Shown here piece by piece: positions 1 through 64,000 of a stretch of 64,000 nucleotides of DNA. The DNA comes from Magallana gigas (taxonomy: Eukaryota). Positions within the stretch are counted from its first letter, which is position 1, and each line of letters begins with the position of its first letter. Location: the NCBI RefSeq assembly GCF_963853765.1, contig NC_088862.1:3658001-3722000 (forward strand), in the 5' to 3' direction. The position numbers were made by a program, and so were the translations under genes. Below the pieces are notes generated by a model. It had not been told where the DNA came from and made no database searches. It was given only the letters and a program-made list of their open reading frames with translations.

Positions 1-329
1 GGAATATGAGTCTTGGTAAAATGGGTATGCAAACCGGGGCCGTGGCAAAATAAAAGTCAAGGCAGATCGACAATCGTCTATTCCAAATACGCATTATTTT
101 GCAGCAATATTTATAGCGAATACAAATATACTGGTCCATCAAATATCCTGAAATTCTAATGAGATTGGCAGATTAATAACTGCCAATCTATGTTTTGCCC
201 AGGCCAAGTCTTGCCTACCCATTTTACCGAATGCCGAACCCGAAGCTATTAAACTGATTGAAACAAGCCTTTCCTTTATTATTATTTTCGTAATAACTCA
301 GATTTGAAACAGAATTAGACCTTAATTTT

Positions 330-512
330 TGCAATTTATATTTTCCTTCCCATAAGGATAGTTTATGCTAAACTACGCTGAATTGGAATCAGCAGTTCTT
401 GAGAAGAAGATTTTTAAAAATGCACCCCCCTTTTTCTACAGTTTCGAGGTTTTCTCCGCTTTGAATACAGATTGGACTTTTATTTTTGCAATTTATATTC
501 GCCCTCCTATAA

Positions 513-544
<32 letters not shown>

Positions 545-634
545 ATAAGCGGTTTTAGAGAAGAAGTTCAAAATGTAAAAAGTTTACAGATGGACGGACG
601 GACAGACGGACGACGGACAAAATGTGATCAGAAT

Positions 635-670
<36 letters not shown>
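330..670 (-). mobile_element. Non-autonomous Helentron/HINE (DINE-1-like) fragment
   Basis: Terminal stem-loop AGCTCACTTGAGC-TTTC-AGCTCAGGTGAGCT at 635-665 next to an A run, an adjacent (GACG/GACA)n microsatellite, and internal CCAAATTTGGTTGAAATTGG-type repeat sequence. Confidence 0.6.
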
Positions 671-671
<1 letters not shown>

Positions 672-1517
672 CCAAATATTTACAAAATCCCTACCCTCTC
701 TCTATCACTGCACCACAACCACTCTCTTCCACACACACTTAAGTCTTCACAAAATCTCCGAGTGAGGAAACTCCAAGGCCTGATAGATAAGTCAGTGAAA
801 AATTAAAAATCAAGAAGCCCCATGGCTTTGTAGGTTTTTTTCAAAGTCTCTGATCTAACATAATGTATGTAAGCATTTATTTTCATTTCCATCAACTTAC
901 TACCAAAATAAAATGTTGGCCATTAAAGTATGTTCATCAAAGATCAATAACTCTACCAGTACTATGAACAGCCAAGATAACTCATAGTTTAAAGTATAAC
1001 AAGAGCTTGGACTTTCCGTGAGATGTTACCATCTAGTTTGAAAACAAGCTGTCAAATATTAACCTTCTTTCTTCAATTTCACTAAGAGAACCTCATTAAT
1101 ATTCAAAGATAGTCAAAATTGGACAGTTTTCCCCCAGGATCTGCTCTGTTGTGAGGAATTAACACGATTTCAACTGAAATATACAGCCATAGATCTAGTG
1201 AGACAAGCGTCATTGCATTCCATGCATTCATATCTATTAGCCAATGACTGGATAGTTAACTATAAGTACAGATCCCATCTTCATCAAATTGGCATTTATC
1301 TGCCTAAAGTCCAAGCTTCTGGTTGAAACTCAAATAAGAAATGATCCATATTTCCAAATTACAGAACACAGCTAGGATGCATTATCTTTTGTAAGTACAA
1401 TACTTTTTATGTTAAACATGATATAAAAATCTAAGGGCTAGTTAATTTGGATTGTCTATTAGTCGGACTTGCCAGACAGTTTGAAGTTTTTGTGAAGACT
1501 GAACCCCATCCTGTTAC

Positions 1518-4500
1518 CTGCTGACGACCTCTGCTATTTTGGAGTGTTCCTCTGAGGGACTTTTCAATGCTTTCCTTCTGGTTGAGATGTTGTAAAACAA
1601 ATCCTCTACCTTGTAACAGAGATTAAAACATTTGTAAAATAATGGTGTGAAGCTAATGTGAACATTTAAACCAGGGTTTAAATTTTGCATTTAAAATCAT
1701 ATATAGGGTATAAAAAATAAAAGAACTCCTCCATAACTTGACAATGCTACACGTAATGAATTGCAGGGTTCACATCAAATACACAAAATAATTTGATAAA
1801 GAGCACAACTTGCAAAAAATCATCAGATAAAAACTTCCTACAAATATGCACATTTTTCCGTTCGTAAAAACTGTTCATTACTAAAATTCCAACTTCAAAA
1901 GGGCCAAAATTCCCAGAAAAATATTGAAATTGGAATTTCCTGGTAATATGCACATCTACAGATTGTGTCCAAAATACTTACAAAGTTTTACAAAATTTTG
2001 TGCAGCAGTTTAAGAGAAGATGCACTTACCAAAAAAAATGAATGAAAGGTCAAATATGTTAAACCTGTTGCAACTTTGTTGCAAGATATATAAATATATA
2101 AAGGCACTTATGTTGCTCATCCAGTCATGGTATGTAATTTACATGAAGAGGAAACCTTACATGAGGGGAAAATCAAGGTGTAAACTATATATAAAGGGGA
2201 ACAAGGTGTAAACTTTACATGAAGGGAAACAAGGTGTAAACTATAAATGAAGGGGAACAAGGTGTAAACTTTACATGAAGGGAAACAAGGTGTAAACTAT
2301 AAATGAAGGGGAACAAGGTGTAAACTTTAAATGAAAAGGACATCACAATGTTAATTTTACATAAAGGGGAATCAAAGTGAAGTAAAGTCTTAACACAAAA
2401 TGAAGTTGTAGATTATGGGGAAATCAAGGTGTAAACTTTACACCAGGGAATCATGGTGTAATGGGAAATCAAATAAAGTTTTCAAACAACTATGCTATAA
2501 TAAGTGTTTTCAATACAAAGAGGTCATGCAACATGAAAAATTTATACATGAACTAGATATCTGTGAGCCAATGCTCACTAGTGATACCCCTGCTCTGATG
2601 TAAATATACAAAATATGCAAAGTTGTCATTTAACAGGAAGTTGACATCAGAGAGGCACAAAATGGATCTCACCTTATGGCTTGCCTAAACAAAGAGTGTG
2701 TTGAAATTTCATGCGCCAAGAAAAATATGAGTGATAGATATATGGTGGTGCTATATATACTACTGATGTCACATGATTTGAATCCTTTGAAGAGCGAGCC
2801 CGAGTATAATTAGTCAAGAATTATGCTATTGATACTCCGATATGCCGAAGGCTGTATGAAAAGAATGGATCTCACCATATGGCTTGCCTAAACAAAGAGT
2901 GTGTTGAAATTTCAAGCATCTGCAATCAACAGTTGCTGAGAAAAATTACACAGAAATTATGTTACAGACAGACACACAAGGGTAAAACAGTATATCCCTT
3001 CTCCTTCAAAGCAGGGGTAAAAAAACTAGGGCAAGCATACTGTAATTTGAGTTCCAACATTCCCTGCACATGGTTTTACTGGCTCTTTCACTTTACCATC
3101 CACATAACTTCCTCTGGAAAATACAATTAAAGCAAAATAAACAATTCAAACATGAAACAGACTATATATACTCTCATGAAAGTATAATTTACAAGTATAA
3201 TATTTTTCGAAAGTCGAACATCTCGAGGATTTCTATGTATTTTTAACAACCAAATCTTATTCTTATGCAAGGATATGTGTAAGGTAAAGAGAAATCATAT
3301 TTACTTAATAAACTGCATTAATCTCTATAGTATAACGTAGATAGTTTAAAAAGTCAATCATGTTTATGTTGAAAATACATAGAATATTGCCACAATGTAG
3401 CTGCTTATATAAAGAATTATTATACAAAGTATAGAATTGAAAGATAGACAATGACTTCAGTGACAAAAAAACTGACTTGAAAGCACATTTTGAATCAGTC
3501 GTTTTGGTTGTTATGGTGACATGTGCCACATGACTAATACTGGCCAATGCTTCGCCTCGAAATCCATATGTAGCGATAGAGTTCAAGTCCTCAAACTTCT
3601 GCAGTTTACTAGTGGTAAATCTTTCACAAACAATGTCCATATCTTCTTTCTGTAAATAAAATCATGGTGAAATAACCAAGAGGTGACAAACCAACAAGTG
3701 AACAACACATAACCAACCATGGAATGAAATACAATCTCTGTACAACAGAAACACATTTCAGCTTCTTTCATAAGAGATATCACAACAGTTCAACAAATTT
3801 GTAGTCAATGACCCCTAGTTAATGATTTCACTGTTAAAAGGCAATAGGTCATCAGTTGCAAGACCAATCCATTAGAAAACATCACTTTGAAGAGGAGAAT
3901 TCATTAAACTTTACAGAAGTAAAAAATAAATGCTGTCCTCTCTTAAAGGTAAAATAAGAAGAATACTAAAAGAGAACTATCAAGACAAATACAACAGAGC
4001 AGATGATCATCAATAACAAAAAAAATAAAATATTTCTCATAATTTTGTTACTAATTTTAGTTTCATTTGGCCTTATCAATGTTTATTTTTAGAATCACTT
4101 GACCTGATAACTGTGGGTATTTTTAGCATCACTTGACCGGTTATTGTGTCTATTTAAAGTAACACTCACCCTGATCCCTGTGCCGTTATCCTGAATCTGT
4201 AGCAGTTTCAGGCCACCTTGTTTGACAGTGACCTGAATGTTAGAGGACTTGGCATCCAAACTATTAACATAAAATTGTATGTTATATCTTATTACCTTAA
4301 GGTACTTGATATGTATTATAAACCTTATAACAAACTTTTAAAGTGGGTTTCTCTTTAAATATTACGACTCTAAAAAGGAGTCTTAACAAAGAATTCCTTG
4401 GATGGTGCCACAGAGAGTTTGGCATTTAGTAATCAAAAAGAAAAACCAAACTGAGAGGCCTGCAGCACAATCGCTCACAAGCACTTGCCAAAACTGGTTT

Positions 4501-4901
4501 TTCAGGTAAATTTGGTAAGCACTCACAAGTGCCTACTCTGCTGAACACACCTCAGGTGTTTTTCCCTATCAGTTCAAAAAGATTTCAATCTAATTAAAAT
4601 TAGATCCTTCAGGCTCTCGTATTAATATGTCCCTGTGACGTATCACGCAAGTGACGCAACGTATCAAAACTACGGAGCAGATGGAAGTTCTTATTTTAAT
4701 TAGATTGAAAAGATGCGGGCTTTAAGAGTTACGTGGTAACAAGTCAACCCGTTCATGTTAATGTGTTTGCCCTATCAGTTCTCACCTGTTTTCTATCATT
4801 TCCTTGAGGGCGTTGGCCGGCCGCTGGATGACTTCTCCGGCAGCAATGCGGTTGACCACCACTTCATCAAGGCGTTTTATTGTACCAGGCTGGGAAGCCA
4901 T
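1518..4901 (-). CDS. MLH1: DNA mismatch repair protein MLH1, 5' part (GHKL ATPase domain); gene continues beyond the left edge
   Basis: Coding exons 4901-4786, 4260-4170, 3649-3477, 3113-3041 and 1609-1518, all GT-AG and in frame (545 nt). They translate to [181 protein letters not shown] (junction residue K/R at 3477). This carries the MutL/MLH1 signature GFRGEAL. An acceptor (ctttacag) at 4930-4931 implies an upstream non-coding exon. Confidence 0.97.
2140..2460. repeat. Minisatellite, 28-bp unit (AAGGTGTAAACTTTACATGAAGGGAAAC)
   Basis: About 6 well-conserved units with decaying flanks. Confidence 0.85.
2550..3025. mobile_element. HINE-like remnant in an MLH1 intron, containing a 54-bp direct duplication
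   Basis: Begins AACTAGATATCTGTGAGCCAATGCTCAC and ends GGTAAAACAGTATATCCCTTCTCCTTCAAAGCAGGGG. AATGGATCTCACC.TATGGCTTGCCTAAACAAAGAGTGTGTTGAAATTTCA occurs at about 2661-2711 and about 2865-2913. Confidence 0.45.
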
Positions 4902-5188
4902 GACACTTTTTTGTTAGGCTTTTACCTGCCTGTAAAGAGCATTATGTAATTACGTGGCATTTGTAATCACAGTAAATTGCAAACAACATTTGAGAAATCT
5001 TTAACCATGTTAATGACATTAGTTACATTTAGAACTTTCAAAATTTTTCATTTTTAAGCCATTTCAATGCAAAACAGCAGTTTTTAAAAGCCTGAGTGAT
5101 ACAATCACATATTATGATTTAAGTATTAAAAATATTGCAAAACACTCCTTATAATATGGTAAGACAAAAGAAAAACTAATCTAAAAAG

Positions 5189-5639
5189 AGAACAAGAGAT
5201 ATTTGGGAAACATAAATGCCTCCATTCCTTAGAGACATCTGAGAAGAATAAGAACAGAAACTGCAAATAATTTTTCAGTCATAACTCTGTCGAAAATTGC
5301 TCGATCATACCCCAAATAAAACTTAACCTAGATATCATGAAGATAAATCTGTATACCAAATTTCATATCAGTAAGTGCAACCTCTGCAAAGAAATTGAAC
5401 GGAAACCGCAAATAATTAGAATTTTTTACTTTGTACAAGGGGCACAACTCTGTCAAAATTGCTCAATTGTACCCGATATCAAACTTGACCTATAAATTAT
5501 TATGATAAATCTGTAAACCAAATTTCATTTCAATCAATATGTGCAACCTCTGCGAAGAAAATGAACGAAAACTGTTGATAGTCTGACAGATAGACAGCAG
5601 CAAAGCAATATGCCCTCCCTTCTTCAAAGAGGAGCATTA
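5189..5639. mobile_element. HINE-like element with two internal repeat units of about 165 bp
   Basis: Starts AACAAGAGATATTTGGGAAACATAAATGCC. Contains two related units (AACTCTGTC.AAAATTGCTC ... GATAAATCTGTA.ACCAAATTTCAT ... GTGCAACCTCTGC.AAGAAA.TGAACG). Ends CAGACAGCAGCAAAGCAATATGCCCTCCCTTCTTCAAAGAGGAGCAT. Confidence 0.55.
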
Positions 5640-6124
5640 ATATAAAGACTAATATAACAATAAAAAATAGTAGATGAATATCAATTACAAAAAATTACAT
5701 GTACAGAATAATCCATTTTCTTAATTTTGTACACCTGCTTTAATTCTTTCTTAAATTCTAATTTAAATGGCTAGTTTTTTAAAGTAATTTGCAAAACGTC
5801 CTTTTTTTCTTTCGACATTCACAATTTTGTTAACATTTATAAAATTAAATCCTTATATGCGACTGTGTATATGAAAAAAAGAATTCTCCTGAGTGTGAAT
5901 GAGAACGTCTTCAACCCCCCCCCCCCACCCAAATTTAGTAGTACATATACTGGCACAATATTTATAGGCATATTAGAAATGTTCCCAAAATATTTAATGA
6001 ATTATCATGGTTTATACCAAAGTTTTAAGAGTTTGAAGCGATGTACAGTGGAATTAATGTTTAGTTTAATTGTTATGAGCATTATCCCCTATACCCCTCT
6101 CCTTTTATTTTTAATTTAATTAAT

Positions 6125-6195
6125 CCTATAGCTTGATCTGTAGAGTGCTGAATTTGTATGTCAAAGGATCTGGGTTCAAACCCAAGCAGAAGCAA
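6125..6195 (+). mobile_element. Degenerate tRNA-derived (SINE-head-like) sequence; a second at about 6428-6505
   Basis: A-box-like TAGCTTGATCTGTAGAGTG and B-box GGGTTCAAACCC. No intact cloverleaf is evident. Confidence 0.4.
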
Positions 6196-6699
6196 TAGGT
6201 GTCTACAGGTAACAGTTGGTATCCCTGTACGCATGGTAAGGACCTTGGTATTCTCCTGAGTGTGAATGAGAAAGTCTTCAAAATTCCCCCCCCCCCCCCC
6301 CAAATTTCGGCACTCCTGAGATAATAATTCAATGATGACTCTTTTCTATAGAAGGGGGATAATGTGGCAGAGTCAGGTACCTAGCATCCTTACAACCTTT
6401 GCCTACTGCCAGTAGTGGGTTAATTAACCCTTTAGTTCGATTGGTAGAGTACTGGATTTAGTGGATTTGTATACCAAATGACCTAGATTTAATCCCCTGC
6501 AGAGGAATCTTCTGGTTTCGGTGCTCACACTAAACTAAACTATACATGTACATACCACTAAATTTATCCTATACAAATATGTATATGATCTTGGAACTGT
6601 CACTTCTAATGCTATAATCGTCCACTGACATGAGTAGTGCAGTGTAGACAGATATAATTCTCCGTTTTATTTTAACAAAGTCGAAACAAAACTTAATAA

Positions 6700-7145
6700 A
6701 TAGAGAAAAATACACTACCCCCGGAATATGATTTTCGTGTCAACAAACTTTTCTTCCCGCCATCTTTGACATGAGAATTTTTATTTCCACTGCACAGAAG
6801 ATTAATTTTTAGGGACGATAACTCTTTAAGCGTATTTATCTCCTTGGAGATGGTTACTTCTTAGAAAGTAGTTCCGTATTTAAAAATCTATAAAAACAGA
6901 ATATTTATGCAGCCATTATATTTTCTCCAACTTTTAACAATGTTGTTTGCAATAAAATATATATGCAGTTTATCTTTTTGACTTTCACGAGGAAAATAAT
7001 TGGCATTAAGTCTAGAACTCTTTTTAAGCGGAAGGTTTTTTTAGATTGCCATAAACAACATGGCGGACACCTTGCGAAAAACGAAGATGTAAACAAATAA
7101 TTTTCGTCGTAAGATGTAGCCGCTGCATTTAACTATTGTTTCAGT
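6700..7145. promoter_or_regulatory. Probable bidirectional promoter between MLH1 and CFAP221
   Basis: The two genes diverge from here. YY1-like motifs point outward: CCGCCATCTT at 6757-6766 (AAGATGGCGG on -) and AACATGGCGG at 7057-7066. An ETS-like GCGGAAG is at about 7028-7034. CpG density is locally raised. Confidence 0.6.
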
Positions 7146-7168
7146 GGACAGAAGAAACAAAAACAATC

Positions 7169-10100
7169 ATGCCTTCGGTGACTGCTCTAAGCCGGACCAT
7201 ATCGGGTCCTATAGGGCTACACGAGGGCTCTAAAGAATTGCCACTTGTGGAAACTATGCAACTGGTAGAGCCCCGAAGAGAGAAGACTGTACCTAATCAC
7301 CTTCTTGAAACAAGTAATTAGGTTTTCCACATAAAATGAATTGAACTTACAATTTTTTGAAGTTTATTTTATTGATAACTAAACTGTCAAAATACCAAAC
7401 AACAACAATGCTCATTTTATTATACACTCAGTGTTGCAAAAATTAAGCATGTGTACAGTTTGTTTTAATCTATCATATAAGATAGGGTTAGCACACAAAT
7501 TGGTTTTTTTTTTAGGTATATAAGATGAGACCCAAGCTCAGGTCTTTAGATACATAATCATCGTGTTGCGCTTATCAGATAAAATGTTACAAAGTGAAGT
7601 TATGTATCAAAAATATGATATGATATGAAATAAATTTTTTAAATCCCATTATTTTTTTTTCAGAAATATACTCCAAAGTTTCTCAAAATGCCATGGTCCT
7701 GGCTAAACCTGCAATCATACACTTTGGAGGTTTTGAGGTGGATAAGAAACATGTACAATCCTTGCAGATTGTCAATGCCTCCACCGAAGTTATTAATATG
7801 CATATCATTCCCCCACAAACGAAGTACTTCTATATCAAATACAAGAAAATGGTAAGAGTCATACATTAAATTTCTATGTTCAGCAATTCCAAGACACTAG
7901 TCTGAAGGGGGGGGGGATATTACTCAATTTATTTTCTGTATAGTTTACATTGTTTCCCTTACATATCAAATTTGTGCAGATTGAAGTTGGTACAATTTTT
8001 GTCAAAGATTTGACAATTTGTGCATCTTTTGAATATATATTATCAAGTCAGAGATATTTAACAACTTTGAATGTTTTTCAAAATGTGTTTTTAACATCTT
8101 AACATCTGTTCTTTTTCCTATTCAGGAGCGCTTGGTGCCCGGGCTAACCATTGATTGTACGATAGAGTTTAGTCCCGATGAGTGGAGATATTACTATGAT
8201 AGTATTAGAATCAACTGTCCAGTAAGTATCAATATAACTTAGACCAATTTATTTTCTTGAGTTATAACTCTCGTATCTCAAGATCCAGGTGTTTCGTGGC
8301 TATGCATCTTTAATGTAATATTCAGACATCTGAAATCTTAAAAAAAAATTATTCCTTTGTGTTCACCTTGAAGACCTTATCCAGGAAAAAGAAGGGAACA
8401 TAGCTTTAGATTTGAATGCGATATTTCACTCCTGGGTATTATTTTTCAGGGGGAGGAGAATCTGGTGATTCCGATTCATGCCTACCCTGTGATGAGTACC
8501 AAGGACTTCCCCACACAGTTCAGTTTCCCGCCGGTGCCTGTGGGACACAAGTAAGTTTTCCTTTATCTCCACTCCCTAGGGGGATCCTACCACATATCAA
8601 AACAATTATCAACAATAGGATCTCGATCTTGATCTCTCTCTCAGTCTCTATATATATATATTAATTTTTCTGTCTTCCCTCTTTATATCCAATGTTTTCT
8701 TACTGTTTTCCTCAAATTTTATTTTTTTTTATCTCTGCTACTGGATTACATTCTTGTTTTTTCACCTTCTTTATAATCAAGCTAAATAAAATGGTGAAAC
8801 TTGATTTATTACTTAATCTTATAAGTACTTCAAATTTATTTACAAGTGTCACTATTCTGTCTGATTTCATGGTGATTATTTTTTTTCTAGAATGACACAG
8901 TTATTCCCCTTGAGGTGTGAGGGACCAGTTGATTTTGAGTACCAGCTTATCTATGTACAACCCCACCCTTCTTTTACAGTGCACCCAATGAATGGTAAGC
9001 CAAATAATTGACACATGTAATTTAAAAAAATTTGATGGAATTTTTTATATTCATTGCTAATAAAATCAGCTTTCAAATAGTCAAAATACTATCAAATAAA
9101 ACACACACACAACTCTCCTTCAACTTTATTTTATTTAGTTACAAGTGCAAGTATAGTCAGGAATCTTACAGCTCAATCAATCCTATTTTTTTTCTGTACA
9201 TTTGATTAAACTATACTTGTTTTGACAGGAATCATTCCGGCTCACGGACAAACGGAGGTCTCTGTAACGTTTGCTCCTCTGGAGTTCCAGACAGCTCTCA
9301 TGAAGATCCAGCTGACCATTTCTCAGTTTAACTCTCAGCCCATTGTGTGCACATTTACAGGAGTCTCTACCCCTGGGCTGCTGAAGTAAGTCACAAAATT
9401 GGATAGAAAATTATAAACTTTTTCAATTGAAGGGATTCAAATATTTCTACAGAACAGTACATTCTTTTTTTTTTTTTTTTTTTTGGTAAGAAATCATCCA
9501 CTTTGAGAATTGCTTTGAATACTATTCCCAATACAGTTGAACTTCGATATCTCGAACACCGATATCTCGAATACAATGGATATGTCGAAGTCGATATGGA
9601 TAGGTCGAAGTCCCAACCACCTATTTTTCAAGTAATTTACCCTCGAATACTCGGATATCTCGAAGTTTTTCAACAGCCCCCTCTAGTTCGAGATAACAAA
9701 GTTTGACTGTATTTGACTTTTTCACTTTTCCTTCTTTCTTTGACTATTATTTGTAACAAATTATTAATGCCTGTATGTATGATGTGGTTTGTAGAGATAT
9801 CTCCATGCAGAATCAGGAAATTGATGACAACGTCCTTGACCCCCGCTGTCTTTCTCCGCTAGACAGGTCACGGGAGAAGAGGAAGCTGGCCTTCAAGATC
9901 AAACCCAAAGCTACAAAGCAGCAAACTCCACAGGTATAGAAGGAGCACATTATTGGAGAATCATTTAGCTTTTGTAAAGCATAGTGAAAATATTATCTAT
10001 ATCATTTATGTATTCCTGAATGACACTGATACATGCCCTTGTGTTTTGAAATTATATGTAAAAAGTGCGATTTATTTTTTATTCTCTTATAAGTGCAATT

Positions 10101-13100
10101 TTTAATTTCAATGGAAGAAAAAGAAAAATTGCATAGAGAATTTCTTTGTAATGAAACAGTGAAAAAAAAATTAAAACTTTTTGTTAATCTGAATGCCCTT
10201 ATTCTTAGACTATTGAAGAAGGAGCACTTAATGAGGATTATGGTTTTACCTAGTAATGTCTGTTAATGTTAGTAAGCTTAGACAAAAAAAACAGAGTAAA
10301 GAGAGAGAACAGCAGGGAAAATATTAGAATAACAAGAGTAAATATAAAGGAACATAGAGAAGTGATTTTGGTATATATACTATAAAAAAGTAATATTGGA
10401 CAAAAAAGACAGGAGAAAATGTTAGAATAAAATGAAAAGGGTATATACATTTTCAAAGTTATATCTGTAAATTTATTTCACTAGATTCAGGAAGTAGAGT
10501 ACAATGGTGTGAGGTTTCCTCCCAAACTGAACACTCCGTTTGCTGTGGCACAAGTTCTGAACCAGGAGCCCGGGAAGCTCCGAGCCAAGGATCTCCGGGA
10601 TAGTAAGTGCTGCAAAGCCATTTTATCATAGTACTGTCTTTACTTTGAATTTTTCCACTGAGAGAGAGGACAGGAAATTTCAGTGTGTTCCATTATCAAA
10701 TTGCATGGATTTTTTTTTATTTTCAAAACAGCTGTGTTGGCACAGAAACAGACCAATAAGCCAGCCACTCGTCAAATGAAGGTTAGTCTTCTGTGATTTA
10801 CTCAAAAGATGGTATTATGAATGTTAACATTTCTTCCACATAAAAATTAACTTCCAGGGATGAGCTTTGCCAATTATTTATCATTAATGTTCTTTGTCAA
10901 CCTATAAAAAGGTAGACCTAAATTGTAGATTTATTGTTTGTAGTTCATCATATCTTTATCAACATAAGTTATTGAAACTCTAGTACATGTATTAGTTTTT
11001 GAATACTTATTCTGTATTAGGATTGATTTCCTTCTGCAAATTTTTAACTGAAAGTGTGGGTTTCTACTGCATATTACACTAAATGGTTCCTGTATGTTTA
11101 AGAAATTTTATATTTTACACAAAACACCTTTATTTTGTTGTATCTGTTGATTGCATCAGGAAGCCATGTTTGAGCACAAAGTGAGACAGAACGTCTATGA
11201 GGAACGACAGAACCAACTTCGATGGCAGGTCAAACTCGGGGACGATCAGATCACAAACTCGGACCGAGCCCAGATCCTGGAGGACCGAGATCAGTCCTGG
11301 AAGGAATACAAAGTAAGGATTCAGTCAAGTTTACAGAGATATAAAACTACAGGGTACAGGCATGGCCATCTTTAATAGGGGATTGCATAATTTACTTTAT
11401 TCATATCTCTGATACCTAAAATTGTTAATTTTATTGTGTGCATGCGTTGACATAAAGATACTTTCAGTTGAACCTGGGTATCTCAGCAGCCTTAGATGCA
11501 TTTATATATATATATCAATCAATAGGATGCCAAATCAGTGTCTCTTTACATATTTTACCCGTAATATCTCAATTCATTTGATACTTTTATTTATATTTTA
11601 TATTCTTTTTAACTCCATTAAATTAAAGAAAATTGACTGTTATGGTATGCACATGTATATGTGGTCTAATCTCGTAGTGCTAATCTTGCAGGGGCTGAGA
11701 AAAAAGTTTGAGATTATTAAGATTAATTAACTTTAAGATACAGTGTTTGGGACTGCCAATTTGCTTTGATGAAAACATGGTTTGAAACCAAGATACCAGT
11801 TTTAAATGTTTGAGATACCAATATTTAATTTTATTAAAAATGTTTTGTCTCTGGCATTGTATAAGAACAACGTGACAGGATGAAAACTTATTCTTTGATA
11901 TACAGGTTTCCAGACTAATTTCTGATCCTGATGTAAGATTGAAAGTTATTCTTGGGAAAATTTTGTTAATCTGGAAAATGTGATGTTTTAATTATCTAGC
12001 AAAGTGATGTTTCAGATCCAACAACATTTTGTCTGTACCTAATTATCAACATCACATTTTTGTTCAGAACTTTTTGTGAAATTTTGAAGTTGAGTTTTAT
12101 TCTTTGTTCCAATTGTTTTCTCGGTTAATATGCTACTATGTCATTCCTAATGTTTCTTGATTGAAGACAACAAAAGAAAATTTATTTGAGTACTTTGAAA
12201 ACAACCTCAGAGTATATTTTATAGGATAAACTTTTATATATTGTTACGATATATATATGTTTTCTAAAAAAAAAAGTAATAAGTTTTATATTTAGACAAT
12301 ATTAAATTTGCTGATTATCTTTTCAGTAATAAAAAAGTAACTGCAAACAGTATACTTTTTCTATTTTGTGAGCTTGTTTATATCAATTCTCTATTTTTGC
12401 AGTATGATAAAAGGGGAGACCCTGTGATAGAGGAGGAATACAAGCGGACAGAAACCAAATGTACGTTTCGACGTACGTTTCGTGACCACACAGATTTAGC
12501 CCCAGAGACGGCCATGTTTGATACGTACAGTAACGATCTCTGGGCCACTCGGCATGCTGCACTTGGAAAATTTGCTCAAGCTGCCAGAAAGGTAAACAAA
12601 AGATGTCTGAGGGTACCTGTAAAAAATATGTCTAGAATACCTGTCAAAATAGGTTTCTAGAGTACCTGTTTAAATAGATGTCTAGAATACCTGTAAAAAA
12701 AATTGTGGAGTACCTGTTAAAATAGATTATTAGAGAACTTGTTATTTCCCATCTCAAATTTTCTGTTTGTTATAGAATTTGATAATTATTTCTCTTAAAA
12801 TTTATGAGACTTGTCAGTAAACTGGCAACATTTACCTGTATTTCAATCTAGACCGTAGTTCGGTACATGTAGATTGGAAGTAAAAGTGTCATGTTAATTG
12901 AATTCTTTTATCATATGTTATAGGTGGTTATACATATGAGAGCCAACTGGAAGGTCAAGGTCCTGAAGAAGGTCGTCCAGGACATTCTGGAGCAGGAGAG
13001 GAATGTGGAGACAAGGACAGGTGAGAATTGAGGCACTCAAGGGGGCAGTATATCATTAGATATAAAAAAAAAAAGGTGGAAGGGAGTCAAAACAAAAGTG

Positions 13101-16100
13101 GGCTAAAGGTTGCTGTCTAAATTTTAACCTTTCAAAAGGTGCCCCAGTTGTGTTAGAGTTGATATGTTTTTACAACCATTGTTTAAGTCAAGTACTTTTT
13201 AATTATAAAATTTATACATTTGTCCTGAATATTAAGAAATATATTCTCTACATAGCCACTCTTTTTATGATGTGTAGGGGTACTTTGTCGCATGTAAAAT
13301 GTTGGAATCTATGTTAAATCATTAATTTTACAGCCCTGTTGGAAAAGAAAGAAAAGGAGGAGGAGATGGAGTTGATCCCTCACGAGATCCAGATCACTGC
13401 CGATAAAATCAAGAAATTCACCTTCCCAATCTATGTCCCTCCAAATGTCAAAGACGATATGGTGAGAGACTTATTTTCTCTTTTTATACAAAATTCTAGA
13501 TGTATGAAACAATTTTTTTTTTTTAAATTTTAATTCATGACATTAAAGATGCTTTAAATAATGTGCGAGATATATTTTTCATTTTTAAAGAATAAAAAAG
13601 CACTGAAGGACTGCACTCCTAATAAGAATTTCAAACAGTTTATCAATTTTCTCCCAAAAATGTATTGATGATTTTGTTCTTCTTTCATTTAGGCCCCTGA
13701 TGCTCTCGGTAAAGTCCCGTACAAACCCTCAGAGGTTGTGGTCAAGAGGAAAGTGCCCTTCTTTGGTCTCAAAGTCCCCAAGCATTATTCGTTACTAGGT
13801 TATGACAAACACCTTGTGCATGAAGCCTCGCGGGGATATGTGGCTCCCAAGCTGCCACGCCCTCTCAGGACAGGGGCTGAGGTATGTACCTCTTTCTCTA
13901 TCTTTCTCTCTCTCTCTCTCTCTCAACATCCTTTTTCTTATGATCCAAGATGTTTCAGTTATATGATCAGATAATTTTCAAGCAACTCTTCTTTGTTTGC
14001 CAAAGCAAATATCCCTGTATAGTGAATATTTGTCAGCAGCTTTGTATAGTACTATAATTGTATTTTTTTCTTGAAGTCATTTACACTGCAAATTTTACAA
14101 TATTTTATGCATATTCAACCTGACATGTTTTTAAAACAGGATGAGAGTATCAGGATTTCTGTGCCAGTGGAGGAAATAGAGGCTCCCCCCACAGAAGCTG
14201 CGGCAGTGGAAGACGCCACACAGGACGTGGTCCGCGAGGGGTCTGCCGTGAAGAAGACCCAGCAAGTGGTGGCACTGACACCACCAAAGGCTCTGTTCCA
14301 ACCAATAGAATATCCTTCCCTCCATATATTTGTAAGTCAATGGAATAACCATCATTCCATATACCGGTATGTGTTATGAGGTCAGTTGTTGAAATAACTG
14401 TCCCTCCATATATTTGTAAGTCAGTCAATAGAATATCCATCTATCTATCCATGTATTCATGTAAAATAAATAAAAAGTTCAGTTCACATATTTTTAACCC
14501 TTTTTGAGATGTCAACCAATATATATGCAAGTCAATGAGATTGCTCAGTGTAAGGCGCATCAAAATTGGTGCATACATTTATGCAGAGACTAGATAATCT
14601 GGATTTTTTAATTTGTCCATGCTCTTCATTTATAAAAGTTTTTAAGGTTAAATTTGTGCTTAACACCGTGTGAATTTGCAAAATGTGGCGCATTTAAATT
14701 TGATTTTTCAAAAAAAAGCATACAGGACCAGAAGAACACTCCAAATTGTTCAGAGACTATACACTCTTTCACAGTCTGATATCCCTCAAACTTTGTCCAG
14801 AGACTTTACACTTTGATTTCTCTTACAGAACCCCGCCCCAGGGCTACAGGTGTTCCAGGCCCCGGTCCCTTACTCGGAGACAGACTCAGACTTCCACCTG
14901 TGTCCTATACCTACCTACTTCAAGAAGGACCATGCCACTAATCCGCACTCCGCCACACAGAGGCGGTACCTGGACAGAGAGGTGAATATCATTGCTGAAA
15001 TCTACTTATGTGATTATGAAACTCATGTAGACAATTTCATTTCTAAAGTGTACTTGGTCTTAATTTCATGGGAAAATGAATTAAATCTGTAATCTACTTT
15101 TCCAAATTTGAGAATTGTAAAATCAATTTTTTTTTTCTTTCAAAATGGAAGACCAAAAATTTTAGCACTTCAATGTATAAACTTTAATCATTGTTCCATT
15201 TGTTATACAGGACACAATCAGGGGCATTATGGGATGGAAGAAGTTCCCCTCCCAGGGCCTGACCTCCCTGGCCAACACCCCCACTCTGACCAGTGTGTGG
15301 GTCCCTCGATGGTGAGTCTGACCTACTTATGGTGAAGTTTGACCTATTTCTGATGCCTTATTCAAATTACAGTTAAACACAGTTATAAAGAACATGCTTA
15401 TAATGAATTGACTCTTACAGTGAAGTAATTCTCATCTCATTGACTATATTACATGTTGTAAACTTCATGATTATAATGAATTTTGCTTATAACAAAGCAA
15501 AATCACCCATCTGTCTGTCTACTACTGAAAACCTTCTATTTTCACAAGACAAAGAGACTTCATAATTGAGGTTAAGGTTATTTATGACCTATACTCTGGG
15601 GAATACAATACTTTTGTAATGTATAGAAGTTTTTCTACAAATTACAGTATTCTATTATTTGTACTCTGTTTAAAGAACAACTTTTTTACGCTCAATATGT
15701 CTGATTTTCTTTGTTGCCAGGGACGACCAGTTTGGCAGTGACCTTCTCCCAGAGGAAGTCCCCGTTCTTCTTGATCAGTTACCAGAGGATGACAGGCAAA
15801 ACATTGAAGAGTAAGGGGTTGTACTAAATTCTGTCAACCAAAAATCTGTTCAAATTCCTTATCAATCAAACATTGAAGAGCAAGTTTCAATCAAGAATCT
15901 TTACAAATTTCTATTGAGTCATTGACGAGTAACAATTTGTACAAATTTTTGTTAATCAAACCTTAAGGAGGAACAATTTGTATAAATTTCAGTCTAATTC
16001 CTGACCATGTTTATGACCTTGATGCTTTTCCTATTATACAAATTACCGCCTGCAGGTCCAGGTTTGGGGCGAATTACAGTGTTAAGTAATGCATTACTTT

Positions 16101-17149
16101 GCCATTACTTGTAATGCTAAATTTGTGGCACTACACATTACTAGCATTACTTTGAGAACAAGTACAAGTAATGCATTGCAATACAATACCTTTACATATG
16201 ACATTACTCCAACCCTGCCCTAGTCACCATTGATTTTTTTACTGCTATAAAAAGAATAAGACATATGAAGAGAGATGTGGTTATATCTGAAGTTGAAATT
16301 TTGTTTTACAGTGAAGACCATGAGAACTTCACACAAAGTGTAGAAATGACCTTGACCCCTGATATGGTGGCTGCCCAGTTCTCAATTATTGACCCCAAGG
16401 TTCCAACCGAGGAAAAAATAGCACCGTAAGTGTGGAACAGAATCACGTAGTGTGAATTTGAGTTTCAGTATATAAGGTTGTTCTCTTGTTAGTAGTTTTT
16501 TTTATCATAATTATTCAAATATAGTTGAGTCTGCGCCAGCCAATCAAATAGCATGTTACAGGTAAGATTATTATGGACTGTATTTCATATGAAAATATTT
16601 TTTTTTTGCTATTCAGAGATTCTTTCCCTCATGGAAATAAGCTACCGTCTACCAATATACCTGTGTCTACATATGGTCCAGTACCAAGGTATGTTAACAT
16701 AACATGCACAAATGAATTAAACTAGCTGTCAGTCTTCATACTAGCTGTTGCCTTCCTTGTTTTTTATGTGATTTTTCATTAGGAATGGCATTTTAGCTGG
16801 GATTTATTATATAGTAATTATATGTGTCATATTGATTTTTCTTTCAAACTGTCAAAGTTGAAATATTAAATGTGTGTAATGTGGTTTTGGTTTAATAATT
16901 TTAAGAGGAGGTTTTTTTGTGGATGGAAGGGAGTTAATCATTCAGGAGCATTGAACATACATACAAATTTTCCCCATTAATTTTCATCTTTCTTAAAAAC
17001 ATGTTTTTTTTTATTTTTGCAGAGAAAAAAGAGAAGAGGAATTAGAATATTTTATGACCAAGAAATACAACCGTTTAGGATCCAAGATTCAGACACGAAA
17101 TACCACTCTGTCCAATATTGTTACAGACCCAGATCTTCTTCTGAAGTGA
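7169..17149 (+). CDS. CFAP221: Cilia- and flagella-associated protein 221 (PCDP1), complete, about 900 aa, 21 coding exons
   Basis: Exons 7169-7313, 7664-7851, 8126-8221, 8450-8550, 8891-8994, 9229-9385, 9795-9933, 10485-10602, 10732-10781, 11160-11312, 12403-12591, 12924-13020, 13334-13461, 13693-13881, 14140-14331, 14829-14981, 15211-15311, 15721-15810, 16312-16425, 16617-16688 and 17023-17149. Phases are consistent, the total is 2703 nt and it ends in TGA. Motifs [56 protein letters not shown] and ISQFNSQP match the CFAP221 N-terminus as recalled. Confidence 0.92.
9534..9709. mobile_element. Tc1/mariner/pogo-type MITE with TA TSD in a CFAP221 intron
   Basis: TA|CAGTTGAACTTCGATATCTCGAAC ... 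GTTCGAGATAACAAAGTTTGACTG|TA, with internal GATATCTCGAA repeats. Confidence 0.7.
16059..16217. mobile_element. Small MITE (CAGG...CCTG ends, internal GTAATGCATTAC palindromes)
   Basis: CAGGTTTGGGGCGAATTAC at the left and ATTACTCCAACCCTG at the right. No clear TSD. Confidence 0.4.
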
Positions 17150-17496
17150 ACAAAATTATTATTCTGAATTTTCTCTGTTTACACCTCATCAGTGAATATC
17201 TGTGCACAGTAACTATATCAAACCTCAATACCTTTTAATTTTCTGTCTTGAAAGAAACCTGTTAAAGAGAATGTTTGTTACAAGTTGTTTTGAAAAATTG
17301 ATGGAATGCTTGAAGAAAACTTTTAGTGTGGGACTTTTGAGATAGAGAGTCGGAATATCTTATTGAAGATTTATAATAACTTGATTCAAATACAGAAATG
17401 AGTGTAAAACTTTTAAAAAGAGTGCTCCAACTTATGATTTCAGCCGTCCAAACCTTGTGAAATCTGTGATATATGTATGTAACCATACATTTTGTA

Positions 17497-17502
17497 AATA
17501 AA
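17497..17502 (+). promoter_or_regulatory. Candidate polyadenylation signal for CFAP221
   Basis: AATAAA about 350 nt after the stop codon, followed by T/GT-rich sequence. Confidence 0.45.
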
Positions 17503-20500
17503 ATGTCTATTTATATTTGATGGTATGTTGTCTCGATATTTTGATGTTGTCTAGTTTGTATATAAGATATGGAGTGTGTGCCGGACCCAATTTGTTGATA
17601 ACTGGCAACACTAAAACATCCCCATTTCCCAGTTTGATGTTTTGCTTTAAATGTATTACATGTGGCTGCATATTCTATTTAGCATTTTTGCAGGAAAGCA
17701 GTTTCTGCTAAATCATGTACATTGCTATAAAATGCAATCTAAAAAAATAGGAACATTCAAATATGCTAAATCAGATCCATGCTAATTAACTTAGTAAAAA
17801 ATCATTTTCAGCCAAAAATATTGTACACACTATTAAATATTTACAGTAAATTTTCCAGCAATCGTTTACCCAAAATTTGATATAAAACTTGCATCTATAT
17901 ACTCCTGCATTCACTGCATAACAAAAGGTCAATAAAATATTAGAAACTTAACTTGAAATATGATATTAGTATTAATTTTGTCCAAATCATCCCAAATACA
18001 TTCATTTGCTTATATTTGGAGTAGGATACTATGCTTTTTTTAATATGATTAATACACCATTAAAGTGTTACAAAATTCACAATTTAAGTAGAGGCTCCTT
18101 TGCTTATCATAACCTTGCAATATTTGTACAGGCTAAGGAAAAAGATTTGTAAAAATTTGAGCATATTCGTATTCAATTTAGTCCTCACTCCTGACCCAAG
18201 GATCATGTATTAATTAAAACAATTTTGGCAGAGGCACTTTTGCATATCATATCCATTTACTTTCAATAAGACAAGAAGCTGATTTTGAAAGATTGCATTA
18301 ATTTTACAGTTCTTATCAAAATTCTGAATCTTTTGTTCACAAATATCTATTTAGTTTCCAGTTTCCATTTTCCACCTGATGTTACACACCAAGTTTTGGA
18401 AAAGGCTCAACAGTTTTTCAACAATGATGGTCAAACACAGCAATTCAGAAGTTCATTTACTAGGCAAACCACTGTAGGTGACCTAATATAAATCCTTGAT
18501 CGTCTTTGTGTGGCCTCAGTCAAGTTGAATTACAACCTCCACAGAAATTTTATTGCAAAAAGATTTAATAAAAACAATTTGCCAACAAAAATATCTGTGG
18601 GGGCAACCTGAAAGTATTCCAAAAAAAGCAAAGCAACAAATTAAGCACATTGCACAAAACATGGGTGTATCTCCTCCTTCAGAGTTCTCAACTCCAGCGT
18701 TGGCCCCCTCTTTGTTTTTAAGACGTTTGTTCATCATCCAAAGTAAGACCTTGAGTTGGCAGTGTCTGATCCAGTGGTTTGGCCTTATAGGGGTGGTTCC
18801 TGAACAAAATAAGGTATTAAAACCACTTCTACTTGGAACTGAATGACTATGCTAGTCGTATATACAGAGATAAATTAAACAATTTGTTTTATAACAAAAA
18901 AACCTACTCTAAAAGTACTCAAAATCATTGTACTTGCAGGCTTTACAAAACAAAACAAGAAAGAGATATTCTTTCAAAACAATATTGTGTACAAAAGAAC
19001 TAATCTAAATAAACATATCTAAGAAACAATTAAACTTGACTATTTCCAAGAAACCATACATGATTACAAATGACGCCCTAGAAGGTGGACTATACTCACA
19101 AATTCATGCACAAAGAATTTTTAGGTAAATATACACTTTTCTATAGCGTCTGGCAGACTTCATTGGCCTCTGTAGATGCTGCATCCACTGCAACTTTGCA
19201 GAATATTAGAATAGGATTAAATTAAAATTAGAATACCCATTGGCAAAAAGAAATTGCAGCATATAAGACATCTCATCAAAATCATCACACATTGATACAA
19301 CAAGCAAAAAGAACCACATAAAGCAAACTGAATACATACCTTGCCTTAGAGATATAAACAATGCCAAAAAATATGTTCAAGTAGACAATGAAATTACTGG
19401 GAACAAAATTTAGCATGCATTAAAAACAACAACACACAATTAAAATACATACCTCACAACAGGACAACAAACAAATACATGTATTAACAATAAAATGTCT
19501 TACTCTCTCTGTTAGCAGATATCGTTTCCTTGCACCTTACCAGGAGGAGGGCAGGACTAGTAAAATAGAATTCATCAAAAACAACAGAAATACATACCTT
19601 GCATATCCCAATCACATACAACAATATTTAAAATTAAAAACATATCTCACTTAATACAACAAAATTAATTAAATAAATGCTAAATACATGTAGATGATTA
19701 ATTACAGTAAATCTTAATCTCCGCCACCATCAGATATGAGAAAAAAACACAACATTAAAATTTTTTTAAAGAAAAAACAATACAAGTCATGTCAATTTTA
19801 TAATCCCACTATATATTACAAATATAATCCCAATATACATTACAAATGTAAACAACACAAACAATGTCAAACACTATTTTTAAATACAAACCAATAAAGG
19901 ACTTTGTCTTCATCTGTTGCTGGCTTTGCATACATCTTAGATATGCTGCATGATCATGGCCATGTTAAGACTATACTTTAGAATTCATAAAGAAGGAGAG
20001 TTTTGTATAAGGATATAGGAAAATATCGGTATTCATTTAAAGGGTTATTCAAATATTAGAAATTCTTCTCTACCAAAATGATAGTTAATATGCTTACAAA
20101 TTTATTGTAATTTTCCCAAATTTTAAGGTAGATGCAATGGTTAAGCCTCCTTAAGCCTAATATTACCGTAGAAATTCTTTATTTTCCAAAGACTGATCCA
20201 TTCTGATGTCACCTGTGTACCATACATGCTGCTGCCACCGTCGATACTAAAACCAAACAACAGCCCCAAAACACAACACACAATTCAACAACACAAAGAT
20301 ATGCATCATACACAACAATACAGGATAAACCCAACAGAAACAATAATGTGCACACCATCAATTATAACTCTGAACAATAAAAAAAAAAGTGGCAAACACA
20401 AATTACAAAATTACTCATTATACACAAGATGTAATATTATATGAATAGAAAACAAACACAGCTGCACACAATGAATTTTAGGATAAAAAAACACATGCAA

Positions 20501-20639
20501 GAATTTAAAATACAATCATTATGGAAAATGACATACCTTTTCTTTGCTGAATATTACTGTTTGTACCTTTGCTCTGGCAGTTCCCTTCAAGAACTGGGGA
20601 ATAAAGCTGATGATTCCCATGTTTACTGATGAAGGGCTT

Positions 20640-21590
20640 CCCTGTGTTTGGTTATGTGCTGATTGGTCCTCTGTGTGTTGGTAGATCCTTTCTGTGTTTT
20701 TTGGTTCTTCTATGTGCTGATGGTTCCATTGTGTGCTGGTGGTTCCATTGTGTGCTGGCAGTTCCTCAATGTGATGATGGCTCATCAATGTGCTGATGGT
20801 TCCTTGATATGCTAACAGTTCCTCAATTTGCTGATGATTTCTACCCATGCTAAATTGCAAATGGTTCCTTTTTTAGCTAGTGGTTCTTCTATGTCCTGGT
20901 AATTTCTCTGTTTGTGATGGCTCCTCTGTTTGTGGTGGATCCTCTGTGTGCATGGCTCTTAAATGTGCTGAAGGCTCCTCAATATGCTGGTAGTTCCTCT
21001 GTGTGTTGAAGGCTCCTCAATGTGCCGATGGTTTCTATGTGTGCTGCTGGTTCCTCAATGTGCTGCTGGTTCCTCAATGTTCAAATGGTTCCTCTGTGTG
21101 CTGCTGGTTCCTTAGTGTGCTACTGGTTTCTCTGTGAGCTGCTGGTTCCTCAATGTGCTGCTGGTTCTTCAATATGCTGATGGTTTCTCTCTGCTATTGG
21201 TTCCTCTGTGCTGATAGTTCCTCATTGTGATGGTATTCCTCTGGGTTTTATGGTTTCTCTCTGCTAATGGTTCCTCAGTGCTGATAGTTTCTCAATATGC
21301 TGATGGTTTCTCAATATGCTGATGGTTCCTCTGTGCTGATAGTTCCTAAATCTGCTGGTATTCCTCTGGGTTTTATGGCTCCTCTATGCTAATGGTTCCT
21401 CAATATGCTGTCCCTCTAAGTGCTGATGGTTGATCAGTGCTGTTAGTTCCTCAATATGCCAATGGTTCCTCTGTGTGATTATTGCTCCTCAATATGCTGA
21501 TGGTTCCTCCTTGTGCTGATGGTTCCTCTGTTTTAGCGTTTCCTCTGTGTGATAAAGGTTCTGGTTGCTTTCCTGTGTTTCCTCTGTAAA
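20640..21590. repeat. Degenerate minisatellite, about 20-bp unit (TGCTGATGGTTCCTCAATG / TGCTGATGGTTCCTCTGTG)
   Basis: Dozens of GGTTCCTC-centred units with variable spacing. Confidence 0.85.
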
Positions 21591-21995
21591 TTGTCTCCAC
21601 GTTTAAAGTATCTAAAAAGTAACAAAGAAATTTTACATCTCGCATCCTAAATATTATCCATCAAATATAAATGTTTTGTTCTTTACATCATGTATTTTCA
21701 TATGCTCCCTCCATGCATCCACGCTTTGAGAAACATTATTTAATGATGTTTAAAAAAATTATATAAACAGTTTCAACTGTCTTTGTCTGTGATAACGTTA
21801 CGAATCAATTTTGAACCCTAAAACCCAATGATTTTATAAAACATGAGTGACACAAAATGGGCGTGTCTTATAGCATAACCGAAAAAGGGTATTGGCTGCG
21901 CCGCGTAGTAATACATGTACATAGCATGTGCTACATAAGAAAATAGTGATTTTAAAATAATGTTTTTTGAAGTGTACAAATTGGAAATAATATAC

Positions 21996-22951
21996 ATTGG
22001 CGGATCCAGAGGGGGGGTTCCGGGGGTCGGAACCCCCCCTTTCTCTGAGACATATGTTTTTTTTGAAAACTTGTAATGCCTATTTAAAGGCAATTTTTCC
22101 CATTTATACCATAAATACTTTAATTATTTCAAATAAATGCTTTTAAAATTGCTCATCTAAAGAATTTCTTATGCGGGTTATGCTATTTTTCTGGAATGCT
22201 AGCTGCCTTAATACCTGAATCACAAACGAAGCCTTCCCAACCCCCCCAACCCCCCATGAATCGGAAATTACGTTACAAAAATACCGTGTAAGGGGTTTAT
22301 ATGTAAACCATTATGTAAATGCACAACTTTTCACAACTTTCTTGAATATGATCGCATCTGTACTAGTGCCGGGTGATGTTGCGCACCCATTACAGAGGTC
22401 ACATCAAGTTCCCTGGGACGACTATTGCTTGTACCATTGTATTACACATGTACAATCTATTCAGCACATTAAGTATCCCAATTTTTTGTCATATCCTATC
22501 ATTTAGACCTTTATTTAAGAAGGCAATCAATAGAAATCAAAATCGATAAATAGTTTAGAATTTAAACATCAAAGACATAAAAAAATTACCAAAAAATTTA
22601 TATTTATAATAGCTTGTCGTAATAAGTCTGAATCATTTTTTTTTTTGTTTTTAGTGTTTCTTTCTATTAAGCATAAACGTACGTTCTCATTGCTGGAGAC
22701 TTGTTTTTTTTTCTTAGGCTAGAAATTGTGCAAATCGTCCTTACCTAACCCAAAACGCTTAATAAATGCAGTGCACTCTGATATTAAGATAGGTATGAAA
22801 TACATGTAGATATTGACGAGATAACTGTTAATTAAATTTACGCATGGAAAACGTTCAAAAGGCCTTGTTTGTTGAAAAATAATGAATTTTGCACGTATTG
22901 ATTTTCATTAATTGGAACCCCCCCTTTTCCAAATTGCTGGATCCGCCTCTG
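21996..22951. mobile_element. Non-autonomous TIR element (GGCGGATCCAG termini with subterminal G/C runs), about 950 bp
   Basis: CATTGGCGGATCCAGAGGGGGGG at the left end and CCCCCC...CTGGATCCGCCTCTG at the right end, with TA-rich flanks. Confidence 0.65.
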
Positions 22952-22960
22952 ATATAAATA

Positions 22961-23120
22961 TAAGGAATAAGGAATCATTCTTTGAATATGATGAGGTTAT
23001 AATTTCGGTCGGAGCGTGGTAAAATCTATCATAAAGCCCTTCGGGCTTTATTGGATTTAACCCCGCCCCCGACCGAAATTATCACCTCATAATACTCAAA
23101 GAATGATTCCTTATTCCTTA
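22961..23120. mobile_element. 160-bp foldback element with a GCCC-GAA-GGGC apex on the - strand
   Basis: TAAGGAATAAGGAATCATTCTTTGA... pairs with ...TCAAAGAATGATTCCTTATTCCTTA, with few mismatches along the arms. Confidence 0.7.
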
Positions 23121-25849
23121 AATAACAACTTGAAACAGTGATCACGTGCTCACCCTCAAGATATCAGTTTTAGTCTAATGTTTATATTCTTTACCATGGC
23201 CATAGTTCGGTTTGTACAGAACAACGTACTTCTGACTTTTCGCCTGTTTTACATTTTAGCCTTTTCGATTTACGTCAAACTAGACAATTATTATTTTATC
23301 TGAAGACCGTGTGATGAAGATTGGCCTAATTAAAAAACAAAAACAAAGGGTATTTATATATCAAAGAGGAAAAAGATTGATGAAGCACAAACCAAACTTC
23401 CATTTTTGTTGCGTACCTTGTCCAGTTTCTTCATTGCCGTATCCGGGCATCTTTTCTTCTGTATCCATGGAGGAGTTTTTCTTTCTTACATTTGTTAAAA
23501 TTCATAATTCTGGACATATTCTAACTTATATTGACAAAAATAGTCATGTATGAATGGATACCAAGTTTGTTTTAGCGAACAGTTATCCCTATAAGCCATA
23601 TTCTTTTCTATTTCCATACCTATATACACGTGAAAACATCTTGAAAGAAGTTGAATGCACCCTTGTCTAAACCACCCAACCAATGAACTCCACAGGGCTC
23701 AGAGATTGTAAAAAAAAAGTTACAAATGTGCTTACCAGCTGGATCGAGAAACACGAAACTACCAATGTAGTTCACTCACAGTAGTTCACCAATTCAGTCA
23801 GGCTACCAGTTTCCTAGTATATGTGCTTCTAAGGCAAAAGTTATGAACAAATGCATTGGTACAATTTTGAACATCACTCCTCGTCGAGGTCTGGCCCGGG
23901 ACTGCACGAGTTCACTATACTTCGCGACTGGCCAAACTGGTTTACTAAATATAGTTTTAATTGCTGACTAACACTCATACTTACGGAACAACGCACTGGC
24001 CAGAATTATAACTTCAAAACTTGAAACCCAACAAAATAATCTCGATAGTACTATATTGCTAATTACCAAATATTTTTTGTCATTACATAAGATATTAATT
24101 TTTGGGAAAGATCTTCAAAACTTTAGTGCATTCTGCGTAATTTCTTTTAAAGCATTCAGCGTATTATCGACCATATTTGATAAGTCACACAACAAAAAGG
24201 TTCCGGGCCCGCTTGACCCCCCCCCCCCCCCCGTGAATCGTAAACTGTTGGCTAGCGAAGATGGTGAAACTAAAATTCATTTCCTTATATTTTTTTTGGT
24301 GAAAGAAATCTATATCTGTCACATAAATATATGTTTTGTTAAGTATGTTCACTCCCAACTTGGTTTCCTCGGCACAAAAATGGCTTTATAGAAGAACCCC
24401 ATCCCTCCTCAAAAACTGACGTAAAAGTCCCTAGATAATTCAAAACGACACTATTATTTATAGAATAGTATGCCTTATATATATATTATTCTGGCTTTCG
24501 TTTGAGTTACATGTATATCATCATTCTATTTATATCTCAAATCAATATATACATGCACCTAAAAATATAACCAAAGCTAAAACTTTATAATATATATCTA
24601 TATAACTATAATATACCGGTAATAGTGGTATTTGATCAAACATAATGTCAAACTAGTATATAAAGCTTCAACATTTTCCATGTTTCCAAAAGCACGTGCT
24701 TGACCGACGAAAACCCGGTTTATATAGAAACATGATTTTTGTTTTACTGCACACCCTTGTGTAAACCTTCTGTATCTTAAGGTGTCCCCTAAAGCTTCAC
24801 GGGCTTTGACCTTCTTACATCCTTACTGACCGGGATACTAGCTAGTATCCCGATCTAATAGGTATTGTGTGATCCGGGTGTGACGAAGAGATCAACTGAT
24901 GCATATCCTGTCTCTTATTAAGCTGTTTTTGGTTGTAAATTGTTTGTTTGTGTGTTTGTTTTGAGGGGTTGGAGGGAGGGGGTAATAATTTGTGCATTTT
25001 CTTTACATAGAAATGAGAAGCTTTGAATAAAAACTGTAGTGACAAAAAGGGGGGTGTTCATTACCTATAGTTATATTAATTAAGGTATTGTCCAATATTT
25101 CCTGAAAGACACGGATTAAACCCTGTTGGTTCCCTGTATGCCGGACTACAGTGCATGTTTACACGGGTTCATTATCCCTGTTCAGATAGCCGTGAACAAT
25201 GTATATATACACGGTCCCTCGGGTTTAAATATGGACAAGAAATCAATGTGTATATATCTACGTATATCTGCATTGCCAACACACCGACACTCCACCTTCT
25301 TTCGAAATCGGGTGAGTTAATTGAATTACCAAGAAGATTCAATACAATTAATTTTAAAATTAAATTCAATAATATCTCGAAATCGCAGTAATTTTTGTTG
25401 GCTCAACCTGCATTGTGATGTTTTATTTTGCTGAGTTTGCAGAACATTTATATAATGGTATTTTTCGTGACCCCTGCCTATTAGCTCAGAGATTTTCTGA
25501 GTGCAGTTGAATTTATCGATCTAGATTTGGAGTCTCGTCGGTTTTCTTGGTATTCACTTTCGACCAGTGCATTACATGCACGCGGTCGTCTCTGACTGCG
25601 GATCAATGGTGTATTGTGGAGTAGATATCTATGTTTTGGTCTCCGTCCTCAATCAATGATGTATTGAATATCTTTGTAGATATAACTGTAAGACTGGCAT
25701 CGACTCATCTTTTATACATGGAGTGCGGGCAGGTGAAGCACCGGCAGTCAGCTGTATTGATCCATTACTGAGTGGAAAAGGACCGAGAGTATCGAAATAA
25801 TCCCTCAGATATCCTCGGGAATTTAGCTTCATCCCAACATTCTCCAACA

Positions 25850-38412: not shown

Positions 38413-38599
38413 TCTATAGAATGACAATAAGTTATGCCCTGAATTATCTATTGAGTACATGCAGACTAAATGTCATTTCCATTTGATTTGAGGATATTGT
38501 GAGCTTGTTTATCTGAAATGCACATATAGATCAGATGTTTGAGCTAGAGCACTTAGATATACAAGCAGTGTAAAAAATAATACCCTACATGTAGATCAG

Positions 38600-38806
38600 T
38601 ATAATGCAGGTAAATATTTGCCCCTGTTTTATTTTCGCCCCTTTCACCCTCGTTGTCAGTAGACAAGGTGAATTCTATGTCGCAATTAAATAATATCTCT
38701 GTTAACACAACTGCATTTGGGTGAATTGAAGACAAGATGAAATCGTTTGCAAGTGAAGAAGGGCTAAAATAACATGGGGCAAAAATAACCCTGCATGTAT
38801 ACGGTA
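38600..38806. mobile_element. TA-flanked MITE (TTCGCCCC / GGGGCAAAA subterminal motifs)
   Basis: GCAGGTAAATATTTGCCCC at the left pairs imperfectly with GGGGCAAAAATAACCCTGC at the right. Confidence 0.5.
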
Positions 38807-40608
38807 TAATATGTATCTGTTTTTCTACATCTTCTTAAATTGTCTAAGACAATGACTTTTTGATAATGGGGATATTTACTTTCAAGAGACAGGGGTTAGG
38901 GTGTCTTTGAGATGCAAGAAGTGTAGGGGTGGTGGGCTGGGGGGCGGGGGGGGGGGGGGGGGGGGGCTCATGGGGGTAGTAAGGTTGATGTACATTATGA
39001 TGTCATTGAAGTCTCCCTTGAGTTATCAGCCTGGATGCAATTTCGGATTTTAATTCATCTTGAAGAAAAAAAAGTAGTTTTCACAAGGAGATAAGAAATG
39101 AAATGTTAAAAGTACATCCCAGTTAGTGACTACTAATTTAAAGATTAAAAATTTGATCCAGTAGTCACTATATATAGTGACCGCTAAAGCCTTCATCAAT
39201 GGCCCCTGCTTCCTTACAAGATTCAAAAGCAAGCAACACGGATTCTTCTGCAGAGTTGGAAAAAAGTCACCTTATATTGATTTTGAAAATATGCTTTTGT
39301 CATGGATTTTTATATCATATTAACAGTCTGAAAACATATTTTTTTTTATGTATTTATGACTCACATTCATCTATATAACCTCTGTAGTTTTTATACTTAT
39401 ATATAATTTTACTTTAGAAAGAAATTTGTGTAAATGTGCAAAGGATTCTTCAGCGAAAAGCATTTCTATCACAGTTTTCTCCCAGAAAGTACTCGACAAA
39501 TTAAGCATAACTTTAATTTTACTCTAAAACACTGTGTCATTTTATATGAAAACTTTTTACTCCCTTACTCCAAGACATTCCCTCATTAAGAATACCCCTC
39601 CAAGAAACCCCTCCCCTAAATAATAAGTCACCTCCCCCAACCCAGTCAGACAAGAAGATAAATTTCTACCTAATATGGCAAATGTAGATAACACGCATTA
39701 CAGCATATTTCATAAAGCTACATTGACAATGCATGTTATCTTTGCATGGTCCTTTTATCAAATTAATGAATAATGTATGCATGATTTGGATATGTTATAA
39801 TAGATTGGACCATTTCAGTTGGTATTTGTGATCCCAATAGTAGAATATAAGGAATTTACAGTGTTTTTGGTGGAACTATTGATAGCAGGGCACACATTTG
39901 ACATGTGCAGGAGATTTTTTTCTTTATGATGGAGAAATATACTGATTTGGAATATTAAGTTAGTTGTAGTTTACAGGGCTGTAAATTTAAATGGCTGAAA
40001 ATGTTTCCTAGTTAACCCAAAGGAATTTCCAAAAACATTTTTTTTCGTATGTGATTATATGAAGTAGTTTCATCTAATTCAGATAAAGTCAGCTTATATG
40101 GAAGGAAGATATGGATTTGATTACAAGATGTTCAAGCTTGTGATTTTTGTTTCCCTGGTACTGTAATTTATAGGACTGTGAACACTAAATGGTACAAAAG
40201 AGCAGACAAATATATGGGACCTTAAAAAATATAATTCTGTACCAATTTGACTTAGTGGAAATACCAGGGTCAGCATACAATACACGGGGAGAAATTGAGG
40301 CTAAAAATTTACCCCACTGTGATGGAGCGGAAAGGTCTCATCAGGTTAATTCGTTACCTATCTGCCAGGGTTTCAGGTAGAAATTTGTTTTACCTGTGTG
40401 ATATTTTCATACTTTTGTACTATTCATATGTACATGAACTTATATCACATTTATCCTTTTCCTTATTATTTCTCACCACACCTACCATTCGCAGAAGAAT
40501 GATAGCTAAAATGATCATCAAGATTTTTTCATCTTGGCATAATGGATTGGGTGATTGCCCTCAGTTGATAATTTGTTGTACCACATTATTGTTTTGTTTT
40601 GATTCTAT

Positions 40609-40611
<3 letters not shown>

Positions 40612-40677
<66 letters not shown>
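40612..40677. repeat. (GA)n microsatellite; others at about 44007-44076, 47772-47822, 49360-49440, 53346-53390, 31638-31660 and 13894-13923
   Basis: Seen directly in the sequence. Confidence 0.97.
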
Positions 40678-40679
<2 letters not shown>

Positions 40680-43404
40680 TATGTTAAAGTTGTGCTTTAA
40701 TCTACAGAAGATTATGGATATTTTGATCAGTACAAAAAACAATCTTGAAATCTAATTCTTCAAGAGTATAAAATGATTTCACGTTGTCACAGATAACAGT
40801 CAGATGAAGTAATTGTTCTCCCTATATATATAATTCAGAATTTCATAAAAGTTAATATCAATTTAACAGTATTTTACAGAAAACTGTTCATTATTGCTAT
40901 TAAAATGGAAATTTGATAATGTTTGTTGGTTCAGAGTGTATTTTTATCATATTTTTACCTTTCGATCTTTCTTTTACCTTAAATAAACGGGAGGGATATC
41001 ATTCATACATTTTTTGTTACTTTTTGGGCGTATCTCAAAAAATCTGACTGCTGATGGTTATCTGAGGAGATTATCCTCGCTGATTTACGCGGCAGGCAAT
41101 CGCTAATGACAGCCATGACCTGGTTGCTATGGAGTCCGGGTTGGCCTAAAGGGGAGTTAACTCTGTGGTGTGAAGAGTGATGAATGTAACAAGTGTCTCT
41201 TTGTGTTGAAGCAGACGCTAGCAGCTGTGGAACTGAGACAGTTGATAGTGTCGAAAAAATATATGTAGAAAATGTCTGTTTAGATTTTTAAGCAAAATGA
41301 ACAATCTATGAGTGGAGGAATTTGTCTGTCCCTACTGAAGAAGAGGATAGCATGTGTATACATGTGATCATTGTCATTGAGGTGTTCTACAGTTTTTTTT
41401 TATTTTTTTCACTGTTAGTGATGGAGACTCTAACAAAGTGTTAATTAAAGCCTTGACTGGAAATCTCAAATTATACAACTGTGAATAAAGGGGGAAGTTA
41501 TTGGTTTGTTTCGTGATGACAAGATTTGAGATGAATACGTTTCTGTAGCAATGACATGAACAACTTGTCAGTGTTTTCAGATGTGAAAACATAATTTTTT
41601 TTCCTAGCGAGGATTAACATTATGATTCGCCGCCAAGTCTAGGAGTAAAAAACTTTTGGTTTAAAGGATGGCAAAAGGAGAGAGACACACAACATAGTCA
41701 AGATTAAGACCACATACAGTATGTGATATCTTTGGAAATGATGCTGATCATTTTTACCGAATATTGAGAAAGCAACATCTTTTGGAAAAAGGGAAATGGT
41801 CATTGGTTTTGTTGAGATCTTTAGTACACTGTGTTTTTTTTAAAAGTCTCTAACTTTTCACTGGAGAACAACTATTTATTCATTTTATGCAATCTTATCA
41901 ACCATTGGTTCTATTTGAATAACGCATCACGGAGTATACAGATATGTTGAAAGTACATGCAACAAGTGATGGTTTTTGTCCAGAATTGGCCTGTTACGAC
42001 ATTGTAACAAGGTTATTATTGAGTATTGGATGAAAAAAAAACATTGGAGGCTTGAAGCACAGTGGAATATCTGTCAGAAAATATGACAGCTGAATTAATG
42101 AATTTCTTGCAGCAAAATAAATAATTAAGAAAAAAACCCAAAACAGAATGGAAAATTATGTGTGTGTTTGAACTGCACCTTCCCAGGGTTGTTTGATCTG
42201 GGTATAATGATGCAGCTTAAACAACTGCACATGTGATTTTGTCAGAATATATCAGAACGTAGCCAGCAAAGGATAGACTCTGTACCAGGTGACTGCGGAC
42301 ATTTTTACTGTATGTGTTTTTAGGAAAAAGTCATTTATTTCTTTCCCTTATGTTATAAAGGTTGTACATGCAGATAAATTTTCTGAGGGGGGTGTATTTT
42401 GTGCTTATCTTGAGCAGTAGTTTTAAGTTTCATAATATTTCTGTGCAACAGATAAAGTTCGACTTGGCAAGTGCTGCATATACATTTGCAGATGGCACAT
42501 AGATGAAACTATGATTTTTATAACTTCCTTCAGGAACTCATAATCTGAGAGTTTAGGGCATAGATCAAGTGACTGTGAAATTTGCCGATCTCGGATTAAT
42601 GTTTTGTACAATCGGACATCCACGAAAGTCTGTCGTGATCGCTTTCATGCAGACTGTATACTTTCGGAATTTGTGCCGAATTCTGTAAAGACACAAAATT
42701 TTAAAACCCTACGAGGATTTTCTTCTGAAGATACAGAGTTATGGCTGTTTGTGAAGAGTAGAACATTGGTGAATTGAGTGTTTTAAGTCTTGGATCACTG
42801 GTACCGACAGTTGGGGATACTAAAGCAAGGCTCTTCTTGGTTGCCAGAAGTTTGGATCTATAGATGCAATAACAAAGAAAAGCTTTGTATCATAAGTGCA
42901 ACGTAGTTGCCTCAAATTGACCGAAATTATGTGCTAATTCATGATGCAGTTTATCAAAGAAATGTTACCATCCTGCAGGCTCAGTGTGACCCAATGTTTA
43001 TACGTGACTGATCCAAATCACCTCAAGGTTTGATCAAATTGTTGAACTCCCCCCAAAAAAGGCCATTAAGTTTCGATTGGTCAGTGAAAATTTTGAAGTG
43101 TCCAATGGCTGCTCTGTTAACATCCCAGTCCTGGAGGGCTTTGTGGGATAGATTTATTTCCCAGATGGACGAGAAACTTGAGATCTTGAGGGAATCCCGA
43201 TGGAGTCCCAACAGATTATTGCCAGGTAATACAGTAGAAAGAGTAGTCATATGACAGGTTAGCTCAGTATTAATTAGCTAATTAATATTAATTAACCCTG
43301 CCTCCCCTTGCAGGGCCTTTACCCCCAAGCATCTAAAGCTGATGAGTTTACAGTAGGTCTTTCAAAATTCAACAGTCTTGTCTACTTTATTCATTTGTCT
43401 TTAA

Positions 43405-43901
43405 CAGGGCACGGTCACGATTTTGGTCAAGAATTATTTTTCCAATTTTAATGTTTACAATGCTTCAGTAAGGCATCTTTAACAAGCAACCAAATTTGAG
43501 TGTCATTCGTTGAGTTATATTAAGAGAGTTACAGAGCTTACAATTCTTTGCTATGTAAACAAAGCTTTTGTTTACATTTCGAATGTTGAAATGAAAATTC
43601 CAATTTTAGACCTAAAATGAAGTCTTAAATGTTCGGAACAGTTTATCTATGCTTAAAATGAATAAGACAATAGAGAAATCAGCAAAAAAGTTTTCACTGC
43701 TATATTGAACCAATGTAAACAAAAACAGGAAACGAGCCTTGTTTACATGACAAAGAATTGTGAGCCCTGTATTTTGCTTATATCTCTATGACTGACTCTC
43801 AAATTTCATTAGAACATTAGAAATGCATTCCTAAAGCATTGTAGAAAATAAAAATAGAAAACAGAAAAATAGAACTTGATAAAAATGGTGACCATGCCCC
43901 T
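43405..43901. mobile_element. Non-autonomous TTAA-TSD element (Kolobok/piggyBac-like)
   Basis: TTAA|CAGGGCACGGTCACGATTTTGGTCAA ... TTGATAAAAATGGTGACCATGCCCCT|TTAA. Confidence 0.7.
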
Positions 43902-44004
43902 TTAAAACTTGCAATGGAGGTGAATGTAGCTGTCACACAGTAACTTTTTCAAAGGTTAAAGATTCATTTAGAGTATTTTTTGTGTACCGTTCAGAGTATT
44001 CAAG

Positions 44005-44078
<74 letters not shown>

Positions 44079-45867
44079 TTGACATTTGGATTTGGCATGG
44101 TGGTTATTTTGAATCATTTTATTATGTAATCCTTGTCTGTTTTCTATGGAGAGATCCCAGAAACACTCTTGAGGATCTAAAAGGGAGAATTGTTAATGAG
44201 GAAGTAAAGTGATTGAATTGCATCATTTGTATTTTAGCAGTTTATTTACTGTTATACTGGCAGATAATTTCCTCACACTGTGCTTCATAACACTGATTGT
44301 CTGACATTCAAAAAGTGGTCTTTTAAAGTCACGGGTAAAGTAAAAATGTCAAGGTCATTCTGTAAATTAGGATGAAGGTCACTTTCAGGTAAAACTTATA
44401 GAAAATTCAAGGTCACTTAGATGTTTACAGAAAGATGTAGATTTGATTTAATGTCTCACTCATATCCATGACTTAACCTGTGCAAAGTTTCTCTTGTCAG
44501 TGACCTTATTTTATTAATTAATAATGAACATTATAAAAAAAAAATCACATTGGAAATGGGATTGTCTAATCATTATTTTCTTGCTCTATAATGGGTAGGC
44601 ATCCACTAAAAGTCAAGTGGAAGTTTTGAAGAAAAAAAAAATTGTAAAAAGAAAATTAGATATATTTACTTCAATGAAAAACACGTGTGGAATCTGAAGT
44701 AAAGGAAGAATAACAGACAGACAGTCATGTAGACTTGAAATATTGTTTACATTAAAAGAGAGAATAAAAGGCCAAAAAAAAAAGTTTGAGAATAGTTGTT
44801 GGTGTATGGAGCTTGTGTTTTAATTGATTCGATTAGTAAGCCTCTGTACAGCTGGGGAACTCTCGGAGCTGTAACAGTGAATTCTGGGAGGAAACGATCA
44901 GAATAGGAGCGCTGCTATTTACCTTCAAGAATGAGTCGAACAGAAGTTTTTCAATGTGTGTGTGGTTTTATAACCTGGTGCATCTAAAGATTGGATGATT
45001 TTGTGCAGTTCCCTATGTTGTTAAACTAAGTGTTTTTTTACATCTCATTCTGAATACCAGAAATGGATTTTACCTTCAGGTTTAGGATCAAGAAATGGAT
45101 TATTTATTTGTGAGTATTGTGCTTTTAACTTGAAAAGGAAAAAAATCAATGTTGAATTCTTTTTCAAAAAAGCGCACCATTTTTGTCGAGCTCTCTCTCC
45201 CTCTCTTTGACAATGCGCAACTGGAAGATACTTTTGGTCTGAAGCGTATTGATCCAGATTTCTGGTACTGATATCCTTGTACGGAAATAATGCCATTTCT
45301 GTTTAACCTGCAACTGTTCACCAGCGGTGAGAAACGCAGTAAACTGCTGCACGCTGCTGCACGCTGCACCTGATGATATGCACTTTCGCAGTAGCCATGT
45401 AATGGACTCACCTCCCCACTTTTCAAACAACCCCACTCTCTCTATGAACAGTGAAGCCCCAATTGATGTGACCTAGCCCTAACTAAATCTACAGAGATAT
45501 AATCATTTCATGTGGGTTAAAATCAGATTGTTCGGAGACACGGTGTATATTTTAAGTGTCTTTTGACGACTCTGATAAGATGTCATTATTTTAATGTGTG
45601 TGAATGCGTCCTTGAAGTCTGTCGCTGCAGCAGGGAAACATATTACATGTTGTTATGTTATTTACTTCTTCGACTCTCTGTTGCTGAAAAAATGGATGTC
45701 CTTAATGACCTGGTAATTTTTGTTCTGTTACGCATCTACCGTATGTAGTTTATGTTTGGATTATTTAAAGTTCCCATACGTTACCTCTGTGTGAAGTTGG
45801 TTAATTGAAATTGTCTTTCTTTTAGCCTTGATTTTTTCATTTTGGATAATGGGGATATATACGATTG

Positions 45868-46050
45868 AGTTGATCTGTAACACTGTACATTATGTACATT
45901 ATGTTGCTCCATTTGTCCAACGATCTTTGGCGTAATGTTTTTGACTTGATTTTTTTTCATCTGTGAGTCAAATTCGTTTGTTTTTTGTTGATCTGTAACA
46001 CTGTACATTATCGTTGCTTCATTTGTCCAACGATCTTTGGCATAATGTTG
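45868..46050. repeat. Direct duplication of about 65 bp
   Basis: GTTGATCTGTAACACTGTACATTAT...GTTGCT.CATTTGTCCAACGATCTTTGGC.TAATGTT occurs twice. Confidence 0.75.
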
Positions 46051-47766
46051 GCATAAAATCTCCGTTTTAGAAGAGCAGGTTGATGCTGATGCCAGCCTGT
46101 CAGACTGCAGGAAACATCAATGTCATCTTCTTCCATTTTGTGATGGACAATTTTTTTTTGCGTGTCTGTGAAAGCCTTGATGAATATTAATTGTAACTGA
46201 CTGTCATAGGGGAGAAATTGAGCCGAATGTCCGTCCACCGTAGCACAGGATTTTTTTTTTCAAAGAGAAATCAATTTTTAAAGAGAGTTGTGTTGGTTTT
46301 TTTTCTTCCTTATTTTTTTTCCTCCTCCGTTGTATAGCTGTGGATTCAGTGCTTGATGAAGATGGAGTGATTGAAGCACAGTGATGTGAAAGACAAGTTT
46401 TACAGAACGTTTATATTGACGGGGAAATTTTGTGCTACTCTTGTGACTCTGGAAGCACTGAAGGGAGATGTTTTATGTCCAGCTCATGTAATTTTACCAA
46501 GGAGAAAGTTTTACTTGAACTCACTCTGCTGTTTGATACTGATGAGTCCATTGTATCCCATTTTACTTACTATAGTTTGTAAAACTCTGAAGTGCATGTA
46601 AAAAAATTGTGAAAATTCAATTTGGAATGTCAGAGTTCACAAATTTAAAAAACCCAGAAAGAGATGTGAGAATTTTAAGGGGAAGTGTCATTGGAGTACT
46701 GTCTGACAATGGTGCTTGAGAGGATGTTAAACGTCGTCCTCTGAGATTGAATTGTTGTAGCTTTACCTCTGAGGCTGGGGTTCAGTAGGGGGGTCGGGAT
46801 TTCATGAGTAGCTGGTGTAGAGGATGGATCTAACATTACAGGATGAGGCACAAGTGGGTGACCAAGTCGGTATGTCTATAGCAACGGAAGGGCAAGGTCA
46901 AGTCACAACTATTTTTGACATCAAAATCAGATGACAGTGGATATATCGGATTTTATTGATTGCTCACAATCTTTTTTTTTTTTTTTTTTTAGGTTTTTTG
47001 GATTTGGTATATTAAATGTTGTTTAAATTTAACATGCTAGGAGTAAGATTTTCTTCAGTAATTTTGTACTTTAATTGTAAAAAACTTTGTACATTTTAAA
47101 TATGGGTTGATGCTTTTGCAAGTTAGTTTGGATTTCGGTTATATGAGCATATACATGATTATGTTGATGCTTAGAGCAAAGTGATTTTCATTCCCAGTGA
47201 CTTAATTACAAATTGTATACTCGAAAGATATAATGAATTATGCTTATAACGAAGCAATATCGCCAATCCTTTGCACTACTTTATAAGCGTGTTTTACTGT
47301 TAAATGAAGAACGAATTACATCTTAAATATGAAAATATTTGAGTTATCACAAGCAGAAAAACAGATAATCTTCAACCAATGTGGACTTGGAATTAGCACT
47401 GTATTCATCTCCTTTAATCAGTTTATCACAGGTCTCTCTTCTCATTCTTTTTGTTTCTCCCTCTCTACACAAAGATGTTTAACGATAATAAGCAGATATT
47501 CAGAATGTTTAGTAAATTTCAGAAGAATTTGTTGATAGGGTTTGAGCTACACCTTACATATCATAACCAAATGATTGAAATTGTTGAGAGATAATTGAAT
47601 TTACACCTGCGTGAAAACTCTGATGCCTCAACATCACACTGTGGCAGTTGTTGGCTAATTACTGCTCTCTTTCAACTTCTTCTTTCAGCACATGTTTTTA
47701 TATTTTTTTCCGTAATATGCAATATATCTCTCTCTTTTGTTTTTTCTAACTTGATCAGTTTCTTGA

Positions 47767-47824
<58 letters not shown>

Positions 47825-49354
47825 CACCATACGGGTTTGCTTTGTTGTAATGAATAACATTCTTATACTTGAAGTAGCAAATGAACTTAAAACAAAGTCG
47901 GAAAGTCGGAAGCACATGATTTAATTACTTCCATTGCGTGAGGCAAGGCTCATCCAGAGACTCTTAATACCTATCTTTTTCTTCTTTATTTCTTCTCAAG
48001 TTAGGAGGAAAAAAATTGCAGCTTTTAAAAAGCAATCATATTAAGTAGTGATGTTCTTTTTTTTTTTTCTTCACTGCTGTTTTTAGCATCAATGGAAAAT
48101 AAGGCAGCTTCATTTTCTATGGATCTGGAGACTTGTAGTAGCCATTATAAGGTTGTTGTCAACTTTTCACAGACCCAAGTTCTTTCTTCCACATGGCCCC
48201 AATCCACTTGTGTCTTGTCTTCTGTATTTTTATTTCTCACTCTCCTTTACTTTTACAAATAATGTTTTTCCTATAAAAACATTGATTAAAATTGAAAAGA
48301 AATTTGAAATGCATGCACAACTATTGGTCTTGAAGGTAAAAAAAATAATTACCTTATTGTTAATTATGAGCTGCAGTCCCGTTTTTATGCAGAAAACAAT
48401 TAAAATAGAATGGAGCAATGGAGCAAGTGTTTCTAACCAGACCAAGGTTATTTTTGATATATTTATGATAAGAGAAAGAGATTAACTTAAGCTGTTTGGG
48501 AGATAGGAAAGAAATAACCTTCTAGATGAAGAATACACAGGAATTGTGATTGATTTAGAACCAATTATAGAGTTGGCAAAGTGTAGAGTGGGACGTGTGA
48601 GAGGGCTGNNNNNNNNNNNNNNNNNNNNNNNNNNNNNNNNNNNNNNNNNNNNNNNNNNNNNNNNNNNNNNNNNNNNNNNNNNNNNNNNNNNNNNNNNNNN
48701 NNNNNNNNNNNNNNNNNNNNNNNNNNNNNNNNNNNNNNNNNAGACAGACAAGAGAAAGAGCACACAGAAAAGTGAGAGAAGACATACAGAGAGATGGACT
48801 GACTACAAAATGGACAGACAAAGGATAATAGACATGGATACTTGATGCAGGGAGAATTGTTCATGAAATGCTGTGGGATTATATGAAGTTCCATTATTAT
48901 TGCAAGGTGTAGGTTTAAGGAATAGGAGGAACTGACAGGAAAGTGAATCAATAGCTGCTAGAACATTAAGTCTGCCTTTTACTACAATTGACATGCAAGC
49001 TCTGGTTAAATGTTCTTTGGGAATTGCACACAATAAAATGGCATGTCCTAGTGTGAATCCTTATGGTTTCGTACAAGAAGTCACCAGAGTATCTCATGAC
49101 AAGGGCCCAGAAATCCTTTGGCTTGGTGGAGCAGCCACAATGAAAGATTTTTGTCGTGACTTGATTCACCTTCCTCTGTCTGTCTGGATTCCACCCAACC
49201 CCTTCATCTTATTCAATGTGTCACTTTTCAAAGAGACTGTTTGTCTGTCTGTGTATTGGAGATGTATATCTAAAGCTGCTCATTATCAGACTGATGACCT
49301 GCCGCCTCACTTTTCAAAAAGACTTTATCTATATGTCTGTCTGTGTATTGGAGA

Positions 49355-49444
<90 letters not shown>

Positions 49445-50178
49445 GTCCTGACACTAACACATTGATTTTCAGTCAATAGAGTCTCTCTCACTCTCAGACA
49501 ATGGGTTGCATATTTTCAAGACATTTGTTGCATGTTTATGGGGAAAGAAATTTCATTCACAATCAATATTTGCACACAGTCAAGTCATCCACAGCATTGT
49601 TAGAAACCTGTTTCGCTGTAATTGTCATAGCTTTTCAAGTGCAGGTTTTAAAACTATCAGACGTAATTTCCTACCAGGAGTCGAAGCTCTAAATGGCTTG
49701 GTGCTTTTAGATAGCGTTCCTTTACAGACAATGCCTAATGGTTAAGCTCTCTCATTACACCTCCATTTCCCACACCTTTTCCTTGACAAATTCTCTAATT
49801 ATTGATATGAAAAATTTTTTTTGTTGGTTTATGGTTTGTTTTTTTTTTTTAGTTTTCTTGGTAAGTGGAGAGTTCACAAATGTGCATACACAGAATCTCT
49901 CATCTTCTGAATCCTTATTTCTGACGTTGATCTTCTTTTAAAGTTGTCATGTTTATTGAACTTGTCATTGTTGAATAACTGTTCTTCAAAATAGTTCTGA
50001 ATATAAATAACAAGTTGTTATATGGTGGAGTTGTAAAGAGAGTGCTCATGTTTCTTTTTGTTGTAGATTTGTTATACAGACTAAAGAAATTTTGTTTTGT
50101 TGTAGATGTATTTTATAGTTTATTAGAGAAACCTCATATAAATTTATACCTTGTTGTTTCGTTGTAGAGCTGCACAGC

Positions 50179-53100
50179 ATGTCAATGAGGCTGGTGTCGG
50201 CCGGCGGTACCTATAATGTCCGAGCCTCGGAGATGTCCTCCCATCTACAGGATAGACAGCCAAAGATGGTCACCTGTATCGTCCACTTCCTGGACGACAG
50301 CCAGCAGGACTTCGAAGTCGACGTGAGTACTATTCAGCTTTCTATCTACCGGTATCTCAAAGTACTTCACATTCACAGTTTTGGTATTAGTACACTGTTA
50401 ACGTTATTGAAAGCCAAAGGGTTCTAACTTTGTAACTGTGTATTACAATTAAGGAATTTTAAACATATCATAAGAATGGACCTAACACTATATTCTGTTA
50501 CTGTGAAATCTTTGAAATTTGTTGGGGCTCCTTTTTCATGGATTTTATGTGTGTTATTGAGTGTTATTGAATTGAAAAGAATTGTCAGTTTACATAAATT
50601 AGCAATATTTAGTCTGATCTCAAGTCATAAGTTTCCTTCATAAAATGCCCCCCAGGAAAAATAGATAATTTGACCTTGACCTCTGTTTTTTGACTTTGAC
50701 AGAAGAAAGCCAAGTCGCAGGTGCTGTTAGACAAGGTGTTTGGTCACCTGGAGTTAGTGGAGAAGGACTACTTTGGCCTACAGTTTGTGGACCTCTCCCC
50801 CGCCCCCGACGGAATGATCAGCCATGCTCACCACCCTGTGGGGCCCTACGCAATGGTATGTGGGGTTTTCATTAAGGTGGCTCACTACACCTAGCAATAC
50901 TTTTTCAGATCAGCAGAAAATTTCTTGATTATGATAGAGAGCATGATGGATTAGATGTGTATAAGTCAAATAGGCAAAAAAAATTGCAATTTTGGTTGAA
51001 AAATTATCTTTTTAAAAATTTAGTTTAGTCAATATGAGCAAAAGCCCATGGAGGATTTGAACTCGTGATCAGCGGTTCACAAACTTGAGCTATGATGATA
51101 GTCGACCAAGCAGATTGATACAAACAATCTAACAAAACATTTAAGTTGCCATCTTGTGACGTAGTGTCTTAAAAAGTATCAGACTAGGTGAAGTGGGGTA
51201 CCTTAAACAAATGGTCAATTTACATTTTGAGAAAGTTACAGTACAAGTTATAATGGATTATTATGTGCTTTTATCCATTAATATGGCTATTTTTTGTGTT
51301 CTTTTAAGTTCTTTAATAAATGAATATTTTCTTTTTTGTTAACAGAGATGGCTGGACCCGTTGAAAACCATTAAAAAACAATGTAGGGGTACGTATTGAT
51401 AGATTTTGATGGAGACATCATATTTAATGAAGAACCATGATAATATATTAATGTGGTCCAAACAAAAACAAAATAGATAGATGTGAAAGAATAATCATAA
51501 GATATTATATAAATAGTGCCTGTTTGGGAGGGTAACAGTTGAAATTGACACCCCGAGAAAACCATTGTCAACCGACGCGAATTTATTTTGTTATACTGAA
51601 TGTCTTTTTTTAAAGTTTTAAGAAAATTTTACTGCTTTTATATAGGAATAACGTGAATTCTACAGCGAACCGTACGCGCATAATTTTCACGCATGTAACA
51701 TTTTTTAATGTTACCCGTTGCCAAGTGCGTTGCTAACGCTGAGGGTAATAGTAAATATTATTAACTGCGTCTTAACCAATCAGATTTCAGTATTTAACAT
51801 GAAAGTATAACAAGACAATATAACATTAATTCAGCTTTACTGTTGGCTCAGAAATCAAATCGTAGGAGATTGTCTATATTTCTGATATTTATGTTCAGAG
51901 GATTTCTGTTGTAATTTGTTGTAAAGAACCAGGAAAGATTCATGCATTTACTTGATTAAAAGAGTTAAGTTTTGCAAGACAAATTACAATGTTGTATACC
52001 TTTCTGTTATGTCTTTGCAGGCCCTCCCTATGAATTTTATTTTCGTGTGAAGTTTTATGTTTCTGATCCCAGCAAGCTTGAGGAAGAATATACGAGGTAT
52101 GGGAGTTCTGTATATTGTAGATTCCTAATTTTACGCGAGGAATTAATATCAACGTGAAATCGTGAGAAGCACTTATCGCAAATTTTTAAACTCTCACTTT
52201 TATTTTTTGGACAGACATAAATTAAACAAAAGTATGATAAATAATTTGGCGTTCGCGATCTTGTATTCTCATGATTTGATGCAAAAAGGTTGAATCGCAG
52301 AATTAAGTACTCGCGTTAAAAAAAGAATTAACAGTATTATGTGCCAACTATCTTTTCAATGAAAAGTTGTTTTTGATATTGAGCTATTTATATGAGAAAT
52401 TTTTTAACTGGTTATCGAGAATGTGTCTTCATGTATCGTTGTAAAGAAAAAAGAGAGCAAACTTGATTTACTTGATCTGTCAAGTAAGAAAGTGTATAAA
52501 ATGATTAACTGTTAAGTTACTTACTGAAGAAGTGATAAGACTCGGCCTGTCCAACCTTTCATAGGGAATTCTAGTACAGAAGATTAGTTTTTGTCTAACA
52601 TGTAATTAATGGTAAACACTTAAGGGATAAGATAGTAGATAACAAATAGTTGTGTATCTTTAAGTTTAAAGACTAAAGTTTAATGTTTCATCATGAATTA
52701 TTTTAAAAGATTGATTAGCGTCTTGTGGTATGCTGTAATGTTTGTTTGTATTTCATGTGTTTTGGGTTAATTTGTTTTTCCGTTTATTGTAGGTATCACT
52801 TCTTCCTACAAGTGAAGCGAGATATATTAGAAGGTCGTCTAGTCACCCCTCCCAGTACCGCCGCCCTACTGGCCAGTTTTGCCATTCAATGTAAGGGACA
52901 TTACTCTGTATTATGTGTCAAGCAAAGGGAGGGAATTCTACACAGTTTGATTTAGTATGATTGTGTATTTTATATAAGAAAGCAAGCATGTTATATCACA
53001 TGTCAATGAAATTACTTGAGAAACTAAGATCTAAAAACACCAACTTCTTGTTTGAATTGTTAGGAATACTAGTAATTGAGAGCAAGGACAAATATAAAAA

Positions 53101-53341
53101 TTAATGCAATGAAAGGCTTAAACATTGAAGTATTTAGATTTGATGCAGGTATTTTTTTTTTTAAAATTTATGATATTTGTCTTATTTGAGCTTCTTTTTC
53201 GTTGAACAGCTGAGCTTGGCGATTATAACCCTGATGAACACAAAGGCAACTACATCTCAGACTATAGGTTCATCCCTCACCAAACCGAGGACTTCGAGAA
53301 GCAGGTCTCAGAACTTCACAAACAGCATAGGTCAGTGTGTG

Positions 53342-53394
<53 letters not shown>

Positions 53395-56300
53395 AAAATG
53401 TAAGACACCAATGGGAGACTGAGATAGAATTTTAGTATAGACATCAGATTTGTTTGAATTCCGGACATTTCAGTTAGGACCTAAGACTCTATTTAAAACA
53501 TCCAAGTTGTTCACCAAAACAGTTTTACCAAACTGTATGACTGTTTTGCTGCCTCAACTTGCTAATTAACAATATTGTGTCTCTGTGTTTGGTTTTGTGG
53601 CATTTTATGTGTAATTTTATAACACTCTGTTTACAGAGGGCAGACTCCTGCTGATGCGGAGTACCATTATCTGGATAAAGCCAAGAGACTGGAGATGTAC
53701 GGAGTGGATCTCCATAATGCTAGGGTAAGGGCAGCAACTCCAGACAAACAAAAATTAAAGTTCCAATGCACAAAGCTAAAAATCTGACCGTACACTCTAA
53801 AACCTGATGAAACCTTTTGGACAGGCCATTATAGCTCTTTCAGTATAGACTTTGGAATTCATGCACTTTTATTTACTTGCTGTTTTTTTTTTTAGATAAT
53901 TTTTTTTTCATTTCTCTGTTCAGCTTTAAAAGGGGGTGGGGTAGATGGTAGTAGTATAAACCTATGAGGATGGATTTCTACAAAAATTATTTACAGGGAA
54001 AGTTATTGATACACTGTTTAAGGTTAAATAATAAGGTCACTTCCTTTACAAGGATTTTATTTATTTTTCATTGACTTTTTCTGGACATTGGTCAGTGACA
54101 CCGTGATGTTTCTGTTGTCAGTGATGTGTGATGTTTTTTTGCTAGGTGTTGATTGATCGGGAGATCCCCATAAACTCCCCGTTCTATGTAAGTTTTGGAC
54201 ACACACTCTAATAGGGTGCTGCTAATACCAGGAGAAAAACCTGGGTTTGAACATGCACACTCATAGGGTGCCGCTAATGCCAGGAAAATATTCCTGGGTT
54301 TGGCTTTTCTTTGCATCTTTGACATCATGGTTTTGATATTTGACATGTGTGTTAAAAATTAAATAAAAAAGAAAAATAATTATTTAAAATTTCTGAAATG
54401 TGATGTTGAGAATTTTTTTTCTTCATAACTTTTTTTCTTACCAGTGAAATTACTTGGAAAAGTTTAATTTTGATTTGGAATGTGAACTATTTGATGTTGT
54501 TAATTCTTGTTTTTTCAGTTTTTGAATTGAAATATCTTTTGGAGATGTGTAATTTAACATATTTAACAATGAATGATTTATTGTCTGAAAAATCTTCTGC
54601 ATTTTGAAGCCAGAATCTTCAGCTCAAACAACTATATTTTTTTTTCTTCATCTCAACCAATAACACCAGCAACGTCTACAAATACGAACCCATGGAATGA
54701 AAACATATATTTATATCTCAAAAAAGCTTATTTGCCTGCCTGAAAGCTTAATGTAGATTTTAATTACTTAAAAAATACCGGTAATTGTATGCTTTTGATT
54801 TTTATTTCAAAGAAATTGCACAAAGATCTTTAATTAAAACATGGCGGCCAACCTTTTGGTTTTTACAGGAAAATGAATTTCTTATTTAGAGGGGAACTGA
54901 TTTTTTTGAAATCTTTTTGAAATCTTTGACCCCCTGACCTGTATCTTTGTAGGGCATGTTTATTGATGCCAATGAATTGGGACAGTGCAATACAGGAGTT
55001 AGTATGATTTCTATCTCGTTAACGCTATAAGTCAATAACGACTTAATTATCTTTAGATAACACTGGTAGAGGGATACGTTTTCTCATCAGCAGTTGATCA
55101 TTTGCATTAACCTGTATCTCATATATAACCAATCACAAAGCACAATACATCCAACAGAATGGGTTTGAATTTTAAAGCAGCCTTATGATTTGTTAAGATT
55201 TTATACCTTGATTTTTTTTTTTTTTTTTTTTATAAATATTCATGTCATTTAATTAAAATTTCTTTTGTAAGATCTTAGTTTCTTTCATACATAATATGAC
55301 ATCTAAATGCAGATTTTATTTAAAATGTTTACATTTAAGAACAGAGAGGTCTTAATGAGTCTTTATATTTATAATCTGCTTCAAGAAAATATTTGCGCAT
55401 AGAGTTGTTGTCCCCTGAAATAATCTTCAATGTGAGTGAAACTTTATGAGAAAATGAAAAAACTTTATGATGACATGCTCATTCAAAATGTTTTCTTAAT
55501 TTTATACCCTATGTGTTAGATCAGCATTATACCCTTAATGTTAGATCAGCTGATGGGGAATTTATTCACATAATGGAGACAAAAGAGAATAAATATTTTA
55601 TGTATAATAGTTTTCAAGTGAAGAAAGTTGAGCATAAAATGTTTAACGATTCAATAATTATGTTTATTCATGACTGTATACAAATAATTGTATACAATAA
55701 CATGGAATGCTGCATGTATCCCACATGTTGGATTGCATTACCCTATTTTTTTTTTTGTCCCTGAAAGTTTCTGACATAATTTCAGGTTTTTTGTTTTTCA
55801 ATATACTATAATAATATATCTACTGACTAGGAATGGTTGTTTTGTAATTATTGATATTTTTAAGACTATATGCCTTGAGATCTATTAAGCAATTTTGATT
55901 AAAAAAAATAACATATACACACATTAGAATTTCCATGGTGATTGCCCTGTAGTAAATTATCTCCCTTTGAGTTCTAGTGACTAACCTTAAAAATTCTTAC
56001 ACACTACTAACATTTTACTTTTTTGGTTTAATCAAAAGCAAATATTATGATGCAATTAATTATAAAATTTTATAGTATTAAGAATATCGGTATAAAGAAT
56101 ACTTGTAAACATTGTTTTCTCTAAAAAAAAAAAAAAAAAAATTATTATAATATTAAGTTTTTTATATTTATATTTAAAACTCTAGACGACTTTCACATTG
56201 TTAGTTTCCTCCCTTTGTCAGCATATTTGATGTATTTTTTTTTATCTGTTAACGTCTAAATATAACTATGTTTTCTTTTATTGTGAAAAATAAACATTGA

Positions 56301-57580
56301 ATATTTATTCCCTAGAGTTGTGTACAGAATGGAAGCAGGAACTTGTATGAACTGCATCCACAAAAGGAATTAACTTGATGTGAAAGTTGTCTATTTTTAG
56401 AAATAAAAATATATTCATTTTCATAATCAAGTCGTTTATCTCTATTTTATTACTTAATGCAAGATTTTTTTTTTAAAAATTTAAAAAAAGAAAAAATTGA
56501 ATGATAGTTGAATACTACTGACTGCAGAGTGCATAGCAGGAGTCTTTGTCAGTTTTAATGAGCAGTTCATGACTCGGGAGTTTTAACCAACCTTTTTCTC
56601 CTGTAGGATCAGAGCAACATAGACATACAGCTAGGCGTGACGTCGGTCGGGCTGGTGGTCTTTCAGAATAATGTCAAAATCAATACATTCCCATGGTGAG
56701 TAATAGCAGTGTGTTTGAAGAGAATTCTCGCATTTAAATATTAAAAGTTGTGTACATTAAAGAAAGGGGTTTTAATTTCTCTTTATAAGAAGTTAATAAA
56801 TAAGACCCCAAAAAGCCATTAAATCAAGTAAATTTTGTATTATATAAGATAAAACATTTCCTAATGATTTTTTTTTCAGATGTTATTTAAAACAACCTTA
56901 ATTTTGCCAAAATTTTTCAGGGCAAAGATTGTCAAGATATCATTTAAAAGAAAACAGTTTTTCATTCAACTTCGAAGGGAGATGGTAAGTTGACACTAAT
57001 TTGAATGATTTGACAACTTGTCAAAAATGCATAGAATTTCACATAGTATATTTTTTCATATTAACAATTCAAACCTATCTTGTACATAAAAATAAAAGTT
57101 TGACCTTACTGTGATGTTCTTTATTATTTTGATTTGGTCACAGAAATGTTTGCTTTTATGACCAACACGCCTTGACATCAAAGAATCTTGGAGATAACAT
57201 TTAGTCAATGAAACTTTTTGAAGCAATGTAGATTTGTATGGTTACAGAATGACTCGGTGGAGAACCTGATCGGCTTCAACATGGTGAGCTACAGGTCGTG
57301 TAAGAATCTCTGGAAGTCCTGTGTGGAACATCACACGTTTTTCCGCCTCTACGTCCCGAACCCTCCGTCAAAGAAAATCTTCTCCATGGGATCCAAGTTC
57401 CGCTACAGGTGAGTGGGCGGCACAGACAGGTTAATCATATACCTGGCCAGGTGTTATATACCCAGGTGATGCTGTGTTGTGTGTATTAGCTGAGGAGTAG
57501 ACCATCAAGTGTAGAGGAACGATAGTTGTAACTGAGATGACAGGTATATTATTACTTATTAGGTTAGTTACTGACACACT

Positions 57581-57616
<36 letters not shown>

Positions 57617-57631
57617 TGAGGCGAAGCCGAA

Positions 57632-57667
<36 letters not shown>

Positions 57668-60600
57668 AGTGTGTCAGTAACTAACCTATTAAGTGTTTTG
57701 TTTTCCCAAGGACTATCTAGTGATACATTTACTGATTTTACTCCCAAGAAGTGTTGATCACACAATTAAATTCCACACATTTTTATTTTTTCAACAGTAA
57801 ATAAAGTTCAACAATCTTTATATCAGTAACAAACAGTTTTTCAACAATAAAATATTTTAAACATTTAATAATAAACAATTAAAACCACTCCAATCTCTGC
57901 ATTTTTTTCTGAACTATTTTGTGTTAACGTTGATGTTACCGATATTCACGGTGCAGTTACTGAAGCATATTGGTCTGAATGGTCGTTTCTCTTCAACTGG
58001 ACTCTGCGTTTCAAAATCTGCGAAAAGTTGATCAATTTGCCACCCATTAAGATCGCATTCCACTATTTGAGTTTCACAAACCGTTGATGAAGATGATGAA
58101 TTAGCCATAATAGCATGCCTCTTGGTACTTGGTAACATTGGCAAGCTGGATGTTGGTGCAAGATTTTCGCTGATAGACTCACCCATCTGAATTTTTTCTG
58201 CATCACTAACTCGCTGATAGACACTCAGACTCTGTACGGACTTGTGTCCAGTGACAGACATTACTTGTGAGGGTCCATACATACACTTGGACAGAATGGA
58301 TGCTCCAGTTGCTCTTATGGAATGGTTTGTATATACTTTTGACAAGTTAGTAGCCTTGCTCAAGGAGCTGAGAAAACTCCTCAATTTCTTTTCACCAACA
58401 GGGACATTACAGAACCACACTGCATCAGATTCGAGAAAACTCTCTTTTGGTCGCTGCCATAGCCTGTAAAAGGGAACATTTCTAACTCAAAACAAGATAC
58501 ACATAAATTTTCAGTCATAAAAATTTATATATTTTGTGTCAATCAAAATTACCTGTCACATTCTGGATGGAGCTTTGATAAGTACATCTCGAAGGACAAA
58601 ACTGGACAGTAGATTGATCCTACCAATAAAGATAACAAATACATATAAGTATTGATAGATTTTTAAATAAAAATTTATAAGTATGATAAGATTTTCTCTA
58701 TGACTCAATTCTTTTAAAAAATACAGTAGACACAGTGAAAAGCAAAACAAACCTTTAATTTCTGGCATAATTCCAGAAGAAGTTTCTTTGTCCAAACGAT
58801 GGTTTTTAGTTAATTCATCAACGACTTTTTTCACGACTTTTCGACCAGTGTCCTCGTCAGTTTCAACTCGGAACATATTTTTGGTCATGTTATGCATGTT
58901 TTCATTCCCCCGCCTGCAGAAAAACATTCGGATGTCAAACTGCACTTTATTGAAGAGACCCTGTGGTGTATTGATAGACAGATGCATACTTGTATACAGC
59001 GATTTCAAGTCGGTGTCTGAGATAATAGGATGGTGAACCACGTCTCCCTTCCCCATTCTTTTGGCTTCGGCTAAAACAGCCTTAAAACAAGTGTTGCTAT
59101 CGGTAAACGAGGAATCCTTCACTATATCCACTTTTCTGTTGAAGGGGGGTGACTTCAAATATCTGTTTATGCCATGGCGAATTGTCTCCAGGGAATTTAC
59201 TTTGTAATGTGACCCATCTTCTCTACGTAGATCCATGTAGAAATGGCCTAGCATCTCGTCTAATTTCACGTTGTCAAAGTCTTGAAAGTTCTCATTTTCG
59301 CCTTTTACTTTCAAGTATTCCTTAAAAACTTTAGCCGCTCCTTTGTTTACCTGTAAAGTTTTGCTACTGTTCAATTTTAATCGCTTTTCCTGTTTTTCCT
59401 CTGCAGTGCTTAGCACAAATCTGGATGCCATTCTACACGAACGCAGCAGACACAACAATATGTGACGTCAATTCAAAGGGCAACTACTCTAATTTTAAAA
59501 AAATTCCAAAGGGCAACAACTCAAAATATATTAAGAACTTACGGAACACGGTTTCTGTATCAAATAATATGAAATGTTGAGATGAGTAGGCGAAGCGGCG
59601 GCCAATGACGGCCATATTGCCTACTATTAATCCTCACGGAGCCTACATAGAGATATATGAGGCAATCACGTGCCATGTTTAAACCAATGAAAATGTGACA
59701 TTTCAGTCCGAGGGAAAACAATGTTATTTATAGGATTTTTGATTTTTAAGATACAAGTATTGTCAAAATATATTGCCTTTGAAAATTAATAAATCGCAAC
59801 CATTTAAATGCAACCTTTAAATGTTGATATTTCCGATTGTCAATTAAAAATTCCAAGATCATGCAGAACAATATGCTAAGGTATGATTGCAATAATAATC
59901 ACAAAAAAAAATATAAGTTTTGAAATGCAAGTAAGTACCCAGGTGAATATTAATTAAGGAAATAAATTCTTCTTGCTTATGTACCGGTAGTGTAAATTAC
60001 CCCAATAGGACAGAGATTTCCATTTTTACAGTATTATTGAACTGAAAAGAGTATTAAATGGAGAGCTAGAAAAAATTGTTTTGTAGAAATAAATGATTAG
60101 GATTAATAAAAGAAATTATTTTAGGAAATAATGTATAATTAAGTCATTCATATTAAATTTAGAAATATTTTGCATTCAGCGTAGTGTTGTCAGATAAGAG
60201 TTATTTTCCTTTACCCACAAAATATTCACATGCAGCATATTATGCATGTACATGGATCAACATCTATGGTTAGATTGTACTCCATTGATATGAGATATTC
60301 CAACCACACCTCATCACCAAATTGTTTGATTTTGTAGCGTTCATAATGCATGGTGTGTTCTGTCTCAAATTTTCTCAGCATTATCACGGTTTGTGGTTTT
60401 TTTCCCCCCCACTCTAACGATTGGTGACCAGAACCTTTCAGGAAAACCCCCACCCCCCTCCCTTTTGATCTCATTATTAACATGAACACATTCATTCACT
60501 CACAAGGGTTACATATGTCTCTTGAGTGAGCAATTTGTTTTGCCCATCATCCATTTTGTGTGACGGAGATATTTCTAATCGCACGTGAGCACAAATTTTC

Positions 60601-63261
60601 ACTTGTTCATCTTTTTATCAGTAATTTAAAGCATATTTTTAATCAGAGGGAGAGAAAGTGAAAGGAGAAAATCTTGGTTTCAGTTTAAATGAAATAAATA
60701 TCCACTCTCTCCATCAAACAAAACAACAATAATAAACAAATAAATAAAATGGTATGCATTTCTTTTACCATAAAAGATGCAGGGTTTTCTTGAGCTGACA
60801 GGTCAAAATGTCATTTCTAGAGCTAGTAGAGCTGACCATCTCTCCAGTTTCTCTGTCTTTTTCTGCAGATGCTAGTTGCTTTCTAAGTATCCAGGCATCA
60901 GAGTTGTTGTAGGAAATCCAGGAACCACCCCCCTTTCAATCAAATAGATGAACATCAGAATTTGTCACTCTAAAATTCCTAGAATAACTTAAAAATGCTA
61001 GGGAAAAACTTTGAAATTTTACTTTATTGTCCAAAAATTAGAAAAAAAAAGGCGACATAGGATTAAAAAAAAACCCTCACAAACACACAGTTTTAGATTA
61101 CGGTACATAAAATCATTTATATATGATTACAATATATATATCATAACATGGTATTACATTTGAAAAAATTCAAAAATGGGATAGAGAAAAGAAAAGGTTT
61201 ATTTTATATACAAGTAACATCTGGACTCCCACACATTCTGTATATTAAAGATGCCAAACTTATTCAAAGGACTGAAAAATATTCAACAAAACACAAAAAC
61301 ACTCATTTTTCACACAGATTTGACTCCAGAAGCAAATGTTATGGTGAATATTATAGAATTCACAAGCAGAAACTATTACAGACAATAGAATGTGTGGCAG
61401 ATGTACATAATAGTAACTATAGATCCATTTTACAGCAAATTTAATGCCATAAAACACACAACTTCACACTAAGTAGCATAAATTATTACAGACACAATAG
61501 AATGTATTGAGAATGTAATTACAGAAGCTCACATATTGGCAGTTGTCATAGAAAATACAACTATACCCTTGATAACAGAATAAAATTTAGAGTGATTGCA
61601 TAGAAAATACAACTACCGTACACATTCAATAGCAGAAACTATTACAGACAATAGACTTTACAGTGAATGTAATTACAGTACTTGCTATTGTAATTACAGC
61701 GGTAAAACAGAGTTCCAAACTTTGGAAGAAAACAAGAGGCGAGCTAAAATTGAGCGGACGTTCTCCAGGTGAGCTTTACCTTTCTGTGCCACAGAAGTCA
61801 ATCAAGTCTACGTGTTCTTGCATTAATTAATTAATTAAGTGGCGGTTCAGATTATTATAGGAAAATAATTGACTATGACATAAAAATCAGAATTTTTTTT
61901 TTTTACATAAGGGATTAATTAATCGATTTATGAATAAAAATCAGAAAAAAATTGTATGAAAAATGGAACTTTCAGCATTTTTGAAGCTGCATTTTAATGC
62001 GTATAATTTTTTGGTTATAACTAAGCTAGTAGTCTGCAATGTGATCAATCAGTTGGGGCCATGTTTACTGACATTTTTGCATGCTTGCCTCCCTTGACTT
62101 CATATTCCCTGATATCTTAGTTTACCCTGTTCCCTAGATAAAAATGGATGCCTGGGCTTTTACAGTAGTTACCTACAATCTTCCTGACACAGTCTCACTG
62201 CATTTTGACACTTCTTTTACACTAATTCTTGCACATATTTACTCAGAATAACATAGACTTGTAATCTTAAGGCTTCTTTGGGAGTTACAAATTCAGTTAT
62301 CTCCCTTTGGAGATCTGATTTCAGTTACCTCCCTTGATATTCTAAATCTAGTTAACTCCCTTGGGAGTTATACCTTTGTATATTCCCTGTGTTGTGTTTC
62401 TCATACTCTGTGTTCCATTCAAAAGATGATATGATGGATGGCATTTCATTATAAGAAAAAATTGTATTTAGAAAGTTTTACTTGTAGCAGCTGCACAATT
62501 GAGAATTTGTTTATTTGAGATCATGGGGATTTTGTATCTCTTCCTCTTAATTTTGTTAAATACACATTTTTTTTTTAGAAAAAAAAAAACATTACAGCTT
62601 TATAACAAATAAAAAAAAAATGAAGAGTAAAATATTAGTTAAAGTTTAATTTCCTGTTAAAAAGGGGAATTAAAACTTGTATTGTGTTGGGCATGAATTG
62701 GTTGTGTGTAATTAATGGCTAGAATCTGATGTAGAAATGATATGATACAACTAAAAAAATATCTATTCTATCAATTGAGAACTAAGATAATATTTTTAAA
62801 GCATTAATTTCAGCAAGGAATATTGGCATAGCATGAGCTTTTTACAAATTTTAATGTAGCCGGTGACTATGTATTGAAATGCTTGTTTTATAATTAAAAG
62901 AAACAAAATCAAAAGATAAACAATTAGCAGTGTTCTCAGCAAGGAGAATGAACATCAGAAGTGATCATTTTTGGTTTATTTTTAGGTCGCCCAGTAAAAA
63001 GTTTGCACGGCGGACGGTCAGTGGACACACGAGAGACCAAATCATCCAAGAACGCAACTTTATCGACGGCCATCGCAACCTTCCGAAGTCGCAGACGTTT
63101 GGAGGAACTCCGTCAACGGCTCGACCAAAGAGCAGTAACAGCGTTAACCATTCGTTCAACCGCTACGAGAGCATCAACAACCAGAAACGGGCCACGCTCC
63201 CCCACGACTACAAGGTCGGCTCAAACTCAAGGTCGTCCATACACTCCAGCAAGTCCGACGA
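50179..63261 (+). CDS. PTPN4: FERM-domain protein tyrosine phosphatase PTPN4/PTPN3 (PTP-MEG), 5' part; PDZ and PTP exons lie beyond the right edge
   Basis: Exons 50179-50322, 50703-50855, 51346-51388, 52021-52096, 52793-52890, 53210-53330, 53637-53724, 56607-56695, 56921-56984, 57248-57408, 61700-61768 and 62986-63261, all GT-AG and in frame. [97 protein letters not shown] and RSPSK match the PTPN4-type N-terminus, FERM and FA regions. Confidence 0.9.
50876..51202. mobile_element. Non-autonomous TTAA-TSD element in a PTPN4 intron
   Basis: TTAA|GGTGGCTCACTACACCT ... AGGTGAAGTGGGGTACC|TTAA. It contains a tRNA B-box-like GAGTTCAAATCC on the - strand at about 51054-51065. Confidence 0.65.
51508..51810 (+). 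mobile_element. Non-autonomous Crypton-like element, copy 2, with the right hairpin arm missing
   Basis: Colinear with 27505-27850 (ATAGTGCCTGTTTGGGAGGGTAACAGTTGAAATTGACACCCC ... AACCAATCAGATTTCAGTATTTAACATGAAAGTATAA). The sequence jumps from the loop (GACGCGAA, 51581) to the post-hairpin segment. TATAA occurs at both ends. Confidence 0.7.
52113..52336. mobile_element. TA-flanked MITE in a PTPN4 intron
   Basis: TATTGTAGATTCCTAATTTTACGCGAG pairs imperfectly with CTCGCGTTAAAAAAAGAATTAACAGTA. Confidence 0.5.
57556..59728 (-). mobile_element. Autonomous Crypton DNA transposon, about 2.2 kb, in PTPN4 intron 57409-61699, antisense to the host
   Basis: Recombinase gene bounded on one side by a perfect hairpin (57560-57688) and on the other by a CCAAT-containing segment ending near 59728. 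A short TTATT direct repeat occurs at 57556-57560 and 59724-59728. The right boundary is approximate. Confidence 0.75.
57914..59431 (-). CDS. Crypton-type tyrosine recombinase (DUF3504-like), 3 exons, 431 aa, intact
   Basis: Exons 59431-58753, 58619-58553 and 58463-57914 are joined by GT-AG introns into a 1296-nt frame. Tyrosine-recombinase catalytic motifs are in the expected order: FCRRGNE (R), TKNH (K), NHSIRATG (HxxR), VTGHKS (H) and SVYQR (Y). CPV...Y and LWQRP...W motifs are typical of Crypton/DUF3504 proteins. Confidence 0.9.
61360..61680. repeat. Degenerate low-copy repeat (AGAAACTATTACAGACAATAGA / CATAGAAAATACAACT) just upstream of PTPN4 exon 61700
   Basis: Motifs recur 2-3 times. 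Confidence 0.5.
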
Positions 63262-64000
63262 GTAAGTACTAGAGGATTGGGGGGGGGGGGGGGACTTTTT
63301 ATTTCTTCTTCAGGAACAGTAGGTTAAAGTGTCTGACATATAATACGATGAAGATTTACATATACGAACTGGACAAGTAAGTACTCAGGAAGTGGGCAGA
63401 CATTTTTTGTTCTTTTCAAGAATTGAGTCCGACGAGTGCTGTATAGGTGGGAGATTGGCTTTTTGTGTGAGTGATTTCAATGCAAATTTTCTCTAAGTTT
63501 AATGTCAAGGTTTTGAAATGTAGTGATTATCGATCGGTATATAATTTAGGGTTCTATGGACACTGTTGTATTTAGTTCAATTTCATCTTCTTACAATTGA
63601 AAATAATAAGGCACAATGGCATATAAATGCAAAATTTGTCATTTTACTACTGTAAGAGTTATGTAATAAAATGCATATCACTAAATATAAGGGTTTTCAT
63701 GAATGCATAGATTTTTAGGATGTGAATGTGCTGTTTTGATGAATCTTTTTATATCTATTGAAAACTGGAAGATCGAAGTTAAAAAATGGGTTTGCAATTT
63801 TATTTATTGAATACAAGATTCTTTTTATGAGTACAAAAGAGGGTAAAATAAGGGACAAACATTGTGAGATTTATTTAAACTCATGACTCGGTTGGAAATT
63901 TGAAGCTTTAGGACGGCCATATTGACATAAGTTATTTATGTGGAACTGATAACCATATTTCATATATAAAGAAGAGGAAAGAAAAAAAAAGGGGGGGGGG

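Follow-up and report, generated by a model that had tools for sequence, protein, structure and literature searches.

A 2172-bp element in the intron of an oyster PTPN3/4-like gene is very probably a young autonomous Crypton DNA transposon

We asked what is carried by the minus strand at 57550–59721 of a Magallana gigas window (NC_088862.1; the window is the whole stretch of 64,000 nucleotides that was analyzed, and all coordinates refer to it). Of all classes of eukaryotic DNA transposons, Cryptons are understood least. They encode a tyrosine recombinase (YR) as their only enzyme, show short similarities between terminus and target and are accompanied by abundant non-autonomous derivatives; for animal Cryptons no terminal repeats have been reported (PMC3212892). 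As far as the published accounts we found go, activity has been seen directly in Chlamydomonas only, where active Cryptons targeting a terminus-like motif were observed (PMC9977147). CryptonA diversity in Crassostrea gigas has been mentioned (PMC13465315), and CryptonA elements are already known in oysters. New here are the exact ends, the target site and a conserved palindrome of 141 bases at the joining point. The locus is very probably a young autonomous Crypton DNA transposon, related to DUF3504 proteins and CryptonA-like, inserted antisense in a PTPN3/4-like intron; its mechanism is discussed below in conditional terms.

The host gene is represented by an exon at 57212–57408 on the plus strand, followed by the splice donor GTGAGT at 57409. 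The element begins 141 bp into this intron and is antisense to the host gene. A protein-domain look-up of the exon returned FERM_C only, and some 35 kb further downstream the plus strand has Y_phosphatase exons (C10:3757531-3758435, +). FERM exons and Y_phosphatase exons, both on the plus strand, indicate a FERM-PTP gene of the PTPN3/4 type; a preliminary description made from the sequence alone had named it PTPN4, and this specific assignment is unsupported.

The extent of the element was given by empty sites. Contigs from DNA run X14 (1 nt ambiguous) and from run X18 join position 57549 directly to 59722, so the mobile unit is 57550–59721, in place of the ends at 57556 and 59728 proposed before. 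Both contigs come from other oyster data sets, whose runs are labelled as other organisms (B and C), so that the empty site need not be a polymorphism within the species. The similarity of all other copies stops at the same two points. Read on the sense strand, the unit of 2172 bp begins with TTGTTTTCCC and finishes with AAGTAATA. The empty-site joint shares at most one base, hence there is no target-site duplication: the words TTATT, previously taken for direct repeats at the ends, do exist (57556–57560 inside the element, 59724–59728 in the flank) but do not line up with the true ends. In register, the 5' target flank ATAAATAACA (59722–59731, minus strand), which has the ATA at -10 to -8 typical of insertion sites, matches the last ten bases of the element, ATAAGTAATA, at 8 of 10 positions in this copy. 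The 3' target flank ATAT (57546–57549, minus strand) is still present in the empty allele.

Between these ends the element is arranged as follows, all features lying on the minus strand. The 5' terminal 17 nt TTGTTTTCCCTCGGACT (59705–59721), kept in autonomous and non-autonomous copies alike, recur as the inverted copy AGTCCTTGGGAAAACAA at 57698–57714. The 5' untranslated and promoter region (59432–59704) contains two 24-nt direct repeats (59474–59497 and 59507–59530), the palindrome TGACGTCA (59463–59470) and a second GCTTCGC word (59590–59596), for all of which a function is only presumed. Downstream of the gene, the 3' untranslated region (57715–57913), where an RNA contig from run X17 spans 57700–58228, is followed by the inner inverted copy, the three bases AAC and a 141-nt palindrome (57554–57694), which was characterized by an inverted-repeat scan, folding and covariation. 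The last four bases of the element, AATA (57550–57553), separate the palindrome from the joining point. Inner inverted copy and palindrome are arranged in the same way in a Pinctada locus (L031). The predicted 5' inverted repeat was searched in the Pinctada and Mytilus loci and none was found; those copies are possibly truncated. As in Cryptons generally, the recombinase gene is the only one in the unit, which holds no reverse transcriptase and no DDE transposase, and a clean empty site goes together with the lack of a target-site duplication and of long terminal repeats. The subterminal palindrome and the 17-nt inverted repeat depart from the published description.

The gene consists of three coding exons at 59431–58753, 58619–58553 and 58463–57914, which join into 1296 nt, that is 431 codons and a stop codon without internal stop, as had been proposed. 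Exon 1 encodes amino acids 1–226 plus 1 nt of the next codon, comprising an N-terminal QRICH1-like domain and the start of the catalytic domain with R174 and K209. Exon 2 (67 nt) is colinear with intact homologues across both of its junctions, and exon 3 includes H296-x-x-R299, H322, Y331, a conserved C-terminal FSNCTV motif and the stop codon. Both introns, at 58620–58752 (133 nt) and 58464–58552 (89 nt), are canonical GT..AG. The catalytic series R-K-HxxR-H-Y could be followed through the motifs RRGNEN (R174), LTKNH (K209), NHSIR (H296, R299), TGHKS (H322) and SVYQR (Y331), and these residues form nearly invariant columns of the homologue alignment. R174 and K209 were placed by motif (RxxE and TK) and conservation rather than by a structure of the oyster protein.

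Kinship with tyrosine recombinases was confirmed by several comparisons. Exon 3 matched the Pfam family Phage_integrase with 27.9 bits at a cut-off of 27.1, and exon 1 showed QRICH1-domain similarity in the Pfam search of exon pieces. A search of the separate exon pieces gave no match to PF12012 (DUF3504); this is no argument against kinship, because the domain straddles both introns in homologues. We found 77 homologues, mostly from molluscs; they align colinearly through both exon junctions, and many of the full-length ones carry PF12012 together with PF00589. In homologues 58–63% identical over exon 1, PF12012 reached 36–41 bits (cut-off 29.7) at residues 142–288, a stretch covering both oyster introns. 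The proposed DUF3504 kinship is supported by way of homologues with PF12012 and of QRICH1 matches. The label CryptonA-like follows provisionally from this kinship. Compared with the PDB, the family profile matched XerA and QRICH1, the XerA alignment taking in HxxR..H..Y. For the Pinctada homologue P0009, which is 63% identical, a model (pLDDT mostly 75–95 in blocks over residues 11–320, lower around residue 215) could be superposed on Cre across some 355 columns with a TM score of 0.65 by target and an E-value of 2e-7; XerA, Tn1549 integrase and lambda integrase were further matches. By proxy of this homologue, the oyster recombinase is predicted to have a two-domain Cre-like fold.

Splicing was seen in RNA. 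The joint of intron 1 (58618/9 to 58752/3) occurs in RNA contigs of runs X17 and X18, and that of intron 2 (58462/3 to 58552/3) in both of these and in raw reads of run X21; neither intron is skipped in DNA run X14. In the stranded run X21 all reads over the element body have their first mate on the plus strand, as expected for minus-strand RNA in most stranded libraries. These reads show own-strand transcription and splicing for the Crypton family. Expression is assigned at the level of the family, because reads cannot tell apart copies that are 99% identical. RNA depth over the element body is modest.

The element is multi-copy. At least five near-full copies of 94–99% identity exist beside older ones and hundreds of deletion derivatives, and the youngest copies differ by about 1%. 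In three copies the whole reading frame and the splice sites are intact. Codon differences among these three are synonymous and non-synonymous in ratios of 4:1, 6:2 and 6:1, and coding divergence is 0.46–0.69% compared to 1.15–2.19% in non-coding sequence. The 26-nt 3' end has at least 735 occurrences in the genome, against 0 for a control. Most of these copies are non-autonomous derivatives of 690 bp, the modal length, which have only the two ends in common with the full element. Read-depth excess over the two ends was not taken as copy number. L020 is a head-to-tail dimer in which TTGTTTTCCC follows AATA immediately, and the junction reads AAGTAATA|TTGTTTTCCC. A back-joint from 59717 to 57550 in one DNA contig, considered as a sign of free circles, was discounted; the assembly has tandem dimers able to yield the same joint.

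Copy number, empty site, spliced RNA and recombinase kinship all favor the young, possibly active autonomous Crypton of the preliminary description. The same family could have been active recently and be dead or silenced by now, its frames being too young to have decayed and its RNA being low-level or read-through. This would agree with the modest RNA depth and with the broken sister copies L004, L005 and L006, and neither a transposition event nor an excision product or free circle was seen. Read-through is difficult to reconcile with transcripts that are spliced and run antisense to the host gene, on the strand of the element itself, and three copies with frame, splice sites and an excess of synonymous changes speak against a dead family. 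The youngest copies are only about 1% apart, and the insertion is missing from the two other oyster data sets. We consider an already dead or silenced family improbable.

Much less probable still is a fragment of some other tyrosine-recombinase element, namely a DIRS/Ngaro retrotransposon or an integrated DNA virus. Such elements encode tyrosine recombinases too, but empty site and sister copies agree on a unit of 2172 bp, and it contains neither a reverse transcriptase nor any other long ORF. A domesticated host gene of the DUF3504 group (KIAA1958/KCTD1/ZMYM/QRICH1-like), to which the database names of homologues and the presence of QRICH1 among the best PDB matches might point, is already contradicted by several copies with sharp common ends, an existing empty site, hundreds of non-autonomous derivatives with the same ends, the antisense position inside another gene's intron and a full catalytic set, of which domesticated DUF3504 proteins have lost most (PMC3212892). 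The warning that such an element may be mislabelled was justified: homologues in public databases are named KIAA1958-like, KCTD1_15 or ZMYM2-like/QRICH1. KIAA1958-, KCTD1- and ZMYM-like names in mollusc annotations inflate the counts of 'host' DUF3504 genes.

Insertions of the young Crypton show a preference for ATAT-N6-ATAK, as determined from 47 and 36 independent flanks on the two sides. At position +2 T occurs in 45 of 47 sites, at +3 a purine in 46 of 47, and at -8 A in 34 of 36. Over the 36–47 sites targets and joined ends have only ATA (-10 to -8) and T, R and T/G (+2 to +4) in common. The similarity is weak at the crossover itself, unlike the identity of 4–6 bp described for fungal and algal Cryptons.

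The hairpin at the 3' end, which had been called perfect and terminal, is real. It is near-perfect, with arms of 69 nt each (57554–57622 and 57626–57694) that are 96% complementary (66 of 69 pairs) around a 3-nt loop, and it is followed by the four further element bases AATA. Folded as single-stranded DNA it reaches -72.6 or -72.3 kcal/mol with a z of about -25. Its apex GGCTTCGCC reads GCGAAGC on the other strand, a word that makes a very stable DNA mini-hairpin, and is adjoined by a conserved TC/TC mismatch. The palindrome is also present in elements of pearl oyster (Pinctada) and mussel (Mytilus) and is thus conserved across three bivalve families. Between oyster, Pinctada and Mytilus 31 of 68 pairs have changed on both sides, yet 95.5% of cells are paired, a value as high in none of 500 shuffles. 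Rolling-hairpin replication was rejected as the source of the palindrome, all 17 oriented copies having the same apex orientation with no flip/flop. An RNA stem-loop is less likely, with only 3 G-U-type cells against 49 double changes.

Integron attC sites and CTX phage attP are folded-hairpin substrates of bacterial tyrosine recombinases. By analogy, the palindrome might form the recombination site as folded DNA, either a single-strand hairpin or a cruciform, rather than act as a duplex binding site; we regard this as possible but doubtful. Several observations point toward it: pairing is conserved and not sequence, G-T intermediates are almost lacking, the TC/TC mismatch is invariant and the apex has a fixed orientation. 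In addition, the 5' end can pair with its inverted copy at the hairpin base, and the two cleavage points would then meet. If folded DNA were indeed used, exchange of a single strand followed by replication would account for insertion without duplication and for the rise in copy number.

For the young Crypton as a whole, the recombinase would produce a circle, or a joined form equivalent to it, by linking the end AAGTAATA to the end TTGTTTTCCC. The joined-end junction would then recombine with genomic ATAT-N6-ATAK sites, following the Goodwin model for Cryptons. The palindrome, 4 nt from the joining point, and the inverted copy of the 17-nt 5' end just inside it may together serve as a cis-acting site by which the enzyme recognizes the ends. 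The oyster family offers a compact animal example with exact ends, an intact and expressed recombinase gene, a target preference, natural mini-elements and the palindrome, and its mechanism is therefore testable in vitro.

Among known systems, the integrases Cre, XerA/XerCD, Tn1549 and lambda (PF00589) share the two-domain fold and the catalytic signature. Identity is only 11–16%, the oyster gene is eukaryotic and contains introns, and its recombination site is unlike a simple 13-8-13 lox-like site. Integron attC and CTX attP resemble the oyster palindrome as long imperfect palindromes adjoining the crossover, in which pairing counts over sequence and unpaired positions are conserved; in the oyster Crypton the crossover lies just outside a perfect stem and a folded substrate is hypothetical. 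The domesticated DUF3504 genes (KIAA1958, KCTD1, ZMYM2-4, QRICH1, WOC) belong to the same lineage, the QRICH1 structure 9hjt being a top match in sequence and fold. They are single-copy and have lost most catalytic residues, whereas in the oyster protein, encoded within a mobile unit, R, K, H-x-x-R, H and Y are all present.

The C. gigas tandem repeat CgiSat40 (673 bp), annotated as DNA/Crypton (PMC8268682), is close in size to the 690-bp derivative, which occurs as head-to-tail dimers in this genome (L020). Animal CryptonA elements, such as CryptonA-1_OL with CryptonA-1N1_OL of medaka (Kojima and Jurka 2011, PMC3212892), are likewise YR-only, DUF3504-related and free of target-site duplications, with few autonomous copies beside far more short derivatives that retain only both ends. 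The oyster element differs by its 17-nt inverted 5'-end copy and 141-nt palindrome, as compared with the published description. CryptonF-1_cRei of Chlamydomonas, in which the movement of a Crypton was first observed (PMC9977147), is from a different Crypton group, and its terminus CACCG matches the target CAYCG, whereas the oyster target ATAT-N6-ATAK matches the joined ends in part. Both have clean empty sites, a copy number above the expectation for pure cut-and-paste and, only in part for the oyster element, insertion sites resembling their ends.

The empty insertion site was recovered from public sequencing runs containing the stretch, all of which carry oyster labels. A contig from the DNA run X14 joins 57549 straight to 59722 with one ambiguous base, and a contig from the RNA run X18 shows the same joint with a slightly different left flank. 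These joints therefore define a unit of 2172 bp at 57550-59721, displacing the ends at 57556 and 59728 of the preliminary description by 6-7 nt. On its sense (minus) strand the element begins with TTGTTTTCCC and ends with AAGTAATA, and zero target bases were duplicated upon insertion at 57549/59722. The TTATT direct repeats described earlier do exist, but they are out of register and do not mark the ends. In register, the ten bases 5' of the element (ATAAATAACA) agree with its final ten (ATAAGTAATA) at 8 of 10 positions.

Searching the genome (564 Mb, 29 contigs) showed the element to be multi-copy: besides the window copy there are four near-full ones at 94-99% identity, along with older and partial copies and many short elements, the last of which align only to the first ~190 nt and last ~500 nt of the query. 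Similarity breaks off at the same two points in all copies. An intact ATG, four splice sites and a full frame are present in the window copy and in the sister copies L002 (contig C9) and L003 (C4). Sister copies L005 and L006 carry frameshifts, while L004 (G000:C10:8596439-8598524) has 13-14 non-synonymous changes, is interrupted in frame by one stop at codon 240 and keeps only one palindrome arm. Synonymous to non-synonymous codon differences among the three intact copies are 4:1, 6:2 and 6:1, with a divergence of 0.46-0.69% in coding sequence versus 1.15-2.19% elsewhere. The reverse pattern is seen between L004 and the window copy (3 synonymous, 14 non-synonymous). This is expected if new copies come from functional masters and then decay. 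Two older copies on C1, L007 and L009/L012 (51.63 and 51.72 Mb), are ~90% identical to the window copy and share nearly identical 5' flanks; they represent a regional duplication and not independent insertions.

On the minus strand the recombinase gene opens with an ATG at 59431; its first exon runs up to a GT at 58752, the second follows the AG at 58619 and is left at a GT at 58552, and the third follows the AG at 58463 and reaches the stop codon at 57916-57914. The proposed 431-aa frame was reproduced: three exons of 679, 67 and 550 nt join into 1296 nt, equal to 431 codons and a stop, with zero internal stops. As anticipated, a plain ORF listing splits the gene into an ORF of 300 aa and an unrelated one of 168 aa. 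The intron model is supported by homologues, since the spliced product aligns to them free of gaps at both exon junctions. It was also borne out by RNA: intron 1 is spliced out in contigs of the RNA runs X17 and X18, intron 2 in both of these and in two raw reads of X21, and the DNA run skips neither. In X21, a stranded poly(A) library, the first mate lies on the plus strand for all gene-body reads, which in most stranded libraries would mean RNA from the minus strand, the element's own, antisense to the host. Because reads at least 93% alike are not assignable to a single copy, this expression evidence applies to the family. At 59463-59530 on the minus strand, 32 nt 5' of the ATG, a pair of 24-nt direct repeats precedes a perfect TGACGTCA palindrome; these are possible promoter elements of the Crypton.

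Kinship with tyrosine recombinases and DUF3504 was recovered as well. Exon 3 alone scores above the cut-off for Pfam Phage_integrase (27.9 against 27.1 bits), and exon 1 resembles the QRICH1 domain with a score under the cut-off. A search with exon 1 yielded 77 relatives, chiefly from bivalves (Pinctada, Mytilus, Ostrea, Mizuhopecten, Mercenaria) plus one gastropod and one brittle star. Many full-length relatives (about 350-520 aa) carry PF12012 (DUF3504) and PF00589. PF12012 covers residues 142-288 in homologues; both introns interrupt this stretch in the oyster gene, which explains why a Pfam search with the exons taken separately gave no DUF3504 match. The relatives' source names ('KIAA1958-like', 'KCTD1_15', 'ZMYM2-like/QRICH1 C-terminal domain') show that the suspected risk of mislabelling as a ZMYM/KCTD-like host gene is real. 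The R-K-HxxR-H-Y residues were found as R174, K209, H296, R299, H322 and Y331 in the motifs RRGNEN, LTKNH, NHSIR, TGHKS and SVYQR, in nearly invariant alignment columns. The family profile matches the archaeal recombinase XerA across HxxR..H..Y and human QRICH1 across the N-terminal two thirds. An AlphaFold model of a Pinctada homologue (63% identical; pLDDT mostly 75-95 in blocks over residues 11-320, dipping near residue 215) superposed on Cre over ~355 columns (TM 0.65 by target) and further matched QRICH1, XerA, Tn1549 integrase and lambda integrase.

FERM-type sequence occurs in plus-strand ORFs of the window. One of these, 57212-57408, is recognised as FERM_C and is bounded by the GTGAGT donor at 57409, which places the element 141 bp into a host intron. 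Since the plus strand also carries Y_phosphatase exons ~35 kb past the window, the host is a FERM-PTP of PTPN3/4 type; its more specific naming as PTPN4 is presumptive, based on resemblance. Host introns contain (GA)n/(CT)n microsatellites at ~43950-44100, 47780-47850, 49350-49470 and 53340-53400, and runs of N occupy 29959-30101, 33993-34141 and 48609-48741. On the minus strand at 3308-4337, ORF pieces with an 11-residue motif may belong to a mismatch-repair gene of MutL/MLH1 type, whose exons they resemble.

Genome-wide, 735 occurrences of the 26-nt 3' end were counted at no more than 1 mismatch (reversed control: 0), and complete short elements most often measure 690 bp. At one locus (L020, G000:C9:24469633-24471023) they form head-to-tail dimers whose junction, AAGTAATA|TTGTTTTCCC, is the exact union of both ends. 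Dimers are also present ~114 kb apart from these at G000:C9:24355778-24357169; the two loci look like a segmental duplication and may be related to the Crypton-annotated satellite CgiSat40 (PMC8268682). Target preference was computed from 36 independent 5' and 47 independent 3' flanks. Upstream we observed A at -10 (26/36), T at -9 (26/36), A at -8 (34/36), T at -7 (24/36) and T or A at -1 (35/36); downstream, A at +1 (37/47), T at +2 (45/47), A or G at +3 (46/47) and T or G at +4 (38/47). The preferred target is thus ATAT-N6-ATAK, with insertion directly after the six-base spacer. Core sites of tyrosine recombinases usually consist of two short AT-rich half-sites flanking a 6-bp spacer (PMC3212892). 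Aligned in this register, the joined ends are ATAA-GTAATA-TTGT, only partially like the target.

The terminal hairpin is present but not perfect: arms of 69 nt each (57554-57622 and 57626-57694) are 96% complementary around a 3-nt loop, and AATA separates the hairpin from the element end. The 3' order on the sense strand is an inverted copy of the 5' end (AGTCCTTGGGAAAACAA), AAC, the 141-nt palindrome, AATA and the end. Equal layout and length were found 3' of homologous genes in pearl oyster (L031:8591-8731) and mussel (L032:6323-6461). As single-stranded DNA either strand reaches about -72 kcal/mol, 25 SD below shuffled sequence. Across seven aligned versions, 95.5% of cells are paired; 31 of 68 pairs are altered on both sides and only 3 vary on one side. 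None of 500 shuffles matched these covariation values, and shifting the partner by 1-3 columns lowers the both-sided count to 2-4. The apex TCGGCTTCGCCTC, including its TC/TC mismatch, is almost invariant, with the same orientation in all 17 oriented oyster copies. Covariation and fixed apex orientation thus argue that what is maintained is the pairing, as DNA and with fixed polarity. The plus-strand apex word GCGAAGC recurs at 59590-59596 (GCTTCGC on the sense strand) within an 18-nt stretch resembling the apex and descending arm; this second word is present in autonomous copies and most, not all, 690-bp derivatives. Three derivatives (L021, L022, L025) contain additional partial arm copies, which points to instability of the palindrome.

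In summary, the initial reading as a young Crypton was essentially right: the element is a young member of a Crypton family that is very probably still able to move, or was able to until very recently. Its kind is not new: oysters are known to harbour CryptonA elements (PMC13465315), a Crypton annotation has already been given to a 673-bp tandem repeat in oyster (PMC8268682), and Repbase may well list the present family. New here are the exact ends from the empty site, evidence on splicing and transcribed strand, a target preference, a measure of how large the set of derivatives is, and the conserved palindrome adjoining the joining point. Fungal Cryptons (PMC3212892) and the active Chlamydomonas Crypton (PMC9977147) show identity of terminus and target, whereas the likeness is weaker in the oyster element. 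Animal Cryptons were described as having no terminal repeats (PMC3212892), and the Crypton papers examined mention no structure like the conserved palindrome. Its most likely role is that of a cis site, at which the recombinase would recognise the ends and bring them together. Possibly it works instead when folded into a hairpin or cruciform, by analogy with bacterial attC and CTX attP, which act as folded DNA.

What the first reader, a model, noticed from the sequence alone, without database searches (positions are those of the whole stretch)
57560..57688. Perfect 58-bp-arm terminal hairpin capped by GA-GGC-GAA-GCC-GA
Seen: the arms 57560-57617 and 57631-57688 are exact reverse complements. 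The 13-nt loop contains GGC-GAA-GCC flanked by GA/GA. Established: d(GCGAAGC) forms an exceptionally stable DNA mini-hairpin through a sheared G.A pair. From memory, the vertebrate Eulor5 repeats, which have been linked to Cryptons, have a similar GAGGCNNAGCCGAG apex; this needs checking. Inference: the cap is a structured single-strand or cruciform signal for recombinase loading or replication, so this Crypton has asymmetric ends rather than TIRs.
Basis: partly seen in the sequence, partly recalled or inferred. Interest (0 to 1): 0.72.

Follow-up and report, generated by a model that had tools for sequence, protein, structure and literature searches.

The report
Hairpin end of an active oyster Crypton
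The perfect 129-base hairpin is real and is the built-in end piece of a young, still polymorphic oyster jumping gene that encodes a cut-and-rejoin (tyrosine) recombinase, giving a concrete and testable picture of how this poorly understood transposon class marks its ends.

Summary
Observation confirmed: 57560-57617 and 57631-57688 are exact reverse complements around GA-GGC-GAA-GCC-GA. Oyster DNA contigs from two runs join 57549 directly to 59722, an empty allele. The mobile unit is therefore 57550-59721 (2,172 bp), with no target duplication (at most 1 bp shared). The hairpin starts 4-10 bp inside one end and moves together with a three-exon, transcribed, catalytically intact CryptonA/DUF3504-type tyrosine recombinase. 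Summed contig depth over both ends is thousands-fold above the flanks, from short derivatives that keep only the ends. A 17-nt inverted repeat (15/17) links the sequence 3 nt inside the hairpin to the opposite terminus. The same plan lies beside homologous recombinase genes in a pearl oyster, two mussels, a periwinkle and a brittle star. There the stems diverge but pairing is kept (36 of 67 pairs compensatory), and the GA-capped tip is always on the strand antisense to the gene. This layout matches Helitron2/Helentron ends, but the element has no RepHel gene. Best reading: a cis-acting, probably folded or extruded, recombination and/or priming site; the mechanism is inferred. The Eulor5 link could not be tested. 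This scan noted such hairpins before on other DNA of this genome, read once as Crypton ends (s1-403189) and once as Helentron tips (s1-359009).

The parts
57550..59721 (-). Whole mobile unit (2,172 bp): Crypton-type element, gene on the minus strand, inside an intron of a plus-strand FERM-domain host gene
   Evidence: Empty-site joint 57549->59722 ('skips 2172', 1 ambiguous base) in DNA contigs of runs X3 (side 132) and X11 (side 78), and in an RNA-library contig of X15. Loose ends with diverse AT-rich flanks at 57545-57547 and 59721/59722. Host exon 57248-57409 hits FERM_C at 3.9e-10.
57550..57553 (+). Terminal tail TATT (TATTA with the first stem base), outside the hairpin; conserved as TATTA(C/G)TTA in oyster, pearl oyster and both mussels
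   Evidence: alignment A2.
57554..57694 (+). Extended hairpin (69-nt arms, 96%)
57560..57617 (+). Left arm of the perfect palindrome
57618..57630 (+). Cap GA-GGC-GAA-GCC-GA on the strand antisense to the gene; contains the d(GCGAAGC) mini-hairpin flanked by tandem G/A
   Evidence: PMC13037366.
57631..57688 (+). Right arm of the perfect palindrome. Nearly all other family copies have G instead of A at 57631.
   Evidence: table 3 (A>G, 8025 of 8029 depth).
57698..57714 (+). Subterminal inverted repeat (IRa), 3 nt inside the hairpin
   Evidence: the repeat finder I2; script: 15/17 complementary to 59705-59721, the only hit.
59705..59721 (+). Terminal inverted repeat (IRb), ending exactly at the element boundary
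57550..57716 (+). Hairpin-side end module kept by the abundant short derivatives
   Evidence: Summed contig depth 28,000-60,000 against about 14-18 in the flanks (X3). Joints 57716->59467, 57627->59699 and 57575->59667.
59467..59721 (-). Promoter-side end module kept by the short derivatives. It holds CCAAT boxes at 59602-59606 and 59684-59688 and a second GGCGAAGC at 59589-59596.
   Evidence: Depth 2,900-41,000.
58753..59431 (-). Recombinase exon 1 (ATG at 59431; N-terminal QRICH1-type domain, first catalytic Arg in [15 protein letters not shown])
   Evidence: relatives.
58553..58619 (-). Recombinase exon 2 ([21 protein letters not shown])
   Evidence: alignment to homologues. Intron 58464-58552 is spliced out in RNA contig 13 of X15.
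57914..58463 (-). Recombinase exon 3 with [10 protein letters not shown] (H-x-x-R) and [13 protein letters not shown] (H...Y); stop at 57914-57916
   Evidence: Pfam Phage_integrase 2.4e-6, above the curated cut-off.
57782..57787 (-). AATAAA poly(A) signal. The RNA contig ends near 57739, so the hairpin lies outside the mRNA.
   Evidence: table 8 (X15 record 12: 57739-58346).

Best explanation
The hairpin is the cis-acting end structure of a young, autonomous CryptonA-type (DUF3504 / tyrosine-recombinase) DNA transposon, 57550-59721. SHOWN: (a) the hairpin and the gene move as one 2,172-bp unit that is absent from other oysters at this locus; (b) the insertion has no target duplication; (c) the hairpin begins 4 nt from the end that lies downstream of the gene and is outside the mRNA; (d) a 17-nt inverted repeat joins the sequence 3 nt inside the hairpin to the opposite terminus; (e) very abundant short derivatives keep just the two ends; (f) the same plan, with a strand-specific GA / GC-ministem / GNA-GNNA / GA tip, accompanies homologous recombinase genes in three phyla, while the stem sequences diverge with compensatory changes. 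INFERRED: when the two ends are joined (circle or tandem junction) the sequence reads IRb-TATT-[hairpin]-GTT-IRa. If the palindrome folds out, as a cruciform or in a single strand, the two 17-nt arms are brought together around a 7-nt spacer. That is the geometry of a tyrosine-recombinase core site, with the observed crossover at the arm/spacer edge. I propose that the recombinase acts on this folded or extruded form, as integron integrase does on attC and XerCD on CTX-phage attP. A single-strand exchange completed by replication would explain the lack of a duplicated overlap. The SSB-resistant mini-hairpin tip may in addition nucleate folding or complementary-strand priming.
For: Boundaries and polymorphism: empty-site joint 57549->59722 in X3 and X11 DNA contigs and in an X15 contig. 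Unit character: depth about 4-8x the flanks over the coding part and thousands-fold over both ends. Deletion joints link 57716 to 59467. The short derivatives continue into the gene's 5' UTR (loose-end consensus at 59471). Gene: three exons with all YR motifs. Stranded poly(A) reads come only from the minus-strand sense, and intron 2 is spliced. There are 58 relatives with DUF3504 + Phage_integrase in bivalves, a gastropod and a brittle star. Inverted repeat. The same plan is seen in Amphiura (17/17) and Mytilus edulis (11/11), and more weakly (8-10 nt) in three further loci. Hairpin position: 225-530 bp after the true stop in the window, L002, L003, L006 and L007, and about 890 bp in L004. 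Structure conservation: 36 of 67 pairs carry compensatory double changes among four bivalve hairpins. Tandem GA flanks are present in 8 of 9 caps, with ministems GGC, CGC, GAGC, CGGC and GACCGC. The GA strand is antisense to the gene in all seven gene-linked cases. Joined ends exist as DNA: an X11 contig joins 59717+CAA to 57550 (table 5c). Mini-hairpin properties: PMC13037366. The searchable literature describes animal Cryptons as lacking terminal repeats and never mentions a hairpin.
Against: No biochemical or genetic evidence shows that the recombinase binds or cuts here. The folded-substrate step is analogy. The nearest-neighbour model gives both strands the same energy (-72.6 vs -72.3 kcal/mol), so the strand asymmetry rests on published mini-hairpin chemistry and on the conserved orientation, which shared ancestry could also produce. 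Only one insertion has an empty site, so target rules are n = 1. The terminal plan is the one described for Helitron2/Helentron elements, which are abundant in oysters, so mobilisation in trans by a RepHel protein is not excluded. One homologous locus (L005) has no downstream hairpin. In L001 the hairpin is 2.7 kb away. The inverted repeats in L003, L006 and L007 are only 8-10 nt and are not individually significant.
Confidence: 0.62

Rival explanations
1. The element is a Helitron2/Helentron-type (HLE2) non-autonomous shell that carries a captured Crypton recombinase gene. It is copied by rolling-circle transposition by a RepHel protein supplied in trans, and the hairpin is the 3' termination stem-loop.
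For: The terminal plan is the published HLE2 plan: a 5' inverted repeat 0-2 bp from the end, a 3' inverted repeat immediately upstream of a 3' hairpin, and no TSD (PMC3627910; PMC4067079; PMC11417382). Here this is seen. Oysters are full of Helentron-derived HINEs (PMC7492417). The empty site reads T|T. An earlier scan follow-up (s1-359009) read GA-capped hairpins of this genome as Helentron tips. Head-to-tail junctions (table 5c) are also typical of rolling-circle elements.
Against: The 2,172-bp unit has no RepHel; its only ORF is the recombinase. The gene + inverted repeat + hairpin plan, with fixed orientation and spacing and intact catalytic motifs, recurs in molluscs and an echinoderm. 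A passenger gene would not be conserved like that. The short derivatives retain the recombinase gene's promoter and 5' UTR. Published Helentron/HINE palindromes are short (5-10 bp stems in the mite; the whole right flank is about 60 bp in oyster Cg_HINE) against 58-75 bp here. With the hairpin placed 3', the flanks are A|A, not T|T. The flank bases at the conserved TATTA end differ among species (A, A, C, T, C).
Confidence: 0.14
2. The element is the recombinase's own transposon, but the hairpin is not the recombination site. It is a single-strand initiation signal, where complementary-strand synthesis or priming starts on a single-stranded intermediate, or a fold-back primer.
For: GCGAAGC / GCGNNAGC mini-hairpins sit at complementary-strand origins of ssDNA phages (G4, St-1, alpha3) and at ssiA, and they bind SSB poorly (PMC13037366). 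The cap is strand-specific and lies outside the mRNA. Loop variants seen here (GAA, GAAA, GCTA; GTTA in the third window hairpin at 30690-30846) are among the mini-hairpin loop classes (GNA, GNNA) that the review describes. The Littorina L006 loop TTTA is not.
Against: It does not explain why the crossover lies 4 nt from the hairpin base. It does not explain why an inverted repeat split between the two ends brackets the hairpin. No single-stranded intermediate has been shown for any Crypton. The role is not exclusive of the main explanation.
Confidence: 0.15
3. The palindrome works only as ordinary double-stranded DNA: a long symmetric binding platform for recombinase or host-protein multimers (an accessory/'arm' site). 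No folding is involved.
For: Compensatory changes keep a palindrome palindromic whether it is read as a duplex dyad or as a fold. Tyrosine recombinases commonly use accessory sites.
Against: A dyad-symmetric protein site needs no conserved non-complementary centre. Here tandem G/A mismatches, a GC ministem and GNA/GNNA loops are kept on one strand across unrelated stems. Stem sequence is almost free to vary (about 50% arm identity between distant families), which is unlike a sequence-specific duplex site.
Confidence: 0.07
4. The hairpin is an independent foldback/MITE insertion next to the gene, or an assembly artefact.
For: Long perfect palindromes are typical of young foldback elements and of some assembly errors. 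Two other long hairpins lie in the same 64-kb window.
Against: The empty allele removes hairpin and gene together, with no separate duplication around the hairpin. The hairpin is present in contigs of many independent runs and studies. Homologous hairpins occupy the same position in other species' assemblies.
Confidence: 0.02

Closest known systems
CryptonA / DUF3504-type Crypton DNA transposons (Goodwin 2003; Kojima & Jurka 2011, PMC3212892)
   Same: A single gene for a tyrosine recombinase with the full catalytic motif set and a QRICH1/DUF3504-type architecture. No reverse transcriptase or DDE transposase. Abundant non-autonomous deletion derivatives. Relatives are annotated KCTD1/KIAA1958-like.
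   Different: Published Cryptons are described as having 4-6 bp terminal direct repeats (fungi), or, in animals, no terminal repeats at all. Here the ends are defined to the base and show at most 1 bp of shared sequence, a 17-nt terminal/subterminal inverted repeat, and a 141-nt subterminal hairpin with a structured tip.
Helitron2 / Helentron (HLE2) terminal architecture (Bao & Jurka 2013, PMC3627910; Thomas 2014, PMC4067079; HELIANO 2024, PMC11417382; oyster Cg_HINE, PMC7492417)
   Same: A 5' inverted repeat at the very end. Its partner lies subterminally, immediately upstream of a 3' stem-loop. No target duplication. An AT/T-rich target. Huge non-autonomous families. Compensatory changes keep the pairings.
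   Different: The element encodes a tyrosine recombinase, not Rep/helicase. The stem is 58-75 bp instead of about 5-20 bp. The T|T context holds only on the opposite strand. The tip carries a conserved tandem-GA / mini-hairpin motif that those papers do not report.
Folded single-strand substrates of bacterial tyrosine recombinases: integron attC (IntI) and CTX-phage attP (XerCD) (my own knowledge: Bouvier 2005, MacDonald 2006, Val 2005)
   Same: A tyrosine recombinase, plus an imperfect palindrome in which structure, not sequence, is conserved and strand choice is set by unpaired features. The crossover lies at the base of the stem. There is no duplicated overlap.
   Different: The element is eukaryotic and intron-bearing, and the stems are much longer. 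Whether single-stranded or cruciform DNA is the substrate is untested.
d(GCGAAGC) / GCGNNAGC mini-hairpin DNA (Hirao; review PMC13037366)
   Same: The cap contains GCGAAGC exactly. Related caps use GAA, GAAA, GCTA and GTTA loops closed by G-C pairs.
   Different: Here the mini-hairpin is flanked on both sides by GA (a potential tandem sheared G.A) and crowns a long stem at a transposon end. One relative has a TTTA loop.

Membership tests
Crypton (CryptonA group) | Encodes a tyrosine recombinase with the catalytic R...K...H-x-x-R...H...Y set and no RT or DDE transposase | tested here: met
   [25 protein letters not shown] and [13 protein letters not shown] align with homologues. Pfam Phage_integrase scores 27.9 bits against a cut-off of 27.1. 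There is no other ORF in the unit.
Crypton (CryptonA group) | Protein clusters with animal DUF3504/KCTD1/KIAA1958-like Crypton recombinases | tested here: met
   58 hits down to 8e-114. Full-length hits carry PF12012 + PF00589 and are named KCTD1_15, KIAA1958-like or Tyr recombinase domain. No tree was built.
Crypton (CryptonA group) | Moves as a discrete unit (filled and empty sites) | tested here: met
   Joint 57549->59722 in two DNA runs and one RNA-library contig.
Crypton (CryptonA group) | Short (4-6 bp) terminal direct repeats as recombination substrate (fungal Cryptons); no TIRs | tested here: not met
   At most 1 bp (T) is shared at the junctions. A 17-nt terminal/subterminal inverted repeat is present. 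Kojima & Jurka found no terminal repeats in animal Cryptons, so this feature does not define the animal group.
Crypton (CryptonA group) | Circular excision intermediate | tested here: inconclusive
   One X11 DNA contig joins 59717+CAA to 57550 (table 5c). This could be a circle or a genomic tandem/solo junction.
Helitron2 / Helentron (HLE2) | Autonomous copies encode Rep/helicase (with or without an endonuclease) | tested here: not met
   The only ORF in the 2,172-bp unit is the recombinase. Whether a RepHel element with the same ends exists elsewhere in the genome could not be searched.
Helitron2 / Helentron (HLE2) | Asymmetric terminal inverted repeats: 5' repeat 0-4 nt from the end, 3' repeat just upstream of a 3' stem-loop | tested here: met
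   59705-59721 lies at the end. 57698-57714 lies 3 nt from the hairpin, which lies 4 nt from the other end.
Helitron2 / Helentron (HLE2) | Insertion between T and T in element orientation, without TSD | tested here: inconclusive
   There is no TSD and the site reads T|T on the window + strand. [quoted passage not shown] Flank bases in other species vary. n = 1 empty site.
Helitron2 / Helentron (HLE2) | Short 3' palindrome (about 5-20 bp stem) | tested here: not met
   Stems here are 58-75 bp, against 5-10 bp in mite HINEs and right flanks of about 60 bp in oyster Cg_HINE.
Folded-DNA tyrosine-recombinase sites (attC / CTX attP type) | Structure conserved, sequence free; strand-specific unpaired features | tested here: met
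   36/67 compensatory pairs.
Folded-DNA tyrosine-recombinase sites (attC / CTX attP type) | Recombination uses the single-stranded or extruded form, with one strand exchange | not testable with these tools
   Needs biochemistry or genetics. The lack of a duplicated overlap is compatible with it but is not proof.
Mini-hairpin DNA d(GCGAAGC) | Sequence GCGNAGC / GCGNNAGC | tested here: met
   GCGAAGC at 57621-57627; definition in PMC13037366.
Mini-hairpin DNA d(GCGAAGC) | Exceptional stability of the purine-rich strand compared with its complement | not testable with these tools
   The nearest-neighbour parameters give -10.2 vs -9.8 kcal/mol for the two strands. They do not model sheared G.A pairs.
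Eulor5/6 conserved vertebrate repeats (Crypton-derived) | A similar GA-stem-loop-stem-GA apex | not tested
   The text of PMC5753468 gives no sequence, and its figure is not held. I did not look up human repeat sequence.

The most novel reading that the evidence does not exclude
This Crypton lineage transposes through a folded (single-stranded or cruciform) DNA site. It would be a eukaryotic counterpart of integron attC and CTX-phage attP recombination. In this reading the joined ends form a split tyrosine-recombinase core whose two arms meet only when the hairpin is extruded. Because the terminal plan coincides with that of Helitron2/Helentron elements, part of the hairpin-ended 'HINE/MITE-like' repeats of bivalves would then be Crypton-driven rather than rolling-circle elements.
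Probability: 0.3. Interest if true: 0.85.

Novelty: new variant of a known kind. Interest (0 to 1): 0.68.

Why it matters
Cryptons are the only major class of eukaryotic DNA transposons for which neither the ends nor the reaction have been defined. The literature I could search says that animal Cryptons have no terminal repeats, and it never mentions a hairpin. This locus provides a base-exact filled/empty pair. It also provides an intact, expressed recombinase, its very abundant short derivatives, and a conserved structured end with a precise geometric relation to the crossover point. Together these give a minimal substrate: two end modules of about 170 and 255 bp. They also give clear mutants for an in-vitro or cell-based assay: the cap, the arms, and the 17-nt repeats. 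The result further warns that 'subterminal inverted repeat + 3' stem-loop + no TSD' is not diagnostic of Helentrons, which matters for repeat annotation in molluscs. Finally, it bears on the origin of the domesticated DUF3504 genes (ZMYM, QRICH1, KCTD1) and, if the Eulor5/6 link holds, on conserved vertebrate non-coding elements.

Tried and rejected
- An exact-product look-up of the exon-3 ORF found nothing. Two ENA relatives had no retrievable DNA.
- BLAST of the element against the rest of the window found no second copy. The other two hairpins in the window share only the cap plan.
- DNA nearest-neighbour folding cannot distinguish the two strands, so it gives no evidence on strand specificity.
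- Rfam gave only sub-threshold generic long-hairpin miRNA models (75 bits against a gathering score of 110). This is not a known RNA family.
- The first metagenome pattern scan, with the cap plus arm ends, gave 0 hits. The second, with a degenerate terminal motif, gave 48 hits, of which only L043 is a real related hairpin with a Pinctada-like subterminal repeat.
- Table S2 of the oyster HINE paper, which lists palindrome sequences, is illegible in the held copy. A direct sequence comparison with Cg_HINE tips was therefore impossible.
- The Eulor5 apex could not be checked.
- I considered a telomere-resolvase-like cut at the palindrome centre and rejected it. The centre is asymmetric, the element boundary lies at the base and not at the tip, and only one end has a palindrome.
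- I considered parvovirus-like hairpin transfer and rejected it. The cap has the same orientation relative to the gene in all seven gene-linked loci, so there is no flip/flop.
- I considered a TTATT crossover repeat (57549-57553 / 59724-59728) and rejected it, because the empty allele keeps the TG that such a crossover would delete.
- The similarity of the right flank (TGTTATTTATAGG) to the element's own end (TATTACTTATTAGG) is suggestive of pseudo-site targeting, but it rests on n = 1 in AT-rich DNA.
Exons and ORFs were searched by reference separately.


Full report
**1. Observation**

Positions 57560-57617 and 57631-57688 are exact reverse complements (58/58). The 13-nt centre is GA-GGC-GAA-GCC-GA. 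The palindrome continues imperfectly to 57554-57694: five more pairs beyond one T.T mismatch. As single-stranded DNA it folds at -72.6 kcal/mol, against -10.7 +/- 2.6 for shuffles (z = -23). Only five inverted repeats of this class exist in the 64 kb.

**2. The neighbouring gene**

A three-exon gene lies on the minus strand directly to the right:
- Exon 1 spans 59431-58753, exon 2 spans 58619-58553, and exon 3 spans 58463-57914.
- Exon 3 hits Pfam Phage_integrase above its curated cut-off, and exon 1 hits the QRICH1 domain.
- Aligned with six full-length relatives, the gene keeps all catalytic motifs: [25 protein letters not shown] and [13 protein letters not shown].
- The word search found 58 relatives in pearl oyster, mussels, a hard clam, a periwinkle and a brittle star. 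The full-length ones carry DUF3504 + Phage_integrase and are named KCTD1/KIAA1958-like.

This is a CryptonA-type recombinase. I searched exons and ORFs by reference and did not join them. The element sits in an intron of a plus-strand FERM-domain host gene (exon 57248-57409, FERM_C 3.9e-10).

**3. Boundaries, age and copy number**

Twenty runs from 11 studies hold the stretch or a part of it (the other four listed are unindexed raw-read RNA runs added by species label); the runs are labelled oyster metagenome or a coded organism. I laid two DNA contig sets, one RNA contig set and one raw poly(A) RNA run on 56600-60800.

- **Empty allele.** Single contigs in both DNA runs join 57549 directly to 59722 ('skips 2172', flanks of 132 and 78 nt, one ambiguous base). 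A contig from the RNA library does the same.
- **Mobile unit.** It is therefore 57550-59721. The insertion is absent from those animals, and nothing is duplicated: the site reads ...GGTATAT | TGTTATT..., with at most one shared T.
- **Hairpin position.** The extended hairpin starts 4 nt inside the boundary, and the perfect part starts 10 nt inside. This refutes an independent hairpin insertion with its own duplication.
- **Depth.** Summed contig depth is about 14-18 in the flanks (X3) and 50-130 over the coding part. It is 28,000-60,000 over 57446-57727 and 2,900-41,000 over 59420-59842. The tool warns that this is not a copy number. It does show several near-identical coding copies and a very large family that keeps only the two ends.
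- **Short derivatives.** Joints such as 57716->59467 show the internally deleted form. The loose-end consensus at 59471 shows that these derivatives run into the gene's 5' UTR.
- **Flanks of other copies.** They diverge at 57545-57547 and at 59721/59722 and are AT-rich.
- **Expression.** Stranded poly(A) reads over the coding part all have the first mate on the + strand, so the RNA is minus-sense. Intron 58464-58552 is spliced in an RNA contig. The RNA contig ends near 57739, after the AATAAA at 57782-57787, so the hairpin is outside the mRNA.
- **Joined ends.** One DNA contig of X11 joins 59717+CAA to 57550 (table 5c). This is a head-to-tail junction: either a circle, a tandem copy or a solo junction.

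**4. A second terminal feature**

The 17 nt at 57698-57714, 3 nt inside the hairpin, are the reverse complement (15/17) of the last 17 nt of the element, 59705-59721. Per position pair the chance of this is about 1e-7.

Joined ends would read IRb-TATT-[hairpin]-GTT-IRa. In a single strand, the two repeats extend the stem past a small internal loop that contains the junction. In a duplex with the palindrome extruded, they become two inverted 17-nt arms around a 7-nt spacer. The observed crossover then lies at the arm/spacer edge. This is the canonical geometry of a tyrosine-recombinase core site (11-13 bp arms, 6-8 bp spacer; PMC3212892).

**5. Other species**

I fetched seven loci chosen only by recombinase homology.

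| Locus | Species | Hairpin distance from the true stop | Notes (calls) |
|---|---|---|---|
| L002 | Mytilus edulis | about 320 bp | |
| L007 | M. galloprovincialis | about 530 bp | stop re-read from the ORFs; |
| L006 | Littorina | about 390 bp | |
| L003 | Littorina | about 420 bp | after discounting a nested insertion; |
| L004 | Amphiura | about 890 bp | |
| L001 | Pinctada | 2.7 kb | intervening DNA not analysed; |
| L005 | Mytilus edulis | none downstream | one oppositely oriented hairpin upstream; |

- **Cap orientation.** In all seven gene-linked cases (the window and six loci) the purine-rich cap lies on the strand antisense to the gene.
- **Cap sequences.** They are GA-GGC-GAA-GCC-GA (oyster, Pinctada, M. 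galloprovincialis), GA-GAGC-GAA-GCTC-GA, GA-GACCGC-GCTA-GCGGTC-GA, GA-CGGC-TTTA-GCCG-GA, GA-CGC-GAA-GCG-GA (window 27.5 kb), GA-GGAC-GAAA-GCCC-GA, and a degenerate one in Amphiura.
- **Arm divergence.** Arms of distant families are about 50% identical, which is background. The oyster arms are 76% identical to Pinctada and 58-64% to Mytilus.
- **Compensation.** Among the four bivalve hairpins, 36 of 67 pairs show compensatory double changes, with very few broken pairs.
- **Conserved end.** The end TATTA(C/G)TTA is conserved, and divergence starts exactly where the oyster boundary lies.
- **Bracketing repeat.** It recurs as 17/17 in Amphiura (6304-6320 vs 3647-3663) and 11/11 in M. edulis (12/12 if the last base after the hairpin is counted). 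In the three other loci it is 8-10 nt at the expected places, each weak alone.
- **Promoter side.** The promoter-side ends of oyster and mussel share CCAAT-box sequence.

**6. Comparison with what is known**

The searchable Crypton papers describe short direct repeats in fungi and 'no terminal repeats' in animals. None uses the words hairpin or palindrome for Crypton ends.

The layout matches Helitron2/Helentron elements: an inverted repeat at the 5' end, its partner just upstream of a 3' stem-loop, no TSD, and a T-rich target. This is a real rival reading: a Helentron-type shell carrying a captured recombinase. I rate it at about 0.14, for these reasons:
- The unit has no RepHel gene.
- The recombinase + ends plan is conserved, with intact catalytic motifs, across phyla.
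- The short derivatives retain the recombinase gene's promoter and 5' UTR.
- The stems are 58-75 bp rather than 5-20 bp.
- The T|T context holds only on the strand where the hairpin is 5'.

I could not search the oyster genome for a RepHel element with the same ends; that is the decisive missing test. Earlier notes of this scan disagree with each other on this point: s1-403189 reads such hairpins as Crypton ends, and s1-359009 reads them as Helentron tips.

**7. Mechanism**

- **Shown:** the hairpin is an integral, subterminal, non-transcribed, structurally conserved and strand-oriented part of a recently mobile recombinase-encoding unit.
- **Inferred:** the recombinase recognises the folded or extruded form of the joined ends and exchanges one strand at the stem base, and replication completes the event. 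The analogy is to IntI/attC and XerCD/CTX attP (my own knowledge). This fits the absent overlap duplication.
- **The tip:** it contains d(GCGAAGC), a mini-hairpin with Tm 76.5 C that resists SSB and marks complementary-strand origins of ssDNA phages (PMC13037366). It may nucleate folding, or it may serve priming on a single-stranded intermediate. The priming role is listed as a non-exclusive rival.
- **Limit:** the nearest-neighbour energy model cannot test strand asymmetry.

**8. Verdict**

I class this as a new variant of a known kind (Crypton), with ends built like those of Helentrons.

Noticed in passing
window 27484-27656: A second long hairpin with cap GA-CGC-GAA-GCG-GA on the + strand. 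Its stem continues outward through small internal loops to about 170 nt. This looks like a 'joined-ends' arrangement (outer stem = the two short repeats) and not a simple element end. No coding partner is nearby, and it has no sequence similarity to the 57.5-kb element apart from the cap plan.
   Followed up: partly
window 30690-30846: A third long hairpin (65-nt arms, 97%). Its 27-nt centre reads GA-ATAACGCGC-GTTA-GCGCGTTAT-GA(T). This is the same GA...GA plan, with a 9-bp ministem and the GCGTTAGC mini-hairpin sequence known from phage St-1/alpha3 origins.
   Followed up: no
window 59580-59625: A second GGCGAAGC lies inside the promoter-side end module. It shares AGATGnnnAGGCGAAGC with the hairpin's left arm/apex (3 matches in the window against 0.11 expected; the third, at 3549-3565, has two mismatches and looks unrelated). 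It also sits in a 20-nt imperfect inverted repeat around GGCCAATGACGGCC. Its meaning is unknown.
   Followed up: partly
window 59722-59734 vs 57550-57563: The host flank to the right of the insertion (TGTTATTTATAGG) resembles the element's own hairpin-side end (TATTACTTATTAGG). This is what insertion into a pseudo-site would look like, but it is a single case in AT-rich DNA.
   Followed up: partly
window 57631: Nearly all other family copies have G where this copy has A (8025 of 8029 summed depth in X3). The family consensus therefore reads ...GCCGAGCC..., as in Pinctada and M. galloprovincialis. Whether the partner base at 57617 co-varies was not shown.
   Followed up: no
window 58620-58752: The RNA contig that splices intron 2 runs unspliced through the predicted intron 1, which is open in frame in this copy. 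This could be partly spliced RNA, DNA in the library, or an optional intron.
   Followed up: no
L003 about 5150-5630 and 8720-9200: In Littorina the recombinase gene is interrupted near its C-terminus by a roughly 4-kb insertion bounded by long inverted repeats. The annotated protein (P0033) ends in read-through of that insertion. The true C-terminus (…FHNCTINNLNITITK) resumes at 9199-9561.
   Followed up: partly
L005 3663-3802: In a second Mytilus edulis locus the only long hairpin lies 200 bp upstream of the recombinase ATG, with its GA cap on the gene's sense strand, and there is no downstream hairpin within 4 kb. It probably belongs to an adjacent element. This locus is the one exception to the plan.
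   Followed up: no
L004 vs L002/L007: The subterminal repeat and hairpin base of a brittle-star element (…GGTATGATAAATTCGTTATTAGG) are strikingly similar to those of mussel elements (…GGTAAGATAAATTCGTTACATAG), although the hosts belong to different phyla. This suggests very strong constraint or horizontal transfer.
   Followed up: no
L043 (marine metagenome contig OBLZ010043814.1), minus strand from about 1969: A related hairpin with the TATTAC end, cap AA-GGC-GAA-GCC-GA, a partly deleted right arm, and a Pinctada-like subterminal repeat (TTATTTTCTCGAGGACC).
   Followed up: partly
window 25772-26848: An uninterrupted 358-aa ORF with a Haemolysin-III/PAQR-type domain (2e-40). It is probably a host gene or retrocopy, unrelated to the finding.
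   Followed up: no
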